Shown: positions 1 to 64,000 of the stretch, one piece after another | How the letters are laid out: each line of letters begins with the position of its first letter | Position numbering within the stretch: the first letter of the stretch is position 1 | From: a virus | Taxonomy: Duplodnaviria; Caudoviricetes | Virus record (IMG/VR): IMGVR_UViG_3300013800_000007 | Span: 5,124-69,123 of that record | Direction: 5' to 3' (one strand) | DNA: 64,000 nucleotides | Program-made: the position numbers and the translations under genes | Notes under the pieces: model-generated | Databases searched by the model: none | Seen by the model: only the letters and a program-made list of their open reading frames with translations | What the model was told of the DNA's origin: nothing

Positions 1-461
1 CGTGCAGTCCCGAATTCAGACTCGACGGTCGCGCCCGGGTGCCGTTCGCGTGCCACCTCCTCCGCTTGCGACCGTGACGGGGCACGTGTGAAATATGAGA
101 CCTCGCCGCATTCGGACTCGACTTGCCACAGCGGCTCACCAATGCCCCAATATGCCCCGCCGCTATCATAGCCGCCGGAGTCAATGGTGACCGCTGAGAC
201 CGTGAGTCGTGGCGACTCGATGCCGCGCCCGTAATTGTTGCGCCTTCCCATTGGCGCGCCATATTTGCTCGAAACCTCAGGCAATTTAGACATTGGTCGC
301 CCTCCCTTTGCGCTTCAATATTTCGATTGCAAGCGACTGCAGGTCGCCCGGTTGCGTGTTGCTGACTAAGCGGTGCGCCGCTCGCCTAGCCTCAGGCATC
401 GGCCAATGCCGCGACCTCAGGCGATTGACGCAATCGTCAAAAACTACCTGCTGAATCAACG

Positions 462-635
462 TCACTTGCCCGCCTCCTCTAAATAGCGTTGTGCGTTTAC
501 AATCTCTGCCCGGACAATCGCCAACGGATGCGGCGTGAGGTTGGACTCGGCGTGCGGTGCCATTGCGAGCACGCGCAGGGCGTTTTCCAGATTGACGCGG
601 GCTTGCTCGATTGGCGAGCGCTGCAGTCCGCGCAT
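462..635 (-). CDS. hypothetical early protein
   Basis: ORF MRGLQRSPIEQ..., part of the leftward small-gene array; start moved to the internal ATG after the intergenic motif. Confidence 0.6.
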   Translation of the reverse strand: MRGLQRSPIEQARVNLENALRVLAMAPHAESNLTPHPLAIVRAEIVNAQRYLEEAGK

Positions 636-664
636 TGCGCCGCGTCGCGGTGTGTTGTTATTTG

Positions 665-874
665 TCAATGTCGACTCCATCGTTTGACGAGTCGGCGCAT
701 TTCGCGCCTATCGTGGTCGGTGTAGTGTGAGCCATGAGCCACGACTCCCGCCGCAACGCATGCCGGGTCAGATTGCGGCACCCATAGGCAAGGCGGATTG
801 ACCGCGCGAGTCTCGAATGTCGCTGAAATGTAAGCAGCTATAATGCCAGCTGCTAGCAACGCTGAACGCAACAC
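665..874 (-). CDS. hypothetical small exported/membrane protein
   Basis: GTG start after GAGGAG; hydrophobic N-terminus LRSALLAAGIIAAYISA. Confidence 0.55.
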   Translation of the reverse strand: MLRSALLAAGIIAAYISATFETRAVNPPCLWVPQSDPACVAAGVVAHGSHYTDHDRREMRRLVKRWSRH

Positions 875-885
875 GGGGCGACTCC

Positions 886-1350
886 TCAATCCAGATACTT
901 CGCCATGACATAGCCGCCGATATCGCCGCGAGTTTGCGTTCGGTCTGCTTCCCATCCGTCAAAGGACATGGGGCCGTCAGGCTCTAGCTGTAGCGTCTCG
1001 ACAATGTCGGAGTCGCCATAGCCATATGCGAGCATCGCGCGCCACACTTCGGCCTTGCGTCGCTCTTTGCTGCTGCATTCGCGGCGGAGGGTTGAATAGG
1101 TCCAGCCGAAAACCGCCAAGGCAGAGCGAATGCGTTTTTTCGCTTCGCTCAGTTGGCGCACGTAGAGTCCGACGCTCTTGCGTTCAATCATTACAGCGCC
1201 ATGAAATCCCACGGCCGAGTCGAGGTCTGTAATCTCGATTGCTTCGGCGTAGTCGCCGCAGTGCTTGATCCAAATCCCGCCGTGCTCTGCGTTGATATCG
1301 CCGAAATAGAGCCATTCGGAGTTGCCGCTATAATCCACATTCTTGCGCAT
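886..1350 (-). CDS. hypothetical early protein
   Basis: AGAGGAGG RBS before ATG; MRKNVDYSGNSEW... Confidence 0.75.
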   Translation of the reverse strand: MRKNVDYSGNSEWLYFGDINAEHGGIWIKHCGDYAEAIEITDLDSAVGFHGAVMIERKSVGLYVRQLSEAKKRIRSALAVFGWTYSTLRRECSSKERRKAEVWRAMLAYGYGDSDIVETLQLEPDGPMSFDGWEADRTQTRGDIGGYVMAKYLD

Positions 1351-1379
1351 TGTCTCGCCTCCTCTAGCGTTGTTTGTTG

Positions 1380-1511
1380 TCAGTGTTCGCGGCGCGATTT
1401 GTCGCGACGCTTGCGGTTGATGCGATCGGCGCGCCTGTTTTTGCTGCCATGGCGCGAGTCGACCATTGCGGCCCATGCATCGAATTCCGGGGAGTCGTGG
1501 TGGCGTTTCAT
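1380..1511 (-). CDS. hypothetical 43-aa protein (not in ORF track)
   Basis: MKRHHDSPEFDAWAAM...; ATG overlaps the upstream stop (ATGA); AAAGGA RBS. Confidence 0.5.
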   Translation of the reverse strand: MKRHHDSPEFDAWAAMVDSRHGSKNRRADRINRKRRDKSRREH

Positions 1512-1714
1512 GTTCCTAATCCTTTGTGCTTGCGGACCTCTTGAGTCGTGGCGAGTCGTGCCGCGACGAGTTTAAGCCATTTGCCGCGCAATGCGGGCGA
1601 CGACTCCGCCGCGCGTTGCGCTTCCTGCACAGTGCGACCGCTTGCCATTCGGCGAATATGCAAACCGGTAACGTCGTCGCGGAATAGCAGGCGATAGTAG
1701 ACGCGGGGAGGCAT
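1508..1714 (-). CDS. hypothetical early protein
   Basis: Start overlaps the stop of the upstream gene; translationally coupled array. Confidence 0.6.
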   Translation of the reverse strand: MPPRVYYRLLFRDDVTGLHIRRMASGRTVQEAQRAAESSPALRGKWLKLVAARLATTQEVRKHKGLGT

Positions 1715-2169
1715 TACACGCCCCTGCTACGTGGTAGGAATTCGCGCGCGCGTTTGATTGCTTCGCTAACCATGCCGGGGAAGTAGTGGCAAATGGTGCA
1801 ATTTTCGCCGTGCCTCGCGCGGAATGCCGTGCAATTGCGATTCATCGGATCGGAACTGCGATGCGCGGTCCAGAATTCCGAATAATCGTCGATCGAATAG
1901 ACCGACCCGCAAAGGGAGTCGCGGCCGATCTCCAACTCGTCGCCGTTGTCGTTAACGATGTAAACGACAACGCTAGAGTCGAAAGCGACATACTCGCCCG
2001 AGTCCAGCTTAGATTGCGTTTCGCCGTCTTCGTCGTCGCCGTCATATTGATAGCCGTGGTCGCGATCCAGCTCCAAAGCGACACGGAGTCGAGCTGTCCG
2101 GAATTCCCATACAGTGTCGCCGTAGAACGGCTTGCGGCGTGGCTTGCGTGCCGTGGTGGTCTTTGCCAT
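1714..2169 (-). CDS. hypothetical early protein
   Basis: AAAAGGA RBS; MAKTTTARKPRRKPFYGDTVWEF... Confidence 0.75.
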   Translation of the reverse strand: MAKTTTARKPRRKPFYGDTVWEFRTARLRVALELDRDHGYQYDGDDEDGETQSKLDSGEYVAFDSSVVVYIVNDNGDELEIGRDSLCGSVYSIDDYSEFWTAHRSSDPMNRNCTAFRARHGENCTICHYFPGMVSEAIKRAREFLPRSRGV

Positions 2170-2198
2170 TGTCGTGAGTCCTTTTGCGTGGTTGATTG

Positions 2199-2411
2199 TC
2201 AATCTGTTAGAAACGCTTTGCACATTGCTTCGCGAATGTCGGAGTCCTGCTCGTCCGCGAAGTGATAGCGCCACGCGATTGCCTGTTGACCAACTAGACG
2301 CTTGCCGCGCAATTGACGCTTGCCCGGTCGTTTACGCTCGACAACTAAACTTCCGTCCGGCAGTGCGCACGCGCTGTAGTGGCGGCCGTCATGTAGGATG
2401 CGAGTTTTCAT
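2199..2411 (-). CDS. hypothetical early protein
   Basis: AAAGGA RBS; MKTRILHDGRHY... Confidence 0.65.
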   Translation of the reverse strand: MKTRILHDGRHYSACALPDGSLVVERKRPGKRQLRGKRLVGQQAIAWRYHFADEQDSDIREAMCKAFLTD

Positions 2412-2447
2412 GGCGCGATTCCTTTGTGCGTTGTGGTCTGTCAATGC

Positions 2448-2831
2448 TTAGCGCGTGATCGTTTCGCTTAGCCAGGCGTGAAACACCTCGCCAATGTAGT
2501 CTTTAATATCGTTTCGATTGCGCCCCGTGACTCGAGTGTCAAAGCCGTTGAAAGCCGGGGTAACAATCACGTTGTGTTCGGTCCAACCATCATACATGCC
2601 GGACTCGTGCATATGGTGAAAGCACGTCCTAAAGATGAGTTTTTTCTCGGTCCATTCTACAAGCTTTGTTCCCGCGTCAAAGCCTGAGCCAGAAGGCGCG
2701 GATTCCATCAATTCAGCGATGGAGTCGGCGTGCTTGCCGCGCCATTCATAGTTGCTCGATGCTTCACAATTGCGGATTGCCTGTAAATAGTGAGCAAACC
2801 ACTGGAGTCGCGTTTTGATTTGCAGAGTCAT
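2448..2831 (-). CDS. hypothetical early protein
   Basis: AAAGGA RBS; MTLQIKTRLQWFAHY... Confidence 0.75.
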   Translation of the reverse strand: MTLQIKTRLQWFAHYLQAIRNCEASSNYEWRGKHADSIAELMESAPSGSGFDAGTKLVEWTEKKLIFRTCFHHMHESGMYDGWTEHNVIVTPAFNGFDTRVTGRNRNDIKDYIGEVFHAWLSETITR

Positions 2832-2947
2832 TGATCGAGTCCTTTGTTGAGGTTGCGGCAAACGCAGAACGAAAACTGAATGCGGCCAATTCGCAGGAAG
2901 CGGATTCCGCCAACCTTGAAGGCGCGAATGCTGAATGATGCGAGCAT
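2828..2947 (-). CDS. hypothetical 39-aa protein, first gene of the early array (not in ORF track)
   Basis: MLASFSIRAFKVGGIRFLRIGRIQFSFCV...; AAGGA RBS; stop overlaps the next ATG. Confidence 0.55.
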   Translation of the reverse strand: MLASFSIRAFKVGGIRFLRIGRIQFSFCVCRNLNKGLDQ

Positions 2948-3722
2948 GTTCGAGTCCTTGTTCGCTTGCTTGTGAATTCACAATGCACCGAGTCGCATTG
3001 CCAAACAATTAAAATATTGACGGTCAACCACATTATTCGCGACACCTCACAATGCGCGCTGCGACACTCTATAAATAGGCCACGCCGAGACTGCAGTCTG
3101 CACGTCTCGCATTAGTCGACTCCCGACTCGGCGTGTTGTTGGGCGTTCCAGCCCGATATTTAACCGATTGGTTGAACGTTGACTCGGTCAACTATTGCCG
3201 TTGTAATTGCAAGTCGACGCGGCGGCGTGGTCGACTCTCATGTTGTATTGTCAATTTTCCATAAGATTTATTCTGCGAATGGAAAGGAGCAAGCATTTCA
3301 AGCGTTTGCCTCCTCCCCCGCATTGTCGCGTGTCAGTGCATGGTCATACCAATAACCAATGTCGAGATCAGCCAATAATGTGGCGCGAATGTCGCATATG
3401 TTGGTACGCATCATGCTCTATTGCACTGACTGCAGCGCATAAAGCACGCACAAACATAGAACAAGCTGGCAACTGGGGCGTCGAGGGACCCGTTGCGTCT
3501 ACAGTTGTAGCTGCGGCCGGCCGGGGGAGTTGCATATGCGAAAGGAAACCTCGGCGTCGGCGCAACGAATGCATTTGCTAGTCGCGGGCGCACACGCCGA
3601 TAGAAATTTCAGGGGGTAGGGGGGACCCGCCGCGGATCCTGCCTCCTCCTCCGCACCCCCCCTCCCCTTCGCGAAAAGGGGACCCAAAAGGATCCCCCGG
3701 CAGAGGAGGTTGACCCAGTACC

Positions 3723-3751
3723 TTGACAGTTCACAACGTCGCAGGTATAGA
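3723..3751 (+). promoter_or_regulatory. sigma70-type promoter, start of the rightward operon
   Basis: TTGACA-17 bp-TATAGA. Confidence 0.75.
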
Positions 3752-3817
3752 TGTTGAGAGTTGTCAATCTGTTCTCGAGTGCCCATATCGCTCTCGAGGT
3801 CTGTGGTGAGGTTCCTG

Positions 3818-5014
3818 GTGGCGGATTTGTTGTTCTGGCTCTGGCCGATTTGTAGCGTACTCGCCACGGCGGCTTATGCTGTCTGGCAGCGCCGGCAGAT
3901 GGAGCTCATCAAGGACAAGCTGGCTGACTGCGAGAGGAAGGCCGCCGCCAACGAGTATTGGTGCGGCGCTGTCGACCGACGAGCAAGCGACCTGGCCGAC
4001 GTCGCCAAGGTCGCCGCCGAGCGCATTGCCGCCCTCCAATCCGCAGAACCGACCGGCCACGTGTCGCGCGCCGAGCTCCACAACGAGATCTCGCACATCG
4101 CCCAGGCCATCCTTTCGCTGAACAAGCGAACAATCGACATCGGCAAGAGCGCCGACGAGGCTAACGCCGCAGCCATGAAGTACGTCGGTGACGCAGTAAA
4201 CAATTTGTCTGAGGATATCAGCGGAGTTGACGATAAGGTGGAGGCCGCGCTCAAGGCTGCTCACACCGAGTCGTCTCTTTTTCGTGCCGCCGTTGCCGCC
4301 ATTGAGACCGAGACGACGAGGATCTCAAATGTTGTGATCGGCGCCTCCAAGAACGCCAAGGTGGCGGTCGACTTGCTCGAAAGCATGAATGTGGAGCTTC
4401 GGGAAACGTCTGCCCGGGCAACCACCCTGCGGACAGACCTTGATCGCTTCACGAGTGACTCTACGACGGCCTACCAGGCCCTCGAGAGCGACCTGGGTGA
4501 GATCGTGGCGGCTGTGCAATCCTACGGCGACCGCCTGGATGGCACGGACGTCAGCATTGGGACCCTGTTCTCGCGAGCCGACGAGGCGCTCAGCAACTCC
4601 GCCAGGGTTGCCACACGCATGTCTGATCTTACCAGCCGGGTTGATGGGATCGACGAGACCATAGACGAGCTGGACGACTGCCTCACCAAGCTCGAGGATC
4701 AAACCGTTCCCGACGTCGCTGAGCAGGTTGGCGCGCTACGTCAGAGGCAGAACGACCTCCTGAACGCCACCATGACCGACTACGCATCAATTTCAAAGCG
4801 GGTCGACCAGCTTTCCACTCACCCAAGCGGCTCCGATCTTCGTGAGCTCATCCTGTCGTCGAACCAGCAGCAGGCAGCCGAGACCAATCGTATCGCCATG
4901 GAGCTGGGGAAGGCCATAGATCAAATGGCGGCCCGCCTCGCCAAGCTGTCCAAGGCGCGGACACGCTTCGTTCAGCGTCCAGCGCCTCGCCAAATTGAGG
5001 CAGCTGCCCAGTGA
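3818..5014 (+). CDS. membrane-anchored long coiled-coil protein
   Basis: N-terminal hydrophobic segment LLFWLWPICSVLATAAYAVW followed by ~350 aa of heptad-like sequence; GTG start after GAGG. Confidence 0.75.
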   Translation: MADLLFWLWPICSVLATAAYAVWQRRQMELIKDKLADCERKAAANEYWCGAVDRRASDLADVAKVAAERIAALQSAEPTGHVSRAELHNEISHIAQAILSLNKRTIDIGKSADEANAAAMKYVGDAVNNLSEDISGVDDKVEAALKAAHTESSLFRAAVAAIETETTRISNVVIGASKNAKVAVDLLESMNVELRETSARATTLRTDLDRFTSDSTTAYQALESDLGEIVAAVQSYGDRLDGTDVSIGTLFSRADEALSNSARVATRMSDLTSRVDGIDETIDELDDCLTKLEDQTVPDVAEQVGALRQRQNDLLNATMTDYASISKRVDQLSTHPSGSDLRELILSSNQQQAAETNRIAMELGKAIDQMAARLAKLSKARTRFVQRPAPRQIEAAAQ

Positions 5015-5226
5015 GCGTCCTGCTTGAATCCTGGCGGCTAGGAATAGTCGCCTCGGTCAAAAACCGCATCATGCCGCGTGTCGCCGCCAAGTGGCTCGCA
5101 TCGTTCCACACGCCGGCCATTCGGTGCTGTGGGGAGGAAGTCCCGGAAATACTCGAGGTCGGCGCCCGCGACTTTCGAGCCCAGTGCTCGCGTTGCAAAA
5201 AGACCTGGAGGGTTATCGATGTCTGA
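5011..5226 (+). CDS. small Cys-rich (putative Zn-binding) protein
   Basis: CC and CSRC motifs; overlaps both neighbours. Confidence 0.55.
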   Translation: MSVLLESWRLGIVASVKNRIMPRVAAKWLASFHTPAIRCCGEEVPEILEVGARDFRAQCSRCKKTWRVIDV

Positions 5227-5485
5227 GAAAACGAATTGTGACTCCTGTGCTCTCGGTCTGCCGGTCGGCGGACTCAACGTCTGCACCATCAAGCCGAAAG
5301 GTAAGCGCGTGATGAAACTCACCGACGTCTGCTCCAAGTGGAAGCACTGGAGCGAGATGTTCAAGGTTGTGCCGATCAGGGCGAAGCCCATCAAGCGCAA
5401 GCCCAGCGCGCCGAAGACCGTCAAGGAGCGGTCGCAGTTCAATCGCAACTACGTCCCGCACACCAAGAAAAAGGTGGCGGCATGA
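5219..5485 (+). CDS. small Cys-rich basic protein
   Basis: CDSC...CT...CSKW motifs. Confidence 0.6.
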   Translation: MSEKTNCDSCALGLPVGGLNVCTIKPKGKRVMKLTDVCSKWKHWSEMFKVVPIRAKPIKRKPSAPKTVKERSQFNRNYVPHTKKKVAA

Positions 5486-5518
5486 GCACGTCTTACGAGC
5501 CATTGATGAGGCCGCGCC

Positions 5519-5794
5519 ATGACCGCTGATGCTCAGCGCCTTTTTCACCCAGACGGCTTTTATTCCAATGTGAAATGGGTCGTGCGTATTCGTGACTGGA
5601 ACAAGGTAAGGCCAGATCGTTACGTGTGTGACGATGGCATACTGGTCGAGCTCAGAAGTTACAGTAACGCCGCCACATTGGCTGCCAAGGTCGCGGGCCG
5701 CATCGGCTACTTGCGGGTCTCTGATCCGCTATCAACTGACGATGTTCAGGTCATCGCCCGCGTCCCCTATCGCCGCGGAGAGACACGCCCATGA
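5519..5794 (+). CDS. hypothetical protein
   Basis: In-operon ORF whose stop overlaps the next start. Confidence 0.55.
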   Translation: MTADAQRLFHPDGFYSNVKWVVRIRDWNKVRPDRYVCDDGILVELRSYSNAATLAAKVAGRIGYLRVSDPLSTDDVQVIARVPYRRGETRP

Positions 5795-6132
5795 GCAGCT
5801 CCGAAGTAGACGAGCTTGTGAATGCCGTCCTGAGCGTCCAACGCGCCACCGCCCGCCTGGGCTGGCGCTTTTGCTCGACCATCACGATGACCGTCGAGTT
5901 CTCCAGCGTCAACGACCTGTACAGCGCCGTAAAGCTGCTGATGGACAAGCTGGACAACCCAGCGCGCAGCCACCACCCTTTCAGCCACCCGCACCCCGAC
6001 GTCATCGCCGTCGACCTGCTTGGCGCCACTCTGCACCTCAAGTGCAATCAGCGCTACGCCTCGAAGGACGGCCCCTACACGGCCGCCGAAGCCGTCAAAG
6101 AGACCGTCAAGCGCCTCAAGGAGGGCAAATGA
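5791..6132 (+). CDS. hypothetical protein
   Basis: GGAG RBS, phage-typical codon usage, ATGA overlaps. Confidence 0.7.
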   Translation: MSSSEVDELVNAVLSVQRATARLGWRFCSTITMTVEFSSVNDLYSAVKLLMDKLDNPARSHHPFSHPHPDVIAVDLLGATLHLKCNQRYASKDGPYTAAEAVKETVKRLKEGK

Positions 6133-6668
6133 GCGAATACTCCGGCCTCGCCCGCAAGCTCCTCCGCTACCGCACGGCGCTCGACGACAGCGGCCAGAAG
6201 GTCGCCAAGCTCGAGTTCTCGAACACGGGCAAGGAGGACCTCGAAAAGCTCCTACTCGTCGGCTCCTCCGCGGAGGAGATCTGCGACTTTTTCATTCTCG
6301 ACCTCGACGACTACAACAAGCTGATCGCCAAGGGCGGACAGGTTCACGAGTTGCATAGATACGCAACAGCACAATATAAGCGGATGCTGCGCGAGAACCA
6401 GCTCAAGTTATCCGGCAAGAACGCCGCCATGGGCCGCCACCTTGGCGCCCACGGCCTCGGACAGCCGAAGGACCCAGCGCCGAAGATCGACGAGAACAAG
6501 CCGACTCCGGTCATTGGCACGATGCCAGACTACGGCGCCTCCAGCGACGAGTGGAAAGAGAAGTTCGTTCCTAAGAACCGCGACACCGGCGACACGATCG
6601 AGAAGATCCGCCGCATGACCGGCGCCAACAAAGAAGATCCACCACCATCGCCAGACGAGGACGTCTGA
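6129..6668 (+). CDS. terS: terminase small subunit (putative)
   Basis: Directly upstream of TerL; HTH-like segment then KRMLRENQLKLSGKNAAMGRHLGAHGLGQ, resembling the TerS motif N-x-x-M-x-x-x-L-G-x-x-x-L-G-Q; true start at 6129 inside the track ORF 5628..6668. Confidence 0.7.
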   Translation: MSEYSGLARKLLRYRTALDDSGQKVAKLEFSNTGKEDLEKLLLVGSSAEEICDFFILDLDDYNKLIAKGGQVHELHRYATAQYKRMLRENQLKLSGKNAAMGRHLGAHGLGQPKDPAPKIDENKPTPVIGTMPDYGASSDEWKEKFVPKNRDTGDTIEKIRRMTGANKEDPPPSPDEDV

Positions 6669-9286
6669 TGTCGAATCAGAAGTCGGTCTGGACACCGCAA
6701 CCGATTCAAGCGGCATATGTACACTGTCCAATTTCCGAAATATTTTTCGGTGGCGCTCGGGGTGGGGGAAAGCTTCAACCGAAGGATTCCGCGGTGCTAA
6801 CGCCGACCGGTTGGAAGGCGATTGGCGATTTGCGTGTTGGCTCTAAACTCTGCGCTGTTGATGGAACGGTTTGTGAAGTCATAGGCTTATACCCGCAGGG
6901 CATTGTTGACATCTATCGCGTCACCCTGAGCGATGGTGGATCATGCGAGGCAGGCCTTGAACATCGTTGGCTTGCTTGGGAAGCCAATAAGTCGAGAAAG
7001 AAGGGCGGTGCACGAACATCTGGCTCATCCTCGGCGCGAGTCTACACGACGGCCGACATTTTGAAGCGCATGAATCGCAAGGCTGGGAAGACCTGTCGAT
7101 TTGCTATTCCGACGAACGCTCCGGTGAGCCTCAATGTGGCTGGAGGAAAGCGCCCAAGGTCAGTTGATCCTTACTTTCTTGGCCTACTGCTTGGAGATGG
7201 CAGTTTTTCAGGCGAGGCAATCACCGTTACGTCAATGGACAAGGAGATTGGCGACTACCTGTTCCTGATTGCCTCGAATGATTGCGTAAAGAGCGATAGG
7301 GAGGGGAATCAGGCGTCGTCGTATAGGTTCATCGGCGATTTCAGATCTAACCTTGACCGTCAACTAAAAGCGATGAAGCTGCGCGGTCTTCACTCCGAAG
7401 ACAAGTTTATTCCCAGAGAATACCTTTGGGGCCCAGTAGACGTTCGCCGGGCGTTATTGCAGGGCTTGATGGATACGGACGGGTGGGTCGAAAGCAAACG
7501 CGCCGCCTATTACTGCACTACATCAAAGAAGCTGTGCGATGATGTTGTGTTTTTGGCTCGCTCCATGGGGTGCGTAACTAACGTCTCGAACAAGCTTCCA
7601 ACCTACACGTATAAGGGAGAAAAGCGTGAAGGCATGCCAGCCTTCACGATCAGAATTAAATCCCCCGAGCCTGAGACTCTTTTTAGGCTTAGCCGAAAAC
7701 GTTCGGTGGCTCGCGGAATTGAGCATCAAACTGATGGTAGATGGATCGAAAAGATTGAATTTTCTCGCAAGGCCGACTCGGTGTGTATTGCGGTTAGCCA
7801 CCCATCGTCATTGTATATTACGGATGATTTTATAGTTACTCACAACACCGACGGGTCGCTTGGGAGAGCTCTGATACGAGCCCTCCAGTACAAAGAGCAC
7901 TTCAAGGCCTATTTCGTTCGCCGGGAGCTGGTCCAGCTTGAGCCGGCGATTGCCCGTTCCAAGGAGATATTCTCTCCGTTTGGGACCTATCTGGACCACA
8001 AAAAGACCTGGATTTTCAGGGATGGCGGCGTCCTATCCTTCCGGTACATCGAGCGCGATTCAGACGCTGAAAAGTTCCAAGGTGCCTCAGCAACGGACCT
8101 TTACATCGAGGAAATCGGCAACTTCCCCGACCTGGATCCGCTCCTCAAGCTCAAGGGCATCTTGCGATCGACGGCCGGCGTGCCCACTTGTTGGTGTGCG
8201 ACCGGTAACCCCGGCGGCCCCGCCCACACCTTGGTCAAACGCCGCTGGATAGACCCGGCGCCGAACGGTTTTGAGGTCATTCGGGAGACCGACCCCCTTA
8301 CCGGCCTGTCCAACGAGCGGATCTACATTCCCTCGCGGGTCACGGACAACATGCTTCTGATGAAGAATGATCCGGGCTATATCGCCCGGCTTGCGCAGAC
8401 GGGCTCAGAGGCTCTAGTTCGCGCCTGGCTATCCGGTTCATTCGACATCATCGACGGCGCTTTCTTTTCCAACTTCTCTGTCCAACGCAACGTCCTCCGA
8501 CCCACCGAACTCCCAGCGCATTGGATGCGGTTCTGCGCCGGCGACTGGGGCTCCTACTTCCCCTTCTACTTCATCTGGTTCGCGCATGCGTCCGAGGATT
8601 GGGTTCACCCCGACGGTCAGTTCATCCCCAAGGGCGCATTGATCGGATTCCGCGAGTGGTACGGCTCTCAAAACCACAACAACAAAGGCCTCAAAATGAC
8701 GGCCGAGGATGTTGGTTTGGAGTTGGGCCGCATCGAAAAGGAAATCTCTCGAGTCGTCAGGCGAAACGATCCGGATGACACGATTGCCTACCGCGTCATG
8801 GATCCGAAGGCATTCTCTCAGGATGGTGGGCCGAGCATCGCGGAGCGGTTTGCTCGAGCAACAGACGGAAAGATCCTATTCAGGCGCGCAGACAACAAGC
8901 GCGTCGGCAAAGACGGCGCAATGGGTGGTTGGGACATGATGCGTCAACGCATCGACGGAGCGGAGTTGCAAGGTGACGGCGTCAAGGTCCCCTCTCTGTA
9001 TTTTTTCGACACTTGCGTGGATGTTATCCGCACAATTCCGGCTCTCCAGCACGATCCGGACAATCCAGAAGATCTTATGGGGTCCGAAGACCACCCGGCC
9101 GACGCCATTCGATACGGCATCATGTCGAGACCGTTTTTCGAGGACGCGCCCAGGAAGCGCCCGACGCCAGAGGAACTCCGCAAATCAATCATGAAGGGCG
9201 ATCTCGCGAACGCGACCCTCATGGAGTTGTTCAACGAAAGAGAGCGCAGCATGAAAGGCTCGCGCTCCAGGAATTGGAGAGTATAA
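6668..9286 (+). CDS. terL: terminase large subunit, interrupted by an intein
   Basis: Walker A GGARGGGK|T split by the insert; Walker B LYIEE; ATGNPGG coupling motif; C-terminal RNase H-like nuclease (GDWG...EDHPADAIRY). Confidence 0.95.
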   Translation: MSNQKSVWTPQPIQAAYVHCPISEIFFGGARGGGKLQPKDSAVLTPTGWKAIGDLRVGSKLCAVDGTVCEVIGLYPQGIVDIYRVTLSDGGSCEAGLEHRWLAWEANKSRKKGGARTSGSSSARVYTTADILKRMNRKAGKTCRFAIPTNAPVSLNVAGGKRPRSVDPYFLGLLLGDGSFSGEAITVTSMDKEIGDYLFLIASNDCVKSDREGNQASSYRFIGDFRSNLDRQLKAMKLRGLHSEDKFIPREYLWGPVDVRRALLQGLMDTDGWVESKRAAYYCTTSKKLCDDVVFLARSMGCVTNVSNKLPTYTYKGEKREGMPAFTIRIKSPEPETLFRLSRKRSVARGIEHQTDGRWIEKIEFSRKADSVCIAVSHPSSLYITDDFIVTHNTDGSLGRALIRALQYKEHFKAYFVRRELVQLEPAIARSKEIFSPFGTYLDHKKTWIFRDGGVLSFRYIERDSDAEKFQGASATDLYIEEIGNFPDLDPLLKLKGILRSTAGVPTCWCATGNPGGPAHTLVKRRWIDPAPNGFEVIRETDPLTGLSNERIYIPSRVTDNMLLMKNDPGYIARLAQTGSEALVRAWLSGSFDIIDGAFFSNFSVQRNVLRPTELPAHWMRFCAGDWGSYFPFYFIWFAHASEDWVHPDGQFIPKGALIGFREWYGSQNHNNKGLKMTAEDVGLELGRIEKEISRVVRRNDPDDTIAYRVMDPKAFSQDGGPSIAERFARATDGKILFRRADNKRVGKDGAMGGWDMMRQRIDGAELQGDGVKVPSLYFFDTCVDVIRTIPALQHDPDNPEDLMGSEDHPADAIRYGIMSRPFFEDAPRKRPTPEELRKSIMKGDLANATLMELFNERERSMKGSRSRNWRV
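6773..7846 (+). mobile_element. intein (358 aa) with LAGLIDADG homing endonuclease
   Basis: Begins LQPKDSAVLTPTGW and ends FIVTHN, followed by Thr+1; LAGLIDADG motifs LGLLLGDGS and LQGLMDTDG. Confidence 0.93.
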
Positions 9287-11686
9287 ATGGCATCGGTAGC
9301 AGTCGTTGAGAAATCTCAGATCGAGAAGCCGTCCGACCTCGACAAGAAGGGCGACTCCAAGAAGGAAGCGCAATACAAGCGCTGGGTCTCTGAGATCGAC
9401 AAGGCCGAGAAGCACTACGAGAAGTACAACAAGCGCGTCGACAAGATCATCAAGATCTACCGCGCTGAGTCTGACTCGAAAAGCAATGGCCGCAAGTACA
9501 ATGCGCTGTGGTCACTGACCAGCACGCTGCAACCGAACCTGTTCTCCAAGCTTCCGAAGCCGTACATTGAGCGCCGCTACCGCGACAACGATCCGATCGC
9601 TCGCATGGCGAGCCGGATCCTCGAGCGCGCCCTGAGCTACGTCGTCGATTGCGACGACATGTTCGATGCCACCTCCGCCGCGGTTGACGATTACATCCTG
9701 GCGGCCCGCGGCACGATCTGGAACCGCTACTCGCCGGAGTTTGATCTCCGCACGAGCGAGAAAAAGAACTACATCGCCAACGACAACACCGAGATCCCCG
9801 ACGAGGCTGAGATCGGCGAAGACGAGAAGGGCAAGTTCTATCAAGAGAAGTACGAGGCCCTCACAAACGAGGAGCTCGAGACTGACCACATTCAGGTCAA
9901 GTCATTCATCGTGCCGGCCGCATCCAACTGGAAGCAGATTCCTTGGGTTGCCAAAAAGGTTCTGATGACCAGGACCGAGCTCGAGACGCGCTTTGGCAAG
10001 AAGGTCGGCGGCAAGATTCCGCTGTATTTTAAGTCGGATGGCTCGCGCTACAACAAGGATTCAGACCCGCAGGAGATGGATGGGCTGTTCCTGATGGCCG
10101 AGGTATACGAGGTCTGGGTCAAGGAAAGCCGCAAGGTCGTCTGGATCTGCCGTGACCACCCGGAAATCATCGACGAGATCAAGGATCCGCTCGAGCTGCG
10201 CAACTTCTGGCCGACGCCGAAGCCGCTTTTCGACACGCTGACGAACAACTCTCTCATCCCGGTGCCTGGCTTCAAATATTATGAAGACATCGCGCAGGAA
10301 CTCGATGATGTGACTTATCGCATCTCGTTGTTGGTTGACACTATTCGTGTGGTCGGTGTCTATGATCAGTCGTTGGGTGACATCATCCAGCGCATCACGT
10401 CGCAGACCGAAGACAACGACATGATCCCTGTCAAGAATTGGCAGGCATTCATGGACGGTGGCGGCCTCAAGGGCGCCATGCAGTTCCTGCCCATCGAGCA
10501 GATCATTGTCGTCCTCGAGAAGCTCTACAAGGCGCGCTCCGAGCTCGTGCGAGAGCTTTACGAGATCACCGGCATCTCGGACATCATCCGCGGATCCACC
10601 AACGCCAACGAAACCGCCACGGCTCAGAAGATCAAGGGCAACTACGCCGGCAAGCGCTTGAAGCGCATGCAGGACAAGGTTGAGCGCTTTGTGCGCGAGG
10701 ATCTCGAAATCAAGGCCGAGATCATCTGCAAGCACTACAGCGAAGAGACAATTATGCGGATCTCGAATGCGGAGGAGATCTGCGTCGGGCCGGATGGTCA
10801 GTTCAGCCCTGAGATGTTCCAGCAGGCTGTCGGTCTCCTCAAGGATAACCTCCTCCGCCACTTCCGCATCAAGATCGACACGCGGAACCTCGCCGACGAG
10901 GAGATCTCGGCCGACCGCGAGCAAGGCACGATGTTCATTCAGTCTCTGACGGGGCTGATGTCACAGGTCATGCCGGTCGCACAGACGATGCCGCAGCTCG
11001 CCAAGGTGGTCAAAGAGGTCATCATGTTTGGCGTGCGGATGTATCCGGTCGCGCGGTCGGTGGAGGCCTCTCTCGAGCAGGCCCTCGACGAGCTCTCCAA
11101 GAACGTGCCGCCGCCGGAACAGAAAAGCGCTGGGAAGGCCGGGCCGTCTCCTGAGGAACTCGAGCTCAAGCGTGACGAGCTTCGGATCCGCCGCGAGGAG
11201 CTTGGACTCGAGCGGTCCAAGTTCGCCTTGGATTCCTGGCTCAAGAAAAAAGATGTGGCGCTGCGGGAAATGCAGCTGGCCAACGACAACGAGGCCAAGA
11301 AGCTCAACGAGCGGCGCCAGGCAGCGGCCAAGAAGGGTGATCTTGAAGCGAAGCACCTCGAGATCGAACAGAAGGACCGCCACAAGCAGATCGATGTGGA
11401 GCTCGAGCGCGAGCAGGCCCAGATCGAGGCTGCGCAGGCCGAGGCAGACCGGCAGGACGAAGCGCGGCGCGCCGCGGAGGACCGGGCGCACGAGGCTCAG
11501 CAGGCCGATGTCGACCGCGAGCGCGAAGACAAGCGCGACGTTGCGAAGCATACCCTTGAAGTCGAGAAAGCCGGCGTTTCCGCAGCGGAAGCAAGAATGA
11601 AACGCGAAGACAATAGAAGCCAACACAAAGACAAAATGAAAGCCCAGTCCGAATCCGCCAAACTAAAGCAAAAGGATTCAAAATGA
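9287..11686 (+). CDS. portal protein (P22-like) with long C-terminal coiled coil
   Basis: Follows TerL; 799 aa; N-terminal WxxEI, NxLWS...L.P motifs; charged helical tail. Confidence 0.88.
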   Translation: MASVAVVEKSQIEKPSDLDKKGDSKKEAQYKRWVSEIDKAEKHYEKYNKRVDKIIKIYRAESDSKSNGRKYNALWSLTSTLQPNLFSKLPKPYIERRYRDNDPIARMASRILERALSYVVDCDDMFDATSAAVDDYILAARGTIWNRYSPEFDLRTSEKKNYIANDNTEIPDEAEIGEDEKGKFYQEKYEALTNEELETDHIQVKSFIVPAASNWKQIPWVAKKVLMTRTELETRFGKKVGGKIPLYFKSDGSRYNKDSDPQEMDGLFLMAEVYEVWVKESRKVVWICRDHPEIIDEIKDPLELRNFWPTPKPLFDTLTNNSLIPVPGFKYYEDIAQELDDVTYRISLLVDTIRVVGVYDQSLGDIIQRITSQTEDNDMIPVKNWQAFMDGGGLKGAMQFLPIEQIIVVLEKLYKARSELVRELYEITGISDIIRGSTNANETATAQKIKGNYAGKRLKRMQDKVERFVREDLEIKAEIICKHYSEETIMRISNAEEICVGPDGQFSPEMFQQAVGLLKDNLLRHFRIKIDTRNLADEEISADREQGTMFIQSLTGLMSQVMPVAQTMPQLAKVVKEVIMFGVRMYPVARSVEASLEQALDELSKNVPPPEQKSAGKAGPSPEELELKRDELRIRREELGLERSKFALDSWLKKKDVALREMQLANDNEAKKLNERRQAAAKKGDLEAKHLEIEQKDRHKQIDVELEREQAQIEAAQAEADRQDEARRAAEDRAHEAQQADVDREREDKRDVAKHTLEVEKAGVSAAEARMKREDNRSQHKDKMKAQSESAKLKQKDSK

Positions 11687-12315
11687 TTGGGGATATCCAG
11701 GAGTCTCGAAGGGTCAGGTTTGACGTTTGCTCGCACCGCAGATCATACAATGCGTTGTACTATCAGCGTAATAAGGAAAAAATAAAAGCAAGATCGGCAG
11801 CGTGGGCTGCGAAGAACCCGGACAAGACCAAGGAAAGCAACGCAAAATCATACAACAGAAGGAGATCGACACTTAGGGATAGGGCCCTCGGAATTCTAAA
11901 CGGGGCGAAAAAGAGGGCTCGCAGCAAGAATCTGCCGTTCGATCTCGATCTTGAGTTTGTTGAGGCTTTGATGGCACCAATGGTATGTGCCATTACTGGT
12001 CTGCCGCTTATTTTTATTGCGCGCGGGAAGCACAAAAAGGCGCCATCGATTGACCAGATTGTCGCAGGTGGCGGGTACACAAAGGACAATGTTCAGATCG
12101 TTAGCTTTGACGTGAATATAGCGAAATCTGACATGTCTCTGTTTGAATTCCATGAAATGTGCAAAGCGGTATGCGCAAATCTTGACCAATCTGGACGTGC
12201 TCACCATGTAGGGCTCAGGCGAATTGACCGGGATGACGGCGCAGCGCGTCACCAGGATGAGATGAAGTTGCGCAAGGCCGAAACCAAGGCTGCCGCCTCA
12301 AGTAAGAAAAAATGA
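11683..12315 (+). CDS. HNH-like homing endonuclease (PSIDR..GY..N family)
   Basis: AKKRAR..NLPFDL..CAITGL..APSIDQIVAGGGYTKDNVQIV; AT-richer than its flanks. Confidence 0.8.
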   Translation: MIGDIQESRRVRFDVCSHRRSYNALYYQRNKEKIKARSAAWAAKNPDKTKESNAKSYNRRRSTLRDRALGILNGAKKRARSKNLPFDLDLEFVEALMAPMVCAITGLPLIFIARGKHKKAPSIDQIVAGGGYTKDNVQIVSFDVNIAKSDMSLFEFHEMCKAVCANLDQSGRAHHVGLRRIDRDDGAARHQDEMKLRKAETKAAASSKKK

Positions 12316-12446
12316 GCACTGACAAGGGTTTAGGCCAGGCCTACCCTGGCCACCCCCAACAATCAAGCACGTACGCGGGCACCTTGCGCCAGGGAATGGT
12401 TCGGGGAGTCCGCTACAGTGCATTCCATCGACAGGGCGACAGGATA

Positions 12447-12794
12447 ATGAGCGACGTTGGCGATAACAGGATCGACCGACTATGGACGGAGCATAAGCTG
12501 CTCGCTCAGGCGGTTGACAACCAGGGTAGAGCTCTCGCCGACATCGACACGAACGTCAAGAAACTGACGGATCTGATGTCGTCACTCCCAAAGAACCAAT
12601 CGTACGACTATTTTCTAAAAGTGGCCGGCGGAACAGCGTCTCTCGTGATGGCGCTGATGATCGGCCTGAATGTCTGGCTGAACACGTCCGTGGCGCCCGA
12701 CCGGCAGACCCTGAACAGAATCGAGAAGGAGGCGGCAGACATTGCCGTGCTTCGATATCGGCTGACACAGCTCGAGGGTAAGCAATTCAAATGA
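12447..12794 (+). CDS. hypothetical membrane protein
   Basis: AGGA RBS at the internal ATG; one TM segment (VAGGTASLVMALMIGLNVWL). Confidence 0.6.
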   Translation: MSDVGDNRIDRLWTEHKLLAQAVDNQGRALADIDTNVKKLTDLMSSLPKNQSYDYFLKVAGGTASLVMALMIGLNVWLNTSVAPDRQTLNRIEKEAADIAVLRYRLTQLEGKQFK

Positions 12795-12865
12795 GAGCTC
12801 GAGATTTTCTCCTATTGGTTTTCATCGCCACCTTTGTAACCAACATCGCAACGTAAGAGGGACGA

Positions 12866-13390
12866 ATGTCTATTCGTGGTTCATGGGTATTCCGCAACGG
12901 GAAACTCATTCCAAAGCATGAGGCGGCACGCCTCGACTACGGCAAGGTCGCACACGCCATCAGCGGACTCTCCGCACCGGCCATCCGATCAGACAAAATC
13001 GAGAAGCCGTTTGTTTCGCACATCGACGGCAAGACGGTATTCGACAGCAAGTCGAAATGGGAACGCCACGTTCGCGAAAACGGCTGCATCATCGTCGGAG
13101 ACAATGTCGAGGGGCTCAAGGTTGGCCCGACGGATGAGGACATCCGCGCGCACCGCAAGCAGGTTCAGGCAGACGTCGTCGAGGCCATTCAGAAGATTGA
13201 GCAGGGCTACCAGGCTCCGCCGCTCGAGCAGGCCGACGAAGTTGACGTTTCGGCTGCGCGCCGCGCTGCCGCTGAGGGTTACGTTCGGGAGCTTCCGGCC
13301 TCGGACAGCAAGTTGATCCAGGGTGAACCTGAAAAGTTGCCCTCGCTCAAGAAGAAATCCGCCACACGCAAGGGTAAGAGGGTGCATTGA
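12866..13390 (+). CDS. hypothetical head-module protein
   Basis: GAGG RBS; lies between portal and scaffold. Confidence 0.75.
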   Translation: MSIRGSWVFRNGKLIPKHEAARLDYGKVAHAISGLSAPAIRSDKIEKPFVSHIDGKTVFDSKSKWERHVRENGCIIVGDNVEGLKVGPTDEDIRAHRKQVQADVVEAIQKIEQGYQAPPLEQADEVDVSAARRAAAEGYVRELPASDSKLIQGEPEKLPSLKKKSATRKGKRVH

Positions 13391-14595
13391 TGATTATCGA
13401 CAAGGAAGACGACGACCACAAGGACGACGAAGTATCGCTGCGCGACAGCATTGTTTCAGCGTTTGACGCTGATGACGATGAGTCACCGAAAGGTGCGCCG
13501 CCGGCCGCCAAACCGGACAAGGAAGCGGACAAAGCCGCGCCCGTAGATCCCGCGGCAAAGGCCGACGAGAAGGGTGAAAAGCCTGCCACCGAGGCGGACA
13601 AAGCTCCGGCGGACGGCGCCGGCAAGAAGGTCGTCACCTTCAAGGATCCGCCGAGCCGGTGGACCAAGGAGATGAAAGAGACATGGGCGAAGGCCTTCAC
13701 CGGCCTCGACCCGAACGATGAGAAGCATAAGCGCATCGGCGAGCTGCGCGACATGCTGCACGAGCGCTGGTCGGAGAGTGAGAAGTACGTCACACAGCGC
13801 ACCCAGGAGCTATCTGAGAAGCTCAAGACCTGGGAAGGCGTCGACAAGCTGATCCAGCCGCACATGCCGGCTATCCAGGCGAGTGGCATCACCGTCGAGA
13901 AGGCGATCGGCGACCTCCTGAATATGAACACTTTCGCGACCCAGCGCCCGCTGGACTTCGTGAAGTGGTTCGCCGACATGCGCAAGATCCCCAAAGAGCA
14001 GATCGCTCAGGCGCTGGGCATCACAGCTGCGCAGCAGGCTCCCGCCGGTGGCGCAGAGGACGAAGATGATCCGCTTGGAATCATCCCGAAGCGCTACAAG
14101 GAAGCGTTTGCGGCCATGCCGGCGCTGATCAGCAAGATCCAGCAGCTCGAGCAGGGCATTGGCCAGACAAGCCAGACCTTGACGCACTTCACGACGCAGC
14201 AGACTCAGGCGCAGCAGCAGGAAGCCGTCAACCATATCAGCAACTGGTCAGCCGAAAAGGATTCGGCCGGGAACCTGAAACGGCCGCACTACGACACGGT
14301 TCGCAACGACATGGTCTTTTTGCTCGAGTCGAAGCGAGCCAAGACGCTCGACGAGGCATACGACCAGGCCGTTTGGATGAACCCTGAGACGCGGCGGCTC
14401 GAGGCTGAAACGGCCGAGGCGCGGCGGATCGCCGAGATGGAAAATGCGGCCCGCGAGCGAGCCAACCGCGCTCGTGGCGCGGCAATCAGCGTCGGTGGAC
14501 GTCCATCCAGCAGCGGCGGGGGTGCGCCCTCAAAGCCGGCCGGCGAGGACATCAGGTCTGCGCTGCTACATGCTTGGGATGGCTCTCCAGACTAA
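13387..14595 (+). CDS. capsid scaffolding protein
   Basis: Acidic/Ala/Pro-rich N-terminus, helical core, EAYDQAVWMNP motif; directly upstream of the capsid gene. Confidence 0.8.
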   Translation: MMIIDKEDDDHKDDEVSLRDSIVSAFDADDDESPKGAPPAAKPDKEADKAAPVDPAAKADEKGEKPATEADKAPADGAGKKVVTFKDPPSRWTKEMKETWAKAFTGLDPNDEKHKRIGELRDMLHERWSESEKYVTQRTQELSEKLKTWEGVDKLIQPHMPAIQASGITVEKAIGDLLNMNTFATQRPLDFVKWFADMRKIPKEQIAQALGITAAQQAPAGGAEDEDDPLGIIPKRYKEAFAAMPALISKIQQLEQGIGQTSQTLTHFTTQQTQAQQQEAVNHISNWSAEKDSAGNLKRPHYDTVRNDMVFLLESKRAKTLDEAYDQAVWMNPETRRLEAETAEARRIAEMENAARERANRARGAAISVGGRPSSSGGGAPSKPAGEDIRSALLHAWDGSPD

Positions 14596-14866
14596 GGCGC
14601 CAGATCGACGAGTTGACCATAGCTGAGACGCCGTCCTTACTCAGAACCATGTAGTGCATGCCCCAGGACCCGTTCAGGTAGCCGCGAGACATCAAGCTTC
14701 TCGCGGTTCTATACCAGTGCCTTTCGCTCTTTCCCTCCCAGTTTGGGGGTAGTTTCCACAGATTCAGGCCGAATTTGGCGTCCCTGATGGCGATCATGAG
14801 CTTTTGCTCGTCAGGGTCGCTCACACGGAGAGGTCCGGGAGCATAAATGTAACCCAACAGTTCCAT
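14552..14866 (-). CDS. hypothetical protein, antisense insertion (moron-like) in the head operon
   Basis: AAAGGAGG RBS before ATG 14866; opposite strand to both neighbours. Confidence 0.65.
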   Translation of the reverse strand: MELLGYIYAPGPLRVSDPDEQKLMIAIRDAKFGLNLWKLPPNWEGKSERHWYRTARSLMSRGYLNGSWGMHYMVLSKDGVSAMVNSSIWRLSLESHPKHVAAQT

Positions 14867-14928
14867 TTTCCACCTCCTTTCGATTTCGCAATAGCGAGCA
14901 CGATTCGAGACTGCTGTCAACATTGATC

Positions 14929-14957
14929 TTGACAGTTCACCATATGTGCCCTACATT
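14929..14957 (+). promoter_or_regulatory. sigma70-type promoter for the capsid gene
   Basis: TTGACA-17 bp-TACATT. Confidence 0.7.
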
Positions 14958-15138
14958 CAACCGGACTCCCTCGAGTTGCATACGCTAACGAGGTTCTTGT
15001 CGATCTGCGCCCAGCCAGCCCTTCTGGCCTCCTCCGCTCCGTCCGGCCTCGAGCCCGACCCTGAGCGTCGAGCGTTTTGAATCTGCCACGGCCCGATCTC
15101 CGGTTCCCCCTTCAACGGCCAACCAGGAGTCACCCCCT

Positions 15139-16158
15139 ATGGCCTCGCCCAACCTTAATGAAATCCTGACGACCACGCTGCGCAACCGCGCCGGCAAGGT
15201 CCGCGACACCATCGAAGTTCACGACCCGCTGATGAAGCGCTTGAAGGCGAAGGGTCGCATCCGTCCGATCTCCGGCGGTCGATCGATCGTCACTGAGCTC
15301 GAGTACGCCGAGAACGAGTCGTACCACCGGTACGCTGGCTATGAGCAGCTGAACATCACGCCGCAGGAAGTCTTCACGGCGGCCGAGTACGGCTGGCGTC
15401 TGGCTGCCTACTCGGTGTCCATCAGCGGCCAAGAGCGCCTGATGAACTCCGGCAAGGAAGCGCTTGTTGACCTCCTCGAGGGCCGCATCGCCAACGCCGA
15501 GCGTTCTGCCAAGAACAACTTCCTCCGCGACGTCTGGTCTGACGGCACCGCTTCCGGCGGCAAGCAGATCGGCGGCCTCCAGCACCTCATCTCGAGCGCT
15601 GGCACCGGCACCGTCGGCGGCATCGACTCGAGCACCTGGGCCTTCTGGCGCAACCAGGTTCTGTCGTTCGCGACCGAATCCCTGACCGTCACCAACGCCG
15701 CTCACCTCCTGACGCTCATGAACAAGATGTGGGTCCGCCTCGTCATCAACGAGGAAAAGCCCGATCTGATCATGGCGTCGAACGACCTGTGGCTCCTCTA
15801 CCTGTCGAGCCTCCAGGGCATTCAGCGCATCACCTCGGACTCCACGGGCCAGGCCGGCTACGCGAACCTCAAGTTCATGTCGGCCGACGTCGTCCTCTCG
15901 CAGGGCCAGTCGGTCTCCACGACCATGGCAGCCCCTGCAGTCGGCACGTACGGCACGCCGGGCAACGGCGCTCCGTCGACCCGCATGGACTTCATCAACA
16001 CGGACACCCTCGAGCTCCGGCCGCACCGGAACCGCAACTGGGATCCGATCGGTGAAGACCGCGCGCCGCTGTCGCAGGACGCCATCGTGAAGCTCGTCGG
16101 CTGGATGGGCAACATGGTCGCCAACCGTCGTCACCTCAACGGTGTGATCGTCGCGTGA
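15139..16158 (+). CDS. major capsid protein
   Basis: 339 aa after the scaffold; strongest codon bias in the window; HK97-fold coat-like motifs (GGxxIxxxLEYAEN...FTAAEY...SISG.E.L.N.G). Confidence 0.9.
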   Translation: MASPNLNEILTTTLRNRAGKVRDTIEVHDPLMKRLKAKGRIRPISGGRSIVTELEYAENESYHRYAGYEQLNITPQEVFTAAEYGWRLAAYSVSISGQERLMNSGKEALVDLLEGRIANAERSAKNNFLRDVWSDGTASGGKQIGGLQHLISSAGTGTVGGIDSSTWAFWRNQVLSFATESLTVTNAAHLLTLMNKMWVRLVINEEKPDLIMASNDLWLLYLSSLQGIQRITSDSTGQAGYANLKFMSADVVLSQGQSVSTTMAAPAVGTYGTPGNGAPSTRMDFINTDTLELRPHRNRNWDPIGEDRAPLSQDAIVKLVGWMGNMVANRRHLNGVIVA

Positions 16159-16164
16159 TGATGC

Positions 16165-16190
16165 TGGTGGGGGCCGAAAGGTCTCCACCA
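16165..16190 (+). other. RNA hairpin after the capsid gene (stabiliser or weak terminator)
   Basis: TGGTGGGGGCC-GAAA-GGTCTCCACCA, no U-tract. Confidence 0.55.
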
Positions 16191-16230
16191 CTCTCCGCCG
16201 ACCAACCCACTCTCCACAGGAGCTAATCAC

Positions 16231-16776
16231 ATGCGTATTGCCTACAGCTCGACGGATGCACTCGGCTTGGATTTCGAGCTGTCTGATCCGGCTCTCGTCA
16301 ATCTCGACGGCGCCAACGAGGACTTCTTTCAGGGTCTCGGCCGCGTTGCGGTCGGAACCCGCGTAAAGGGTCAGCTTGGCACGGAATTCGTCTACGTGAA
16401 GGCTGACGGCGCCATCACCGCCGATCACGTCTGCATCATCAAGGACGACTACGAGGCCTCGCACATCACGACGGCCCTCGCGGCTGCCTACGGTCGCCTG
16501 GTTGGCGTCGCTTGCGGCGCCATCGCCGACAACGACTTCGGCTGGCTCCAGGTCAAGGGCATCCAGAACATCCGCGTTTTGGCCTCCGCAGCTGCCGAAA
16601 CGCAGCTAGCGACCTCCGGCACGGCTGGCGCTCTAGACGACGCGACGACTTCGACGCTCGTCAAGATCGACGGCGTCGTACTCATCGACGTTGCTGGTGG
16701 CTCGAATGACTCTGGCTACTCGTACATCACGCAGAAGGCCATGCTGAACCACCCGTCGATCGGCGTCGCCTACTAA
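16231..16776 (+). CDS. capsid decoration/cement protein (putative)
   Basis: Follows the MCP with the same codon bias; beta-rich motifs YVYVKA...GVA...FGWLQ. Confidence 0.65.
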   Translation: MRIAYSSTDALGLDFELSDPALVNLDGANEDFFQGLGRVAVGTRVKGQLGTEFVYVKADGAITADHVCIIKDDYEASHITTALAAAYGRLVGVACGAIADNDFGWLQVKGIQNIRVLASAAAETQLATSGTAGALDDATTSTLVKIDGVVLIDVAGGSNDSGYSYITQKAMLNHPSIGVAY

Positions 16777-16793
16777 GGGACCTGACGACCAAA

Positions 16794-16817
16794 ACCCGGC
16801 GGCTTCGGCCGCCGGGT
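16794..16817 (+). terminator. intrinsic terminator/hairpin
   Basis: ACCCGGCGGC-TTCG-GCCGCCGGGT. Confidence 0.7.
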
Positions 16818-16845
16818 CCTTGCCACCGCCACGCAATGAGGGAAA

Positions 16846-17640
16846 ATGTTTACTCGCGATTTCGACCCGGAAACTGGTCAGACCCTGAACAGCAATCATC
16901 GCCGCAATCTCGTTGAATTTTTCACCGAGCCGATTTTGTCGGAGAACCGCAGCGAGGCAGCCGGACGGGCGATTTTCGTCGATGCTGAGATGGTCCGCAT
17001 CATCGTCCCCGGCGACGCGCGCTCAATCGTTACTCGCCGCGTAACGAACCAAGACAAGATCGAATACGAACGCGAATACCAGGCCTACAAGAAGGGCGAG
17101 CAGATCGCCTCTGAGGGTACGCCTCTCGAGCACTGGGGCATGATCTCCCGCGCAATCGCTCGCCAGCTCAAAATGGTGAACGTGTTCTCGGTCGAGCATC
17201 TGGCCAACCTCTCCGACGAACAGCTGAGCCACACCGGCGTTCTCGGCGCCCGCGTCCTCCGCAAGCAGGCCGCTGCCTTCCTCGAGCATGCCAAGACGGG
17301 AAAATTGTCTTCGCAGCTGGTCGCTGAAAACGAGCGCCTCACCAACCAGGTTGCCTCGATGCAAGCGCAGATGACGGCAATGAACGCCAAGTTCGAGGAG
17401 CTCCTCCAGCGCGCTGGTCAGAACCCTGTCGACCACGTTCCGATGTCGGCAAATCCTCTCCTCAACCCGATTCAGACGCTGGCACAGCCCAGCGCTGATC
17501 CGGCTCCAGGCGCGATTCCCTCCAACTGGGAGTCGTTCGATCGCGATGCGACGCTCGCTCTCGCCGAGCAGGTCACGGGCATCAAGTTCTCGAAACTTCC
17601 TGAGGCACGCGCCGCAATCCGCGAGAGCCTCGCAGCGTAA
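16846..17640 (+). CDS. hypothetical virion-module protein
   Basis: GAGG RBS; position in the head-tail region. Confidence 0.75.
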   Translation: MFTRDFDPETGQTLNSNHRRNLVEFFTEPILSENRSEAAGRAIFVDAEMVRIIVPGDARSIVTRRVTNQDKIEYEREYQAYKKGEQIASEGTPLEHWGMISRAIARQLKMVNVFSVEHLANLSDEQLSHTGVLGARVLRKQAAAFLEHAKTGKLSSQLVAENERLTNQVASMQAQMTAMNAKFEELLQRAGQNPVDHVPMSANPLLNPIQTLAQPSADPAPGAIPSNWESFDRDATLALAEQVTGIKFSKLPEARAAIRESLAA

Positions 17641-17650
17641 CTGAGGCAGC

Positions 17651-17962
17651 ATGGCAAACCTTTACATTTCGTTCTGCGACGTCGGCCACCCACTCACCCA
17701 CGGGTACGGTCAACAGGCTGCGGTCGTTGATGGGCCATCAGTGGTGAGTCAGGTGCTCACCACATCGACCTCAAATGCGCAGTCTAGCGCGGCTACTAAG
17801 CCGTTCGCATATCTCGTCGCCGACGCGGCGAGTTACGTCGTCGTTGGGTCCAACCCCAACGCCGCCACCGAAACCACCAAGCGTGTGTTTCTGCCGGCCA
17901 ACGTCCCGACCATCATCGCGGTCGAGATCGGCAACAAGGTTGCCGGCGTAACAATCGCCTAA
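17651..17962 (+). CDS. hypothetical virion-module protein
   Basis: GAGG RBS; beta-rich. Confidence 0.7.
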   Translation: MANLYISFCDVGHPLTHGYGQQAAVVDGPSVVSQVLTTSTSNAQSSAATKPFAYLVADAASYVVVGSNPNAATETTKRVFLPANVPTIIAVEIGNKVAGVTIA

Positions 17963-17976
17963 CATTCGGAGGAGCC

Positions 17977-18717
17977 GTGGCTCTCTCTGTTCTGACGATC
18001 GTGCAGCGCGCACTTTCCGGTCCCGGAATGAAGGCGCCGACCTCGCTCACCTCGCCCAACGACGATCTTGCGCCGCAGGCAATCTCCCTGCTGTACGAGA
18101 CCGCGGAGGACATGATTTCGCGTTTCGATTGGCAGGAGCTCAAAGCTGAGGGCTCCCTCACAACGACAGGCGTGGAATCTCAGGGGTCGCTTGCCACACT
18201 GTATCCGGATCTTGATCACATCATTCCGGGCACGGTTTGGAACGCGACCACGAACACCAAACTAAATGGCGTCTCGACGTCCCAGGAGTGGCAGCGCCTC
18301 AAGCGACAGCTTGGGACGACGGCGTCACTCAATGGGCCGTGGCGCGTCCTCGGCAATGCCTTCTATCTGCTTGGCAACTCCACCGCGGATCAGAGCATCA
18401 CCTTTGAGTACGTCACAAAGAAGTGGCTCACCTCGGCCGACGGCGCGACGCTCAAGAGTGAAATTACTGTCAACACCGACCTGTGTCGCCTGCCTGAGCG
18501 TGTCGTCATCGCTGGTCTGCGCTGGCGCTGGCAGGAGGCGAAGGGCCTCGACTACTCAGAAGCGTTTCGCGTCTACGAGCGCTTCATGGAGGCGGCGGCC
18601 GGCGACAGCATCGGCACCGACGTCATCTCCCTCACTCCGCGCCGCCGCAAGGGCGACATGGTCGACGTCAACGTCACCGTGGATGGCGAGGATTACTGGG
18701 AGGGCATCGACTGGTGA
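17977..18717 (+). CDS. head-tail adaptor / tail tubular protein A-like
   Basis: GGAG RBS; helical N-terminus, WQELK, WRWQEAKGLDYSE motif; synteny. Confidence 0.7.
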   Translation: MALSVLTIVQRALSGPGMKAPTSLTSPNDDLAPQAISLLYETAEDMISRFDWQELKAEGSLTTTGVESQGSLATLYPDLDHIIPGTVWNATTNTKLNGVSTSQEWQRLKRQLGTTASLNGPWRVLGNAFYLLGNSTADQSITFEYVTKKWLTSADGATLKSEITVNTDLCRLPERVVIAGLRWRWQEAKGLDYSEAFRVYERFMEAAAGDSIGTDVISLTPRRRKGDMVDVNVTVDGEDYWEGIDW

Positions 18718-21065
18718 CGACGGACGTCCTATCCCCAGAATACAAGGTCACGTCGCTGCCACCGACTCCGGTGGCAAACGCCCGGTATTACGTGGCGGAT
18801 GGCACCTCGTATTTCCGCTTGTACGTCGCCAACTCGGCCGGCACCGGCTACCGGGAGATCCTCGGTACGCCTGGCGAGCAGGGTGTGCCTGGACCAGAAG
18901 GTCCGCGCGGGCCGACAGGATTGTCGACGTACGAATTGGCCGTGGTCAACGGCTTCGTCGGCACTGAGGCCGAGTGGTTGGCGTCTCTCGTTGGCCCGAC
19001 CGGCGCAACAGGCGCAACCGGTGCAACAGGCGCCACGGGAGCGACCGGCGCGACCGGCCCGCAGGGTCCGCAAGGTGAGACGGGTCCGCAGGGTCCCGAA
19101 GGCGATGGCGACAACAACGCGAGCCTGACGAGCCTTTCGGCGCTTGGAACCGCGGCTGATCGAGTTGCATACACGACTGGCGTCGACACCTGGGCCGAGA
19201 CGCCGCTCACGTCCTTCGCTCGCACGCTCCTCGATGACGCAGATGCCGGCACGGCGCGGTCGACGCTGGGCCTTGGCACGATGGCCACCGAGACGGCCTC
19301 CAACTATTTGACGACGGCTGCGGCAAGCGCTGGGTATCAGCCGCTGGACAGCGATCTCACGGCGATTGCTGCGCTGACGACAACCAGTTTTGGCCGCGCG
19401 CTTCTCGAGCTTGCCGATGCCTCCGCCGGCCGAACCGCTCTTGGTCTCGGCACAATGGCGACCGAGACGGCGTCAAACTATCTAACGACGGCAGCCGCGA
19501 GCGCTGGTTACCAGCCGCTCGATTCAGACCTGACATCGATCGCTGCATTGACGACAACGTCGTTTGGCCGAGCGCTCCTCGAGTTGGCCGACGCAGCCGC
19601 TGGGCGCACTGCTCTCGGCCTTGGCACAATGGCAACCGAGACAGCGTCGAACTATCTTACGACCGCCGCCGCGTCCTCCGGGTATCAGCCTCTCGACTCA
19701 GATCTCACATCGATCGCTGCGCTCTCAACGACCACGTTCGGCCGCAGCTTACTCACGCAAGCAGACGCCACGGCCGCAAGATCGACTCTCGGTCTGGTCA
19801 TTGGCACTAACGTGCAGGCGTATGACGCCGAACTCGCAGCCATCGCTGGCTTAACGAGCGCGGCTGATCGCGTGCCGTACTTCACCGGTAGCGGCACCGC
19901 AGCGCTGGCCACCTTCACGACCTTTGGTAGATCGCTTGCTGACGACACTGACGCCGCGACGGCGCGCGGCACGATTGGTTTGGCCACATCCACCACGGCC
20001 GGTCGCCTCGCACGTTTTACAGGCACGGCTGGCGAGCAGGGGCAAACGTCAGGGCTGTTTGAGGACGGCAGCGGAAATGTCGGCGTTGGCACCACTGCAC
20101 CAAACACAAAGTTCGAAGTGCAGGGCACCACGCCGACGCTTCGCGTCGCGGATGTGTCGGGGGCCAACCAAAACGTCTTCGATATTCAGGCGCTCGCCGC
20201 CGAAGTGCGCTTACTCGGAACCGGTTACGTTAGCGCCGCAAATCCGATAACGATTTACACCAACAACACCGAGCGCATGCGAATTGATTCAAGCGGCAAC
20301 GTCGGCATCGGGACAGTATCCCCAGTGTCAAAATTTGAAGTTGTCACCGAAGCCCCCGGCACTCCATTCTACCTAACTAAATACGACAGCGCGACACTTA
20401 CTAACGGCATGGTCGGCCGTGCAGCAAGAGGAACGGCCAGTTCACCCACTGCGACCCAAGCTGGTGACCGTGGAATGTTTCTGATCGCCGCGTCTTATGG
20501 CGGTTCGACATGGGTTAATCACGCTGCAATAAATTTGTACTCGGCTGAAACGCAATCAGAAAGCGCGCGCGGTTCGTATCTCACATTCGAAACCACTGCC
20601 CTCGGCGCAACGTCCCGCAGCGAAAGACTGCGGGTGTTCCCGAACGGTAACGTCAGCATCGGCACAACGGTCGACCTCAACCCCCTGGCGGTTAACCAAT
20701 CAGGCAACACGACCCCGGCGACCGTTGGCAGTTACGGTTTTGCGCTGGCTATATCCGGTGGCCAAGCCATGACGTTCGGCGTCGACGGGACTTACACTTA
20801 CCAACAAAGCTGGGCCGGAAAGCCGATCTACCTCAACAGCCTCGGTAACAACGTGCTGGTCGGCCCCGGCAATGTCGGAATCGGCACGACGTCGCCTTCG
20901 GCAGTGCTCGACATAAACTCCAACACATTTCGCCTGCGCTCGACACGTACCCCTGCGAGCGCGGCTGCTGCCGGGAACGCAGGCGATTGGTGCTACGACA
21001 CCAGCTATCTTTACATCTGCACCGCGACGAATACGTGGCGGCGCATCGCACACGCAACCTGGTAA
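18714..21065 (+). CDS. tail fibre protein with collagen-like segment and internal repeats
   Basis: G-X-Y run, three 58-aa repeats, recurrent GNVGIGT motifs, ends WRRIAHATW. Confidence 0.85.
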   Translation: MTTDVLSPEYKVTSLPPTPVANARYYVADGTSYFRLYVANSAGTGYREILGTPGEQGVPGPEGPRGPTGLSTYELAVVNGFVGTEAEWLASLVGPTGATGATGATGATGATGATGPQGPQGETGPQGPEGDGDNNASLTSLSALGTAADRVAYTTGVDTWAETPLTSFARTLLDDADAGTARSTLGLGTMATETASNYLTTAAASAGYQPLDSDLTAIAALTTTSFGRALLELADASAGRTALGLGTMATETASNYLTTAAASAGYQPLDSDLTSIAALTTTSFGRALLELADAAAGRTALGLGTMATETASNYLTTAAASSGYQPLDSDLTSIAALSTTTFGRSLLTQADATAARSTLGLVIGTNVQAYDAELAAIAGLTSAADRVPYFTGSGTAALATFTTFGRSLADDTDAATARGTIGLATSTTAGRLARFTGTAGEQGQTSGLFEDGSGNVGVGTTAPNTKFEVQGTTPTLRVADVSGANQNVFDIQALAAEVRLLGTGYVSAANPITIYTNNTERMRIDSSGNVGIGTVSPVSKFEVVTEAPGTPFYLTKYDSATLTNGMVGRAARGTASSPTATQAGDRGMFLIAASYGGSTWVNHAAINLYSAETQSESARGSYLTFETTALGATSRSERLRVFPNGNVSIGTTVDLNPLAVNQSGNTTPATVGSYGFALAISGGQAMTFGVDGTYTYQQSWAGKPIYLNSLGNNVLVGPGNVGIGTTSPSAVLDINSNTFRLRSTRTPASAAAAGNAGDWCYDTSYLYICTATNTWRRIAHATW
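18995..19105 (+). repeat. collagen-like Gly-X-Y repeat
   Basis: GPTGATGATGATGATGATGATGPQGPQGETGPQGPEG. Confidence 0.9.
19266..19787 (+). repeat. three tandem 174-bp (58-aa) coding repeats
   Basis: LGLGTMATETASNYLTTAAAS.GYQPLDSDLT.IAAL.TT.FGR... starting at 19266, 19440 and 19614. Confidence 0.9.
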
Positions 21066-21071
21066 GGCGTC

Positions 21072-21626
21072 ATGGAACTCGTTAAATCGGTCGTACATTT
21101 TGAATTGGACCAAAGCGGCAATGTCGTTGCTGGAAACATCGCGCGCACATACTCGGTGACTGATGCCAGCGGAACGTATCAGCGATCTGTGATGGATGTA
21201 CTGTCGGCGTCTGACCTTGCGTCTCTCTTGCCGGATCAGGGCAGCTTGATTCTGCAATTGCAGACGGCGAACACAGAGAAGGCCGAAGCCGTTTCAAAAA
21301 TGAATGAAATGGAGGCGGCGCGCGATGCCGCTATTCGCGAGCGAGATGAGGTCATCGAGAGGCACAAGCCAAAAGAAGTTGGCGGCTTTACGGTTCTCTC
21401 GCCGGTGCAGATGAGGCGAGGACTCCGGTCTCTTGGCGTGCTTCCGGAACATGTTCAAGCCGCCATCGATCAAATCCCGGACGAAGCCGCTCGAGCAGAC
21501 GCTCACGATCAATGGGAATACGCTCTCGGCTTTGAGCGAAGCAATCCTCTCATAGCGACCCTTGGCATGGCCCTGGGTCTCAAGGACGAAGACATCGACG
21601 CCGCCTGGCGCGCCGCATCTCAGTAA
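21072..21626 (+). CDS. tail-fibre-associated protein (putative chaperone)
   Basis: Directly after the fibre; C-terminal WEYA..FER..PLI..LG.ALGL...ID..W motif. Confidence 0.6.
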   Translation: MELVKSVVHFELDQSGNVVAGNIARTYSVTDASGTYQRSVMDVLSASDLASLLPDQGSLILQLQTANTEKAEAVSKMNEMEAARDAAIRERDEVIERHKPKEVGGFTVLSPVQMRRGLRSLGVLPEHVQAAIDQIPDEAARADAHDQWEYALGFERSNPLIATLGMALGLKDEDIDAAWRAASQ

Positions 21627-21653
21627 ACACCAACCTGCACAAGAAGGTTCGCA

Positions 21654-21977
21654 ATGGATCCCCAAATGCTTGCCGCAGCCCTCAAGGGCGGATCACCAAC
21701 ACCCGGGCCTGTGGCGGGCCCGGGCATGCCGCCGCCAGGGCCGGGAGCACCCCCTCCGCCCGGTCCTGGTGGTGGCCCCCCGATGCCTCCTGGACCTATG
21801 GGCGGCCCAGCTGGAGCCCCGCAGCTCATGCCGGCTGAGCAGGGCCGAATGATCCTCCAGCAGCTTGGCATCGACATCACCGGCGCTCCGGTGATCATGG
21901 CCGCCATGGCCGCCGTGATCCAGGAGATGCTGCAGTCTGCTCCGGCCAATCCAGGCCCGCCCCCGGGCGCCGTTTGA
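21654..21977 (+). CDS. Pro/Gly-rich hypothetical protein
   Basis: AGAAGG RBS; low complexity. Confidence 0.65.
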   Translation: MDPQMLAAALKGGSPTPGPVAGPGMPPPGPGAPPPPGPGGGPPMPPGPMGGPAGAPQLMPAEQGRMILQQLGIDITGAPVIMAAMAAVIQEMLQSAPANPGPPPGAV

Positions 21978-21985
21978 GGTGAAAC

Positions 21986-23548
21986 GTGGTCTCTCTCAGG
22001 CCTCATAAGCATCGCGCTCGAGTTGAGCCGTTTCGCGCTAAGCGCGGCCGTCGCATCTCGCAGACGAAGACCGTCCCAGCGCCGATCGGCGGCTGGAATG
22101 CGCGCGACGGAATTGGTCTGATGCCGCCGCAGGACGCCACCTCGCTCATCGACTGGTGGCCGATAGAGCGCAATGTAATTGCGCGCAAGGGCTACGAACT
22201 TCACTGCAACATCGGCGTGGCCGCTCCCGTCCGCACCGTCGTGCCGTACGAAACGCCAACATCGAGCAAGGTGCTCGCAACCTGTGACGGCAAGATCTAT
22301 GACGTGACAACCTCCACCGCGGTGGAGCTGAAAGACTCTCTTGCAAGCGAAGACTTCTCGACTCTCCTCATGGGCGGCCGCCTCATCTTCGTGAATGGCG
22401 CAGATGATCCGTTCTACTATAACGGATCCGCCACCGCATCCGCAGGATTATCCGGCACCGGCCTCACAGTTTCGAAGCTTATTCACGGCATCGCATTCAA
22501 GTCTCGCATGTATTTTGTCGAGGATGACTCGCAAAACTTTTGGTACGGAGGAGTCAGCGCTGTAACCGGAGCGCTCGAGAAGTTCGATCTATCTCTTGTC
22601 GGCTCATTCAAGGGCAAGCTTCTCGCCCTGACGTCAATTGTCAACGATGGCGGCGACGGTAAGGACGACCTTTTCGTTTGCATTTTCTCAGAGGGCGACG
22701 TCGTCGTTTATCAGGGGAGCGACCCCGGCGGAGTTGATTGGAACCACGTCGGCACCTACGCGATCGGCGCCCCGGTGTCACGTCACGCCATCCACCGCAA
22801 CGGCAACGAAATCGTCATCATCACCGATCGCGGTTACGAGCTTCTCCAGCGCTCACTCGTCAAGGGTCAGGCTATCCAGTCGAAGGATTTGTTGTCAGAC
22901 AAGATCAAGGGCGCAGTTGACGCACGCATAACGCAGACGCCACGCAGCGATGATTGGCGCATTATGCAGTACAACCAAGCCAAGATGATGCTTGTGCAGG
23001 CGCCGATCAACGCGACGAAGGCTGATTATCACGTCCGCAACATCAACACCGGCGCATGGACACGGTTCAGGCTGCCTAAGGCGCTATCGTGGTGCGTCAA
23101 TGGTGGCGACGCCTACATGGGCAGCCGAGATGGCAAGGTTCATCGATTCTGGGTCGGCGGCACTGACGACGGCCAGGCCATTGCCCTTGAAGGCGAGACC
23201 GCGTGGAACTATCTAGGTGACACGGGCGGCAACAAATCGCTGAACATGTTGAAGTTCAACATGTCGAGCGTGTTCTACCCAATCATTTACGTCACCGTAA
23301 ATGTCGATTTCAAAAAATCGACCAGGTCGACGTACATTGAGCAGCCCACCCAATCCACCCCAGCCTACTGGGATGACGCCACTTGGAACGCTGCATACTG
23401 GTCGTACAACGACCGCACACGCGATCTGTGGCACGACCACGTCGCCGATGGCACTTGCTTTAGCGTGAAAGTCCGGACCCTGAACGCCACGTATGGTCTG
23501 GCCTGGAACTCCATCATGTATGTCTACGAAAAAGGGGGACTACTGTGA
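21986..23548 (+). CDS. packaged-DNA stabilisation / tail tubular protein B-like
   Basis: 520 aa with APIGGWNARD start and beta-propeller-like sequence; synteny before GNAT and ejection genes. Confidence 0.8.
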   Translation: MVSLRPHKHRARVEPFRAKRGRRISQTKTVPAPIGGWNARDGIGLMPPQDATSLIDWWPIERNVIARKGYELHCNIGVAAPVRTVVPYETPTSSKVLATCDGKIYDVTTSTAVELKDSLASEDFSTLLMGGRLIFVNGADDPFYYNGSATASAGLSGTGLTVSKLIHGIAFKSRMYFVEDDSQNFWYGGVSAVTGALEKFDLSLVGSFKGKLLALTSIVNDGGDGKDDLFVCIFSEGDVVVYQGSDPGGVDWNHVGTYAIGAPVSRHAIHRNGNEIVIITDRGYELLQRSLVKGQAIQSKDLLSDKIKGAVDARITQTPRSDDWRIMQYNQAKMMLVQAPINATKADYHVRNINTGAWTRFRLPKALSWCVNGGDAYMGSRDGKVHRFWVGGTDDGQAIALEGETAWNYLGDTGGNKSLNMLKFNMSSVFYPIIYVTVNVDFKKSTRSTYIEQPTQSTPAYWDDATWNAAYWSYNDRTRDLWHDHVADGTCFSVKVRTLNATYGLAWNSIMYVYEKGGLL

Positions 23549-23982
23549 CACGCCACGTCATAGCTGACCCAGCCGTCGCGCGCTGGGTAGCAAAGCATGC
23601 AAATCTCGAGGGGATAAAGACCGCTGACGACTTTGGACCGCACGTTGCATTTGGCGTGTCCATTGACAGAAAACCAGTCGCAGGGATTGTCTACCACATG
23701 TTCCGGCGCCTGAGCCGCGGGAACACGGTGATGGTCTCGATCTGCGCAACAGATCCGCGCTGGTGCTCAAAAACCGTCCTCCGCAAGCTGTTTATGTATC
23801 CATTCGCAGAGCTTGGATGCACATCGATGACGGCAATGATCGCTGAGGGAAACTCGCGATCTATACGCCTCTGTAAGGGACTCGGCTTCACGAAAGTCGG
23901 AGTCCTAAAGCGCCAATGGGACGGAAAAACCAACGCGCTGCTTTTTGAAATGATCCCCGAACAATGTAAGTGGATAAAATAA
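23545..23982 (+). CDS. GNAT-family acetyltransferase (phage tail module)
   Basis: N..SIRLCKGLGFTKVG motif. Confidence 0.8.
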   Translation: MTRHVIADPAVARWVAKHANLEGIKTADDFGPHVAFGVSIDRKPVAGIVYHMFRRLSRGNTVMVSICATDPRWCSKTVLRKLFMYPFAELGCTSMTAMIAEGNSRSIRLCKGLGFTKVGVLKRQWDGKTNALLFEMIPEQCKWIK

Positions 23983-23983
23983 G

Positions 23984-25036
23984 ATGGGTAAGAGCGCCGC
24001 TGCGGCACCAACTCCTCCGGATCCCGCCAAGACGATCGCGGCGCAATCGGCCGCAAACAAAGAAGCCATTGTGGAATCGGCGAAGGTGAACTCCGTCGAC
24101 ATCACTGGCCCATTTGGCAAGACATATTATCGCCGCAACGCTGACGGCACGCCGGCCGAGCAGATCACGGAATTGGATCCGCGATCCAAGCAGATCTATG
24201 ACACTGGCCTTGGTATTTCTGGCGAGCTTGCCAACACGGCGGCTAACCGAATTCAGGGCATCCCGCAAGACAAGTTCTCGCTCGCCGGGATGCCGTACGA
24301 TCCGCGAAATGTCGACAGCTCCACGATGCCAGCTTTCTCTGCTGGCGGGGTCACTCAGTACGATCCTCAATCGTACGGCGACATGAACACCTTCTCCAGC
24401 ACGGTTGGCGACTCCATTTACAACGAGGGAGCCAAGCGCCTCGAGGACAAGTTCACGAAGGATCGTCGCACGCTCGAGCAGACGCTCGCAAATCGCGGCC
24501 TACCAATGACCGGCGAAGCGTATCGCACCGCCATGGAAGATCAAGCTCGCTCTGAGAATGACGCCTACAGCTCTCTCTCCAATCAGGCGATTCAATCTTC
24601 GCTTGCCCATACGCAGGGCATCGTTGGTCTCGAACAGGGGCTCCGCGGCACGGCATGGAATGAGAACCTGCAAGGTCACCAGCAGGGTCAGGCCGACTAT
24701 CTGCAAAAGTTGCAGGTCGAGGCGAATCTGCGCGGCCAATCAGTCAACGACATGCTGATGGAGCGCAATCAAGACATCAATGAAACGTCGATGCTTCTCG
24801 GCGCTGGCCCGCAGATGGGCATGCCTGGAGCTCCAAACGTTCCGACGTATCAAGTTGCCGCGCCGAATGTGCAGGGCGCCTACGACAACAACTTCAATCA
24901 GCAGATGGCGTCTTACAACGCTGGAAGGCAACAGAATGCCGGCATGTGGAGCGGCATCTCGTCGATCGGAAGCGCCGCCATGCCATTCCTGTTCGGGTCG
25001 CATCCGGGCTTCAAAGAGGTGATCGGTGACGCATAA
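23984..25036 (+). CDS. internal virion / DNA ejection protein
   Basis: MGKSAAAAPTPPDP start; Q/N/A/G-rich; ends in the first residues of an S74-like domain. Confidence 0.75.
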   Translation: MGKSAAAAPTPPDPAKTIAAQSAANKEAIVESAKVNSVDITGPFGKTYYRRNADGTPAEQITELDPRSKQIYDTGLGISGELANTAANRIQGIPQDKFSLAGMPYDPRNVDSSTMPAFSAGGVTQYDPQSYGDMNTFSSTVGDSIYNEGAKRLEDKFTKDRRTLEQTLANRGLPMTGEAYRTAMEDQARSENDAYSSLSNQAIQSSLAHTQGIVGLEQGLRGTAWNENLQGHQQGQADYLQKLQVEANLRGQSVNDMLMERNQDINETSMLLGAGPQMGMPGAPNVPTYQVAAPNVQGAYDNNFNQQMASYNAGRQQNAGMWSGISSIGSAAMPFLFGSHPGFKEVIGDA

Positions 25037-25391
25037 GTGGCTCGATCGCGTATGCCGTCTTAGCATCAAGGAGTGGCGCTACAATAAGGGTGTCGACCCA
25101 GCGCAGCGCCTTCACATTGGACCAATGGCCGACGAGTGGCAGCGCATCATGGGGATCGGCGACGGCGTCACAATCGACGGCGTTGACGCTGTCGGGATCC
25201 TCCTAAAATCGATGCAAGAGCTCAGGGCCGAGGTATCTAGCCTAAAATCTCAAATCGCCGAACTACAGGATCAACTCAATGAACCAGTTCATGCCGCCCG
25301 CACCAATGAACGCGATGCAACCGCAAGCGCCATCGCCGACGCCTTCGCCCGCGACGCCGGGTGCGCAACCGGGTCAGTCGCTTCCGCCTGA
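25026..25391 (+). CDS. peptidase S74 (intramolecular chaperone)-like domain, in the +1 frame of the preceding gene
   Basis: WRY...HIGPMADEW...IDGVDAVGILLKSMQEL plus coiled coil. Confidence 0.7.
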   Translation: MTHKWLDRVCRLSIKEWRYNKGVDPAQRLHIGPMADEWQRIMGIGDGVTIDGVDAVGILLKSMQELRAEVSSLKSQIAELQDQLNEPVHAARTNERDATASAIADAFARDAGCATGSVASA

Positions 25392-25644
25392 GCTTCTCGC
25401 GGCCATCCTAAAAGGTGGCGGCCAAATGATGATGCAGTCGCCGGCCGATGCCGCGGCTGGCACGCCGACGCTTGGGTCCGGCGGACAGTCTGGCATGGAA
25501 GCGCTGGGCCAGATCGCCCAGGGCGCTGGTGCTGCACACAAGAAAGCAAATCCAACGCTTTACAATGCTGACGGCGGCTTCAACTGGGCTCAGGCGCTCA
25601 AGGATCATCAGGGCTGGGGCGCAACCGTAACGCCCGGTCAGTGA
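25279..25644 (+). CDS. Pro-rich hypothetical virion protein
   Basis: AGGA RBS; similar composition to neighbours. Confidence 0.55.
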   Translation: MNQFMPPAPMNAMQPQAPSPTPSPATPGAQPGQSLPPELLAAILKGGGQMMMQSPADAAAGTPTLGSGGQSGMEALGQIAQGAGAAHKKANPTLYNADGGFNWAQALKDHQGWGATVTPGQ

Positions 25645-25651
25645 GGTAGAC

Positions 25652-26647
25652 ATGAGCCGCCAATTCAAGCCTGAGATCGAGGCCGCGATCCGCCAGGCGG
25701 CAGAGCGGCACGGCATCCCGGTCGAGACGTTGCGCACATTCGCACGCATCGAGAGCGGCGGAGATCCGCGGAACATAACGGGCTCATACAAGGGCCTGTT
25801 CCAGCTATCCAATGGCGAATTCTCAAAGCACGGCGGGTCGGGTGACATCTTCGACCCGGTGGCCAACGCTAACGCCGCAGCGGCCAAACTAAAAGCTGAG
25901 TCCGCAGACTTTGAGCGCAAGCACGGCCGTGCGCCGGCCGCCTCCGACTTGTATATGGTCCATCAGCAGGGTGCTGGTGGCTACGCCGCGCACATGGCAA
26001 ACCCGTCGGCGCCGGCCTGGCGGAACATGGCCTCCACCGCCGAGGGCCGACAGAAGGGCGAGGGCTGGTCGAAAGCGGCAATATGGGGCAACGTCCCAGA
26101 CCAGCTAAAGGCGAAGTTCGGCAGCGTCGACAACATGACGTCGAAGGATTTCGTCGACATGTGGGCGTCCAAAGTCGGCGGTGGAGCTGCGGTCACTCCC
26201 GCGACGGGGCCCGGATCCGTACCGACGTCCAATCCGGCTGCGAACCCAGACACTCCGGACGCCTACGCGACCCCGGGATCGGCCACCCAGCAGCAGGCCC
26301 TCCTGGAGGCGCTCAAGAGGGGCCCTGAGGGCACGCCAGACACGCCAGACGCCTATCTCACCCCTGGGTCGGCAACGCAGCAGCAAGCCATCCTCGAGGC
26401 CCTCAGGCAGCCCCAGGCGGCTCCGCAGCCGACTCCGGAGCCTGCGGCACCACCTTCCCCCGCAAAGCCGAGCAACAGCCCTGGAAACCTCCTGGCGGCC
26501 GCCCTATCTAAGATGGGTGACGCAGCCGGCCAAGGCGCCCGCTCCGGATCCCCAGCCATTCCCCGCACCCAGGTAGAGCAGAACAAGGTTCTCTCCCCAG
26601 GAAGTGGCGGCGGCTTCTACTTCTTTGGCAAACGGGCCACATCATGA
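25652..26647 (+). CDS. ejection protein with lytic transglycosylase (SLT-like) domain
   Basis: AAERHGIP...ARIESGG...GLFQL...FDPVAN...HQQG; C-terminal duplicated DTPDAY.TPGSATQQQA motif. Confidence 0.85.
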   Translation: MSRQFKPEIEAAIRQAAERHGIPVETLRTFARIESGGDPRNITGSYKGLFQLSNGEFSKHGGSGDIFDPVANANAAAAKLKAESADFERKHGRAPAASDLYMVHQQGAGGYAAHMANPSAPAWRNMASTAEGRQKGEGWSKAAIWGNVPDQLKAKFGSVDNMTSKDFVDMWASKVGGGAAVTPATGPGSVPTSNPAANPDTPDAYATPGSATQQQALLEALKRGPEGTPDTPDAYLTPGSATQQQAILEALRQPQAAPQPTPEPAAPPSPAKPSNSPGNLLAAALSKMGDAAGQGARSGSPAIPRTQVEQNKVLSPGSGGGFYFFGKRATS

Positions 26648-28332
26648 AATCAATGTTCTTTTCGCCGGAGAGCCTGGTTGCGGCCATGCGTGGCGGCGCG
26701 CCAGCGGCGGCTCCAGTGCAAGCTCCGATCGTCCAATCGGCTCCACCCACATCATCCGGAATACCGGCTGAGCTCAACGTCATCTCTGACACCCCTGGCG
26801 CCTCGGCCTATGCCGATCGACTCATTGCGGCCGGCATGCGTCCCAATCAGACCGGATCGCCCTGGGAAGGTGTCGGTTCGCTCGCTCAGCTGGCGTCCGG
26901 CTACTACGGCAAAATGAAGGATGACGATCGCCAGAAAGAGCGCGACAACGCGCTCGCCGACTACATCTCAAAGCACAACCCGGAGCTGGCGCCGCTGTTT
27001 GCCGCTGGCGATGCTCAATCGCGTTCTCGCATGGTTGGAGACATGATCTCGTCTCAAGGCGATAAGCGCAAAGAGGAAGCGGCTCGCCGCAAGACGGCCG
27101 AGTTGGGCGAGGCCATGAAGGCCGCCATGAATCCTGATGGAACCGTCGACAATCAGAAACTTATTGAGGCTGCTCTCAGGAGTGGCAATCAAAAGCTCAT
27201 CGACACAGTCACCGATAACCTTACAAAAAAAACCAACGAGCGTGACAGCGCAGCTCACCGCGTGCGCGTCATGGCCGACGCGCTATCGCCTGGCGGGAGC
27301 TTTGAGGCACTCAAGAAATCTGACCCTGATAAGGCTGCGCAGGTTTGGCAACAGGCGAGCGGACTTGAGGCGAAGATCCCGCCAGAAATGATGCCTGGAG
27401 CGAACCAGCCAGGCAAGCATTTTGACGGCTACGAAAGCGCGAGAGACCTAACTGAGAGAAGAGAGCTTTTGGCTGCCTCTCGTAGGCGTCACGAGAAAAA
27501 CGACGCCGATATCCAGTCGAACTTCGCTGCTGCTCAACGTGGCAACCAGGCCCTCATGGTTGTCGAGGGCGTGCTCGCAAACGCAGGTTACACCGGCTTT
27601 GGCGGCAACGCTGTTACAGCCTTGAAAAAGATCGGGGCCGCAATTGGTATTGACGTCGAAAAGACAGCAAACAACGAGCTGATTGCAGCTGTGTCGAATG
27701 AACTCGCAAAAGGTGCGCGTGCTGGCTATCCCGGCTCTGTGTCGAACTTCGAAATGCAGACATACCTACGTTCTGTCGTTTCGAATGAGAACACGCCAGA
27801 AGCCAACAAGAAGATCATGGAGTTTCTCCGCCTGAACATGGGTGAGCAAATTGCTCGCGCACAAGATGCGGATGAATGGCGTGCATTGCGGATCAAGGAA
27901 GGCAAGCCGGCAATTCTCGCGGAAGGATTTGAAAGCTTCTATCGAGAGCGAGCGGCACAGCGCAAAGCTGAATTCGAAAAGAGGCGCGACGAGCTTCGCG
28001 CCGAGAAAGGCCTCAACGACCGCGGCGAGATGCAGTCTCGCGAGGAAAAACTTGAGATGCAGCGCAAGCGGTCGTCTGCCGCTGGCCCAGCGCCAGCAGG
28101 CACCGAGGCCACCGCCGAAGCGGCGCCGTCGCGTCAACAGGCTGGAGAGCCAATCGTTCGGTACGGCAGGGACGCCAACGGCGACACTATAAAATACCAG
28201 CTTGATGGCGGCGCCTGGAAAGAAGTTTCTCGCCAAGCTGCGGATGGTCGACCCGTCCCCGGCGGCATGACAAACGAGGGCGGCAGACTCAAGCCCAATC
28301 AGCAGATGCTGCGCGATCAGATGAAGTGGTGA
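26644..28332 (+). CDS. internal virion / DNA transfer protein
   Basis: 562 aa, helical; position in the ejection module. Confidence 0.7.
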   Translation: MKSMFFSPESLVAAMRGGAPAAAPVQAPIVQSAPPTSSGIPAELNVISDTPGASAYADRLIAAGMRPNQTGSPWEGVGSLAQLASGYYGKMKDDDRQKERDNALADYISKHNPELAPLFAAGDAQSRSRMVGDMISSQGDKRKEEAARRKTAELGEAMKAAMNPDGTVDNQKLIEAALRSGNQKLIDTVTDNLTKKTNERDSAAHRVRVMADALSPGGSFEALKKSDPDKAAQVWQQASGLEAKIPPEMMPGANQPGKHFDGYESARDLTERRELLAASRRRHEKNDADIQSNFAAAQRGNQALMVVEGVLANAGYTGFGGNAVTALKKIGAAIGIDVEKTANNELIAAVSNELAKGARAGYPGSVSNFEMQTYLRSVVSNENTPEANKKIMEFLRLNMGEQIARAQDADEWRALRIKEGKPAILAEGFESFYRERAAQRKAEFEKRRDELRAEKGLNDRGEMQSREEKLEMQRKRSSAAGPAPAGTEATAEAAPSRQQAGEPIVRYGRDANGDTIKYQLDGGAWKEVSRQAADGRPVPGGMTNEGGRLKPNQQMLRDQMKW

Positions 28333-28335
28333 TGA

Positions 28336-30342
28336 ATGGCAAAGCTTCCGCCGCTACCAAATGGCATTACGCCGATCGACGAAAGTGAAGTTGCGGCCAT
28401 GGCAGCGCCGGTGGCAGCCCCTGGCGGAACGCTGCCTCCACTTCCAGAGGGCGTTACGCAAATCGAAGCGCCGCAGCCCCAAGCACAAAGCTGGGGGGAC
28501 TATGTCGGCAACCTGGCGCGCGCAGCCATGGGCGGCGCCACCTTCAACTTTGGCGACGAGATCGAAGCGTTTGTCAGGTCGCGCATATCCGGCGGAGGTG
28601 ACTATGAGAAAGAGCTTGCTAGGATTCGCGATGAAATGGAGGACTTTCGCAAGTCTAATCCATGGTCGGCTGGCATCGCGGACCTCGCAGCTGGATTTCT
28701 CGTACCAGGCGGAGTTGCCGCTAAAGCTGCCCAAAAAGGCGCTGGCCTCATGGGCGCTGCGAAGGCTGGTGCAAAAACTGGCGCTGCGTTCGGCGCAGCA
28801 TCCGGCGTTGGGGCCGGCGAGGATCTCGACTCCCGATTGGTCGGCGGAGCAACTGGCCTTGCCGTTGGCGCCGGCATCGGAGCCGTTGCGACTCCACTGA
28901 TCGCTGGTGGTGTCGAGACCGCGAAAAAAGCATCAAGGTACGTTGCTTCCCGCATGGGGAATGAGGGCGCTCAGGCTGAGCGTGCTTTGGAGGCGTACGC
29001 CGGATCGCTGTCTCGTGACGCTCAGAATTTTAAGCCAGGAATGTCCAAGGCTGGCGCTCTCGCAGAGTATGCCGACGACATCGAGCGCGGCACTGCCGCA
29101 CACAGCGACACGCTTTACAATGTCGCTGGGCCGCACACTCAGGCCCTTGTTCAGGATGCTGCGGCAACTGGCAACAAGGCCTCAGCCTCAGCTCGTGAAT
29201 TCGTTGATGGAAATAGGGCCGCAAGGGAGTCCAGCGACCCAATGGCGCTCGAGGCGCTATCGCGTGGAGCGCCAGATTACGAAGTAATGAAGGGCCGCAT
29301 CACAGCCGATATGGAAAACTTGGCTGGGCCGGCCTACAAGTCTCTTTACGGTTTGCCTCCGGTATACTCGAAAGAGCTAAACAAAGTAATCAAGGAGATA
29401 CCCGCGGTTCGCCAAGCGTTCGCTGCCTCCGCCGCTGAGAAGCGCAAGAACACAGGTCGTGACGTTAAGTCTAGCGCAAGGTCTCTTGGTTTTTACTCTC
29501 CGGAGGAGATTGACCAGGCACAACGCAAACTTCGTGAGGCGGCGTCTAAGCGCTACAAAAGTGGCGACAAGGAGGCTGCTGACGACATCAATACTGCACG
29601 CGACCGGCTACTCGATGCATTTGATGATGCGTATCCAGAGGCTGGGGCTATCCGTCAGTCGTACTTTGAAGCGCAGGATGCCATGCGCCTCGGTGAGGCA
29701 GCTAGAAATGTAAATCCAAGCGTTGCCAATGAGGATATTCCAAAACTGATCAAGAAACTGCAGTCGGCAACTGGCGATGCCAAGGAGATCGGACTTTCCG
29801 GGTCGCAGGCGGCAGTCATTGATAAGTTAAATGTTATGACGCCAGAGGACGCCGCAAAGGTTGTAGTAAAAAATCGTCAACTGAGAGAGTTTCTGATTGG
29901 CGCATTCGGTCCCAATGCTGCAGGCGAAACGGCTGCATCTGCTCGACGCCTCGTGAAGACAGCGCAAGGCGAGAAGGCCCTCATGGACGCCGCCGAGAGC
30001 GGCGCCAAGAAGGGCCTCAACATCGATAACACGGACCTGGCTTCCGTGGCGGCCGACGTCACGGTCAGCAAGATGTTTGGCTACGTGCCGATCGTCACTG
30101 TCATCAATCGCTTTCGCAAGATGGGCGGACTCTCCGATGATGAGGCACGCCTGGTGGTCAAGGCGGCCACGAAAGCGAACATTCATGGTTCCTCGAGCAT
30201 GGCTGACCTCATGAAGGCCGTCAAAGCTGTCGACGAAAAAGCAGCCGAGAGACTCCAAAAGACTGTCGCCCGCACACTGCGTGCTGAGCAACTCGTAATC
30301 GATAAGCCCGGCGAGTATGCCGGTGAAAACAGAGGTAAGTAA
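28336..30342 (+). CDS. internal virion / DNA transfer protein
   Basis: GATFNFGDEIEA motif, Gly/Ala-rich membrane-active segment. Confidence 0.75.
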   Translation: MAKLPPLPNGITPIDESEVAAMAAPVAAPGGTLPPLPEGVTQIEAPQPQAQSWGDYVGNLARAAMGGATFNFGDEIEAFVRSRISGGGDYEKELARIRDEMEDFRKSNPWSAGIADLAAGFLVPGGVAAKAAQKGAGLMGAAKAGAKTGAAFGAASGVGAGEDLDSRLVGGATGLAVGAGIGAVATPLIAGGVETAKKASRYVASRMGNEGAQAERALEAYAGSLSRDAQNFKPGMSKAGALAEYADDIERGTAAHSDTLYNVAGPHTQALVQDAAATGNKASASAREFVDGNRAARESSDPMALEALSRGAPDYEVMKGRITADMENLAGPAYKSLYGLPPVYSKELNKVIKEIPAVRQAFAASAAEKRKNTGRDVKSSARSLGFYSPEEIDQAQRKLREAASKRYKSGDKEAADDINTARDRLLDAFDDAYPEAGAIRQSYFEAQDAMRLGEAARNVNPSVANEDIPKLIKKLQSATGDAKEIGLSGSQAAVIDKLNVMTPEDAAKVVVKNRQLREFLIGAFGPNAAGETAASARRLVKTAQGEKALMDAAESGAKKGLNIDNTDLASVAADVTVSKMFGYVPIVTVINRFRKMGGLSDDEARLVVKAATKANIHGSSSMADLMKAVKAVDEKAAERLQKTVARTLRAEQLVIDKPGEYAGENRGK

Positions 30343-30343
30343 T

Positions 30344-32458
30344 ATGCCCTGGGATGGCTCTGGTAGCTTCGACCTTCTGTATGACTTTTCTGATCTTCGT
30401 GACGAAGGTCCTCCGTCATCACTGATCGATGCCGATCAAATCGACGAAATGTTTGCCGACCTCGCGGCCGGCATTGCCTTGTCGATGCCGAGGAATGGTG
30501 AAGCCGCAGCAACCGCATTGCAAAACTTTGGCGGGTTTCGCCTTACCAATCTTGGTGACGGCACGGCCCAGACCGACGGCCTAACTGTGCGCCAGGCCGG
30601 CCGCGGGGCGATCGACTGGGCTGGAACGCTTGGTGGGTCTGCTACCGCCATGACCGCGACGGTCGCTCTCGGCCCGACGACGCTGGTCACGGGCACTCGA
30701 GTCCGCGGCATCGTTTCGGCAACCAACACCACGACGACGCCCACCCTTGCGTATAACTCAACGGCCGCAACCGTCATCAAGCGGTTTGACGGAAGCGCAC
30801 TCGAAATTGGTGATCTAAAGACCGGCAACTATGTCGAGTACGTCTACAACGGGACGAACTGGCTCGTGCTATCGAAGCACGTGTCGGAGACTCGCGGGCG
30901 CCCGGTCTACTACACCGCCGACGCAACCTACAACGCCGGCACAAAACAGTACACTATGAACATCCCGGCGGCGCAGGAGTGCAATAAGCTCCGCACTGGC
31001 GATAGCATCATCTTCTTGTGCCCAGCAAACAACGGAACGCCCGTAACGGCGCTCGTTGGTTCCGACACGATTGAGATGGTCGACGAGACTGGAACCACTC
31101 TCGACGCGAACGCGCTGCAGAGCGGATCGACGTATCTGTTCATTTTTGACGGAACCGACCTTCGTGCCGTTACGCTGGCTCAGGCTGGCGGCGGCGGAGG
31201 GGGAGATCTCGCCGACCTGAATGACGTCGACCTGACCGGCATCGCAGACGGCGACAGCTTGTACTATGATGCCGGAACGTGGCGCGCCGGCACATTCGTG
31301 CTTCTTTCCACCGCCGCAAGTGCGATCGGTGACACGATTGTTTGGGACGGCACTGACTGGACTCCAGTTGCGAAGGCCTCGTCTGACTTCCTGCTCAAGA
31401 CTGGCGGGACGATGTCCGGCACCTTGGTCGGCACAACGTTCAATGCGTCGACCGCCTACATCTTGAAGGATGTCACGACTCCAGCGAATACCATCACGGC
31501 ATCCGCTGATGGCGACGAGTATCGCGTCACAGGTAGTGTGGCCGGTCGTCTGATGACTCTTGCTCAAGACCGCTCAGCGCAGACGTTGGTTGACTCCGCT
31601 GGAAACGCACGACAGATCGTTCACGCCGGAAACTTCAACACGTACGGCGACGCGCGCTACGCCGAACTGTCCGGAGACACGTTTACCGGCGCCATTGCGG
31701 CTCCGTATGTAACCGTCACAGGAGCAACAGGCGCCTTCATCTTTGGTGACCGCGGCAACGCAGCAAAGAGCGGAACGCTGTATGGCCACTCAGACGGCAC
31801 GATCGCCATCCTTGGAAGTGTTGCTGGGTCCGACCTTATCCGCCTCTCTCAGGATCGCTCTGCTCAAACTGTGCAGGACAGCGGCGGAACACAGCGCCAG
31901 ATCTGGCATGATGGCAACATCAACTCCGCGCGCGCACGCACGATCGTTGATGCAATCCAGGCCGACGCGACCGCACTTAACGACTTGAAAACAACAGCCC
32001 TCATCACCGTCGATGGAACGTACCTCAACGGCGATGGCAGCTCTGGATCATCTCTATCTGTGGATGCTTCGGCCCTACAGTCTCTACATCAGACGGCCTT
32101 CGACTCAAGATACTCATTGACGTCGCACACGCACAGCAACGCATCGAGTGGCGCTGCCGGGTTTATGTCTGCGTCAGATAAGTCGAAGCTGGATGGAATT
32201 GCGAGTGGCGCCACGGTTGGCGTGTCTGTTGCGCAAATGTGGGGCACAGGCGTCGGAGCAATTCTTGCGTCAGCGTCAGTGATCACTTCTGGAAGCACAA
32301 GTCGCGGCGCGTCCTACACGTGCTCAGTAGCGAATGTTCTAACCGTTGGTGGGACTTCGGTGTTTGTGAATGATGCTCAAGTGGACGGCGTCTATTGTTG
32401 TCTGACAGGCTCGAGCAATACCTCGGCAGGGACGCTAATTTTTGTTCGCACGGCATAA
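30344..32458 (+). CDS. second tail fibre / tailspike protein
   Basis: MPWDGSG N-terminus; Thr/Gly/Ala-rich; duplicated GSVAG..QDRSAQT module. Confidence 0.75.
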   Translation: MPWDGSGSFDLLYDFSDLRDEGPPSSLIDADQIDEMFADLAAGIALSMPRNGEAAATALQNFGGFRLTNLGDGTAQTDGLTVRQAGRGAIDWAGTLGGSATAMTATVALGPTTLVTGTRVRGIVSATNTTTTPTLAYNSTAATVIKRFDGSALEIGDLKTGNYVEYVYNGTNWLVLSKHVSETRGRPVYYTADATYNAGTKQYTMNIPAAQECNKLRTGDSIIFLCPANNGTPVTALVGSDTIEMVDETGTTLDANALQSGSTYLFIFDGTDLRAVTLAQAGGGGGGDLADLNDVDLTGIADGDSLYYDAGTWRAGTFVLLSTAASAIGDTIVWDGTDWTPVAKASSDFLLKTGGTMSGTLVGTTFNASTAYILKDVTTPANTITASADGDEYRVTGSVAGRLMTLAQDRSAQTLVDSAGNARQIVHAGNFNTYGDARYAELSGDTFTGAIAAPYVTVTGATGAFIFGDRGNAAKSGTLYGHSDGTIAILGSVAGSDLIRLSQDRSAQTVQDSGGTQRQIWHDGNINSARARTIVDAIQADATALNDLKTTALITVDGTYLNGDGSSGSSLSVDASALQSLHQTAFDSRYSLTSHTHSNASSGAAGFMSASDKSKLDGIASGATVGVSVAQMWGTGVGAILASASVITSGSTSRGASYTCSVANVLTVGGTSVFVNDAQVDGVYCCLTGSSNTSAGTLIFVRTA

Positions 32459-32469
32459 GCGGGCGCATC

Positions 32470-33006
32470 ATGAGTACGGTCGAATCTATCATAGATGATA
32501 TTATCAAACGCGAAGGCCGCGTTTATGAGAATGTCGCTCACGACAAGGGTGGCCCGACAAAGTTCGGGATCACCCTTGATCGCCTGCGCACGGAGCGCGG
32601 CCGGCACATCACATGGGAGAACGTGCGCGACCTCACCGAGAAAGAGGCGCGCGCAATCTACTTGGATGCCTACTATCACCGTCCAGGCATCGACAAGCTG
32701 CCGGTCGAGATGCAATCGCCGGTCATGGATTGGTACGTGACCAGCGGGACCTGGGCGATCAAGGGACTGCAAAACCTCCTCCGCGACATCGGATTCGACG
32801 TGCCCGTGGACGGGTCCCTCGGCGCCGACGACTACGAGGCAACCGAGAACGCGCTTGAGGCGATGGGTGCCGACCTGGTCAGCGCCTATGCCGTCGAGCG
32901 CACGCACTTTTTCGGGCGGATCGTCGCCAACAACGCCAGCCAGGGCAAGTTCCTTCGCGGCTGGATCAACAAGCGGTCTCGGCCGTACTTCAAGGGGGGC
33001 GCCTGA
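32470..33006 (+). CDS. endolysin, glycoside hydrolase family 108 with PG-binding domain
   Basis: IIKREG.VYENVAHDKGGPTKFGIT; C-terminal FLRGWINKR. Confidence 0.9.
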   Translation: MSTVESIIDDIIKREGRVYENVAHDKGGPTKFGITLDRLRTERGRHITWENVRDLTEKEARAIYLDAYYHRPGIDKLPVEMQSPVMDWYVTSGTWAIKGLQNLLRDIGFDVPVDGSLGADDYEATENALEAMGADLVSAYAVERTHFFGRIVANNASQGKFLRGWINKRSRPYFKGGA

Positions 33007-33701
33007 TGTGGCCCATTCTTGCCGGATTGGGCGGCCTGGTGAAGGTCTTGCTGCCCAGCATTACTGACCTCGGCCGCGTCGCGCTCGAGCAGCGCGGAGC
33101 GGCTCAAACGAACGCGCATGACGAGAACAAGGCAGCGCAGGACGCCTTCGCCCGTGAGTTCTCTTACGGCGCTCAGAACAGGACATGGTTTGACTCCGCG
33201 ATCGACGGCCTGAACCGTATGCCCCGGCCGCTCATGGCGCTGGGTTGCATATGGATCTTTGTATATGCCGCCTACGACCCGGCTCGGTTCGCGATCATGA
33301 TGCAAGCCATGTCCGGCGTGCCGACACCGCTCTGGTCGCTCCTGACCATCATTGTGTCGTTTTTCTTCGTTTCTCGAGGCCTGGAGAAAGTGTCGATAGG
33401 CCGGGTAACGGTCAAGGAAGCGAAACAGGCCGCGGAGACCGCCAAGGACGTCGCCCAGGCCCAGCGCGAGCTTGATGCTGAAAGGTCCCGGCCGGTCGAG
33501 GATGAGGCTCCTGTGCCCGCTGTGGGGCTCCTGAGCGCCAACATGGCGCTCAAGGATCCGTTGCTCGCCCTGGCCGGCTTTGGACCCGGGGAGCTCACCA
33601 AGGAAGGCTACACCGGCAAGCTGCCGATCAGCCGGGCCGCGGGCTGGAGAAATCCGATTTGTCTGCGGTATCGAGTTGCAGACACACAAGAAGCGGCATA
33701 A
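33006..33701 (+). CDS. holin (3-TM, GTA-type family)
   Basis: FAREF..WFDSAIDGLNRMPRP..DP..F..VPTPLW motifs; adjacent to the endolysin. Confidence 0.8.
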   Translation: MWPILAGLGGLVKVLLPSITDLGRVALEQRGAAQTNAHDENKAAQDAFAREFSYGAQNRTWFDSAIDGLNRMPRPLMALGCIWIFVYAAYDPARFAIMMQAMSGVPTPLWSLLTIIVSFFFVSRGLEKVSIGRVTVKEAKQAAETAKDVAQAQRELDAERSRPVEDEAPVPAVGLLSANMALKDPLLALAGFGPGELTKEGYTGKLPISRAAGWRNPICLRYRVADTQEAA

Positions 33702-33720
33702 GCCGCACCGGCAACACACT

Positions 33721-33751
33721 GGCCTCACCCTAGCGGGTGGGGCCTTTTTCA
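33721..33751 (+). terminator. intrinsic terminator between convergent operons
   Basis: GGCCTCACCC-TAGC-GGGTGGGGCC-TTTTT. Confidence 0.85.
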
Positions 33752-35145
33752 TTTAAGAGACCAAGGTCCGCGAGCAGGTCTAGCGCGGCCAGCCTCGGCG
33801 CGTCGCTGATCAAACGGTTGACGCTCCATAGGACGAACTCGCAATTCTCCGGCGTATAGTCTTTGCCTGCATCGATGCGGTTGGGGCTTGGCGCGTACGG
33901 GTTGCTTGACCCAAATCCGGTCGAGGCCTGGAACGGACGACCCGTCAGGGCACACCTGTACCCCTGGCGCTTGAGGATCTCCGCCGCCACCTCTGGCGAC
34001 AGATTCCACTTCACTTTCGACTTCGTCTTCTTGACCGTTCTTTCGCCGCCATTCGCTCGTGATCTGGCTGCAATGCCTCGCGAGATGGCCTCCCGCGCAA
34101 CCTCGACGTCGGTCATGATCCGCTTTGTAATCGATCGAGCATCTTTTGCGATGCGGCGCTCCGTGGCGCGGCGGACCTGACGTGACGGCTTGGGGGCCGC
34201 CTCGGCGCGGTCGAAGGCTGCTTGGCGAGAAGCGACATACTCGTCGAGTGACGGCGTAGGTGGAAGCGGTCGCTCCGCGACGACAGGAGCGGCTTCCGGC
34301 TCGACAATGGGTTGTGGCTTGCCAGATTTTTTAGCGAGTGCGCGGAGCGTTGCTTCCCTTGCAAGACGGCGGATTTCTTCTATTGGTAGTAGTTTGCGGG
34401 CGGCAATGTCGGCAACTTGCAGAGTCCTGCCACCCTCCATAATTCCGACGTCGTGACGCGACGTAGAGCCGATGCATGCGCCATAAATGGTCCCCCTAAA
34501 TTTGTGCCGCCTAAAATGCGTCGCGTCGTGCTCCTCTTGACATGTTGAGCACCACGCGACTCCGCGCGACTTTCTGTCGGCGCGAATGCGCACCGCCCTT
34601 TCAGACTCGTCACGCCTGGTCCTGCGCTCCTCCAGAGTGAGATGACGAAAATTACTTTCCACTTGCATGTTTGCGCCGCAGCAGCCGTCGCACCCTGACT
34701 TTGAACTGACAAGCTCGATTCTCGTCTTCGCGTCTCCATGCCTGCTGTGCGGCCTCACCTCCTGACAACACTTGCACATCTTCACGATTGGATGCGCGCG
34801 CCAGTCGAAAGCGCTCTCAGCCGAGACCCTCTCCGGCCGATGTGTCGACGGATCCCAGGCGCCGAGAGCCTCTTTTGCGCGGATCCTGTCTATTGCCACG
34901 TTGGCAAGTCTCTGCACCTCGCCGATTGGCTTGCCTGCACGCTTCGCCTTCTGCGGAGGAGATGAGCCCGATGAACATGAGCGACAGCAATTATGAATAT
35001 ATTCGCCGCGAGCTCCGTTTCGCTCAGTCTGCACCTTCTTGGTGAATGCCCATAGCGGACGTCGGACCTCGCAGCAGCTGCACCGGCGCAATTCTTCAAT
35101 AATTTCACCGTCCAACATTCTTCTGCCCCCTCGCGCCATTCTCAA
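33730..35145 (-). CDS. multi-Zn-finger protein with C-terminal HNH-like endonuclease domain
   Basis: Several CxxC pairs; CALTGRPF..APSPNRIDAGKDYTPENCEFV. Confidence 0.7.
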   Translation of the reverse strand: MRMARGGRRMLDGEIIEELRRCSCCEVRRPLWAFTKKVQTERNGARGEYIHNCCRSCSSGSSPPQKAKRAGKPIGEVQRLANVAIDRIRAKEALGAWDPSTHRPERVSAESAFDWRAHPIVKMCKCCQEVRPHSRHGDAKTRIELVSSKSGCDGCCGANMQVESNFRHLTLEERRTRRDESERAVRIRADRKSRGVAWCSTCQEEHDATHFRRHKFRGTIYGACIGSTSRHDVGIMEGGRTLQVADIAARKLLPIEEIRRLAREATLRALAKKSGKPQPIVEPEAAPVVAERPLPPTPSLDEYVASRQAAFDRAEAAPKPSRQVRRATERRIAKDARSITKRIMTDVEVAREAISRGIAARSRANGGERTVKKTKSKVKWNLSPEVAAEILKRQGYRCALTGRPFQASTGFGSSNPYAPSPNRIDAGKDYTPENCEFVLWSVNRLISDAPRLAALDLLADLGLLNEKGPTR

Positions 35146-35737
35146 TCCGCACGGCAGACCCAGCGCTGATCTTCTTGTGCTCGTTGCGCGCGATCACGCG
35201 ACAATTGTCCTCGGTGTAGTGGCCGCTCTGATCGATCATGGCGATGTACGGCACTAGGGCCGATCGACCATGCAGCGACACGCGATAGCGGCGCTTGGTG
35301 ATCTCACACTTCCGCCGCTCGAGTCGCTCGATGACCCAAAGCCAATCGAGCGAGACCGTCTTTCGCGTCCTCTTTGCGCGTTTGCGCACATCATTGAGAA
35401 GTTGAAACGCGCGAACCTCCTCCCTCGTCAGCTTCGGAGGATCCTGATCGAAATCGACGCCCTTCTCGCTAAACATGAGGGGAGTGCATGAGATGCAGAA
35501 TTTGTCGTCGTCATAGTCGAAGTCTGGCTTCGAAGATGTCTGACATCCGCCGCATGCGCGCTTTTTGGCGTGATACTTCTCTTTCGCCTTGGCCTTGCAG
35601 TCGCGACACATCAGCGACAGTCCGTCAGCGTGACGCTTGTCCTTGGTGAAGTTATCGAGCGCCCTGTTTTTCTTGCACGTGCAGCAGAGCTTGCGCTCGA
35701 CGCGACGCGACGAGGTTTCAGTTGAAGGGGACGTCAT
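35105..35737 (-). CDS. degenerate HNH-like endonuclease
   Basis: CCTCK..F.KD..DGL..CRDC N-terminus; CEITK..PYIAMIDQSGHYTEDNCRVI. Confidence 0.65.
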   Translation of the reverse strand: MTSPSTETSSRRVERKLCCTCKKNRALDNFTKDKRHADGLSLMCRDCKAKAKEKYHAKKRACGGCQTSSKPDFDYDDDKFCISCTPLMFSEKGVDFDQDPPKLTREEVRAFQLLNDVRKRAKRTRKTVSLDWLWVIERLERRKCEITKRRYRVSLHGRSALVPYIAMIDQSGHYTEDNCRVIARNEHKKISAGSAVRIENGARGQKNVGR

Positions 35738-35984
35738 CGATACCTCTCATGATGCGTTTGATCTCTGCTGATGTGGCTTTTTCACAAGCGGCGACGCCGT
35801 TTGTCAGCATTACCCACACGAAGTGACGCCATTGGTCTCGAGTCCAGCCGGCCATGTCGGCGCCGTGCTGATCGAGAAACTCACCACCGGCCTTACAGGC
35901 GGCCTCTAGCGCCTCAGCGCCAAATCGATTCATGTCGATGCGCATGTCGGCGACCTCTAGGTATTGTTCAGAGTATTGACTCAT
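35718..35984 (-). CDS. hypothetical protein (DUF6511-like)
   Basis: Short helical protein ending DVPF, downstream of the helicase. Confidence 0.55.
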   Translation of the reverse strand: MSQYSEQYLEVADMRIDMNRFGAEALEAACKAGGEFLDQHGADMAGWTRDQWRHFVWVMLTNGVAACEKATSAEIKRIMRGIDDVPFN

Positions 35985-37614
35985 CTATCGCTTCCACGGT
36001 GAAGTCATGAGCAACCACCTTCTGATACTTGCCGTTCTTCTGGAGCATCACGCGGCCCGGCTTGCGAAGGTCGCCAAAGTAGAGCTCGGCCATCTTGCAG
36101 TCCGCCGGAACGATGCCGGTGCGCGACATGCGGCGCCACCAATTAACTGCCTCGTTTCGCATCCAGGAATTCTGACTCTCCAGGAGGACGTATTCACGCA
36201 CGACCTTGGTGAGTCCCAGCTGATACTCGACAACCACCATGGGGTCGTCGCTCTTAGTTGCGATACTTGTGTAGTATCGAACACCCGTGACGTCATGCCA
36301 CTTCGGCTTTAGGCCAAGCGACAAGATGGGCGCGTCCGAAGCCTCTGGCGTGATGCGCTTCAACTCGTCGCGCGGGAACACGTGATTGCACTCCGGACAA
36401 GTCGCAGCCGATGCATGCACCAACTTATCACAGTTGGGGCACTGTTTAATCGGTGCTTCGCGCTTGCCTTTGGAGTCGCCAGACTGATCCTTGACGACTC
36501 GCAGCTCGTCGATTGGACCAAGACGAGCGAAGTTGCGACCGTAGTCGAGAACCAGGCAGTCATCCTTGCCGGGGCACAGACGAACACCGCGACCGACGAT
36601 CTGCAATAGAAGCCCAGGACTCTCGGTTGCGCGCACAATTGCCAAGTGGTCGCAGATCGGAGCGTCGAATCCAGTCGTCAGCACGTCGACATTCACGAGA
36701 CAGCGAACTTGGCCGGCAACGAACCGCTGAATGAGTGACTCACGCAGCTCTTTCGGCGTAAGCTTCGAATTGCCAGTGACCATGTGGGCGTCGATGCCGC
36801 GCTCGCGTAGAACTTCGACGAGGTGGAATCCGTGCTTGATGGATGACGCGAAAATCATCCAGGCGCGACGGTCCTGACCTCGCTCGATGATCTCGTTGAC
36901 GATCGCCCGATTAAGGTGATCGATGTCAAAGCGATCAGCGACCTGCGAGGCGATGAACTCTCCACCGCGATGATTCAAACTTTCAAGATCTACATTGATC
37001 TTGGTGCCCTTGGTGACAAGTGGAGCAACGTAGCCGCCCTCGAGCAGCTTAACGTAAGGCATCGAGTAGACGATTTTGTCGAACACAGGCGGAGCGTCGC
37101 CGTGTGGATCAGTCAACATGCCGGTTGTCAGACGGAATGGTGACGCCGTGAATCCGACCAACTTCATCTGCGGGTTTATTTTTCGCAGATCGGTGATTAG
37201 ACTGCGATACTGGCCCTCGCCAGAATGCGGTATGAGGTGAGCCTCGTCGATCATCATGACGTCGATCGCGCCAATCTCATTGGCGGATCCGGCCATGGTC
37301 TGCACACCGCCGAACGTGATCAGCTGCTTGCCGTCGCGTTTGCGGAATCCTGCCGAGAACAGGCCGACCGGAGCATCCGGCCAGACCTGCTTGAGGCGCT
37401 CGTAGTTTTGGCCGATGAGCTCCTTGACGTGGGTCGCCATCAAGATGCGCGTGCCGTAGTATTGCCGCACCATCTCGTCGATCATGGTGGCGATCACCAC
37501 GCTCTTGCCGCCGGCCGTGCCGATCTCAACCAGAGGATCGCGCGCCTCACCGCTACGCCAGGCGTCATAGACCGCATTGGCCGCCTCACGCTGATATGGT
37601 CGAACAGAGATCAA
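35968..37614 (-). CDS. superfamily II DNA helicase (RadD/YejH-like)
   Basis: RPYQ, GTAGGKS, IDEAH, TASP.R, NVDVLTTGFD, QIVGRG.R, C-terminal CxxC Zn ribbon. Confidence 0.93.
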   Translation of the reverse strand: MISVRPYQREAANAVYDAWRSGEARDPLVEIGTAGGKSVVIATMIDEMVRQYYGTRILMATHVKELIGQNYERLKQVWPDAPVGLFSAGFRKRDGKQLITFGGVQTMAGSANEIGAIDVMMIDEAHLIPHSGEGQYRSLITDLRKINPQMKLVGFTASPFRLTTGMLTDPHGDAPPVFDKIVYSMPYVKLLEGGYVAPLVTKGTKINVDLESLNHRGGEFIASQVADRFDIDHLNRAIVNEIIERGQDRRAWMIFASSIKHGFHLVEVLRERGIDAHMVTGNSKLTPKELRESLIQRFVAGQVRCLVNVDVLTTGFDAPICDHLAIVRATESPGLLLQIVGRGVRLCPGKDDCLVLDYGRNFARLGPIDELRVVKDQSGDSKGKREAPIKQCPNCDKLVHASAATCPECNHVFPRDELKRITPEASDAPILSLGLKPKWHDVTGVRYYTSIATKSDDPMVVVEYQLGLTKVVREYVLLESQNSWMRNEAVNWWRRMSRTGIVPADCKMAELYFGDLRKPGRVMLQKNGKYQKVVAHDFTVEAIDESIL

Positions 37615-38540
37615 AGCGGCATCTCCATGCCGTTATCGATCACCGACGAGCCGTCATGGCGCTCATACCGGACAAGGCCGTTGCCGACGTCCTCGGCGCG
37701 CCCCTTGATCAAATGCGAGTTGTAGCGATGGTCTGGGCAGCCAGTGCGCTGGGTGCCAGCCGAGAGCTCCATCTTGTGCTTGTCGCACCACCAGGATCCG
37801 CCCCGGCGCGCCTCAGAACGAATGCACGTACGGCAATTGCGCTCAGGATAGCTCTTTCCATGGCAGGCCGAGTTGTGCGGGCACATCTGGCAGGCGAAGT
37901 AAGTCGGATCGATTGAGATCGGCGGGGGAGCAATGCGCTCGTAGATCACGCGCTCGCCCTTGGCGATCAATCGATTCGCGAGGCTCTCATCGAGCTGGAC
38001 GTGCTCAAGGTAGTCGACACTCGTGTCGGCGCAGCGGGCGATGTATAGCGCGCTCTTGAAGCCGGCGCGCAACATGTAAACCTGGATCTGCGCATGATGC
38101 CGCGGATTGGACGCGGCGACGCCAAGCTTGTTCAGCCGCTTGAATGTTGATGAGTTTACAGATTTGGCCTCGACGAGCACCCAGTCTCCGGCACGCATGA
38201 AGCGGCCAAGCTCGTCATTGGCACCACCATCGATGCGGCCAAACATGTGGCCATCGCAGGCCTCGACCGGAAACTGCTTGCCATCTCCTCCGCGGTCGAC
38301 GACGTTCAGCCCGGCGGCACGCAGATCGGAGATGATACGCTTCTCCTCCTCGTTGCCCCGCTCGACATTCTTGCGCGCGATTCCGCTCATCTCCTTGGCT
38401 GGCGACACCCAGCGAAACGACATCCAGATGCGGCGCACACACTCGTAACCGATGTCAGAAACCGGCAAGCGATACGGGCGTTGGTCGATCATTGCCGCGT
38501 ACGAGGCATTGATTTGAGCGGCTAATTCTTCGAGTTGCAT
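37611..38540 (-). CDS. Cas4-like PD-(D/E)XK exonuclease
   Basis: SDIGYEC.R..W, GRIDG, VEAKS, HAQIQVYM, CQMC..C, CRTC. Confidence 0.85.
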   Translation of the reverse strand: MQLEELAAQINASYAAMIDQRPYRLPVSDIGYECVRRIWMSFRWVSPAKEMSGIARKNVERGNEEEKRIISDLRAAGLNVVDRGGDGKQFPVEACDGHMFGRIDGGANDELGRFMRAGDWVLVEAKSVNSSTFKRLNKLGVAASNPRHHAQIQVYMLRAGFKSALYIARCADTSVDYLEHVQLDESLANRLIAKGERVIYERIAPPPISIDPTYFACQMCPHNSACHGKSYPERNCRTCIRSEARRGGSWWCDKHKMELSAGTQRTGCPDHRYNSHLIKGRAEDVGNGLVRYERHDGSSVIDNGMEMPL

Positions 38541-38622
38541 ATCGCCTCCTTGTCGCAGAAACGGCCAGCGAGTTGTCAGACCTCGCCGGCCGTTGTGCAC
38601 TGTCAACGCTACGCTTGCAGAC

Positions 38623-39246
38623 TTAGGTGCGCCAGGGCGGCGGGCCACCGGCCAGCGTGCTCGCAGGCATCGCCGGAGGCGCGGCCATCTGAGTCGGTGC
38701 CGGAGCGTACGCTGGCGCCTGCTGCATCGGTTGTGCCGGCATCTGCTGCATCGGCGCGGCCTGAACAGGCGCTGGGCCCGCTGGCGGCATCGAGCCGACG
38801 AGGTTGGTGGCCGGGCCGAAGTCAGTGATATCGTTCTGAGCTTCGTCGCCCGCCTTCTTGCCGCCCGTCTGGGTGATCGTCGCCATGACCGGCTTGTTCG
38901 CGAGGCCGGCGAGAGACGTCAGAACCTGGCTACCGACGCCGTGAGCGATCTGGAACTTAGCCAGGAATGCGCGCGACATCGCCATGTACTGATCGCTCGG
39001 ATGATCGTTGCCGATCGTGCGGCGGACGATGCGACCTTTGAACGGTCCCTCTTGCACCGTGAAGGTGAGGGTGGTCGTGACATTCATCACGCCGTTGGGT
39101 GCACCTTCCCGCTGCTTCATGTTCTTCTTGGCGCCCGTGAGGGCGACGACGGCCTTGGTGCCATGCGGAATGAGATCAGCCGTTTTGGCTTGCTCGCCCG
39201 TCTGGCCGCCCATAGTGCCGCCCAGCTCGAAATCGGCTTGGCTCAT
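38623..39246 (-). CDS. single-stranded DNA-binding protein (DUF669-like)
   Basis: FTVQEGPFKGR motif; Pro/Gln-rich tail ending PPW; between the Sak4-like ATPase and the exonuclease. Confidence 0.75.
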   Translation of the reverse strand: MSQADFELGGTMGGQTGEQAKTADLIPHGTKAVVALTGAKKNMKQREGAPNGVMNVTTTLTFTVQEGPFKGRIVRRTIGNDHPSDQYMAMSRAFLAKFQIAHGVGSQVLTSLAGLANKPVMATITQTGGKKAGDEAQNDITDFGPATNLVGSMPPAGPAPVQAAPMQQMPAQPMQQAPAYAPAPTQMAAPPAMPASTLAGGPPPWRT

Positions 39247-39310
39247 TTGGTGGTTTCTCCATTCAGTTTCTGTTGCAACAGTGACCGTCTCTCCGGTCTG
39301 TCCACGACCA

Positions 39311-40093
39311 TCAGGCAGCCGCTGGCTGCATTCCGGCGACGTTCGGGATGTACTTTGCGACCTCGGCGAAGCTCAGCGGCAGGAACTCAGGGAGTCCCAT
39401 GCGGCTTCCTGCGAGGTAGCCACCGCCCGGCTGGCAGTAGACGCGCTTCTCGCCGACGCCGGTGGCCTTCGTGACCTTGTTGCCGAATCCAGCGTCCGTT
39501 GTTGCGACCATCACTTGGTGAGCCGCATAGAGGATCGCATCGCAATCCTCGGAAAAAATTGGCATGACGTGCTTGTTCAGATCGGGGACCATGCGCTTGA
39601 ATTGCGTGGTCAGGTCAGGAGAATTGTCAGTGACGGCGACCGAATGGGCCACTTCGATCACATTGATCTTGAGTGCGCGATGGATATGCTTGATGGCCTC
39701 GTTGTACCGAAGGGCGAACTCGTCAGCGACCTGCACCCAACCCTTGCCGTAGGGTATCTCCTCGATGTTGGCCTTGCCGTTCAGCTGCGCAACGTACTCC
39801 TGACAGCGACGCTCTGCGTGATCGACGCTGTCGATGACGAGGGTGCTACAAATCGTCGGATTCTGGATGACCAGATAGAGCGACTCGATGATCTCCGGCC
39901 ACGTCTTCGGCTTGATCGCGCGAACCTTTGTCAGCGCCTCACTGTAGCCGAGCCCGTCCTCCGTGGCGATGAAAAGAGGATTCGGAGCACACGCGCCGAA
40001 AGTCGACTTGCCAACTTTTGGCGCGCCGTGAATCAGGATGCGCGGTGCCTTGCTATCGTGGTTCGTTTCGATCGAGTCGAGCGAGATTGCCAT
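39311..40093 (-). CDS. Sak4-like AAA ATPase / recombinase
   Basis: LIHGAPKVGKST, ATEDG, TLVIDSVD, YGKGW. Confidence 0.88.
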   Translation of the reverse strand: MAISLDSIETNHDSKAPRILIHGAPKVGKSTFGACAPNPLFIATEDGLGYSEALTKVRAIKPKTWPEIIESLYLVIQNPTICSTLVIDSVDHAERRCQEYVAQLNGKANIEEIPYGKGWVQVADEFALRYNEAIKHIHRALKINVIEVAHSVAVTDNSPDLTTQFKRMVPDLNKHVMPIFSEDCDAILYAAHQVMVATTDAGFGNKVTKATGVGEKRVYCQPGGGYLAGSRMGLPEFLPLSFAEVAKYIPNVAGMQPAAA

Positions 40094-40539
40094 TAGCTGA
40101 TTTTCCTCACAGAGATGACGGACGAGCCGTAGCTGACGTTAATTGCTTCCTGCACCGCCGCGCGCACGTCAGGATCACTCTCGTGGCGCAGCATCGACTC
40201 GTTGACAGAATACGTGACCGACACGCCCGTCGGGACCCTTGCACAGACCTGTAGGAGGTCACCGATCAAGTTTTGGTCCAGACGGACGTGTCGTTCGAAG
40301 TGGCCGATGATCTCGTGTTTTCCAACAACGATTCCGACCTTTCCAAACTCACGCCCGGAAACTTGCCGCGCGACTTCAAACTGGCGCGTGTGGCGGTTCA
40401 GCAGCATCAAGTCGATGCGGGACGACTCGGCTGCCAAATCGACAAGCTTCCGGGCAATTTCATCGCGACGAGCAATGAGGTCTTCGGTTGAGAGCGTGCT
40501 GAGAGTGATGTCGCTATGCGTGACCGTTGTATCGACCAT
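40093..40539 (-). CDS. hypothetical protein of the recombination module
   Basis: GGAGG RBS; coupled to the ATPase. Confidence 0.7.
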   Translation of the reverse strand: MVDTTVTHSDITLSTLSTEDLIARRDEIARKLVDLAAESSRIDLMLLNRHTRQFEVARQVSGREFGKVGIVVGKHEIIGHFERHVRLDQNLIGDLLQVCARVPTGVSVTYSVNESMLRHESDPDVRAAVQEAINVSYGSSVISVRKIS

Positions 40540-40582
40540 CTCGAGACCTCCTCCCGTTCGCTCATTGCTCGTCGTGCATTGT

Positions 40583-41845
40583 TTATTTACACTTTGCATC
40601 GATTTCTGTCAATGCCGAAACGCTAAGTTGATGCATAAGATTGTCGAGGTTGCGGTGGAGATCCTGCAACGTGCCGTTGTTGTCGATGATATGGTCAGCC
40701 ACGCTCGCGTCGATACTCATTGATGCTGACGACTCGGGCGGATGTCTCTTGCTGGCGTCGATCCAGATGACGTGATCAAAGGCCTTTTCAGCCTTGAGCG
40801 CATCGAATTCGCGACGCGAGCGCAGGCCAACATACATATCGTATTCCGCGAACAGCTCGCGACCAAGTCGCGCCGCATCGTACCGATTGTATTTCGATAT
40901 CAAGTCATGCCATAGGGCGCGGTGATTGTGGCGATCCGCGAAGCACTCCTCGAATGTTTTGTACTCCGGGTGGCCCGTGAATTCTTGTGTCACCTTGGGC
41001 TGGCAATACGGAAAAACCGCCTTGCGACCAACGAACTCCGAGGAGGAGCGGAAGGTCAGGCCATATTTGTCCCGTAGGTACTCCGCCGCAGTGTCCTTGC
41101 CCCAGCGACCCGGAGCCAAGATTATGAGTCGTGGTCGGCGCATTTCAGACTCCTTCGCGGGCGTAATCAGCTTGTTGTGAGTGACGTAGGCGAGACAGAA
41201 GGCGGCGACGTCAGCTTCGGTGAATTCGTTTTTGCACATATTGTACATATTGCAGACAACGATGGTGTTGCCGCAAGTGTATCCAAGCTTAGGATTTACT
41301 CGCTCAAGGGATGGGGCGAATGGTTTTTTGCGGTTTTGCCGTTCGGTGCGAGTGAAATCCAATGAAACTCCCGACGCCTCGCAACGATCAATATTCGATC
41401 GGGCACGGATCCATTCTTCGTCAAGGGCGTATTCAATGTTAAGTTTTCGCGCTCTGGTTTTTGCACCCCAGGCAAGCGCCTTGATTCTGTTTTCGTAGTA
41501 ATATTCGCGCTGTGCCTGTCTAACTTTCTCAGCGTTGGTGGCGCACCATTTGCGAGTTGATTCTCGAACCTTCTCGCGATTGGCTGCCCTGTACGCCCTC
41601 GCTCTTTCCAGGTTCTTCTCGGCATTCTTCGCATTGTATTTTTCTCTTTTTAATTTGACTTTATCCGGATTTTTTATTGCCCATTCGCGCCCCTGATTGC
41701 GAACTTTGTCGGGGTTCGCAATTCTCCATGCTCGCTTCCCTTCAAGGATTTTTTCGCGATTAGCCGCTAGATATTGCTTGTCGTACTCTTTTTTCTTGCG
41801 TCTACGCCTCTCATCCGCTGTCTCATCAGTCTCGACGGTGCTCAT
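40583..41845 (-). CDS. HNH-like endonuclease fused in frame to a P-loop deoxynucleotide monophosphate kinase-like protein (kinase part 40583..41143)
   Basis: APSLERVNPKLGYTCGN motif, then internal AAGGAG RBS + ATG and LIILAPGRWGKDT...IIDNNGT. Confidence 0.8.
   Translation of the reverse strand: MSTVETDETADERRRRKKKEYDKQYLAANREKILEGKRAWRIANPDKVRNQGREWAIKNPDKVKLKREKYNAKNAEKNLERARAYRAANREKVRESTRKWCATNAEKVRQAQREYYYENRIKALAWGAKTRARKLNIEYALDEEWIRARSNIDRCEASGVSLDFTRTERQNRKKPFAPSLERVNPKLGYTCGNTIVVCNMYNMCKNEFTEADVAAFCLAYVTHNKLITPAKESEMRRPRLIILAPGRWGKDTAAEYLRDKYGLTFRSSSEFVGRKAVFPYCQPKVTQEFTGHPEYKTFEECFADRHNHRALWHDLISKYNRYDAARLGRELFAEYDMYVGLRSRREFDALKAEKAFDHVIWIDASKRHPPESSASMSIDASVADHIIDNNGTLQDLHRNLDNLMHQLSVSALTEIDAKCK
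40584..40612 (-). promoter_or_regulatory. sigma70-type promoter
   Basis: TTGACA-17 bp-TAAATA. Confidence 0.55.
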
Positions 41846-42420
41846 TATTTCTTCCCCTTCTTCTTCGCGGGCGCCTTGGCTTTGCTTTTCTTCCCGCCCG
41901 TTTTCTTTCGGCGACCGGTCGGCTTTAGATGGCTTACGTCGTGCAGTCCGGCCTCAATGCGAAGTGCAGTTACTGCCACCGCAACAGCATCCGCTTCGTT
42001 GTCGTCCATGACTGCAAACCCAAGGCGACTCACAGCTTCGATTATTTGCTCTTTTTTCGCTCCGCCCTTGCAGACGCACGCCTTTATCGTGTTGACTGGA
42101 ATGCCAACTGGCTCAATGCCGTTTCGGTGTGCGGCCATTTGAATGATAGCTCGCGCCCCACAGTGAAGCTCCGTTGCCCTCGATGAGGCAAACGTGGCCG
42201 CGTGAACAAATTCAAACACCAGGCCAGTAATCTTGTGAGCATCAATTTTCGCCTGAATAAATCTGTCGATGTGCAGCCATCGCTCGAAATCTTGTGGATG
42301 CGAATGGACTTTATCCACATTCCACACGCCGATCTCTATCGGTTGCCCGTCGTACATCACGCACCAGCCTAGCTTCGTGCCAATGTCGATCGCGAGCAGG
42401 CGACTGGTGTCACTTGGCAT
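41845..42420 (-). CDS. RuvC-like Holliday junction resolvase
   Basis: LLAIDIG..LGWC, VFE, DNEADAVAV. Confidence 0.88.
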   Translation of the reverse strand: MPSDTSRLLAIDIGTKLGWCVMYDGQPIEIGVWNVDKVHSHPQDFERWLHIDRFIQAKIDAHKITGLVFEFVHAATFASSRATELHCGARAIIQMAAHRNGIEPVGIPVNTIKACVCKGGAKKEQIIEAVSRLGFAVMDDNEADAVAVAVTALRIEAGLHDVSHLKPTGRRKKTGGKKSKAKAPAKKKGKK

Positions 42421-43078
42421 TTGCTATGGCATCCTCGATGTCGAGCTGCGCACCCTTGGAGAAGCGCTTTTTTGCTGGCTTTTTCTTTGGTGGCGCGACG
42501 ATCGGTGGAGATGGTGTTGTTGCGACGATGCCGGCAGGGGTGATCCACTCACCAAGGTCGCCGCCTATGCAGCGCCAACCCTTGCGTTGCCGGCGAGCGA
42601 ATAGCTCGATGCGTTCGACATCAGGCCAGCGCTTATCAATGAGATCCTGGAAGCGCTCCGGCTTCGCGGAATGACGCTTCTCGCGCGCACCCTCGAACAC
42701 TGTCGTCCACTCTAGCGGCTTGCGAGCCTCGAACTTGCCGCGGGTCCCGATGAGAACGATCTCACCGTTGTTCCGACTCCACCGCCCGTACGCGACATTC
42801 GGCTTTTTCCATACGAGACATGACTTGTAGGAGAAGCCCCAGTGAGCGAGTAGAGTCATGGCCTGCGCCAAGTGCGGCACTGTGGACCATAGCATCATGC
42901 AGGCGTTTTTGCCGGCCAAGTCCTTAATTGTCGGATGAAGATCGAGCAGATCTTGCTCACTCATGCATTCGTACTTCTGGACGCGGCCACGACCCTTGTC
43001 AGAGTACGTCTTGATTGCCCATGGAACATCAGCAACCACGATCCGCGGCGGAGACTTTACTCGTCTTTTCCCTGACAC
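42410..43078 (-). CDS. MT-A70 family adenine methyltransferase
   Basis: DVPW, LW..., WGF.YK...W.K, HSAKP, IELFAR. Confidence 0.85.
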   Translation of the reverse strand: MSGKRRVKSPPRIVVADVPWAIKTYSDKGRGRVQKYECMSEQDLLDLHPTIKDLAGKNACMMLWSTVPHLAQAMTLLAHWGFSYKSCLVWKKPNVAYGRWSRNNGEIVLIGTRGKFEARKPLEWTTVFEGAREKRHSAKPERFQDLIDKRWPDVERIELFARRQRKGWRCIGGDLGEWITPAGIVATTPSPPIVAPPKKKPAKKRFSKGAQLDIEDAIANAK

Positions 43079-43245
43079 AGCTTACGCGCCTCCCTGCCAC
43101 TCGCTTCATTGTTCAGATTGATGAGGCCGCAGAACGCACAGCACACCCATGGCTGTGGGTGCTTCTTGTGTCCGTATCGGCGCCAAACGTGAGGCTTGTT
43201 CCTGGCCCTGCCGCTCTTGGCTTTGGGGTCGCTCCAGTTGATCAA
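43057..43245 (-). CDS. small Cys-rich protein
   Basis: CAFCGLI motif; overlaps neighbours. Confidence 0.55.
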   Translation of the reverse strand: MINWSDPKAKSGRARNKPHVWRRYGHKKHPQPWVCCAFCGLINLNNEASGREARKLCQGKDE

Positions 43246-43556
43246 CAGCCGTACTCCTCCGCCAGCTTCGCGGCTCTCTCGAGCAGCTCCGCATCCTCGT
43301 AAAGCAGACGCACTGAGCGATCCTGGGACTTGAGCGCGTCCATCCGGCCGGCGAGCGCCTTCCGGAGCACCTCGCTCGGCTTGTTGCAGTTCCTCACATG
43401 CTTGCCCAGGAAGCCCGTAGACAGCTTTGAGCCAGCCGCTCGAGCGCTTGCCCCGCTCGCCTTGTATTGACCACGCTCAATATTCACGACGGAGTTGTGG
43501 CCCGGAATCCGCAGATCCCGCTCCGCTGTTTGAATTAAGTGGTTCTCTGTCAGCAT
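43242..43556 (-). CDS. hypothetical protein, first gene of the leftward lytic operon (Cro position)
   Basis: Divergent from the repressor; no clear HTH recognised. Confidence 0.5.
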   Translation of the reverse strand: MLTENHLIQTAERDLRIPGHNSVVNIERGQYKASGASARAAGSKLSTGFLGKHVRNCNKPSEVLRKALAGRMDALKSQDRSVRLLYEDAELLERAAKLAEEYGC

Positions 43557-43636
43557 TTTTGTATTTTTGTGTTGACCAAAGTCGCCATAACATCGTAATC
43601 AACGAATGCCTGGCGGTGAGTTGACCGTCGATCGTG

Positions 43637-43665
43637 ACAGTACACAATACGTGGTTATCTGTCAA
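43637..43665 (-). promoter_or_regulatory. leftward lytic promoter
   Basis: TTGACA-17 bp-TACTGT in the gap next to the repressor. Confidence 0.7.
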
Positions 43666-43682
43666 TGCTTTGGAGAGCGGAT

Positions 43683-44447
43683 ATGGCTCGCGGAAAGAAA
43701 CCACCAGCAGGCTTTAAGCTTGAAGCGCCCGTCAGCGAAACACTAACGGTGAAGTTTTCGGCCGGCTGGAAGGATCGACTGCAGAAGCTAATCCGCGAGA
43801 AAGACACGAATCCACGTCGTCTATCCATCGCTGCCGGGCTCGATCCATCAACCGTCACTCAGGTACTCCGCTCCAGTCGCTCTCCGGGCATCGAAACGAT
43901 TGCCCCGATCGCCGACCAGCTGGGTGTCAGCCTTGATTGGCTCGTTAGGGGTAGGGGCACCGCAGCTCAACCAGCCTTTAGCGGGGGCCAAAATGCAGAT
44001 ATTCAGCAGGTCAAAGTCATCGAATGGGAATCTGTGCACAATTTCGTACTCGGCAAGCACGACAGGGTGGTTGTCATGAGGACGGAGACAACACAGGCAA
44101 TGGATCCGGCGGAGGGTAGATTCCGTCTGGATTTCGCCGGCACCAGCATGGCGCCACTCATCATGGACGGCAGCATCCTTGACTGCTCGACGGCCCTCAT
44201 TGAGGAGCCGGAGGACGTGGTCATTGTGTGGATCGCCGACCAGAAAAAAGCGGTGGCTCGCCAAATCATGCCGGAAAAAGTCGACAAACACGGTCGCATC
44301 ACGCGGGGGAGTCTTGTAACCCCCAACGAAAAGTGGGGCTCCATCGCTTTCGACACATCGAAGGGCGACAAGATCCTCGCGGTTGTCATCGACGTCATCA
44401 GACCACTCCGTCGCGTCAAGCGGCGTGGCGTCAAGATGGCAGCGTGA
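43683..44447 (+). CDS. CI-like repressor (XRE HTH + S24-like C-terminal domain)
   Basis: LSIAAGLDPSTVTQV..IADQLGVSLDWLV; GTSMAP. Confidence 0.88.
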   Translation: MARGKKPPAGFKLEAPVSETLTVKFSAGWKDRLQKLIREKDTNPRRLSIAAGLDPSTVTQVLRSSRSPGIETIAPIADQLGVSLDWLVRGRGTAAQPAFSGGQNADIQQVKVIEWESVHNFVLGKHDRVVVMRTETTQAMDPAEGRFRLDFAGTSMAPLIMDGSILDCSTALIEEPEDVVIVWIADQKKAVARQIMPEKVDKHGRITRGSLVTPNEKWGSIAFDTSKGDKILAVVIDVIRPLRRVKRRGVKMAA

Positions 44448-44800
44448 ACGCTCTCACTTTCGAGCAGGCATCACAGATTCTGGCGTCTCGCGGCATCCAG
44501 ATGTCGCCCCGCGCGTTGCACAATGCAGCGCGATCGGGGAGGCTCGCACAAAGCAAAATCGGCCGACGTTGCTACGTCACCGTAGATGATCTCGAGGAAT
44601 ACATAGCGTCATGTCGCGTACAAAGGGCTCCGCTCCTCGACTCGTCCTGTATGGACCCGATACCAAGCACAAGGCCAAGCGCAAGGCCGGATTCAAGTCG
44701 TACAAGTGGTACATCAGGCACGATCACCTTGGCCGACGTATTGAAAAAACCACCGGCTATGGGATCGGCCAGGAGGTCGACGCCCACCGCGCGCTCCTAG
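44444..44800 (+). CDS. xis: excisionase-like HTH protein
   Basis: GTG overlapping the repressor stop; LTFEQASQIL..AARSGRL..KIGRRCYVTVDDLEEYI; overlaps the int start. Confidence 0.75.
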   Translation: MNALTFEQASQILASRGIQMSPRALHNAARSGRLAQSKIGRRCYVTVDDLEEYIASCRVQRAPLLDSSCMDPIPSTRPSARPDSSRTSGTSGTITLADVLKKPPAMGSARRSTPTARS

Positions 44801-45702
44801 ACTACGTCATGGCGTTGTCGACTCCGGTCGGCACCGACAAGGACCCACTACTCCTTGAGGTGCTGACCGGCTACAAGCTCCGCCGCGCACCGAAACTCAA
44901 ATCAGCGAAAGCCGAGATCCGCAGCTGCGACAATCTCATTGGCGTATCCACCGGGATCCGGGTGTCCCAGGTCAACAAGTCGTGGTGCCAGGCATTTGCC
45001 GACCAGCGCAGAAAGTTGCATAAGCACTCCGACAGCTACATCCGGCGCGAGCTAGGCGTGCTCACCAGAGCGCTATCCCTTGCGGCGGACGAAGGTCGCA
45101 TTGATGCGGCGCCGAAGATCTGGAAGCCGGCGGACGGTGATCCCCGCAGCGCGTTCCTGACGGCGCCGCAGGTTGCCCGCATCGTCCGCTACTTCCGGAG
45201 CCGCGAGGATGGCTTCCGCGGCCTCTTGTTCGTGCTCTTGGGTGTCTACACCGGCCACCGCAAGGAGGCGATCCTGACGTTGCGCTGGGAGCCGCACGAC
45301 GAAGGCGGCTTCGTCGACCTGCAGTCCGGCATGATCGACTTCCGGCAGCGGCGCGCCACTAAAAAGAGGCGGGCCCAGATGATGATCCCGAAGCGCCTAC
45401 TGCCACTCCTCCACCGCGCGAAGCGGGAATCGCGCGCTGGGTGGGTCATCGAGTTTAATGGCAAAGGCGTTAAAACTATTAAATCGCTACTCGACTCGAG
45501 CGTCCTGGAGTCAGGAGTGAAGTGGCATCCGCACATGCTGGCGCACACATGCGCGAGCTGGATGATCATGGGCGGGATCGATATCCTGCGCGTCGCGCGA
45601 CACTGCGGCAAGTCGGTCAAAATGATCGACCAGGTCTACGGGCACCTCATGCCGATGGACGGTCTCCGCCCCAACATCAACATGCGTCGCCGGTGGCTCT
45701 GA
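44611..45702 (+). CDS. int: tyrosine recombinase (integrase) with non-canonical active site
   Basis: YTGHRKEAIL (Arg I), PHMLAHT in place of HxLRH, VYGH (Tyr). Confidence 0.9.
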   Translation: MSRTKGSAPRLVLYGPDTKHKAKRKAGFKSYKWYIRHDHLGRRIEKTTGYGIGQEVDAHRALLDYVMALSTPVGTDKDPLLLEVLTGYKLRRAPKLKSAKAEIRSCDNLIGVSTGIRVSQVNKSWCQAFADQRRKLHKHSDSYIRRELGVLTRALSLAADEGRIDAAPKIWKPADGDPRSAFLTAPQVARIVRYFRSREDGFRGLLFVLLGVYTGHRKEAILTLRWEPHDEGGFVDLQSGMIDFRQRRATKKRRAQMMIPKRLLPLLHRAKRESRAGWVIEFNGKGVKTIKSLLDSSVLESGVKWHPHMLAHTCASWMIMGGIDILRVARHCGKSVKMIDQVYGHLMPMDGLRPNINMRRRWL

Positions 45703-45705
45703 TCA

Positions 45706-45970
45706 CATCCCCTAATTCACATCCACATCTACGCCACATCCACGGAGATGTTGGCGGATCATTGATTCTATTGATTTTTATCGCAACGTCTGGGTATTGT
45801 TCAGTGTCAATGAATTTCAACGAAACCCAGCAAAATCAACACTTCTGACGATTGACAGATCACAACATTCGACCTTGCCAAGGTCGGGGTCGAGGGTTCG
45901 AATCCCTTCGCCCGCTCCAATATTTCCGGGCTTTCAGCCCAGTTTACATCCACTAATTCACATCCACATC
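45706..45970 (+). repeat. direct repeats flanking the att core (integrase arm-type sites)
   Basis: ACATCC(C/A)CTAATTCACATCCACATC at ~45705 and ~45946, plus an extra CACATCCAC at ~45735. Confidence 0.8.
45870..45919 (+). other. attP core: 3' half of tRNA-Gly(GCC)
   Basis: CGACC-TTGCCAA-GGTCG anticodon arm, GGTTCGAATCC T-arm, CCCGCTCCA end; 5' half absent; lies just after int. Confidence 0.92.
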
Positions 45971-46448
45971 AACGGCGCATCCCCGCGACGGGGCCAGCGC
46001 TCGAGTTAACCCAGATCAGCACCGATTTGGAGCGAGTGATTTATCGTGGAAATGGAAAAGATGATTCGTAAGAAATGATGTGAGAATTATCACATTGCGC
46101 AGGGTTCGAATCTTCTTCGCTATGCTACAAGACGCATGCTAATATATTGCCGCCGGCAATGGCGCGCATAAGAAAACTCGACGGAGGTGCCGCTAACACC
46201 CCCGCCGAGCCGGGCCCGCCACCATTCGACGCTTCGGGTGCGTAGCGGGCTGTTTCACATCTTGAGACGAAAATCATTTAGATCACAACCGGCGTGCGAT
46301 CGTCCAGTCATGCCCGCCTTGCAACCTCAGATGTTGACTGCAATTTTTTTATTTTTGATATTGCGCACAGTCAAAAATGGTGCGAGATGTAATTCAACAG
46401 CGCGGCCACTGTCGGCTGTCTTGATCTCGGCCACTGTCGGGTCAGTGA

Positions 46449-46474
46449 GAAAGGGCGGTTAAACCGCCCTTTTT
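46449..46474. terminator. bidirectional intrinsic terminator
   Basis: AAAGGGCGGT-TAA-ACCGCCCTTTT. Confidence 0.85.
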
Positions 46475-47439
46475 CATTTTTCCAACCTGATGCCGCGCCA
46501 ACCCCTATCGTTGGATCTTCTTCTGGGAGCCCCACCGAGATCTTCGCAGTGCGCGGCAAACATGCGATGGAACGCGCCATCCGGCTCGAGCCCCTCCTGC
46601 TTGACCCACCTTGCGTAATGTCCGGCAGCCTCCTTGCTTTTGGTCCACGAGTTCGCATCTGCAACAATGTGCGCGGCAGCCCACCGCTCGAATGGTGAGC
46701 GCGCTACCGCAACGCGCCGATGCGGGGGAGGCCATGTGTGTCTCACGCCCTCCGGAAGCAGAGACACCACAAGAAGCAGCAGGAGGGATTGACCGACCTC
46801 AATCACCTCCTGGTTGGATATGCCACCCATCATCTGACCGATGAGAGTTGCAGATCCATCCGTGGTTCCTATCTTGAGGGCTAGAGCGGTCCTTTCACTC
46901 TCTAGGGCGGCGAGCTCTGCCTGCAGTCGCTCCTTTTCGGTTGCAGCTGCAATGGCATCGGAAAGCTTCTTGCGTTCACTTTTAGTTCTCTCAACGGAAT
47001 CATCCTTCGCCATCGATTTAAGCTGACGAGATGGTCGATTTTCGGTGATGCGTTGTATCTGGGACGTTTTGTCCTTGACGCGCTCATCTGCCGCCATCCA
47101 GTCAGCACGAACCTTGTCCGCCGGGGCGCTGGCAATGCTGGCTTTTTGCTTTGCAGTTGCATATGCGCCCTCAATTGCAATACTCAGGGCGAAAACCCAG
47201 CAGAGCCCAGCAATTACTAGGGTGGCGCCACGTGCCGCCAGATGGCGCCACGTCCGCCAGCACGTGGCGGCTGCTGGCGGGATGGTGACGGCGAGGGCTG
47301 CCATGGCGACGCGCTTCACCGGGATCGCTTCGCCACCGGTCGCCATCATCTGCCAGAGCCCGGGCACACTCAGCCAGACCTCGGTCGCGATGCAGGCGAG
47401 GGTGATTAGGCCGAGAATTATGATGCGAAACGCTTTCAT
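46474..47439 (-). CDS. membrane protein (TM helices + coiled coil) with C-terminal winged-helix-like domain
   Basis: Three N-terminal hydrophobic helices, a coiled coil, a fourth TM, then PFERW...HYARW...GWRGIRL. Confidence 0.75.
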   Translation of the reverse strand: MKAFRIIILGLITLACIATEVWLSVPGLWQMMATGGEAIPVKRVAMAALAVTIPPAAATCWRTWRHLAARGATLVIAGLCWVFALSIAIEGAYATAKQKASIASAPADKVRADWMAADERVKDKTSQIQRITENRPSRQLKSMAKDDSVERTKSERKKLSDAIAAATEKERLQAELAALESERTALALKIGTTDGSATLIGQMMGGISNQEVIEVGQSLLLLLVVSLLPEGVRHTWPPPHRRVAVARSPFERWAAAHIVADANSWTKSKEAAGHYARWVKQEGLEPDGAFHRMFAAHCEDLGGAPRRRSNDRGWRGIRLEK

Positions 47440-47519
47440 TCGCTCACATACAACTTAACCGCAAAAATGAGGTGATCTCCAGGACGATAGCAGCAATATT
47501 GACAGTTGTCCATATCGTA

Positions 47520-47548
47520 TTGACAAATCACCATATCTGCCCTAACCT
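47520..47548 (+). promoter_or_regulatory. sigma70-type promoter
   Basis: TTGACA-17 bp-TAACCT; spacer nearly identical to that of the capsid promoter. Confidence 0.65.
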
Positions 47549-47592
47549 GACCTCGTGAAAATGACGATCAACAATGTGGGTATACACAACTC

Positions 47593-48129
47593 ATGGCAAT
47601 CAAGTTTCATCTCGAGCCCGGTGCGCTGGGTCGCTTATTGCGCACTCTCGCAACCCTGCTCATCGTCGGCAGTCTCGGCTACGTGCTGTACGTCGTGACG
47701 AATCCGCGGCCGGCACCTCGCCCGATCGTCATCACGACCATCCCGACGGCGCCGGTGGTCATTGAGAAGGCCCCGGAGGTCTCAGCGCCCGTGCCGCTAC
47801 CAGACCTCCCTCCTCCGCCCCCCATCGGTTCAAATCCAGACCTGGCGCCGAAGCGGATTGAACCTATCCTCCCGCCGCTTCGTGGTCCGGATGACGTCAA
47901 GCCTGTGCGTCCGCTCAAGAGCGGAAAGACGCTGGTCAGAAAGGACGCGCCGCCACGCGCCGCTCCGCGCCGCCCCGTGCCGCCCCGCGCCGCACCAGTG
48001 GTGCCGGAGCGACAGACCAACCTGTCGACCGCAACCAAAATAGCCCAGCGCACAAATCCGCCAAGCCAAGCCCAACTAAACCTAATCACCGGTCAGTGGC
48101 TGATCTGGCCCGGCGACGCAAGCTTCTAA
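47593..48129 (+). CDS. Pro-rich single-pass membrane protein
   Basis: N-terminal TM followed by a Pro-rich extended region. Confidence 0.7.
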   Translation: MAIKFHLEPGALGRLLRTLATLLIVGSLGYVLYVVTNPRPAPRPIVITTIPTAPVVIEKAPEVSAPVPLPDLPPPPPIGSNPDLAPKRIEPILPPLRGPDDVKPVRPLKSGKTLVRKDAPPRAAPRRPVPPRAAPVVPERQTNLSTATKIAQRTNPPSQAQLNLITGQWLIWPGDASF

Positions 48130-48145
48130 ACCTGGAGGGACTCAC

Positions 48146-48562
48146 TTGACACGTTATTCCAAAGGCGCCGCAGCACGAGCAGACAAAGAGCTTTCGAACA
48201 TCATCGCGTTCGATCGCGAGACGATGATCAAGTTCATGGCTCCGAAGTTCGATTTCATCACCGGGTCGTGGACAGTTGATGAGCACCGCAAGAAGCCACT
48301 CCGCCGCGGCGCCCCAAAGGGGTTCGCCACGGTCATCAATGGCTACGGCACGCACACCGATCGCAACGGCGACGAGATCCGCGTCTACACGTCGTTTATG
48401 GCGGATCAGCGCAAGCCGAAATACCACGGCGACGCGCTACGCGCTCACCGCGCCGAATGGGGCTGCGGCAAACTCAAGAAGGGCACGCCGGCATATGTCG
48501 CGCGCCAGGCACAGATTGCATCACTCAAGTCACCCTCGAGAGATTGGAGAAAGGCAGCATGA
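48146..48562 (+). CDS. hypothetical protein
   Basis: GGAGG RBS, TTG start. Confidence 0.65.
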   Translation: MTRYSKGAAARADKELSNIIAFDRETMIKFMAPKFDFITGSWTVDEHRKKPLRRGAPKGFATVINGYGTHTDRNGDEIRVYTSFMADQRKPKYHGDALRAHRAEWGCGKLKKGTPAYVARQAQIASLKSPSRDWRKAA

Positions 48563-48816
48563 GCCCGCGAGACACATACCCCGTGGTCGTGAAGTGCATG
48601 GGTCACGAGATCGGCCTCACCGACGTCGAGGCAAAGAAATTGAAGGTCCAGAACGGTCAGGTTGTCAGGCAGGGCTTCGACGTCAGCCTGATGAAGCTGC
48701 GCGTTGCCGACGCGAAAGAGCTTATCAAGCGGGTTACCAAGGCCAAGAAGGCGCGAGAGAAATCGCGACCCGTTGAGAAGCTCAATGCGATGAGTGGCTT
48801 CACGCGGCGGACGTAA
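48559..48816 (+). CDS. hypothetical basic protein
   Basis: ATGA overlap with the upstream gene. Confidence 0.6.
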   Translation: MSPRDTYPVVVKCMGHEIGLTDVEAKKLKVQNGQVVRQGFDVSLMKLRVADAKELIKRVTKAKKAREKSRPVEKLNAMSGFTRRT

Positions 48817-48949
48817 GTATGGTGTTGAAGTATTGGCGCGGAGATCACATTCGAATCTCCGCGCGATAGCTTTTGAAACTGGAGGCATTGATAATGGCGA
48901 TTGATTGCGAGGCTCACGACGTGGCCGAAGAATAACGAAGGAGGGTGCG

Positions 48950-49117
48950 TTGGCAAAGCTGTCAGAGAAAGAGCGGATGCGTCGTCGCATTGAGCAATTG
49001 GAGCAGGCAATCGCATGGGTGCCGTCTGTGCAGCCTAGACGCTTGGCGCATGGTTGCGAAATTGTGATAGCAGATGCCGAATGGCAGGCCCTGAAAGCCG
49101 CCGCATTGCACAAATAG
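48950..49117 (+). CDS. hypothetical protein
   Basis: AAGGAGG RBS, TTG start. Confidence 0.5.
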   Translation: MAKLSEKERMRRRIEQLEQAIAWVPSVQPRRLAHGCEIVIADAEWQALKAAALHK

Positions 49118-49126
49118 GAGGGTGAC

Positions 49127-49369
49127 GTGACGACGCGGCACACGGCAGTCGCCAACAAGCACTGGCATACGCTGCCGATGGCAATCAAAGCATATCTCGT
49201 TTTAGGCGCTAGCTTTTCTCATGCCGATGCAACGGCAGCAGCAGAGCTTGGCATACGGGGTGACATAGCCACATTGGTGGACATTGGTTGGGTAAAAAGC
49301 GACGGCCCGAACCGTTACCGATTTGCCAAGGTGGTCATTGATGCGGCCCACAAGCCGTTGGGCACTTAA
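49127..49369 (+). CDS. hypothetical protein
   Basis: GGAGG RBS. Confidence 0.55.
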   Translation: MTTRHTAVANKHWHTLPMAIKAYLVLGASFSHADATAAAELGIRGDIATLVDIGWVKSDGPNRYRFAKVVIDAAHKPLGT

Positions 49370-49380
49370 GGAGCGATAAA

Positions 49381-49638
49381 ATGGCACTGCCGAGACACAC
49401 GCCGATGCTGACCGTTGCCGCGTTGATCGAGAAACTGCAAGCGCTGCCCGCAGACGCTATTGTCGTGCAGTCGCAGGATGGCGAGGGCAACGGCTTTTCG
49501 CCTGTCGCTGATCTCAAGCTTGGCGTCTACAAAGAGGAAACGACGTGGCACGGTGAGTTCACCGACCACGAAGACGACATGCCAGATTTGACCGAACAAG
49601 GCGCGGTGCAATGTGTCTGCGTTTGGCCGACCAACTAA
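49381..49638 (+). CDS. hypothetical protein
   Basis: AAGGAG RBS; TVAALIEKLQALP motif. Confidence 0.7.
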   Translation: MALPRHTPMLTVAALIEKLQALPADAIVVQSQDGEGNGFSPVADLKLGVYKEETTWHGEFTDHEDDMPDLTEQGAVQCVCVWPTN

Positions 49639-49910
49639 CTTCAAGAGGGAGGCGCATTTGAGTTGTCAGTTCTGCAATCACCCGACGCCGCATTCGTGTT
49701 GGGACGCCGCCGAAGCTGCATCGTGCGGCAACTACGCAAATGCACGCGAGGGGATGAAAAGCAACACGGCGGCGTCGTCGCGGTAGAGCGTGAAATCTAA
49801 CGGCGCGAGAAGCTTTTCAAACCCCTGACGCCTAAGCAGATTGAGAAGCGAGAGCGCGCCGAACTGGCACGGCTCAAGAAGAAATACGAAACGTAAGAAC
49901 GGAGCGGCAA

Positions 49911-50150
49911 ATGAAAATCGCAGTGCAAGCGAACGTGGCGGCAGACGTGGCGGCGAATTGGGATAGCGAGCCGAACGACCGCGCGCCCGTAAAGATGGCG
50001 GTTGCCGAAGCCATGGGCCGCATCGCTCGCACTCACCATTTGATTGACTGGCACGAGCAGAAGATGCCGGACGATTCGATGGTGGTGACGGGAACTCTCG
50101 CGATATCGGCAGCCGGTGACGGCCTCCCGGACTACACGCTGCAACTGTAA
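49911..50150 (+). CDS. hypothetical protein
   Basis: GGAG RBS. Confidence 0.6.
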   Translation: MKIAVQANVAADVAANWDSEPNDRAPVKMAVAEAMGRIARTHHLIDWHEQKMPDDSMVVTGTLAISAAGDGLPDYTLQL

Positions 50151-50164
50151 AGGGGGAGCGAAAG

Positions 50165-50398
50165 ATGGCCATCTACAGGCGCAAGCCGACGACGGTTGAC
50201 GCGGAGCAATTCACCGATGAGAGCAACCCGCCGCGCGGCGTTCATCGAGGCATAGCTTTTGATGGGTTCGTGGTTACGACGACGCAAGGACGTGTTGTTC
50301 CGGTCGGAGTTGGGGAGTGGGTTGTTGCCGAAAGCGACGGCGAACACTTCTACCCGATTGCAGATGTGGAGTTCCGCCGCATCTATGAGCCTGTTTAA
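50165..50398 (+). CDS. hypothetical protein
   Basis: YRRKP..VDAEQF..GEW...YP...F...YE motif. Confidence 0.7.
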   Translation: MAIYRRKPTTVDAEQFTDESNPPRGVHRGIAFDGFVVTTTQGRVVPVGVGEWVVAESDGEHFYPIADVEFRRIYEPV

Positions 50399-50410
50399 GA
50401 GGGAGGCGAG

Positions 50411-50554
50411 GTGAGCTACTTTGAGCTTGAGTGCATGCAAGGCACGTCGACTACGACATTCTACAGGGTGTTGGTGTGGGCGGCGGATGCGAGGCAAGCA
50501 TTCGATCGGGCGCGCCTTATGGGATATCAGCCCGTCGCGGTGGTGACGGCGTAA
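50411..50554 (+). CDS. hypothetical 47-aa protein (not in ORF track)
   Basis: GGAGG RBS, GTG start, VSYFELECMQG... Confidence 0.45.
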   Translation: MSYFELECMQGTSTTTFYRVLVWAADARQAFDRARLMGYQPVAVVTA

Positions 50555-50575
50555 GCAACAAGGAGCCCAACTGAC

Positions 50576-50598
50576 AAAGCCGGCTTTCGCCGGCTTTT
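50576..50598. terminator. bidirectional intrinsic terminator
   Basis: AAAGCCGGC-TTTC-GCCGGCTTTT between convergent genes. Confidence 0.85.
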
Positions 50599-51978
50599 TC
50601 ATGCCTGAGAAAACCTCTGGCGATAGTAATGCACATTGGGATCTATCAAGACGTCCCACTGCGACATCGGGCGCGCAAGCGTCAGACCCTCATAAGTTCT
50701 CACGCGAGACAATGCTACGTACGTCTGACCGGCGGTGAATGCGCCCTCGCCGAGATCAACGCAAGCCTCGTCAACAGTCATGCCCTGCGCCTTGTGGATC
50801 GTAACAGCCCACGCCAGCCTCAACGGCATCTGGCGAAACGATCCGACCACCTTGCGGACGATCTTGCCGTTCTCGAGCTCAGCCTCGATCTTCTCCCACA
50901 CATTGTGCGTGATGTGGTGGTGGCGTCCGCTCGAGTCGCGCACAACAACGCACGGCGCAACACCAGTTTCGTTGCCATTATCGTCATATGTGGTGATCTC
51001 TGTGATCTCATCGACCGTTCCGATGGTGCCATTGAAATAGCGCCGCTTCGGATCGTTGATGCAGATCATGACTCGAGCGCCAACCTTCACCTCGACAATC
51101 GCGTCAACGATGCAATCGCCTTCGCTCATGTTGTCGATCTTTGCGTGGAAGGAGTGAACCTCCCCCGGGATCATTCCAAGGCGTTCATCGTTGATGATCT
51201 TCGCCGTCTTGCGCTTCGTCACCAAACGCAACACGTCATCATCAGGATTTGCGACGCGAGCGTTGAAGTAGGCCAGCACGTCAGGCGATGCGTCACCCTC
51301 GCGCACCCGGTTCAGCATGCGCGCAAACATGCTCGAGTCGTCCTGCCGAAAGATCTTCGTCAACTCGACGATGTGGAAGTCGATCCCGCAAACCGGCGCG
51401 CAGAAAAACAACGGAGACCCATACAACTGCTGCATGGCCGGGCCGTCAGTCTCCTTAACCACCGGCGGGAGCTGCATCGGATCCCCAAGCGCAATTACCT
51501 GAACTCCCCCGAACGGTTTTTTCGGCTCGCGGCGGACGATGCGGAGCGTCTGATCCATGCAGTGCAAAACATCGCTGCGCACCATGCTGATCTCGTCGAC
51601 AATCATCGCGTCAATGGCGCGCATGACGTCGCGGTTCTTTTGATTCCGCGGATTCCACGCGGCGACCGTCGCATCACTCTCGTGCAGCACCGACAGCGGA
51701 AACCGGAAAAACGAGTGAATCGTTTGCCCGCCGATGTTGTTTGCAGCAATGCCGGTCGGAGCAAGCTTAATGACTCGAAAATCCTCGTCAACAGCTTGCA
51801 TGAGGACATTGATCTGCTCGCTCTTGCCGGTGCCGGCGCGTCCGCACAGAAAGATGTTTCGACCGCTCGCAACGACCTGATGAAATCGCAGCGTCTCGTC
51901 GGTCTGCTCAACTGAGCCACCATCGTGCTTTCGCTTCGCGCTGCGGATCTTCTCGAGGTACTCGTTTTGCAACTTCAT
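50599..51978 (-). CDS. Pif1-family (SF1B) DNA helicase
   Basis: GRAGTGKS, APTGIAA.NIGGQTIHSFF, IVDEISMV, GDPMQLPPV, LTKIFRQ, QMPLRLAWAVTIHKAQG, GQTYVALSR. Confidence 0.95.
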   Translation of the reverse strand: MKLQNEYLEKIRSAKRKHDGGSVEQTDETLRFHQVVASGRNIFLCGRAGTGKSEQINVLMQAVDEDFRVIKLAPTGIAANNIGGQTIHSFFRFPLSVLHESDATVAAWNPRNQKNRDVMRAIDAMIVDEISMVRSDVLHCMDQTLRIVRREPKKPFGGVQVIALGDPMQLPPVVKETDGPAMQQLYGSPLFFCAPVCGIDFHIVELTKIFRQDDSSMFARMLNRVREGDASPDVLAYFNARVANPDDDVLRLVTKRKTAKIINDERLGMIPGEVHSFHAKIDNMSEGDCIVDAIVEVKVGARVMICINDPKRRYFNGTIGTVDEITEITTYDDNGNETGVAPCVVVRDSSGRHHHITHNVWEKIEAELENGKIVRKVVGSFRQMPLRLAWAVTIHKAQGMTVDEACVDLGEGAFTAGQTYVALSRVRTYEGLTLARPMSQWDVLIDPNVHYYRQRFSQA

Positions 51979-54854
51979 TTCAGCGCTCCTGCGCTTGCTG
52001 GAGTCAAGTTCGCGGCGTCAAGCTTTCCGGATGCCACGGCGGCCTTGGCGTGACGAGACAGGAACAGCCTGGTCGACGCTCGCCCTCGAGTCTTTTCCGC
52101 CGCCTCGATGACGTCGCCCTCGGCGAGACAATCGGCGATGAGCGGCGCAATGTGCGAGTTTGCGCAACCAAGAGCGCGGCGGACATCAGAGCGCCTCATG
52201 CCGGCATCTTTGGACTCGTCAAGGACAGCGATGAGCTTCTCCATGAGAGATTGCTTTTTGTCGGCGCTGGGTAGCTGCCTGCGAGCCACGTAGGCGAACC
52301 GCTCCGCCGAGTAGCGGGCGAGGCAGAATCCCCAGACGACGTCAGAACGGGTTACGATCGGCCGGCCGACCGGCGTGAGTGCGTCTCGGCTGCCCCACAC
52401 TCGACTTGCAAAGCGGCTCATCGCCGAAATCAGCGCGAATTTAGCCGCATTCTCGGCCATGCGGCCAAATGCCTGCTCATTGACGCCAGGGGTCGTGAGC
52501 GCCTTCGCCCTAACGGCATCCTCGAGCTGCGATACGTCAGCAATAAATTGCAACGCGCCATCGTCCATGTCGATGATCTCGGCTCGATCGATATCGAGCG
52601 GACCATTGAAATGCTCCATAGACCAGTTGCTGAGCGCGCCTGCAGTCTGAACGACAGACGCCGGAATCTCGTGTGATGCCTCGCCGCGCCAGAATGACTC
52701 GATCGTCGAGCGCATACGGGTCGGATCGATGTCGACTTCGACAATATTCAGTCGGTTGATGTGGCCCTCGGCCAGGGTGTTCGTCGTCATGCCAGCAAAG
52801 AGCGCCTCGGTCGTGGTGGCGCCGAGAATGGTAAGGTGCGGGTAAGGGATCTCCGCCGCACGCTTGCCGGCCATGGCGGTGCCGGTCCACACGCTATTGG
52901 ATGCGCTATACAACGTAAGGAGGTCCGACATGATGCCGGCGGCGTGCTGGTTTTGGTTGCCGCTATTGCTCTGCCAAAACTTGCCGAATTCGTCGGTGAT
53001 GAGCAGCTTGCTCATGGATGTGCCGTCAGCGCGCCGCTTGTCGTCCTCGACCTTCTTGCCGGTCTCCTGCGTCGCCTCCTCCGCCTCTTCCCTGTCGCCC
53101 AGGGCCGCCTCGAAAGCGTTTCTGATGGCTGCGGCGGAGGTGACGTTTGAGCCGAGGACGTGGCGTGTCGTGATACCCAATGCTTTTAAGACAGACTGGA
53201 CACCGTTGATCGCGTGGTTCTTGCCACTCGACGATCGCGCTACGTTGATCATGTAGACGTTGGAGCGGAGACCGGTGCGGAGCTTCACGGATCCGCCGAT
53301 AAGCGTCGAGACCAGCGCGATGCCGGCCGACACCGAGAACGGCATAATCTTGCGCGGCGCCGTGGCGCAATTCCACTCCGAGAACTCACGGATTAGCCCG
53401 TCGGGAGGCATAGACAACTGATCCGGAACCAGAGGCTTGTCTTGCGGCGTCACGCGCACCACCAGGCCGCCATACTTCACCGGCGTGTCGAGCTCGGTCG
53501 GATCGTTGTCGCCATTCAGGAGCGTCTCAATGCGGCGGAGCATGTCGTCATTGGCGAGCGACTCCGGCAGCACTTGAATGTCGGTAAGTGGGCAGGCTTG
53601 AGCTAGGATCTTGGCCGAGATCTCGGCGATCTGCTCAGCGCTGGGCGCGGGAACGTCGACCGGGAACGGCGTGAGAGGGAACTTGGACTCCCATAGGCGA
53701 CGTGTGGCCCCGTTGTTCAACGCCTCGATCTGGCGCATCTCGGCCGATAAGTGCCTGATATAGGCTGCAAATTCGGCAGGGGTAAGGCGTACGTCGCGCC
53801 GCTGGTCGCCATGAAGCGCTGGGTCAAACTCGAGCGTGATGGGCCGCGGCCGCTCGGCCTGGGGCGCCCACTCCTCGATGCTGTCGCCGATCGCCCGCAG
53901 ATCGATATGCAGGTTCTCCGGCTCGCGGTGGAGGCGCACCTCCCGGGGAAGCTTGATGCCGTGGCGGCTCAGGATGTTGACGAGCGACCCTATACCGGTG
54001 GATCCGCGGTTGTTCTGGGCGGTGTTCCAGCGCCGCAGTGTCTCGGTCGAGCTGTACTTCGGATGCTTCGCGCTCCAGGCGTCGAACTGGTCGAACGTGG
54101 CCCCAGCATTGACTGCAGCGATGCAGACGCGCGTCCAGTCGTCCCAGCCGCCCTCGTTGGGCAGAGCATTCAGGATCCAGTCGATCGCGGCTGGCTCAGC
54201 CTGGTCAGACCGGTTCGAGGCGGGAGCGGCGCTCGAGGGCGCAGCAGCCCGGCGCACACCAGATACCTCCTCGTATCGTTGCGCAATCAACTCGATCTGG
54301 GCAGCGGAGATTTCAGGCAGCTCATCGACCGGTGTGTCTGCCGGGCTACCATCGCGCCAGACGTACTCGCGAGCGGTGTCTGGGTGTATGCCGTAGGAAA
54401 CGAACTGGCGGCCATGGGAGAGGATCTCCATGCCGTACTTGACGCCGGCAGCTTTATCGATCCACCAGGGCGGCATGTTCTGGGAGGCGATGGCGTCCAC
54501 CGCCCGGTACATCAGGAGTCGCTTCGGCGCGCGGCCGGTGCGGGTGGGCGCTTCCTTAACGCCGGTGATCCTCAGGACGTCGGCCTCAAAGCTCTCGGCG
54601 ATGTCAGCATCGAGAATGTCGATGTCGACCCCGATCACGGATCCGCACGCGATACCGACGCCGCACTCCAGGGATGACCACAGGTCGACCGCGTATTGAT
54701 CGGGCGGCTCCGTGCACCAGTGCTCCCATTGCGTGATGGCGACCACCGTGCCGTCGAGCGCATGATAGCCCGGACGCTTCCCCCGCGGGAGGATCGGAAT
54801 GGCGCTGTAGCCGTTGTCGATCGATCTGCGCCCGAAGCGCTTGTAGTACGTCAT
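51975..54854 (-). CDS. primase-polymerase with PriCT-2-like region, helicase-like (DUF3987-like) domain and C-terminal winged helix
   Basis: GIACG..IGVDID (Prim-Pol); WDDWTRVC..FDAWS..KY (PriCT); SSSGKN P-loop, DEFG; terminal HTH. Confidence 0.88.
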   Translation of the reverse strand: MTYYKRFGRRSIDNGYSAIPILPRGKRPGYHALDGTVVAITQWEHWCTEPPDQYAVDLWSSLECGVGIACGSVIGVDIDILDADIAESFEADVLRITGVKEAPTRTGRAPKRLLMYRAVDAIASQNMPPWWIDKAAGVKYGMEILSHGRQFVSYGIHPDTAREYVWRDGSPADTPVDELPEISAAQIELIAQRYEEVSGVRRAAAPSSAAPASNRSDQAEPAAIDWILNALPNEGGWDDWTRVCIAAVNAGATFDQFDAWSAKHPKYSSTETLRRWNTAQNNRGSTGIGSLVNILSRHGIKLPREVRLHREPENLHIDLRAIGDSIEEWAPQAERPRPITLEFDPALHGDQRRDVRLTPAEFAAYIRHLSAEMRQIEALNNGATRRLWESKFPLTPFPVDVPAPSAEQIAEISAKILAQACPLTDIQVLPESLANDDMLRRIETLLNGDNDPTELDTPVKYGGLVVRVTPQDKPLVPDQLSMPPDGLIREFSEWNCATAPRKIMPFSVSAGIALVSTLIGGSVKLRTGLRSNVYMINVARSSSGKNHAINGVQSVLKALGITTRHVLGSNVTSAAAIRNAFEAALGDREEAEEATQETGKKVEDDKRRADGTSMSKLLITDEFGKFWQSNSGNQNQHAAGIMSDLLTLYSASNSVWTGTAMAGKRAAEIPYPHLTILGATTTEALFAGMTTNTLAEGHINRLNIVEVDIDPTRMRSTIESFWRGEASHEIPASVVQTAGALSNWSMEHFNGPLDIDRAEIIDMDDGALQFIADVSQLEDAVRAKALTTPGVNEQAFGRMAENAAKFALISAMSRFASRVWGSRDALTPVGRPIVTRSDVVWGFCLARYSAERFAYVARRQLPSADKKQSLMEKLIAVLDESKDAGMRRSDVRRALGCANSHIAPLIADCLAEGDVIEAAEKTRGRASTRLFLSRHAKAAVASGKLDAANLTPASAGALK

Positions 54855-54887
54855 TTTCCCTCGGCAGCGCAAAGTCAGTGCGTGGCG

Positions 54888-54916
54888 AACATACGCCGCG
54901 CATTGTTATCTGTCAA
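54888..54916 (-). promoter_or_regulatory. sigma70-type promoter for the primase
   Basis: TTGACA-17 bp-TATGTT. Confidence 0.75.
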
Positions 54917-54930
54917 TGTTGTTGGTGCAG

Positions 54931-55113
54931 TTACAACACGTAGATGAGCACAAGAAGGCCGGCGCCAATTCCCGATAGAAGCCAAGGAATCGGATCTGAC
55001 TTCGGTGGCAATGAATGCTCGGCGTGGCCTCTGTAGCCGCAGACGATGCAAGATAGCCAGCCTGAGGCCACCACCTCAACCACGTACTGCGATTTGCATC
55101 GAGGGCAGATCAT
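54931..55113 (-). CDS. small Zn-ribbon protein with C-terminal TM
   Basis: CPRC..CIVC; hydrophobic tail. Confidence 0.6.
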   Translation of the reverse strand: MICPRCKSQYVVEVVASGWLSCIVCGYRGHAEHSLPPKSDPIPWLLSGIGAGLLVLIYVL

Positions 55114-55601
55114 GAATTCATCCCAGCAAGCATCCTGAGCTTGTCAGCTCCCTCGCCGGTTTCAATGAGAGTATCGACCTCGGCCTGCGTTAGAATGCCA
55201 ATAGCAACAAGAGGTTTTGCATAATCCCTCACGATATTAACGCGACGCTCAAGAGCCACTCTCGCTCTGCGCTCAAGGTGAACATCCAATATCATCCTAG
55301 CGCGTGCCGACGGGCTGAGGGACTTCATGCTATTGATAGAAGCCTCAACATCTCCAAGCCAACTGGTTTGATCTTTGTATTTTTGCGAGCTTCGACTCGG
55401 AACCTGCGTGTGCTCCAGAGCGCTTAATACTTGACGTGCGCCCTCCGCTTCCGGCGAAACGGGTGTGGTGAAATACTGCAAGCCGCTCGAGGTCGCGCCG
55501 TACGCGCCTTCGCTTACCGGCCCGTTTGATGCATCTGAAATAGATGCCGCAATACCTCCGCCGAACAGTCCAAAGATACCGCGACGATTGATAATGCTCA
55601 T
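55110..55601 (-). CDS. hypothetical protein with twin-arginine-like N-terminus
   Basis: NRRGIFGLFGGGIAA. Confidence 0.6.
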   Translation of the reverse strand: MSIINRRGIFGLFGGGIAASISDASNGPVSEGAYGATSSGLQYFTTPVSPEAEGARQVLSALEHTQVPSRSSQKYKDQTSWLGDVEASINSMKSLSPSARARMILDVHLERRARVALERRVNIVRDYAKPLVAIGILTQAEVDTLIETGEGADKLRMLAGMNS

Positions 55602-56503
55602 GCTGCCTCCTGGATATCGATGTTCATTTTCTTGAGTAGCGATTTGTGGCGCGTCTCGAACCGCTTCGCCGCAGCCTTCGGCGTCATCTCTTTAATCTTG
55701 ATGTGCGCGATCCCGGCCGGCATGACGAAGTTGTTGAACGCATTCCACTTGTGACGCTTCGGACAGAGCTGCTCATACTCGATACGGAGAGCGATGAGAT
55801 CGGCACGCTTGACGACTTCCCATTGGCCGGTCGTGACGCGCGCAGGATTGACGCCCATGATCGGCAGCAGCACAAGATCGGCCTGGGACTCGATCTCCTG
55901 TGCGCGATAGGCAACGATCTGCTTGTATGGTGTGATGACATCACCGACGGCGATCTCATGCACATCGTGCAGAAGCGCGAGAAGTTGCGTTTCCATCGAC
56001 GCTCCGAGAATGCGAGCGATCTCTGACGTCAGCACAGAATGCTGACAAACAGAATACGCAAACTTCGTGGCGCCGTTGAAACGATTGATTTGCGAGAGCG
56101 TCTTGATGATATGACGCGGGCGCAGCGTCGAGAGATCGTGGCGGAACTTTGAGAAGTCGAAGGCGCTGCCGTCGATCAGCTGAGTCCATTGAGATCCTGA
56201 CGGGTCGAACTCGGTGCGCGTGTCGGCGACCGGTGAGAAGGTCCGCATCACCTTGGATCGCTGTTGATGGCGGAGGAGGGTGTCGATGGTCACCTCGGCG
56301 GCGCCCAGCTTGACCACGGTTGGTCGCGCGACCTCGGACACGTTGAAACGGTAGAATCCGTAGTCATCGACCTTCGGATTGCCGAGTAGTGGGTGGATCT
56401 GCTTTACGCGAGTGTGAAACTTTCGCAGCTCCTCATCACCGTCGGCGAAGACGGAGGAATACGGCGTGCCGCGATAGCGCTCGATTGGACCAACGTAGAT
56501 CAC
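55598..56503 (-). CDS. HD-domain 5'-deoxynucleotidase (YfbR-like) with N-terminal DUF4031-like domain
   Basis: INRFNG..YSVCQHSV..LLHDVHE..GDVITPYK..ADL. Confidence 0.85.
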   Translation of the reverse strand: MIYVGPIERYRGTPYSSVFADGDEELRKFHTRVKQIHPLLGNPKVDDYGFYRFNVSEVARPTVVKLGAAEVTIDTLLRHQQRSKVMRTFSPVADTRTEFDPSGSQWTQLIDGSAFDFSKFRHDLSTLRPRHIIKTLSQINRFNGATKFAYSVCQHSVLTSEIARILGASMETQLLALLHDVHEIAVGDVITPYKQIVAYRAQEIESQADLVLLPIMGVNPARVTTGQWEVVKRADLIALRIEYEQLCPKRHKWNAFNNFVMPAGIAHIKIKEMTPKAAAKRFETRHKSLLKKMNIDIQEAA

Positions 56504-56515
56504 GCCGTTTCTCCC

Positions 56516-56722
56516 TCACTTCGACAGATCGAACTCATACGTGCCGGCGATGTGCTCAGGCTCAGAGATCACGACCTCGCCCTTGAACACCGGATTAGGG
56601 TTATCGTCGTTGAACGCCTCGGCGCACGCCGTGGCGATCAGATCCGCGTCCCATTCCTTCGCCTGCTGCTCGGTGAGCTCGAGCGTCTGCTCGTCGCCGT
56701 TGATGCTGAAATTCACGTCCAT
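56516..56722 (-). CDS. hypothetical acidic protein
   Basis: AAGGAGG RBS. Confidence 0.7.
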   Translation of the reverse strand: MDVNFSINGDEQTLELTEQQAKEWDADLIATACAEAFNDDNPNPVFKGEVVISEPEHIAGTYEFDLSK

Positions 56723-56868
56723 GTCAGTCCTCCTTGTTGATGTTGTCGGTGTAGTATTCGATGGCCTCTGCTATGCGAACCGCTGCGAAGTAGATGCAAA
56801 AGCCCATAACTCCAGGACCAAGCAATAGCCCCCAGGCGATCTGATCAAGTGAGCTTGCGACTGTCATA

Positions 56869-57210
56869 TCAGCTGCTCAGCTTGATGTGATCGCCGATGC
56901 GGAACATCGCGACCTGGAGGCGTGTGCGCGTCACGCCCGTCTTCGCCTCGACCTCAGCCTTGAGGAAGTATTCCTGGCTGATCGCACTTGCGATGTCCGT
57001 CAGGAGCCGCACCTCAGTCGCGCGGGCGAGCATCGCTTTTTGCTTCGGCGTCTTGACGATGCCGTCGTGCGGGATGTCGATCTCGGCGGTGTAAACCTTG
57101 AGGTCGTCAATCAATCCGACAAAAAAGCCAGCGGCGACGAGCCGCTGCTGCTGACTCTTTGTCAGAATGCCCTCGAGTATCTCGAGCTTCTCCTGCGGCA
57201 TTGACTTCAT
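56869..57210 (-). CDS. hypothetical protein
   Basis: GGAG RBS. Confidence 0.6.
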   Translation of the reverse strand: MKSMPQEKLEILEGILTKSQQQRLVAAGFFVGLIDDLKVYTAEIDIPHDGIVKTPKQKAMLARATEVRLLTDIASAISQEYFLKAEVEAKTGVTRTRLQVAMFRIGDHIKLSS

Positions 57211-57550
57211 TGGTCTTCTCCCTCTCGAGCAAGTATCCGTGACCGCGCACGTTCGTGATTTGGTAGCCAGTGCCGACCAGGGCGGCGCGAGCCTTGTGAA
57301 TTGTCACATTGATGTTCGACTTCATGTTCTGCGAGTCGATGTCGCGAAAGACGCTCTCAAAGCCTTCTGTAGGCACGAACGTCCGTTTCGTAAGCAGACA
57401 AAGAACCTCGGCGACACGCCCAGCAGCTGGAACACGACGATCACCAATGACGATCTCATTTGCGACCATGTCCACTGTCATCTCGCCGAATGGCTCCGAC
57501 CGGCGTATGGACTCACAGCACTTGCAGCGTTCAACAACTACCGTCGACAT
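57107..57550 (-). CDS. stand-alone OmpR/PhoB-type winged-helix DNA-binding protein (no receiver domain)
   Basis: GEMTVD...INVTIHKARAAL...ITNVRGHGYLL. Confidence 0.8.
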   Translation of the reverse strand: MSTVVVERCKCCESIRRSEPFGEMTVDMVANEIVIGDRRVPAAGRVAEVLCLLTKRTFVPTEGFESVFRDIDSQNMKSNINVTIHKARAALVGTGYQITNVRGHGYLLEREKTNEVNAAGEARDTRGHSDKESAAAARRRWLFCRID

Positions 57551-57565
57551 GCGAATCCTCCCTCT

Positions 57566-57853
57566 TTAGACGCTCCAGTCATCGGTCCATGTGAAGTGAC
57601 CACGTGGACGCTTAGGCGTGCTGACAACCTGGTTGCCGGCAATCACCGTGTTCGAGAAGTCCTCGACGACGAGCTCGCCCTTGATGATGCGATGCGACTC
57701 GACGCGACCCTCTGACGTCACAACGATAACCGCACCGCCGATGCGGAGGATGTCGTTGCGGAGATCCGCCAGATACGCAGACTTGCCTCCACCGCGATGA
57801 GGCCGCGAGAACGGCCTCACCCGAATACCTGGAAATGCGACGATGTTCTCCAT
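57566..57853 (-). CDS. hypothetical protein
   Basis: Coupled to the upstream stop (TGATG). Confidence 0.55.
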   Translation of the reverse strand: MENIVAFPGIRVRPFSRPHRGGGKSAYLADLRNDILRIGGAVIVVTSEGRVESHRIIKGELVVEDFSNTVIAGNQVVSTPKRPRGHFTWTDDWSV

Positions 57854-58296
57854 CAGAAGCGCTTCCGGTTTTTGCTCTTGTCGCGCTTCGGAACGTCGCC
57901 GCGCTTGGCGTTGTAGGCCAACTTCTCGATGATGACCTTGCCGACGTCGATGTTCATGTGGCCAGCGAGATCGAACAGCCGAATGATCGCGTCGCAGATC
58001 TCGACGTCGAACATCTTGTGATGTGGCAACTTGTCGTCCATGAGGTCCTTGCGGAAACCCTCCATTGCCTCCGCAATCTCACTGACGACAAGCATGAGGA
58101 GCGTGCCTGTGTCGCGCGGAAGGTCCCACCAGCCGTTTTCTTTGGCTGCGGTGTGGACGCGGTTGCGGAAGCGCAAGAGGTGTGCAGCGTGGGAGTTGTC
58201 GACCGCCGCCAACATCTCTTCGCGAGACATGCGGGCCGCGCACTCAATCTTTCGACGCTTGCTTGGCGCCGCCTTTTTCTTTGCCTTGCGAGCCAT
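57853..58296 (-). CDS. MazG-like nucleotide pyrophosphohydrolase
   Basis: LVVSEIAEAMEGFRK..VEICDAIIRLFDLAG..K..YN..R. Confidence 0.85.
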   Translation of the reverse strand: MARKAKKKAAPSKRRKIECAARMSREEMLAAVDNSHAAHLLRFRNRVHTAAKENGWWDLPRDTGTLLMLVVSEIAEAMEGFRKDLMDDKLPHHKMFDVEICDAIIRLFDLAGHMNIDVGKVIIEKLAYNAKRGDVPKRDKSKNRKRF

Positions 58297-58871
58297 CACC
58301 GGACCCCCATCGAGGCCGCGGCATTGCGGGCGGCGTCGCGCCACGTCGCAAGCTTCTTCATTGCGTCCTGGACGGCGCGCGCCTGGTTCTTGGCGTCGTC
58401 GAGCGCGTTGTGGTGCGTGCCCTTCGCGCGGTAGGCCTTCATGTCGATGCCGGCGATCTCGTAGATCGTGCGCGTGTCACGATAGTCCCAGAACTTGATC
58501 GGGTTGCGGATGCCATACGCCGCCATTGCGTTATCAATAATAACGCAGTCAAAGCTGGATCCGTGAGCCCACAGCCTAGACGCTCCGTTCGATTGCAACC
58601 ATCCGACGAGAGCGCCAAGCGCCTGGTCAGCCGGGATGGCGTTCTCACACGCCAAGGCCTTGCGCGCTTCTACTGACTGCTGCTGCCACCACGCTGCTGT
58701 TCCAGGGCAGAAATGAAGACCCTTGTCGTCCTGGCCGTCGCGCTTAACGGTGCAGTAGAACTCAGGGCCGAGCTTGGAGCCGCCAAACATCACCGCACCG
58801 ATCGAGACGATGGCCGCATTACTGCGAGCGCTGTGTGTCTCTAGGTCAATCATGGCATCTTTCATTGTCAC
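58296..58871 (-). CDS. DEDDh 3'-5' exonuclease / exoribonuclease (Rv2179c-like)
   Basis: MIDLET..IVSIGAV..WAHGSSFD..RDTRT..HNALDDA. Confidence 0.88.
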   Translation of the reverse strand: MTMKDAMIDLETHSARSNAAIVSIGAVMFGGSKLGPEFYCTVKRDGQDDKGLHFCPGTAAWWQQQSVEARKALACENAIPADQALGALVGWLQSNGASRLWAHGSSFDCVIIDNAMAAYGIRNPIKFWDYRDTRTIYEIAGIDMKAYRAKGTHHNALDDAKNQARAVQDAMKKLATWRDAARNAAASMGVR

Positions 58872-58914
58872 CCTCCGTGTTGTGAATTCTCAACGCCTCA
58901 CGCTCGTTAAGGTA

Positions 58915-58943
58915 ACCATACGATTCGCATGGTCTTTTGTCAA
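58915..58943 (-). promoter_or_regulatory. sigma70-type promoter overlapping a 20-bp palindrome
   Basis: TTGACA-17 bp-TATGGT; TGTCAACATTAATGTTGACA at 58938-58957. Confidence 0.7.
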
Positions 58944-58959
58944 CATTAATGTTGACAGA

Positions 58960-59184
58960 TTAACCCTTCATGCGCTTGGAGAAGCGAGCAAGCTTCTCCT
59001 CGAGGTCGGGGGAGAGTGGTTTTTTCGGAGCAGCTGCCGCGACCATCTCAGGAGTCCACTGCTGCTCGTATTGAGCGCGAAACTCCTCGCGAGTCATCTT
59101 TGCGATGCTTTCGTATTTCTCCAGGAGCGCATCGATCTCCGGTGTTGAGAAGTCGACGACTCCGCCGCTGGTCCAGAGGAGCAT
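58960..59184 (-). CDS. hypothetical protein
   Basis: TGATG coupling; MLLWTSGG... Confidence 0.55.
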   Translation of the reverse strand: MLLWTSGGVVDFSTPEIDALLEKYESIAKMTREEFRAQYEQQWTPEMVAAAAPKKPLSPDLEEKLARFSKRMKG

Positions 59185-59357
59185 CAAGACTTCTCCGTGT
59201 AGAGCTCGATCGCTCCGATGATGGCCCAAAGCGCGCTAAACACCGACAGGCCAGGCAAGTAGCTGCCTTGCCGAAGACCGAAGGTCGCGCCGCTCATGAT
59301 GGCGAGAGCAAACACGCCGAAAGCGCGCGAGCGCTGTGATTTGTCGAATACCCTCAT
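59184..59357 (-). CDS. small 2-TM membrane protein (not in ORF track)
   Basis: MRVFDKSQRSRAFGVFALAIMSGATFG...LSVFSALWAIIGAIELY; coupled at both ends. Confidence 0.55.
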   Translation of the reverse strand: MRVFDKSQRSRAFGVFALAIMSGATFGLRQGSYLPGLSVFSALWAIIGAIELYTEKS

Positions 59358-59692
59358 CAACCCCTCCCATCCATGCGCCGGCCGGTGTTCAGCTCGATTT
59401 GAACCGCGCGATCGTCCCAGAGCTCGATCATACCGAAGTCCTTCACGTTGGTAACTTCAAGCGCTGGGAGTCCGTGCTGAGCGCACCATTCGTGAATGTG
59501 TTTCGTGACGATCTCCGCATCGCGGCAGACTCGAGCGGTAAAGATCTTTACCGTCTTTCCTTCCTCGAGCCAAATCTTGACGCGCGACAGCATGGGCTGA
59601 ATCGGATCACCGATGTGTTCGATCCCGACCCAGCCATAGTATTGAGCGAGCGTGCCGTCCAGGTCAACGCCAATCCAACCGTTCTTACTCAT
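59357..59692 (-). CDS. HAD-superfamily phosphatase-like protein
   Basis: IGVDLDGTLA, IFTAR, WDDRAV. Confidence 0.8.
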   Translation of the reverse strand: MSKNGWIGVDLDGTLAQYYGWVGIEHIGDPIQPMLSRVKIWLEEGKTVKIFTARVCRDAEIVTKHIHEWCAQHGLPALEVTNVKDFGMIELWDDRAVQIELNTGRRMDGRG

Positions 59693-60066
59693 GCCCTCTT
59701 TCCTTTCAGCTGTGGCTTATTGACAAGCCGCTTCATCGCCGCGACCTGCGCGGGATTCTCTTTGCGCCACCGGCGCCACGACTCATGTCGAAGCTTGTGG
59801 CGGATCCAGGCGCGAACGTCGGGCTTTGCTTTGTATGATTTGCGGCGGCGCTGGACACAGCTTTTGCAGCGCGAGCCGCGAGACGTACTGTATAGGTGGT
59901 GTCCGCAAAAGTAGAGCTTACACCCACCATCCTTGTGAATGTCGCCGCACAAGAATGCGAGCCCGCGATCGATCTCTCGACGGCACTTTGGGTGCTCACA
60001 AATGCACGGCACGCCGTAACCGATGTCGCGGTCGCGCTCATGGTCGTAGCCGATTGACCAGCTCAT
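59689..60066 (-). CDS. conserved phage Cys-rich protein
   Basis: MSWSIGYD..RDIGYGVPCICEHPKC..IDRGLA..CG. Confidence 0.7.
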   Translation of the reverse strand: MSWSIGYDHERDRDIGYGVPCICEHPKCRREIDRGLAFLCGDIHKDGGCKLYFCGHHLYSTSRGSRCKSCVQRRRKSYKAKPDVRAWIRHKLRHESWRRWRKENPAQVAAMKRLVNKPQLKGKRA

Positions 60067-60329
60067 TAGAGTCCAGTCCTCCTGATGTAGTAATGATCGC
60101 TGTAGCCGCACGGCCCACACGAGTGGGCAAATGGTATGTCGAGGCCGGCAACCGTGACGTTGGCTGCGCCCCACCCGTTACGCATGATCTCGAGTCCGGT
60201 GATCAGCATCTCGTCACCGTCCATCGTCATCTGTTTGATACCCTCGCTCACGTTGCGGAGGAGTGGAAAGTTGGGATTGCCGTATGGCTTGCCGTTGATG
60301 GTGATGCCGGTGCGTTCAGAGTCGATCAT
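60066..60329 (-). CDS. hypothetical protein
   Basis: Coupled to neighbours. Confidence 0.5.
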   Translation of the reverse strand: MIDSERTGITINGKPYGNPNFPLLRNVSEGIKQMTMDGDEMLITGLEIMRNGWGAANVTVAGLDIPFAHSCGPCGYSDHYYIRRTGL

Positions 60330-60723
60330 GTGTGGCGCCTACTATTATGGCTTTTGCTAGGGCAACCAGGTCGCTATCCGAAAATTCCGACCTTGCCGCA
60401 TTGAAGTGCCAGCAGACGAGCCGACAGTTTCTTGGTGTGTAGCCAAGGTTGACGTTCTTACGATCTATTGAGGGGGCCGCCCTGTTTTTACTTCCAATGC
60501 ATTCCAAATCAAATTTTATACCAGTAACCTCACACACACCTTTTTCAATTCTTTTCTGTATCCACTTGAGTGTAATCGAGAACTGAATGCCCTTTAGTGC
60601 AGCCCTAGACTTGGCGCGCTGCCATATTGTTTTTGCTCTACCGTATGGCTGCGATCTGTATTTTCTTGATGCACATTTTTGCCCGTCCGCCGCCTTTCTT
60701 TTCTCTCTTTTGGCGCTAGCCAT
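60316..60723 (-). CDS. HNH-like endonuclease, catalytic part
   Basis: AKSRA..CEVTGIKF..APSIDRKNVNLGYTPRNCRLVCWHFN; AAGGAG RBS. Confidence 0.75.
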   Translation of the reverse strand: MASAKREKRKAADGQKCASRKYRSQPYGRAKTIWQRAKSRAALKGIQFSITLKWIQKRIEKGVCEVTGIKFDLECIGSKNRAAPSIDRKNVNLGYTPRNCRLVCWHFNAARSEFSDSDLVALAKAIIVGATHDRL

Positions 60724-60932
60724 GTCAACGGCTCCTTAAAATTCAGCTTCTCCCTTCGGCGCGACCGTCGAGTGGCAGCTTCCATTTTTTTTAATATATC
60801 ATTGGGTATTGGCCCATTGATGGTACAGCATTCATTGCATCTCGACCTCAATCCATCTTTCGATGTGTTGTGCGCTCTGTATTGTTTCACATCCACATCT
60901 TTTCGACATGATGAGCATTTTTTCGTTACCAT
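60594..60932 (-). CDS. Zn-finger N-terminal part of an HNH-like endonuclease (separate frame)
   Basis: CSSCRK..KDGLRSRCNEC. Confidence 0.5.
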   Translation of the reverse strand: MVTKKCSSCRKDVDVKQYRAHNTSKDGLRSRCNECCTINGPIPNDILKKMEAATRRSRRREKLNFKEPLTWLAPKERKERRRTGKNVHQENTDRSHTVEQKQYGSAPSLGLH

Positions 60933-61405
60933 CTTCTTTTTGCCCCCATGTCTAGGTGGAACAACCCACACCCTCGACCACGGCAGTAGTGCGCGAAGCC
61001 ACCAGGCCACCCAACGAGATGACGAGCAGCCGCGCGCCAGTTGCCGATAATGCGAAAGTCGACCGCGAGAGACCGCGATCCGCCGCGATAGTGATAAGAT
61101 CCCCGGACATGCTTGCCCGTGCAGATGCTCGTGATAACCACACGCCCGAACGCTCCGGCCTGACGGAGTCCGTCCTGTAGGTTAGCGTGCAACGGGGCAC
61201 AGTCGCGCCCGCTCTGGGTGTGTTTGCGGTGAGCCTCGGCCGGCACAGATAGCAGGCACAGCAGACCCAGCGCGATGCAAGTGAAGCGCACGTCTATGCT
61301 GCGCTGTAGGAGGCGATCCCGACGCTTTTGCCACTTGAGCATGCGAGCGTCGGCGATCATCGCCATGAAGTACCAGAAGGCCTTGCGGGTGTGGGGGAAG
61401 CTCAT
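60926..61405 (-). CDS. peptidase M15-like (Zn D-Ala-D-Ala type) protein with signal/anchor segment
   Basis: VVITS..SYHY..LAVDF..FHLDMG; hydrophobic FTCIALGLLCLLSVPAEA. Confidence 0.7.
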   Translation of the reverse strand: MSFPHTRKAFWYFMAMIADARMLKWQKRRDRLLQRSIDVRFTCIALGLLCLLSVPAEAHRKHTQSGRDCAPLHANLQDGLRQAGAFGRVVITSICTGKHVRGSYHYRGGSRSLAVDFRIIGNWRAAARHLVGWPGGFAHYCRGRGCGLFHLDMGAKRRW

Positions 61406-61640
61406 GCTGCAGTCCTTTCCTCTCCGGCGACGAGCGGCAAGAATGGCCCAGCCAGACGGTCGACTTCGCGGCGGAGTTGCTCTTTCAGCGGGTGTTCAGG
61501 CCAGCGCTCAAGATCGATCTGCGCCGCGAGCTCGGAAGCCCTGGACACACACTCGGCCCAGGTCGGATAGATCTCGGCGAGCAGTAGCCGGTAGGCTATG
61601 CCGATAGTCACGACGGTGTGTTGTGCGATGGTGAGTTCGG

Positions 61641-61916
61641 TCACTTCGCTTTCCCCTTCATCTTGTGCCACCGCCGAATGATCATGTTCTTGGTGATCTT
61701 CTTGCCGGTGGTCTCTGATAGGTCTGCCGCGATCATCGAGGTCGATCGCAGCCGGTAGTTCTTGCGGATGTAGGCCTCCATCTCCTCCGTCCACTCGAGT
61801 CCGGGCGGGGGAGCGAAGCGTTGGCGAACGCGATGCACGACTTTGCGGATGTCCTTGCCGCGATAGATCGCGCTGCCGTGTGGTCCGCGCACAACGATGA
61901 TGTAGGGCGCTGTCAT
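61641..61916 (-). CDS. protein with GcrA-like N-terminal HTH domain
   Basis: WTEEMEAYIRKNY..STSMIAADL..ITKNMIIRRWHKM matches GcrA WTDERV..L..S.SQIA..L..VTRNAVIGKVHRL. Confidence 0.75.
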   Translation of the reverse strand: MTAPYIIVVRGPHGSAIYRGKDIRKVVHRVRQRFAPPPGLEWTEEMEAYIRKNYRLRSTSMIAADLSETTGKKITKNMIIRRWHKMKGKAK

Positions 61917-62200
61917 TTCACGAGGTCATCCCACCAGACGCGAGACACAAAGGTGGCGTTGATGCTCTCTGAGAGCTTCCCAGCGCGGTAGATGTCGTAC
62001 CAAACGACGGTGATGTCGTCCCGGCGCTCGATGCGCTCGATGCTGTCCTGGCCAACGTTGTGCCAGATGAGAATCGGCGTCTCGGTGCGGATGGCCTTGA
62101 TGCGGCGGTTCTGGTCCCCCGGCTTGCCCATGGTAACATTCAGCTTGAGCGTTTCGCGCTTTCTTACGTCTGGCCTTGCCGTAGCTTCGGTGTCCGACAT
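61913..62200 (-). CDS. hypothetical protein
   Basis: GGAGG RBS; first gene after the 62236-62264 promoter. Confidence 0.6.
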   Translation of the reverse strand: MSDTEATARPDVRKRETLKLNVTMGKPGDQNRRIKAIRTETPILIWHNVGQDSIERIERRDDITVVWYDIYRAGKLSESINATFVSRVWWDDLVK

Positions 62201-62235
62201 GCAACTCACCTCCGTCTGGTTACGAATGACGTGTC

Positions 62236-62264
62236 ATTATTCACTATGTGTGGTCAGTTGTCAA
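62236..62264 (-). promoter_or_regulatory. putative sigma70-type promoter
   Basis: TTGACA-17 bp-AATAAT. Confidence 0.5.
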
Positions 62265-62274
62265 TGTGACCGGG

Positions 62275-62451
62275 TCATGACCGCTTCTCCCCCTTCGCGC
62301 TGGGTGCGTCCGGAAACCGGATCTGCTTGTGATAGCTCGCCGACGGGCCCACAGCGTCGAGATGGACGCGGAGGAGGTAGCCGACACAGAGGGCACAGAC
62401 GACCGCGGTGAGCAGGCCCAGCGCCCCGATGATGAGGTTGGTGGGGGTCAA
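62275..62451 (-). CDS. small membrane protein (not in ORF track)
   Basis: TTG overlapping the upstream stop; LTPTNLIIGALGLLTAVVCALCVGYLL. Confidence 0.5.
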   Translation of the reverse strand: MTPTNLIIGALGLLTAVVCALCVGYLLRVHLDAVGPSASYHKQIRFPDAPSAKGEKRS

Positions 62452-62804
62452 GCGGCGGCCTCGCGGAGCTTGGCGATGCCGGCGTCGGTGATGGAGAGCT
62501 CGGTGGTTGCTCTGCCTCTCGTCTTGACGGCGCTCTCCGTGATAAACCCACTCGCAAGCAGCTCAGCAACGGCGGGCGCTATCTTGGAGTTAGCACAGCC
62601 GATCCACCCGCGAATTTCAGAGCGTCTGCAATTTCCACCCTCAAGCAGACGAAGAATCTTGGTGGGGGTGACATCCCTTGATTCGGCTCGACGTCGTGCC
62701 TTGCGCTTTACCGCCTCATCCTTGAGGGCGCGTGCCACCGCCAGCAGCAATGCATCAACGAACGTGGATGAGAGGGGGAGGGTGCGAAGTCTTTGTCCGT
62801 TCAT
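62448..62804 (-). CDS. winged-helix protein paralogous to the primase C-terminal domain
   Basis: RRSEIRGWIGCANSKIAPAVAELLASG...KTRGRATTEL. Confidence 0.8.
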   Translation of the reverse strand: MNGQRLRTLPLSSTFVDALLLAVARALKDEAVKRKARRRAESRDVTPTKILRLLEGGNCRRSEIRGWIGCANSKIAPAVAELLASGFITESAVKTRGRATTELSITDAGIAKLREAAA

Positions 62805-63217
62805 ACCGCTGCCCCTCCGTCAATGCCCGCAGCGGCGCGGCGGAGTAGGGTGGCAATGTTCTGGATGCCGTCCTTGTTGACGCCGGGCATCATGAAGCAG
62901 GCCGGCCGGCGCGTCGTACTTCTCGGCTCGAGCTTGACGGCGCCCAGTTCGACTGCCAGTCGCAGTGCGGGCCGGGCCATAGCTGAGCTACACCCGATGA
63001 GGCGGCGCGCCTCAGATATCGGCTGGCCGGGATTCTTGAGGACCTCGTGAGCCAGTTTCAGGATCATGCCGGCCTCGACCGCAGCGCGGCCGGATATGCC
63101 CTCCTGGCGCGCTATCTCACGAAAGTGATTGTAGTCTGAACGCTTACTAGAAATTTCCAGCCCGATCGCGCCGGCGATCATGTCGAACCCACTCTTAGAT
63201 TTCTTCACTTTTTCCAT
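62801..63217 (-). CDS. winged-helix DNA-binding protein
   Basis: ISEARRLIGCSSAMARPALRLAVELGAV; GGAG RBS. Confidence 0.65.
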   Translation of the reverse strand: MEKVKKSKSGFDMIAGAIGLEISSKRSDYNHFREIARQEGISGRAAVEAGMILKLAHEVLKNPGQPISEARRLIGCSSAMARPALRLAVELGAVKLEPRSTTRRPACFMMPGVNKDGIQNIATLLRRAAAGIDGGAAV

Positions 63218-63388
63218 TGTGACATCTCCGTTTGATGCCGACGAATCGGCGACCCATTGACAACTCACCATGTCAATGGTCGAGCGTCATGGTCAAATCA
63301 CAAGACTGTGATTGCGACAAGGTAGAAACAGCCGGAAAGAGGTGAACTCAAGGGCGCAACAAGGATGCAACTTTGAGGGCTTCTGACG

Positions 63389-63564
63389 TATAAACCAACT
63401 CAAGATGCGAGCTATTTGCTTATAAACCAACTCAAACAGCGAGCTATTTGCTTATAAACCAACTCAAACAGCGAGCCATTTGCTTATAAACCAACTCAAA
63501 CAGCGAGCCATTTGCTTACAACACAACTCAAACAGCGAGCCATTTGCTTATAAACCAACTCAAA
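63389..63564 (+). repeat. 5.5 tandem copies of a 32-bp unit (iteron-like)
   Basis: TATAAACCAACTCAAACAGCGAGC(T/C)ATTTGCT at 63389, 63421, 63453, 63485, 63517, partial at 63549; no spacers. Confidence 0.95.
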
Positions 63565-64000
63565 AAATAAGCTCTTGGGTGGTTGATGTTGCCACTCAGA
63601 ATGCTGACGCCTTACTCAAGATGCTAATTCGTTAAAAAATTACTGTACTCAAACCCTCGATAGAAGTTCGATCGACGTACTAGTCATGTAGACAAGCGAA
63701 CAACCACAACCGACAACTATACTGTTAACCTTTTCGACAACTCAATATGTCAGTTTTTGAGGATCAGGTTGCATATATACAGCGTTCAATTCAATTTCTG
63801 GTTGACCGGAAAATGTCGTTCTGATGCCGTTCTGAGAGCTTAGAACGTCGAAAACTCCAATGAAATCAGGCGTTTGACCTTAAATACTACTGACGGGGGG
63901 GGGCACCCTTTCGCAGACACAGATCCATTCCCTGTTCTGTTCGACTATATAAGCACAAAATACTTATTCTTATTCTTATTATATATAAGGGGGGGGGAGG
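63565..64000. other. AT-rich non-coding region with G-runs (candidate origin or genome end)
   Basis: No ORF in the track; AT-rich relative to the genome; TTATTC repeats and poly-G near the end. Confidence 0.5.

Follow-up and report, generated by a model that had tools for sequence, protein, structure and literature searches.

Why should one operon of a phage genome be crowded with copies of a single short word, and what might read it? The window, i.e., the whole 64,000-nucleotide stretch analyzed here, comprises bases 5124-69123 of a 69,123-base record; genome bases 1-9000 are referred to as L001, and the phage itself, which is uncultured, is G000 in lineage comparisons. The original prediction, based on hand counts, reported about 37 GAGTC/GACTC pentamers in window 1-3240, about 22 of them within the hexamer GAGTCG/CGACTC, and proposed that they are read by the host CcrM/GcrA system.

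Extent and statistics of the island

Exact counting returned the same numbers: 23 GAGTC and 14 GACTC make 37 pentamers, and 14 GAGTCG and 8 CGACTC make 22 hexamers in window 1-3240. Also borne out were the sharp right edge at ~3240 (the first site lies at 19 and the terminal one at 3233) and the dominance of plus-strand GAGTC between 800 and 3000 (21 of 25 sites). The next stretch is indeed sparse, our recount of 3241-6480 yielding 4 pentamers and 1 hexamer where about 5 and 2 had been reported. The array does not, however, start at the left edge of the window: it extends 4.1 kb further left, and the whole island spans genome ~1000-8360, with 65 sites in 7.5 kb that cover an entire leftward operon (hereafter the arm). 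Its predicted confinement to a “left early region” holds in that a single operon is involved; “early” is deduced from gene content and position, since these minus-strand genes are read leftward, out of a divergent control region at window ~2950-3760. The arm consists of ~21 small ORFan genes. The relevant features, in window coordinates unless prefixed with L001, are:

1..3237, no strand: window part of the GA[G/C]TC island, 37 sites by exact count
2948..3760, no strand: divergent control region, separating the arm from the rightward packaging and structural genes
2828..2947, minus strand: first arm gene, 39 aa, GACTC in its ribosome-binding region (AAGGACTCGAAC-ATG), 81% identical homologue in L045
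2448..2831, minus strand: arm gene, 127 aa, no family
2199..2411, minus strand: arm gene, 70 aa, with a TTGACA-N17-GAATC-N6-ATG module ahead of it
1714..2169, minus strand: arm gene, 151 aa, no family, non-homologous and equally site-rich replacements in L025 and L045
1508..1714, minus strand: arm gene, 68 aa, 91% identical in L025 and 84% in L045
1380..1511, minus strand: arm gene, 43 aa
886..1350, minus strand: arm gene, 154 aa, no family, cassette swapped among lineages
665..874, minus strand: arm gene, 69 aa, weak match to a membrane-protein PHROG
462..680, minus strand: arm gene, 72 aa
286..465, minus strand: arm gene, 59 aa
1..293, minus strand: start of a 232-aa arm gene (phrog_1915, no assigned function) that crosses the left edge of the window (L001:4718-5416)
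L001:3133-3618: ArdA-like anti-restriction gene within the arm

The density of GA[G/C]TC in the operon is about five times that expected by chance. In window 1-3240 the 37 pentamers compare with 5.0±2.1 in dinucleotide-preserving shuffles (n=1000, maximum 12, z=14.9) and the 22 hexamers with 2.0±1.4. Among all pentamers, none stands out in the region as much as GAGTC (45 vs 5.5 expected from the remaining genome). Going leftward from the control region, the number of sites per kb runs 12, 11, 9, 10, 9, 7, 5, 2 and 0. The rest of the genome is mildly depleted, at 0.76 and 0.48 of expectation.

Selection on the DNA word

The original prediction had suggested a codon-level shuffle as a check, and the enrichment survives it: the arm has 54 coding sites, where synonymous shuffles give 20.8±3.5 and codon-order shuffles 11.5±3.1. 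Against the synonymous null, GACTC is the top coding-strand pentamer (z=8.9). The same test gives z = -0.2, 1.8 and 0.4 for the structural, replication and right-end genes, the last being a block of small, equally possible early genes without GA[G/C]TC enrichment. The proteins themselves are affected, with 24 Asp-Ser dipeptides where 8.7 are expected; 22 of these 24 are written GAC-TCN (43-44% elsewhere), and 9 of 18 Arg-Leu pairs are written CGA-CTC (8% elsewhere). The sites occupy all three reading frames, and while 53 of the 65 lie wholly within ORFs, site density peaks in the non-coding DNA of the arm (15/kb, against 7.9/kb for coding DNA). Both orientations are enriched over their nulls, by 2.9x and 2.2x. 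The enrichment is under selection at the codon and protein level, acting on DNA, and is symmetric on the two strands, as would suit a word recognized in double-stranded DNA.

Spacing is consistent with random placement (mean 114 bp); across the 65-site island there is neither an excess of short distances nor a helical period. Several arm sites overlap ribosome-binding regions (AAGGACTC). A minority fall in a repeated module, TTGACA-N16/17-GANTC-N5/6-ATG, which also fits a ribosome-binding site and in which the GANTC is variously GAATC, GATTC or GACTC.

Conservation and turnover among relatives

The same island is present in three related lineages from other samples (L025, L045 and L047), and the prediction's proposed test on related phages shows it to be enriched likewise in L025 and L045. 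The L045 arm contains 74 coding sites against 30.3±4.1 in synonymous shuffles (z=10.8). The L025 arm has 11.9 sites/kb, and the non-homologous replacement genes within it have 10-12/kb. Orthologous genes of G000 and L045 are 74% identical in nucleotide sequence, and in them 19-20 of 43 sites are still in place where 13.5 are expected; hence more than 50% of the sites turn over between lineages, with 8-9 sites/kb retained in both. No S-to-W exchange was seen at coding sites between these two. At some conserved positions elsewhere N does vary with GA-TC kept: X3, for instance, has GGATTCG at the place of GGAGTCG in X5.

The divergent control region contains GANTC positions conserved in all lineages at 2990 and 3125, the latter being GACTC in G000 and L045 and GATTC in L025. 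A site at 3181, lying within the palindrome GTTGAC-TCG-GTCAAC, is kept in G000, L025 and L047 and absent in L045. Further features of this region are:

~3527-3640: conserved non-coding block
~3650-3712: hairpin
~3727-3757: TTGACA-N17-TATAGA

The wider relatives (G001-G004) have GA[GC]TC and GA[AT]TC alike at 0.15-0.35 of expectation, and GANTC occurs once in ~11 kb of L009 and not at all in ~11 kb of L012; the word is therefore costly in these hosts. L026, a close relative without the array, has a single GA[AT]TC where 62 are expected and GA[GC]TC at 0.54 of expectation. Since it treats the two classes unequally, factors that discriminate S from W act in this phage group.

A proposed methylation-linked mark on one operon

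We tentatively favor methylation-linked marking of the operon by GANTC-family sites, with rather less than even confidence. The host, the methylation of the sites, the identity of the reader and the effect on transcription are parts of this reading that we infer. The island would be a set of double-stranded DNA recognition sites, kept at high density by selection across one operon of ~21 small accessory genes that adjoin the packaging genes and probably serve early host takeover. The sites would most likely be targets of CcrM-type N6-adenine methylation in an alphaproteobacterial host, read by a methylation-sensitive factor, foremost among the candidates being GcrA in complex with RNA polymerase. 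The whole operon, not individual promoters, would be marked: the fully methylated infecting genome would draw the reader to the operon or hold it there. Once the DNA had been replicated without being methylated, the mark would be lost and expression of the operon would change.

The proposed CcrM/GcrA connection is partly supported: it fares well as regards a selected, DNA-level, GANTC-family word in one operon, ambiguously as regards the usage of N, and poorly as regards sequence context, promoter position and phage genes. CcrM methylates GANTC with any N, GA[AT]TC equally, and the best GcrA site, TGATTCG, falls in the GA[AT]TC class; phage phiCbK reportedly encodes a GcrA homologue. The methylation reading leaves unexplained why this clade enriches GA[G/C]TC alone: the arms of G000, L025 and L045 have no excess of GA[AT]TC (0.43-0.93 of dinucleotide expectation), which in the G000 arm lies below the synonymous null (7 vs 14.3), although N varies at some conserved positions. 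The sites are not fixed relative to promoters, being mostly intragenic and randomly spaced, and 65 island sites are few against the thousands on a host chromosome, which counts against this reading, as does the lack of enrichment in the possibly early genes of the right-end block.

No preference for a GcrA-type context (the original prediction cites YGAKTCG) was seen. The Caulobacter preference, YGAKTCK (PMC4647560), accounts for 19% of sites in G000, 26% in L045 and 29% in L025 against ~25% expected, i.e., about chance; the commonest heptamer at arm sites is GGAGTCG. At GcrA-activated Brevundimonas promoters the sole flank preference seen is a C ahead of GANTC, and a prophage operon there also depends on GcrA (PMC7987155). 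In each of three lineages such a C is more frequent within the arm than outside it (67-85% against 46-67%, p≈0.03-0.04).

Neither GcrA (PF07750) nor a CcrM-type methylase (PF01555) was found in the phage genome. Two other gene products bear on the question:

42410..43078, minus strand: MT-A70 family methylase (PF05063, E 7e-19), the sole recognizable phage DNA methylase
61641..61916, minus strand: ORF of 91 aa named in the original prediction, no Pfam family, weak HNH PHROG match (E 0.0014)

Because the prokaryotic MT-A70 members described in PMC7556043 methylate GATC, no link of the former to GA[G/C]TC is shown; the latter had been named for binding tests, and no tie to the array was found. 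The phage-bearing runs are all stored as short-read contigs. As to the host, no tRNAs were found in the phage, and two prophage scans of genomes recovered no close kin and no homologue of the scanned arm protein at >50% identity. The best protein matches do not agree on a host. An alphaproteobacterial one is hinted at by the GANTC purge in relatives, by the ArdA-like gene, matched best over its full length in Citromicrobium, Erythrobacter and Caulobacter phages, and by the helicase, matched best in Roseobacter phages; other genes match Xylella, Xanthomonas and Bordetella phages.

Alternative readings

It is unlikely, though arguable, that the array is read by a factor unrelated to CcrM, with true GAGTC/GACTC specificity, which coats, silences, protects or nicks the operon. 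The reader might be a DNA-binding protein of the phage or its host, or else a module that recognizes the word in the manner of MlyI, PleI and N.BstNBI, which are GAGTC-specific type IIS or nicking enzymes. Such a factor would account for the enrichment of GA[GC]TC alone in three lineages, with GA[AT]TC at the depleted baseline of the genome, for the missing S-to-W exchange and for the unequal treatment of the two classes in L026, but not for the variation of N at several conserved positions or for the islands of other phages, which use W or any N. The search for a candidate protein was negative: the Pfam and PHROG matches of the arm proteins include no family that would provide a GA[G/C]TC reader, and the sole methylase is of the MT-A70 family, whose members described in the paper cited above methylate GATC.

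A decidedly less probable role is that of a sponge: replicated to many copies, the island would draw off a host protein that binds GANTC, be it CcrM, GcrA or a restriction enzyme, and leave less of it for the host chromosome or for the remaining phage genome. Dense sites without positional order, the ArdA-like gene in the same block and the purge of GANTC in the wider relatives would all suit a decoy, which would nevertheless need neither placement in a single operon nor a gradient from the promoter end; furthermore, added targets for a nuclease would hurt the phage.

We regard it as highly improbable that the island has no function and reflects in its composition a separate gene pool or a local bias in mutation. 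The arm is pieced together from swapped cassettes, and further words set it apart from the remaining genome (CAAT/ATTG ~2x, CGCG ~1.7x, GATC ~0.55x, GATTGC 2-3x), but GA[GC]TC far exceeds every other word, and its density, 4-8x over expectation, is more than that of merely un-purged DNA. The sites have been kept despite the turnover and in unrelated replacement genes, rare codons and protein changes have been paid for them, and we know of no mutational process that writes a pentamer in both orientations.

Finally, it is scarcely credible that the word acts at the RNA level, with a ribonuclease or RNA-binding protein targeting GACUC/GAGUC in the arm transcripts much as T4 RegB cleaves early mRNAs at GGAG: the overlaps with ribosome-binding regions and a mild coding-strand excess of GACTC (38:16 in G000, 46:28 in L045) would fit, but the null alone predicts a ratio of 1.85:1, the orientations are enriched about alike, L025 has no strand bias (18:16) and four sites in the control region are oppositely oriented.

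GANTC islands in other phages

Homologues of the phrog_1915 arm gene mark GANTC-rich blocks in other phages. Two distant contigs with a shared arm gene have 28 GA[AT]TC in 2.3 kb (L053) and 42 GANTC in 4.2 kb (L058). Among cultured phages of Sphingomonadales, Erythrobacter phage vB_EliS-L02 and Citromicrobium phage vB_CbaS-RXM have terminase-adjacent blocks of small genes that are about five-fold richer in GANTC than the remainder of the fetched stretch; with such cultured phages the idea is therefore testable. Shimia and Roseicyclus loci (Rhodobacterales) reach 9-11 GANTC/kb, and seven non-alphaproteobacterial loci have no GANTC island, their counts being at expectation. In most of the literature searches no description of such islands was found, which does not disprove that one exists.

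A broader generalization is possible, if doubtful: phages of CcrM-bearing hosts may carry, in the coding DNA of the genes they express first, an operon-wide “epigenetic label” of dense GANTC-type sites. The methylation state of the infecting genome, acquired in the preceding host cell and erased as the DNA replicates, would recruit or release a host reader such as GcrA-RNA polymerase, so that parental and progeny DNA could be told apart and the exit from early genes timed; the central base would be tuned in each lineage to local restriction pressure. If the sites are indeed methylated and read, a whole phage operon would be regulated through words within its coding DNA, with enough force to alter codon usage and the encoded proteins. 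CcrM/GcrA epigenetics would then extend from single host promoters to phage takeover programs, the purge of GANTC from the remaining genome in relatives would be explained, and the earliest-acting genes, perhaps even the host class, of uncultured phages would have a sequence signature.

Comparison with known systems

Restriction-site avoidance does not fit the arm, since the word is not under-represented there: it is at 4.9x, 3.9x and 7.8x dinucleotide expectation in three arms. Chi sites are short over-represented words that protect entering linear DNA, with one orientation active. The island shares with them a short word at high density near one phage genome end; however, a Chi-like hotspot array does not fit the enrichment of both orientations, the even strand ratio in L025 and a density that drops towards the genome end. 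Clusters of Dam GATC sites serve as methylation switches, as in oriC/SeqA sequestration and the seven hexamers of phage P1 pac. Like these, the island has many copies of a short adenine-methylation word whose state could tell old DNA from new; but they are non-coding, 0.15-0.25 kb long and of set spacing, whereas the island is 7.5 kb long, mostly coding and randomly spaced. A sequestration cluster of the SeqA/oriC type does not fit the lack of close, phased spacing.

About half of pelagiphage genomes are purged of GANTC (PMC9516812). The word is the same and the wider relatives of this phage purge it likewise, but here the sign is opposite, with a 4-8-fold excess in one operon. The sigma-70 promoters that depend on GcrA/CcrM in Caulobacter crescentus and Brevundimonas subvibrioides (PMC4647560, PMC3667746, PMC7987155) have a GANTC-family word in common with the island and, in Brevundimonas, the modest preference for a preceding C. 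These promoters have one or two sites each, whereas here ~9 sites/kb run through the coding DNA of a 7.5-kb operon, with no preference for YGAKTCK and no excess of GA[AT]TC.

Genomic organization and extent of the site array

The island dense in GAGTC/GACTC (GA[GC]TC) sites is real, under strong selection, limited to one operon of the phage under study (G000) and common to a small clade of its relatives. The viral record of 69,123 bases (58% G+C), of which the window takes up bases 5124-69123, is 100% complete according to CheckV and lacks end repeats. Runs of G or C occupy both contig ends (L001:1-40, L001 being genome bases 1-9000; window 63890-64000), and a ~22-nt inverted repeat (CTGCGCGAAAGGGTGCCCCCCCCC) lies at the left end with its complement near the right end; these may represent either true termini or an assembly artefact. 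Megablast recovered no close DNA relative among deposited phages, scanning prophages with the portal alignment gave no hit, and there are no tRNA genes. The sequencing runs containing the phage are all wastewater, aquatic, freshwater and sludge metagenomes, with no RNA run among those listed. The main features are as follows:

Genome ~1000-8100 (window up to 2947), leftward: small-gene block, hereafter the arm
L001:3133-3618, minus strand: ArdA-like anti-restriction protein, the only arm gene with a known family
Window ~2950-3760: divergent control region
Window 6668-9286 and 9287-11686, rightward: large terminase and portal of the packaging and structural module
Window ~63300 down to 33730, leftward: long block of replication and small genes
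Window 42410-43078: MT-A70 methylase, the sole phage methylase

The 21 minus-strand arm genes were called from open frames and ribosome-binding sites. Searches of their products against Pfam and PHROG gave no function except for the ArdA-like protein and one weak membrane-protein match; two other arm genes match PHROGs of unknown function. This gene content is consistent with a host-takeover operon, presumably expressed early. Elsewhere in the genome, the large terminase is an 872 aa protein with an intein-like insert (PF05204 Hom_end and PF14528 LAGLIDADG_3 in its homologues), and relatives without the insert are ~490 aa long and match its outer parts only. The first leftward gene (62801-63271) is flanked on its right by six 32-bp tandem repeats (TATAAACCAACTCAAACAGCGAGCCATTTGCT; window 63389-63580), which resemble replication-origin iterons or an array of regulator-binding sites.

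The site counts of the original prediction are exact: window 1-3240 has 23 GAGTC and 14 GACTC, 22 of them within the hexamer GAGTCG/CGACTC, and the following 3.24 kb has 4 pentamers and 1 hexamer. Dinucleotide-preserving shuffles of 1-3240 yield 5.0±2.1 pentamers (z=14.9) and 2.0±1.4 hexamers. The window edge cuts the array, which spans genome ~1000-8360 and holds 65 sites (8.7 per kb vs 1.85 per kb elsewhere in the record). Going left from the control region, the number of sites per kb runs 12, 11, 9, 10, 9, 7, 5, 2 and 0, and an unbiased pentamer scan of the genome returns GAGTC/GACTC as the most strongly locally enriched word. The spacing, clustering and periodicity of the sites fit random placement, with no helical period and nothing beyond the codon period. 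A composite motif drawn from two 16-mers (GAGTCGTGGCGA[GC]TCG, window 204 and 1543) has just two copies.

Selection acts on the DNA word

The enrichment outlasts codon-preserving shuffles, the check proposed with the original prediction: the arm genes hold 54 GA[GC]TC, vs 20.8±3.5 when synonymous codons are re-dealt and 11.5±3.1 when codon order is shuffled. The same synonymous test gives z = -0.2 for the structural, 1.8 for the replication and 0.4 for the right-end small genes. Among coding-strand pentamers of the arm GACTC is the strongest outlier from the null (z=8.9), with GAGTC high too (z=4.4). The protein sequence of the arm is itself bent by this enrichment: Asp-Ser dipeptides number 24 vs 8.7 expected and are written GAC-TCN in 22 cases (43-44% in other genes), 12 of the 14 Glu-Ser are written GAG-TCN, and Arg-Leu is written CGA-CTC, with the rare codon CGA, in 9 of 18 cases (8% elsewhere). 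Sites occur in all three frames and at a higher density outside ORFs (15 per kb) than within them (7.9 per kb), and several overlap ribosome-binding regions. Both orientations are about equally enriched over their nulls and one relative lacks a strand bias; therefore, the word is read on double-stranded DNA.

Conservation and turnover among related phages

The island recurs in three related lineages from other samples:

L025: terminase 90% identical to that of G000; 32 sites in 2.7 kb, with 10-12 per kb in segments non-homologous to G000
L047: control region almost the same as that of L025; 9 sites in the first kb
L045: 51% identity in a neighbouring protein; syntenic arm with 60-85% amino-acid identity; 80 sites in 9.3 kb

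The L045 arm has 74 coding sites vs 30.3±4.1 in synonymous shuffles, and its density gradient is the same as in G000. In 4.7 kb of orthologous coding DNA aligned between the two (74% identity), 19-20 of the 43 G000 sites are in place in L045 vs 13.5 expected; the remainder differ, yet either lineage maintains 8-9 sites per kb. As most sites differ at equal density, the density must have been renewed and not just inherited. Moreover, in four other metagenome runs there are contigs that bridge window 886-1456, 1478-1712 and 2247-2977 with other or no sequence in between, indicating a mosaic arm built of exchangeable gene cassettes. Among the best-supported variants in window 1-900, 0 of the 36 differences listed fall in a site vs 2.2 expected, a deficit too weak to count.

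No island of any pentamer was found in the terminase relatives from IMG/VR (L002-L023, 41-49% identity) or in the complete genomes G001-G004, which are too distant to serve as a conservation test but do show a purge of GANTC. L024, with a 46% relative of one arm protein, is also without an island. In the control region, window 3527-3760 includes a ~110-nt non-coding block with high conservation across L025, L045 and L047; a strong hairpin (~3650-3712) comes next, and then, before the rightward genes, a conserved promoter-like TTGACA-N17-TATAGA (~3727-3757). Rfam searches of the control region returned nothing near threshold, and scanning window 1-4000 for promoters and terminators gave nothing exceeding shuffles.

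The central base, the flanks and the candidate readers

Only GA[GC]TC is enriched in the arms of all three lineages (4.9x dinucleotide expectation in G000, 3.9x in L045 and 7.8x in L025), with the other half of GANTC, GA[AT]TC, at 0.43x, 0.67x and 0.93x, respectively. The latter ratio equals the depleted baseline of the remaining sequence in G000 and L045, and in L025 it is above that phage's own baseline of 0.52 and not above expectation; G000 has 7 GA[AT]TC, fewer than the 14.3 of the synonymous null. A second word, GATTGC/CGATTG, reaches 2-3x dinucleotide expectation in L001:900-8400, L045:600-9900, L025:1-2700 and the short metagenome contig L053; this excess is real and much weaker than that of GA[GC]TC. 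On the coding strand the word mostly reads GCAATC and often encodes Ala-Ile. The same arms are also elevated in CAAT/ATTG and CGCG and have half the GATC of the rest.

The confinement to G/C-centred sites favours a true GAGTC-specific factor as the reader of the array, an unlikely though not negligible reading, against which stand changes of the central base at some conserved positions. At the conserved site in window 3125, G000 and L045 have GACTC and L025 has GATTC, and one coding position is GGATTCG vs GGAGTCG in two other lineages. Likewise, a module TTGACA-N16/17-GANTC-N5/6-ATG ahead of several arm genes (window 2202, 2444; L001:2771, 3651; L045:4012, 7984, 8389; L025:2342) has GAATC, GATTC or GACTC at orthologous places. 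Its 16-17 intervening bases are ACAAC-rich, its GANTC overlaps an AAGGA ribosome-binding site and its central base is free. Such changes argue against a strict reading of GA[GC]TC.

The site flanks carry little information, and the Caulobacter GcrA context YGAKTCK is not preferred, covering 19-29% of sites, which is the chance level. C precedes GANTC in 67-85% of cases in the arms vs 46-67% elsewhere, a modest excess; it is the sole preference reported at GcrA-activated promoters of Brevundimonas (PMC7987155). Our preferred, tentative reading is a mark that depends on methylation of GANTC-family words, the target of CcrM in alphaproteobacteria: the sites would be methylated and then read as duplex DNA throughout the operon, and the foremost candidate for the reader, though unproven, is GcrA-RNA polymerase. 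The remaining readings are less likely. That the island is a sponge is improbable, and that it has no function, given the strong selection, is more so; an action of the word at the RNA level is the least plausible beside a word read on the duplex.

With regard to the methylation-linked mark, the phage genome has no gene for GcrA or a CcrM-type methylase, and no candidate reader was found among the arm genes. The MT-A70 methylase is unsupported as the GA[GC]TC writer, since GATC is the word methylated by the prokaryotic family members that PMC7556043 describes; it is missing in G001-G003 and has a distant copy in G004, itself islandless. An Atlas search retrieved viral MT-A70 clusters only. Outside the arm GATC has double the frequency seen within it and reaches 7.8 per kb, ~2x composition expectation. 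The ORF at 61641-61916 (minus strand, 91 residues), singled out in the original prediction, has only a weak HNH match.

GANTC in wider relatives and other phages

The closest relative without the array is L026, a JGI contig of 21.5 kb whose terminase, intein excluded, is 64% identical. It has 1 GA[AT]TC vs 62 expected and 26 GA[GC]TC vs 48. This near-absence of one half and halving of the other indicates that pressures separating the two exist in this group. We conjecture that such pressures could be why the arm uses only GA[GC]TC; the L026 pattern fits pressure from a host GAWTC-specific restriction system. The more distant G001-G004 are depleted in both halves alike (0.15-0.35 of expectation), and GANTC is nearly absent from L009 and L012. 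A similar purge is seen in about half of pelagiphage genomes (PMC9516812).

Two short, distantly related metagenome contigs with homologues of the 232-aa arm protein (phrog_1915; L001:4718-5416, minus strand) carry islands with other central bases, namely 28 GA[AT]TC in 2.3 kb (L053:1-2274) and 42 GANTC in 4.2 kb (L058:600-4205). Tandem GGATTCCAG repeats occur in a non-coding stretch of L058 (760-1230). Of ten bacterial-genome loci with a homologue, two from Rhodobacterales reach 2.3x expectation at 9-11 GANTC per kb, the numbers being small and MAG binning fallible; the Bradyrhizobium locus and seven non-alphaproteobacterial loci of this small sample show no such richness.

Among cultured phages of Sphingomonadales, Citromicrobium phage vB_CbaS-RXM and Erythrobacter phage vB_EliS-L02 have terminase-adjoining small-gene blocks that are ~five-fold richer in GANTC than the remaining fetched stretch. 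The most over-represented hexamer in these blocks is GTTAAC/GGTTAA (22 vs 1.1 expected in L084:8000-17783 of vB_CbaS-RXM; 64 vs 2.2 in L085:4000-23211 of vB_EliS-L02), which is similar to CtrA-type TTAAC half-sites.

Follow-up and report, generated by a model that had tools for sequence, protein, structure and literature searches.

To our knowledge, no bacterial reader of adenine methylation is better understood than GcrA, which functions solely when tethered to sigma70. The DNA-binding domain (DBD) of GcrA contacts the bases of TGATTCG through R33, N34, I37, G38, H41, and R42 and the DNA backbone through M1, W3, W15, S20 to S22, T32, K39, H41, and R42; one N6-methyl group is accommodated in a pocket formed by R33, N34, and I37 and the other in a pocket formed by G38 and N34 (PMC5887438). 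Function is impaired by N34A/I37A, R42A, and K39A, and activation on methylated DNA was severely impaired by most of a set of substitutions that fill the pockets, a set that included G38Y and G38W (PMC5887438). Phages also encode full-length GcrA homologues, such as phiCbK gp222 and its relatives, which are thought to steer host or phage transcription (PMC3556154). We found 22 phage records that carry a GcrA homologue at ≥80% coverage. The homologues of phiCbK (gp222), Brevundimonas, and Synechococcus phages cover 93 to 99% of GcrA, including the sigma70-interacting domain (SID), whereas the phage-encoded 91-aa protein described here has the DBD only.

Compared with Caulobacter crescentus GcrA (PF07750; DBD structures 5YIU, 5YIV, and 5YIW; holoenzyme structures 7YE1 and 7YE2), the 91-aa protein has a homologous helix-turn-helix (HTH) over GcrA residues 2 to 53. 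Kept from GcrA are W3, S20-x-S22, I24-A25, L28, T32, N34, V36, I37, and H41, and three changes are conservative (R33 to K, K39 to R, and R42 to K). However, several differences are apparent. Among them, the HTH is C-terminal, behind a hairpin/helix module, whereas that of GcrA is N-terminal, and the recognition helix is preceded by a loop with five additional residues.

Two other proteins are useful for comparison. One is a 303-aa metagenomic GcrA-family protein (P0031) encoded on a 53-kb contig, with a match to PF07750 at positions 2 to 151 that includes the SID (E = 2.1e-15). Outside the family of the small protein, its HTH is the nearest (38% identical over 53 aa, E = 4e-10). It has the same five-residue-longer loop and the same variant recognition motif with TKN (I-T-K-N-M-I-V-G-K in P0031), but its N-terminal extension is a different one, an HTH-like region. 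It is possible that the lineage of P0031 was the source of the small family's HTH. The other is the hypothetical protein QJA43130.1 of Phaeobacter phage MD18 (124 aa; 108218-108592), which is 60% identical to GcrA residues 1 to 50 by tblastn. Because only that part of GcrA was matched, this protein may be a DBD without a SID. In contrast to the 91-aa protein, its DBD is N-terminal and near to host GcrA, and the N-terminal module of the small family appears to be absent from it. Its gene comes right after that for DNA polymerase III epsilon, in the replication module.

The gene, its phage, and the host

The phage record is a 69,123-bp IMG/VR virus rated complete by CheckV, and the stretch analyzed here (the window, 64,000 nucleotides) comprises its bases 5124 to 69123. 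Both ends of the record are G-runs (GGGAGGGGGGG... at genome positions 1-40 and ...AAGGGGGGGGGAGG at genome positions 69090-69123, which is window 63967-64000). They may mark a homopolymer at which the assembly of a circular or permuted genome broke; the IMG/VR call is linear. The phage is temperate: its genes include one for a tyrosine integrase (PF00589, E = 1.4e-9) and another for a CI-like HTH_3 protein.

The gene for the 91-aa protein lies in an operon in the leftward early/replication region of the phage (Table 1). Its ATG shares the sequence ATGA with the stop codon of the 98-aa open reading frame (ORF) upstream, and its own stop codon overlaps the GTG of the ~80-aa ORF downstream. The best sigma70-like site of the region, at 62264-62236, is found ~50 bases 5′ of the 98-aa ORF and is likely the start of the operon. 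It bears a TTGACA-N4-ACMAY extension that is common to ~14 promoters of the phage. The start/stop overlaps together with the upstream promoter-like site place the 91-aa gene second in a translationally coupled unit. On the 3′ side of the operon are genes for an Rv2179c-like exonuclease, an HD-domain protein, a 965-aa primase-like protein, and a PIF1-type helicase. PADLOC returned nothing for the 91-aa protein or its neighbors.

Table 1. Positions of the features discussed, in window coordinates
Feature	Position	Strand	Remarks
ORF of the protein under study (P0001)	61641..61916	minus	91 aa, net charge ~+14, zero Cys
Upstream ORF	61913..62209	minus	98 aa, first in the unit; no family match
Downstream ORF	61402..61644	minus	~80 aa, GTG start; no family match
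Promoter-like site, TTGACA-N17-AATAAT	62236..62264	minus	11/12 matches
N-terminal module, residues 1-35	61812..61916	minus	Predicted hairpin strands 5-11 and 14-20, amphipathic basic helix 23-34
C-terminal three-helix HTH, residues 40-89	61650..61799	minus	Predicted helices 44-53, 59-70, and 76-89; homologous to GcrA 2-53
Recognition-helix segment, T75-K76-N77-M-I-I80-R81-R82-W-H84-K85-M	61659..61694	minus	Equivalent to GcrA T32-R33-N34-A-V-I37-G38-K39-V-H41-R42-L
GANTC/GAGTC-rich island, right part	1 to ~3277	.	Whole island at genome 1001-8400; candidate target

Two further ORFs of the minus strand lie downstream. An endonuclease-VII/HNH-type ORF (phrog_3322, E = 1e-30) is found at 60316-60723, ~1 kb from the 91-aa gene, and it overlaps the end of a Zn-ribbon-like ORF at 60594-61010 that has weak Lar-like and endonuclease matches.

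This setting raises the question of whether the 91-aa protein, instead of being a transcription factor, binds DNA as an accessory to replication or to a nearby nuclease, marking an origin or iteron region or guiding endonuclease-VII/HNH-type proteins. The gene does lie within a replication module (primase, PIF1-type helicase, and exonuclease, with an endonuclease downstream), the GcrA-like genes of cultured phages also adjoin replication genes, and the protein has a weak PHROG match to an HNH endonuclease (below). However, the gene is neither adjacent nor fused to a nuclease, its family consists of free-standing proteins of 86 to 137 aa (~30 representatives), and no conserved neighbor was found. 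We therefore regard an accessory role of this kind as highly improbable. The comparison of gene neighborhoods showed no conservation in the one other contig with context, and a metagenome scan gave only two short contigs, both without conserved neighbors and without GANTC enrichment. The phage primase, used as a query, retrieved zero related viral contigs.

The attP core of the phage (window 45869-45919) is the 3′ 50 nt of tRNA-Gly(GCC) and adjoins the integrase, with a TTGACA-N4-ACMAY promoter on either side, the two facing each other. Both aragorn and Rfam missed this partial tRNA, which was recognized by eye and then confirmed through exact matches. At least 120 stretches of contigs from bacterial genomes contain an exact copy of the 50-mer, and the listed records are almost all Alphaproteobacteria. 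Among the matches listed are Hyphomicrobium, Bradyrhizobium, Pseudolabrys, Nitrobacter, Afipia, Sphingomonas, and Roseomonas, and the orders represented in these records are Hyphomicrobiales, Sphingomonadales, and Acetobacterales. Since the attP core matches alphaproteobacterial tRNA-Gly(GCC), we take the host to be an alphaproteobacterium. GcrA and CcrM are widely conserved in Alphaproteobacteria (PMC9437464), and four of the five tRNA-matching genomes that were checked have a recognizable GcrA, the fifth having a profile match.

Relationship of the C-terminal domain to GcrA and Myb-like domains

The GcrA likeness was not detectable from the single 91-aa protein in family databases. Searches of Pfam and NCBIfam were empty at E ≤ 10, and the one PHROGs match, to the N-region of an HNH endonuclease, was weak (E = 1.4e-3). 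Pairwise BLASTP against host GcrA gave 29% identity over 55 aa (E = 6e-4, as a single comparison). A word-index search recovered a single relative, P0002 (82% identical), and GcrA was absent from the PDB matches of a profile made from these two sequences. Matches to Fab chains in the PDB were due to chance, through the word GLEW.

With the protein and P0002 as the query, HMMER was run exhaustively over 1.84 billion representatives and returned 40 proteins at E < 1e-3, of which ~30 are 86 to 137 aa long and span both halves of the query; the other matches are Myb-like repeat proteins, one repetitive artifact, and P0031. The artifact-like case is an 849-aa protein (P0004) with 11 matches through the chance word H-G-L-E-W-T, which resembles a translated repeat more than a relative. 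A match in viral contigs (locus L001) was also discarded as a false positive, because it falls within a structural protein (1,599 aa) encoded by an AT-rich phage.

The alignment of the family (A2, 32 members) has two conserved blocks. One is an N-terminal module with the pattern Y-V-V-V-R...I-x-R-G...L...R, and the other is a C-terminal HTH with the pattern W-T...Y...S-A-x-I-A...T-K-N-x-V-I-x-R-x-H. The members are ~90 to 100 aa long, and the 91-aa protein fits both patterns, scoring 109.8 bits against the A2 profile over profile positions 2 to 92.

With this profile, the relationship to GcrA became clear. First, the top PDB match was the C. crescentus GcrA DBD (5YIU, E = 1.2e-5, over its whole 49 residues), followed at lower scores by the full-length GcrA chain of 7YE1 (1.1e-4) and c-Myb (5.9e-3). 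Second, an hhalign comparison with seven host GcrA proteins plus P0031 gave a probability of 97.6% and an E value of 4.4e-12, aligning residues 37 to 91 of the protein with GcrA 2 to 53. Third, PF07750 was matched by 13 of the 32 members (best E = 9.4e-6), and no other Pfam family was recurrent; the Pfam cutoff for GcrA, 26.9 bits (equal to E = 7.3e-6), was clearly passed by no member, the best being at or just under it. Finally, in five whole alphaproteobacterial genomes the sole profile matches (E = 4e-7 to 1e-5) were in ORFs of 170 to 231 aa. Five of the seven matches, from four of the five genomes, have a recognizable GcrA N terminus, M-x-W-T-D/N-x-R-V...L-S/T/P-A-S-Q-I-A...V-T/S-R-N-A-V-I-G-K-x-H-R-L, and the aligned host GcrA set bears the Cys-rich C-terminal motif of GcrA.

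These results confirm the original prediction that the C-terminal half of the protein resembles the N-terminal HTH of GcrA. Because the single protein lies below detection and the profile matches are strong, this confirmation comes through the family only, and the proposed check against the GcrA Pfam model succeeded for the 13 family members but failed for the protein itself. All three motifs named in that prediction align: W42-T-E-E with W3-T-D-E of C. crescentus GcrA, S58-T-S-M-I-A-A-D-L with S20-A-S-Q-I-A-K-Q-L, and T75-K-N-M-I-I-R-R-W-H-K with T32-R-N-A-V-I-G-K-V-H-R. Judged from these sequence comparisons, the HTH of the 91-aa protein is homologous to the GcrA DBD.

Structure prediction with the 32-sequence alignment gave a confident AlphaFold2 model (mean pLDDT 92.6, compared to a poor 57.6 with two sequences), in which a Pro-rich link joins the hairpin/helix module to the HTH. 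Foldseek aligned the last three helices with 5YIU over 48 columns (probability 0.99, TM 0.77 by target, root mean square deviation 1.3 Å), at an E value of 0.35. VIA-align, which is independent of Foldseek, placed the small-terminase HTH of phage G20c on top (Z 8.8), followed by Cdc5 Myb (7.3) and the GcrA DBD (7.2), with many Myb, homeodomain, and resolvase HTHs at Z 5.5 to 7 and R2R3-Myb and c-Myb within Z 6 to 7.3. The modeled HTH is thus the common homeodomain-like three-helix bundle, which is not specific to GcrA; sigma region 4 was among the nearest folds in the GcrA structure paper (PMC5887438). A generic Myb or HTH as the best structural match had been named as an outcome that would speak against GcrA, and half of this was found: the GcrA DBD (Z 7.2), Myb (6 to 7.3), and terminase (8.8) matches are tied, and the sequence profiles alone favor GcrA. 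Since the fold does not separate GcrA from Myb and small-terminase HTHs, the case for GcrA is carried by the profiles.

The protein may instead be a generic Myb/homeodomain-like phage regulator whose target is unrelated to GANTC or methylation, the GcrA likeness reflecting shared HTH ancestry only. Besides structural matches to Myb, SANT, and small-terminase HTHs that equal or exceed that to GcrA, such a reading can draw on the weak PHROG match to the HNH endonuclease N-region and on the family profile itself, whose matches also include the Myb-like repeats of a helicase and of HNH endonucleases from phages (E = 1e-10 to 1e-4). The recovery of these tandem repeats by the profile means that GcrA-type and Myb-type phage HTHs are close, and the Myb/SANT-like repeats of phage HNH endonucleases and helicases indeed share the fold and the W-T-x-E-E...Y/W...I-A...L pattern with the 91-aa family. 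However, they lack the T-K/R-N-x-V-I motif, are tandem and enzyme fused, and match Myb/sigma-r4 Pfam models, whereas the 91-aa family does not. In the small protein, W42 and W83 are present, W83 at the place of the third Trp of Myb, but the middle Trp is missing; the protein matches none of the Myb Pfam models (PF00249 and relatives), and neither do any of the 32 members at E ≤ 1. The base-reading residues are unlike those of GcrA, which fits a generic regulator, but the T-K/R-N-x-V-I-x-R/K-x-H motif is common to the family and GcrA and missing from the HNH-linked repeats, and the sequence profiles favor GcrA over Myb by more than 2 orders of magnitude. A candidate target for such a regulator would be the ACMAY box, which lies four bases past TTGACA, in the spacer where a GcrA-type domain can dock, and is found in ~14 promoters, including that of the 91-aa gene. 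Taken together, we consider a generic regulator possible but doubtful.

Five of the proteins with Myb-like repeats (P0005, P0017, P0026, P0030, and P0037) are fusions of 4 to 9 tandem W-T-x-E-E-D repeats with a helicase or HNH_3 nucleases.

Members of the 91-aa family come from metagenomes only, in clusters of 1 to 3 sequences with uninformative names, two being labeled "hypothetical protein." Searches at E ≤ 1e-8 of 401 genomes from the order and 401 from the class did not recover a full-length member; two partial matches in these genomes begin at profile positions 26 to 29, in ORFs of 205 and 287 aa. A tblastn search of 50,697 phage records with the 91-aa protein and member P0015 gave no match, and a word-index search with the family profile added few members. 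The family itself, its architecture of an N-terminal module followed by a C-terminal GcrA-type HTH, and the co-occurrence with a GAGTC island (below) are new.

DNA-contact residues and the missing SID

The positions that contact DNA in GcrA are the best-conserved columns of the C-terminal module (Table 2), which argues for GcrA-like docking. N77, I80, and H84 are kept. On the other hand, both guanine-reading arginines are replaced by lysine, and the methyl-pocket residue G38 by R81. Therefore, the exact word read by GcrA and its methyl preference are not implied by the homology, and the altered specificity suggested in the original prediction is reasonable. A GANTC-like recognition core is plausible from the residues that are kept.

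Table 2. DNA-contacting residues of GcrA and their equivalents in the 91-aa protein and its family
GcrA	91-aa protein	Family (n = 32)
W3	W42	W 31
W15	Y54	Y 29
S20	S58	S 18, P 9, T 4
T32	T75	T 30
R33	K76	K 30
N34	N77	N 29
I37	I80	I/V 31
G38	R81	S 14, G 9, R 4
K39	R82	R/K 31
H41	H84	H 19
R42	K85	Variable

The absence of the SID, also claimed at the outset, was borne out. The protein stops at residue 91 without a single Cys, the linker and the zinc-finger domain of GcrA are both missing, and PF07750 had no match in any of the six frames of the whole 69-kb phage. An unrelated module of ~35 aa had been proposed to replace the SID; the family does have a conserved, different module, but it sits N-terminal to the HTH and not at the position of the SID. 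This module has a conserved aromatic/hydrophobic strand and basic residues at R10, R19, R29, and R31, with R37 in the link. Searches of Pfam, PHROGs, BFVD, and the ESM Atlas gave no match to it; in the PDB, the lists were filled by the HTH, so that coverage of the module there was slight.

Loss of the SID has clear consequences in GcrA. A fragment of residues 1 to 107 does not promote open-complex formation (PMC5887438), and GcrA without its C-terminal domain is absent from promoters in vivo by ChIP-qPCR, because it is sigma70 that brings GcrA there (PMC4647560). This means that a bare GcrA-type HTH would be a poor competitor on its own, which counts against the simple competition with host GcrA that had been suggested, and that the N-terminal module probably supplies affinity. 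Lacking the SID, the 91-aa protein cannot act as GcrA does, tethered to RNA polymerase. It probably binds DNA alone rather than activating genes in the manner of GcrA, as far as its sequence allows us to judge.

The module could also be seen as a substitute for the zinc-finger SID, contacting RNA polymerase while the HTH reads a site near the promoter, so that the protein is a functional GcrA analog that activates transcription of phage or host genes. Most of the conserved residues of the module are basic and so better suited to nucleic acid than to a protein groove, and it is unlike any RNA-polymerase-binding domain in Pfam and fold searches. These points weigh against a polymerase contact despite the conservation of the module across the family and the precedent of the complete phage homologues (PMC3556154). 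In two TTGACA promoters, at 58943 (minus strand) and 3254 (minus strand), a GANTCG is found 11 bases past the −35 hexamer, in the spacer position that GcrA uses in Caulobacter promoters, as would be expected of such an analog. Overall, we rate an activator of this type as very unlikely.

The GAGTC-rich island and a proposed mode of action

One part of the phage genome is rich in GANTC sites. The island has 74 GANTC compared to 33.9 expected (z = +7.4), whereas the rest of the phage is depleted (199 versus 326 expected, z = −7.1). Most of the island sites (65 of 74) are GAGTC or GACTC, with a bias on the plus strand of 45 GAGTC versus 20 GACTC. GAKTCG is enriched on the plus strand of the island (27 versus 8.2 expected, z = +6.7), but the Caulobacter heptamer YGAKTCG is not clearly enriched (10 versus 5.5 expected, z = 2.0). 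If the record is circular, the island starts ~3 kb beyond the 91-aa gene. The PF01555 methyltransferase is absent from the phage, so any methylation would be that of the host.

The 16-mer GAGTCGTGGCGA(C/G)TCG, with two GANTC sites 10 bp apart, is exact at window 204-219 and 1543-1558 and could be a paired site, though the statistics are weak. The 16-mer GAGTCGTGGCGASTCG was considered as a repeated operator and rejected: it has two exact copies, and its six copies at ≤3 mismatches, versus 2.55 expected, are not clearly beyond chance.

On balance, we think it somewhat probable that the 91-aa protein is a small, basic, free-standing, sequence-specific DNA-binding protein that uses its GcrA-type HTH to bind alone, as a repressor, occluder, or architectural factor, at a GANTC-like site. 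The early operon of a temperate alphaproteobacterial phage would thus produce a small, strongly basic DNA-binding protein whose C-terminal three-helix HTH appears to have descended from a GcrA-type DBD. This HTH would most likely lie in the major groove like that of GcrA, through T75-K76-N77, I80-R81-R82, and H84-K85. The hairpin and basic helix may provide, through pairing of two copies or additional contacts to DNA, the affinity that GcrA draws from sigma70. Such autonomous occupancy of a site might make the protein a repressor, an occluder, or an architectural factor. The most likely site would be GANTC-like, with the GAGTC-rich island of the phage and the GcrA-dependent promoters of the host as candidates, and, given R33K, R42K, and G38R, both the exact word and the methyl preference probably differ from those of GcrA.

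A more specific possibility is a phage-borne epigenetic switch, in which the 91-aa reader binds the ~70 GAGTC/GACTC sites in the neighboring accessory operon according to their methylation by host CcrM. Methylated incoming or prophage DNA could then be told from freshly replicated, unmethylated DNA, and the accessory operon would be switched accordingly. We regard such a switch as improbable; if real, it would be a virus-encoded epigenetic switch made from a part of the host cell cycle.

A natural family that has the reader, lacks the tether, and has gained a new module raises the questions of whether the GcrA fold can bind DNA autonomously and what use phages make of it. The protein and the GAGTC island, being present in one genome, form a concrete and testable pair. 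If binding to a GANTC-type site proves true, the protein may be useful in Alphaproteobacteria as a dominant-negative tool directed at the GcrA regulon, and it would mean that phages rebuild the parts of the host cell cycle piecemeal.

Follow-up and report, generated by a model that had tools for sequence, protein, structure and literature searches.

A temperate phage encodes a free-standing paralogue of its primase's C-terminal winged helix near a 32-bp repeat array

Described initiators and the primase of this phage

The closest precedent for the locus described here is Cnr of P4, a small predicted winged helix that is said to pair, as a heterodimer, with the C-terminal origin-binding domain of the P4 alpha primase-helicase, an initiator that binds repeated origin sites, and to serve replication control. 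A DNA-binding module is also found on its own in papillomaviruses, where short forms of E2 consist of the DNA-binding/dimerisation module only and compete or heterodimerise with the full-length factor; these short forms come from the same gene via alternative promoters or splicing, whereas the module reported below is a separate, long-diverged gene. The cnr gene of P4 acts in copy-number control (PMC8628076). More generally, the C-terminal winged helices of initiators bind origins or iterons in P4 alpha and in SaPI Rep (PMC2777425, PMC9371898). The SaPI Rep and PriRep self-loading helicases read iterons with this domain, and their origins combine an AT-rich region with iterons of 5-6 bp, which flank the AT-rich centre and lie immediately after rep (PMC9371898); no free-standing copy of the winged helix has been described for the SaPIs. 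ORF904 of the archaeal plasmid pRN1 has the order Prim-Pol, NTPase/helicase and C-terminal winged helix (PMC2777425, PMC4234260). Its winged helix was proposed to recognise the origin, its cognate site was not found, and a replication-essential non-coding region lies directly downstream of orf904 (PMC2777425). The partner of ORF904, ORF56, is a ribbon-type repressor of the replication operon and not a copy of the initiator tail.

The window analysed here comprises 64,000 nucleotides (bases 5124-69123 of a single 69,123-bp contig) of a temperate phage, which carries an integrase and a CI-type repressor (Table 1). The right 13 kb is read leftward. There, a replication operon encodes a 98-aa ORF, a GcrA-like protein, an HNH endonuclease, a 3'-5' exonuclease, a MazG-like pyrophosphatase, a dNMP phosphatase, the primase and a Dda-like helicase, the last two ending the operon.

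Table 1. Features of the window discussed in the text (coordinates of the window)
Feature	Position	Strand	Remarks
CI-type repressor	43665-44447		Beside integrase; HTH_3, phrog_4
Integrase	44611-45702
Primase gene, 965 aa	51975-54872	-
Primase C-terminal ~100 residues, the domain duplicated in P0001	51975..52286	-	Alignment
Sigma-70-like promoter, strong, TTGACA-17-AATAAT, 11/12	62236..62264	-	Heads the replication operon; just downstream of the cassette
58-aa ORF, one hydrophobic segment, TTG start	62275..62451	-	Third cassette gene; GC3 0.85, positive codon score
P0001, 118 aa, free-standing MarR/PadR-like winged helix, paralogue of the primase C-terminus	62448..62804	-	BLASTP, model, Foldseek, VIA, codon score
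P0002, 138 aa from ATG 63217, RBS GGAG upstream; possible distant winged helix	62801..63217	-	Weak similarity
Dyad TTGACA-N8-TGTCAA, candidate operator for a dimeric winged helix-turn-helix protein	63257..63276		40 bp upstream of P0002 start
Perfect palindrome ATCACA-N4-TGTGAT	63297..63312		Upstream of P0002; degenerate second copy 63114-63129
Tandem array, 5.5 x 32 bp, head-to-tail, 93% matches	63389..63564	.	TRF score 296
AT-rich non-coding tract, about 50-68% AT vs about 35-40% in neighbouring genes	63565..64000	.	~440 bp, reaches the contig end

An earlier reading of these letters, made from the sequence only and called here the sequence-only reading, had taken the primase for a P4 alpha-type primase-helicase. 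This was not borne out, since Pfam recognises Prim-Pol (E 9.5e-9) and PriCT_2 (E 1.3e-11) only and finds no Toprim, D5_N or Pox_D5 in it, and PHROGs assigns it to Prim-Pol-type DNA primase families, whereas the primase of P4 alpha is DnaG-type. The feature of P4 alpha that we do see is a C-terminal winged helix, recognised through its homology to the modelled winged helix-turn-helix of P0001 and with a putative role in origin binding. The middle part of the primase contains a Walker A-like SSSGKN and a Walker B-like LLITDEFG; the central region gave no match in Pfam or in PDB sequence searches, and a precomputed match to DUF3987 is on record for its relative P0010. The layout appears to be Prim-Pol, PriCT_2, a putative P-loop NTPase region and winged helix, resembling that of pRN1 ORF904. 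Searches with the primase yielded two relatives, P0009 at 83% identity (ENA, 25.5-kb contig) and P0010 at 37% (10-kb contig), no relatives closer than about 30% identity in JGI metagenomes, and nothing in IMG/VR and GTDB. Both P0009 and P0010 have kept a tail with the winged-helix pattern, so that the tail is ancestral in this primase family and P0001 derives from it.

A paralogue of the primase tail in a separate cassette

Two ORFs that the sequence-only reading had singled out, P0001 and P0002, are indeed present where it had placed them. Codon-usage scores prefer the minus-strand frames of this region over a longer overlapping plus-strand ORF: the score of P0001 is positive, and so is that of P0002 when counted from 63217, the 63218-63271 extension scoring negatively. 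[quoted passage not shown] The 58-aa membrane ORF matched no family. In P4, cnr immediately precedes alpha, the initiator gene of the same operon, whereas P0001 (end 62448) belongs to a cassette of its own, 7.6 kb upstream of the primase gene start (54872), with the strong promoter and about ten genes in between; a further difference from P4 is the presence of the membrane ORF and of a possible second winged-helix gene. We also considered the cassette as a lambda-like immunity region bracketed by outward promoters, and rejected this as the main switch because the CI-type repressor lies elsewhere, beside the integrase; moreover, the plus-strand site at 63257 is without a -10-like hexamer.

The kinship of P0001 with the last ~80-110 residues of the primase is clear (BLASTP, 32/77 identities, E 1e-13), with a Smith-Waterman score of 141 against 30.4 +/- 5.4 in shuffled sequences and none of 2000 shuffles reaching 141. 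The ungapped block of shared residues noticed earlier is real, starting at residue 60 of P0001 and residue 893 of the primase, with its count corrected from 26/44 to 26/47 identities. That the underlying DNA has diverged was likewise right, as 80 of the 141 nucleotides of the block are identical, with identities of 0.62, 0.79 and 0.30 at the three codon positions. Synonymous sites are saturated (pS 0.77) at a dN of 0.40, which makes the duplication an old one. This pattern indicates that both copies stayed under purifying selection and that the pair is neither a recent repeat nor a decaying fragment. By these comparisons P0001 is a true paralogue of the primase tail, free-standing and selectively maintained. 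Aligning four sequences allows the match to be followed through most of P0001, with low identity outside residues 36-106. Within these residues the primase and P0009 differ at 12 positions, and P0001 agrees with its own primase at 6 of them, two wing-tip residues included, and with P0009 at 2; at 3 of those 6, the residue of P0009 is also that of the outgroup P0010. The 6-versus-2 pattern, which is not significant, hints at concerted evolution or a later duplication.

One could also see in P0001 the dead remnant of the 3' end of a displaced primase gene, given that P0001 matches the tail of the primase only. We give this next to no credence, since its frame is intact and joined by overlapping start and stop codons on both sides, replacement sites are conserved despite saturated synonymous ones, the codon score is positive, no helicase-like sequence lies upstream, and P0002 matches the winged-helix part only.

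A structural model of P0001, built from an alignment of P0001 and three primases (mean pLDDT 77), has a long N-terminal helix (14-43), a core of helix 47-55, strand 59-60, helix 61-68 and helix 72-85, two wing strands (88-95 and 98-105) that form a beta-hairpin (88-105), and a C-terminal helix (107-117). The succession of a first helix, a strand, a second and a third helix followed by a beta-hairpin wing is that of a winged helix-turn-helix. Its best Foldseek matches in the PDB are regulators of the PadR family, among them PadR bound to its operator (E 1e-4 to 7e-4), and VIA-align places it on MarR, PadR and HxlR with Z 12-12.8 and rmsd 1.1-1.9 A over about 72 residues (for MarR, Z 12.8 and 1.3 A over 72 residues), some of the MarR alignments extending back to P0001 residue 16-21. 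The MarR/PadR proteins (e.g. 3vod, 5x11) share the whole arrangement of dimerisation helix, three-helix winged helix-turn-helix, beta-hairpin wing and C-terminal helix; P0001 is shorter than MarR and without its last helix, and no ligand pocket is expected. The P4 origin-binding domain (1ka8) was not among the fold matches listed for the model. Thus P0001, like Cnr, is a small protein with a predicted winged helix, and differs from Cnr in being a clear sequence paralogue of the initiator tail, with a MarR/PadR-like fold. At the level of sequence families, no Pfam model reached threshold (PadR, PF03551, 12.1 bits against a cut-off of 27, E 0.21; no MarR match), NCBIfam gave no match and PDB sequence searches gave nothing.

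Furthermore, the residues identical between P0001 and the primase tail cluster in helix 2, in helix 3 with the turn before it, and in the wing. The motif GCANSxIAP, which had been proposed as the likely recognition helix, corresponds in the model to the turn and the first turn of that helix, and KTRGRA forms the tip of the wing. By analogy with MarR/PadR-DNA complexes, these conserved parts of helix 2, helix 3 and the wing would be the DNA-contacting ones.

The similarity of P0002 is much fainter. It had been described as a more distant copy of the same domain, and the resemblance is weak: the BLASTP E-value is 0.013 with P0001 and 0.11 with the primase, 11/2000 and 8/2000 shuffles reach the real score (p about 0.005), and hhalign gives E 3.6e-4 at a probability of 37%. 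Marginal as these scores are, they come from alignments that pair corresponding positions of P0002, P0001 and the primase tail (SE-R--IGC ... VK---R-TT). A model predicted from the P0002 sequence alone (pLDDT 61) has a helix-strand-helix-helix pattern, for which a Foldseek search of the PDB and two VIA searches returned nothing above background; the language-model look-alikes of P0002 are small viral proteins of HTH_5/IclR/MarR type. A distant winged helix is therefore a possible, unproven identity for P0002. Of the two-gene module proposed in the sequence-only reading as a mimic of the origin-binding domain, the part that is supported is the existence of P0001 as a maintained paralogue with its DNA-contact elements kept; the claim of two genes is weakened by the slight similarity of the second.

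No relatives of P0001 or P0002 were detected in the collections searched. A word-indexed search of 5.8 billion proteins brought back no entries other than the two queries, and a profile built on the shared domain retrieved, out of 1.84 billion representatives, the primase and P0001 plus noise from repeat proteins and nothing more. IMG/VR, the GTDB genomes and the GenBank phages gave no match for either protein. Across the contig junction lies an 81-aa probable winged helix (P0012), which has no sequence similarity to P0001 or the primase tail. The membrane protein at 46474-47439, considered as a further carrier of a primase-type winged helix, resembles neither the primase nor P0001. Ten more distant Prim-Pol primases were examined in their surroundings, eight of them in metagenome loci where the primase gene is complete, one in Synechococcus phage Ssp-JY40 and one in 22.5 kb of the record of Bordetella phage BPP-1. 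None is accompanied by a free-standing copy of its own tail at E < 0.01, so the arrangement is unusual in this small sample. A match in locus L004 was rejected as such a copy, being a 182-nt DNA repeat of 90% identity that flanks a transporter gene.

The repeat array, candidate operators and competing readings

The array was expected beside the cassette and is found there, starting 171 bp from the P0002 ATG. It is the only non-coding tandem array of the genome, and within the window the core of its 32-bp unit is confined to it; IMG/VR contains no exact match to an 18-nt stretch of the unit, and Rfam recognises no family within 62000-64000. With its non-coding direct repeats next to an AT-rich region, the array has the make-up of an iteron-type origin. 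The SaPI origins are organised otherwise, as here the repeats are 32 bp long, share one orientation, border the AT-rich tract on a single side and are 8.5 kb away from the primase gene. The array and the AT-rich region contain no DnaA or CtrA boxes, and there is no GANTC site from 63244 onward. Of the 13 genome copies of the heptamer CAACTCA, nine fall within 62202-63745, each on the plus strand; the array accounts for six of these nine and the flanking dyad-like sites for two.

An array of this kind could also be a packaging-accessory or a partition (centromere-like) site, with P0001 and P0002 as adaptor proteins. The array ends about 440 bp from the contig end, where a G-run and inverted-repeat motifs could mark packaging ends, and the fold look-alikes of P0001 include the centromere binders pNOB8 AspA (Z 11.3) and TubR. 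We hold this to be very improbable, since Pfam or PHROGs found no ParA, ParB, ParM or TubZ-type gene among about 45 proteins scanned, and the kinship with the primase tail would be left unexplained.

Upstream of P0002 there are two symmetric sites (Table 1). [quoted passage not shown] These sites bear on the possibility that P0001, alone or together with P0002, is a conventional transcription factor of the dimeric winged-helix kind, which would autoregulate the cassette and/or gate the neighbouring promoters via the dyad or the palindrome, its kinship with the primase being a matter of history and not of shared function. The best fold matches of P0001 are MarR/PadR repressors, DNA complexes among them; small viral winged helices of this kind are common and mostly transcription factors, many of the look-alikes being annotated as regulators; and the 20-bp dyad and its mirror, which overlaps the replication-operon promoter, bracket the cassette. 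At the same time, the word TTGACA-N4-AC(A/C)A occurs at 18 sites in the genome, many with a -10-like hexamer 17 nt further on (none for the plus-strand 63257 site), and so looks like a general promoter element and not like a private operator, while the palindrome ATCACA-N4-TGTGAT, whose genome-wide count is not above chance, is a lead only. Moreover, this possibility leaves unexplained why the recognition helix and wing still match the primase tail when synonymous sites are saturated. The data fit a plain transcription-factor role about as well as the reading that we prefer, and taken as a whole we hold this explanation to be possible, if somewhat unlikely.

As to how the cassette is expressed, no convincing promoter was found for it. 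The sole candidate is a promoter-like match (9/12) at 63745-63716 on the minus strand, upstream of the array, which would read through the array into the cassette. This counts against the idea that the cassette is a protection module expressed by the prophage, in which P0001, bound at the origin, would keep both the resident phage and related phages arriving later silent, with the 58-aa membrane protein adding envelope exclusion, together giving a superinfection immunity directed at replication. Such a role would suit a temperate phage with integrase and CI-type repressor, a separate unit outside the replication operon with a small membrane ORF, like many accessory cassettes expressed in lysogeny, and the DNA-contact surfaces common to P0001 and the initiator. 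Given the weak promoter candidate and a membrane ORF without a family, we regard it as quite improbable.

A possible controller of replication initiation

We hypothesise that P0001 most likely reads the DNA word of the initiator, since the likeness between P0001 and the primase tail is highest in the recognition helix (NS-x-IAP) and at the wing tip (KTRGRA). P0001 would then compete with the initiator, pre-mark its sites or heterodimerise with it, the best candidate for such a site being the array together with the AT-rich tract; we give this reading a probability of roughly 0.4. [quoted passage not shown] It would occupy or share the initiator sites in the array and the AT-rich tract, taken here as the origin, and by competing there, or acting as a brake, would control the timing or the frequency of primase-helicase assembly at the array. 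Alternatively, P0001 may act via mixed dimers, as P4 Cnr would with the origin-binding domain of alpha. The distance of 8.5 kb between the array and the primase gene counts against the array as the target: the origins of the SaPIs directly follow rep (PMC9371898), and the essential non-coding region of pRN1 is found downstream of orf904 (PMC2777425). The lack of DnaA and CtrA boxes and of a free-standing tail copy in the ten other primase loci or genomes also counts against it.

A more elaborate form of this reading would have P0002 and P0001 together act as a two-subunit mimic of the initiator's origin reader. The units of the array are direct and not symmetric, and it may be speculated that they would suit an asymmetric binder such as a heterodimer; one heterodimer would then sit on each non-symmetric 32-bp unit, with P0001 on the primase-tail half-site, and the array would be a titratable gate for loading of the primase-helicase. 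We consider this distinctly unlikely. If true, duplication of the initiator reader would have given rise to a phage replication switch of a new kind, or to an immunity that acts on the origin of related phages.

The functional story is plausible and has precedent, and it comes from one orphan genome. The preservation of a free-standing copy of the initiator tail suggests that P0001 may be a built-in brake or helper for the start of DNA replication. If P0001 reads the initiator's DNA, a replication controller would have arisen by copying the initiator's own origin reader, a logic that was proposed for P4 Cnr mostly from structure and that would here be accompanied by clear sequence paralogy. 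It would, in addition, open a first way into origin recognition by the Prim-Pol primase-helicases of phages, a large group that has received little study. Even if P0001 is merely a transcription factor, it still documents the traffic of domains between initiators and regulators.

Genes and sequence motifs around the contig junction

Near the left end of the contig (L036), one gene encodes a protein of 103 aa whose Acb2/Tad1 hairpin domain (PF24729, E 2.3e-14) passes the Pfam threshold; the protein is likely to act as a sponge for cyclic-nucleotide defence signals, that is, as an anti-CBASS/Thoeris protein. This gene and the array of 32-bp repeats lie just on opposite sides of the junction. The 81-aa ORF immediately 5' of it has a winged-helix-like pattern, with a weak match to MCM4_WHD (E 0.02), and carries a basic wing motif, and it showed no sequence similarity to the free-standing winged-helix ORF P0001 or to the primase tail.

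Both ends of the contig are formed by G-runs. One 20-nt word, nine G followed by CACCCTTTCGC, is present near each end, the two copies being inverted relative to each other: one at window 63895-63914, about 90 bp in from the right end, the other at L036:16-35, 15 bp in from the left end. This pattern may mark packaging ends or sites for the terminase, or may in part stem from assembly artefacts.

Nine of the 13 genome copies of the heptamer CAACTCA fall within window 62202-63745, all on the plus strand, and those at 63261 and 63738 bracket the array inside similar segments of about 30 nt. GANTC, with a genome average of about 4 per kb, is absent from approximately 1.5 kb over the junction (window 63244-64000 and the first ~800 bases of the contig).

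Features of the phage contig and of the distant Prim-Pol locus L004
Feature	Location	Strand	Remarks
Acb2/Tad1 hairpin protein, 103 aa	L036:695-1006 (numbered along the entire contig; not part of the window)	+	Pfam PF24729
81-aa ORF	L036:450-695	+	winged-helix-like pattern; immediately 5' of the Acb2-like gene
Membrane protein	window 46474-47439	-	
104-aa ORF	window 43242-43556	-	no assigned family; opposite the CI-type repressor
CI-type repressor	window 43665-44447	+	HTH_3, phrog_4; adjoins the integrase
Repeat copies	L004 (TARA contig) 3136-3317 and 4465-4646		

Repeat copies at a distant Prim-Pol locus

At the metagenome locus L004, a distant Prim-Pol protein has its final 64 codons repeated 1.3 kb downstream with 90% DNA identity. 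Each copy contains a palindrome of 33-44 nt, and a membrane transporter gene lies between the two copies on the opposite strand, an arrangement resembling an insertion whose target or attachment sites were duplicated.

Membrane protein and repressor locus of the phage

The membrane protein at window 46474-47439 had no Pfam match, and its similarity to the primase of the same phage and to P0001 was not significant. The CI-type repressor gene is next to the integrase and is accompanied by a divergent TTGACA promoter at 43665 and, opposite, by the 104-aa ORF; this is probably the lysis-lysogeny switch.
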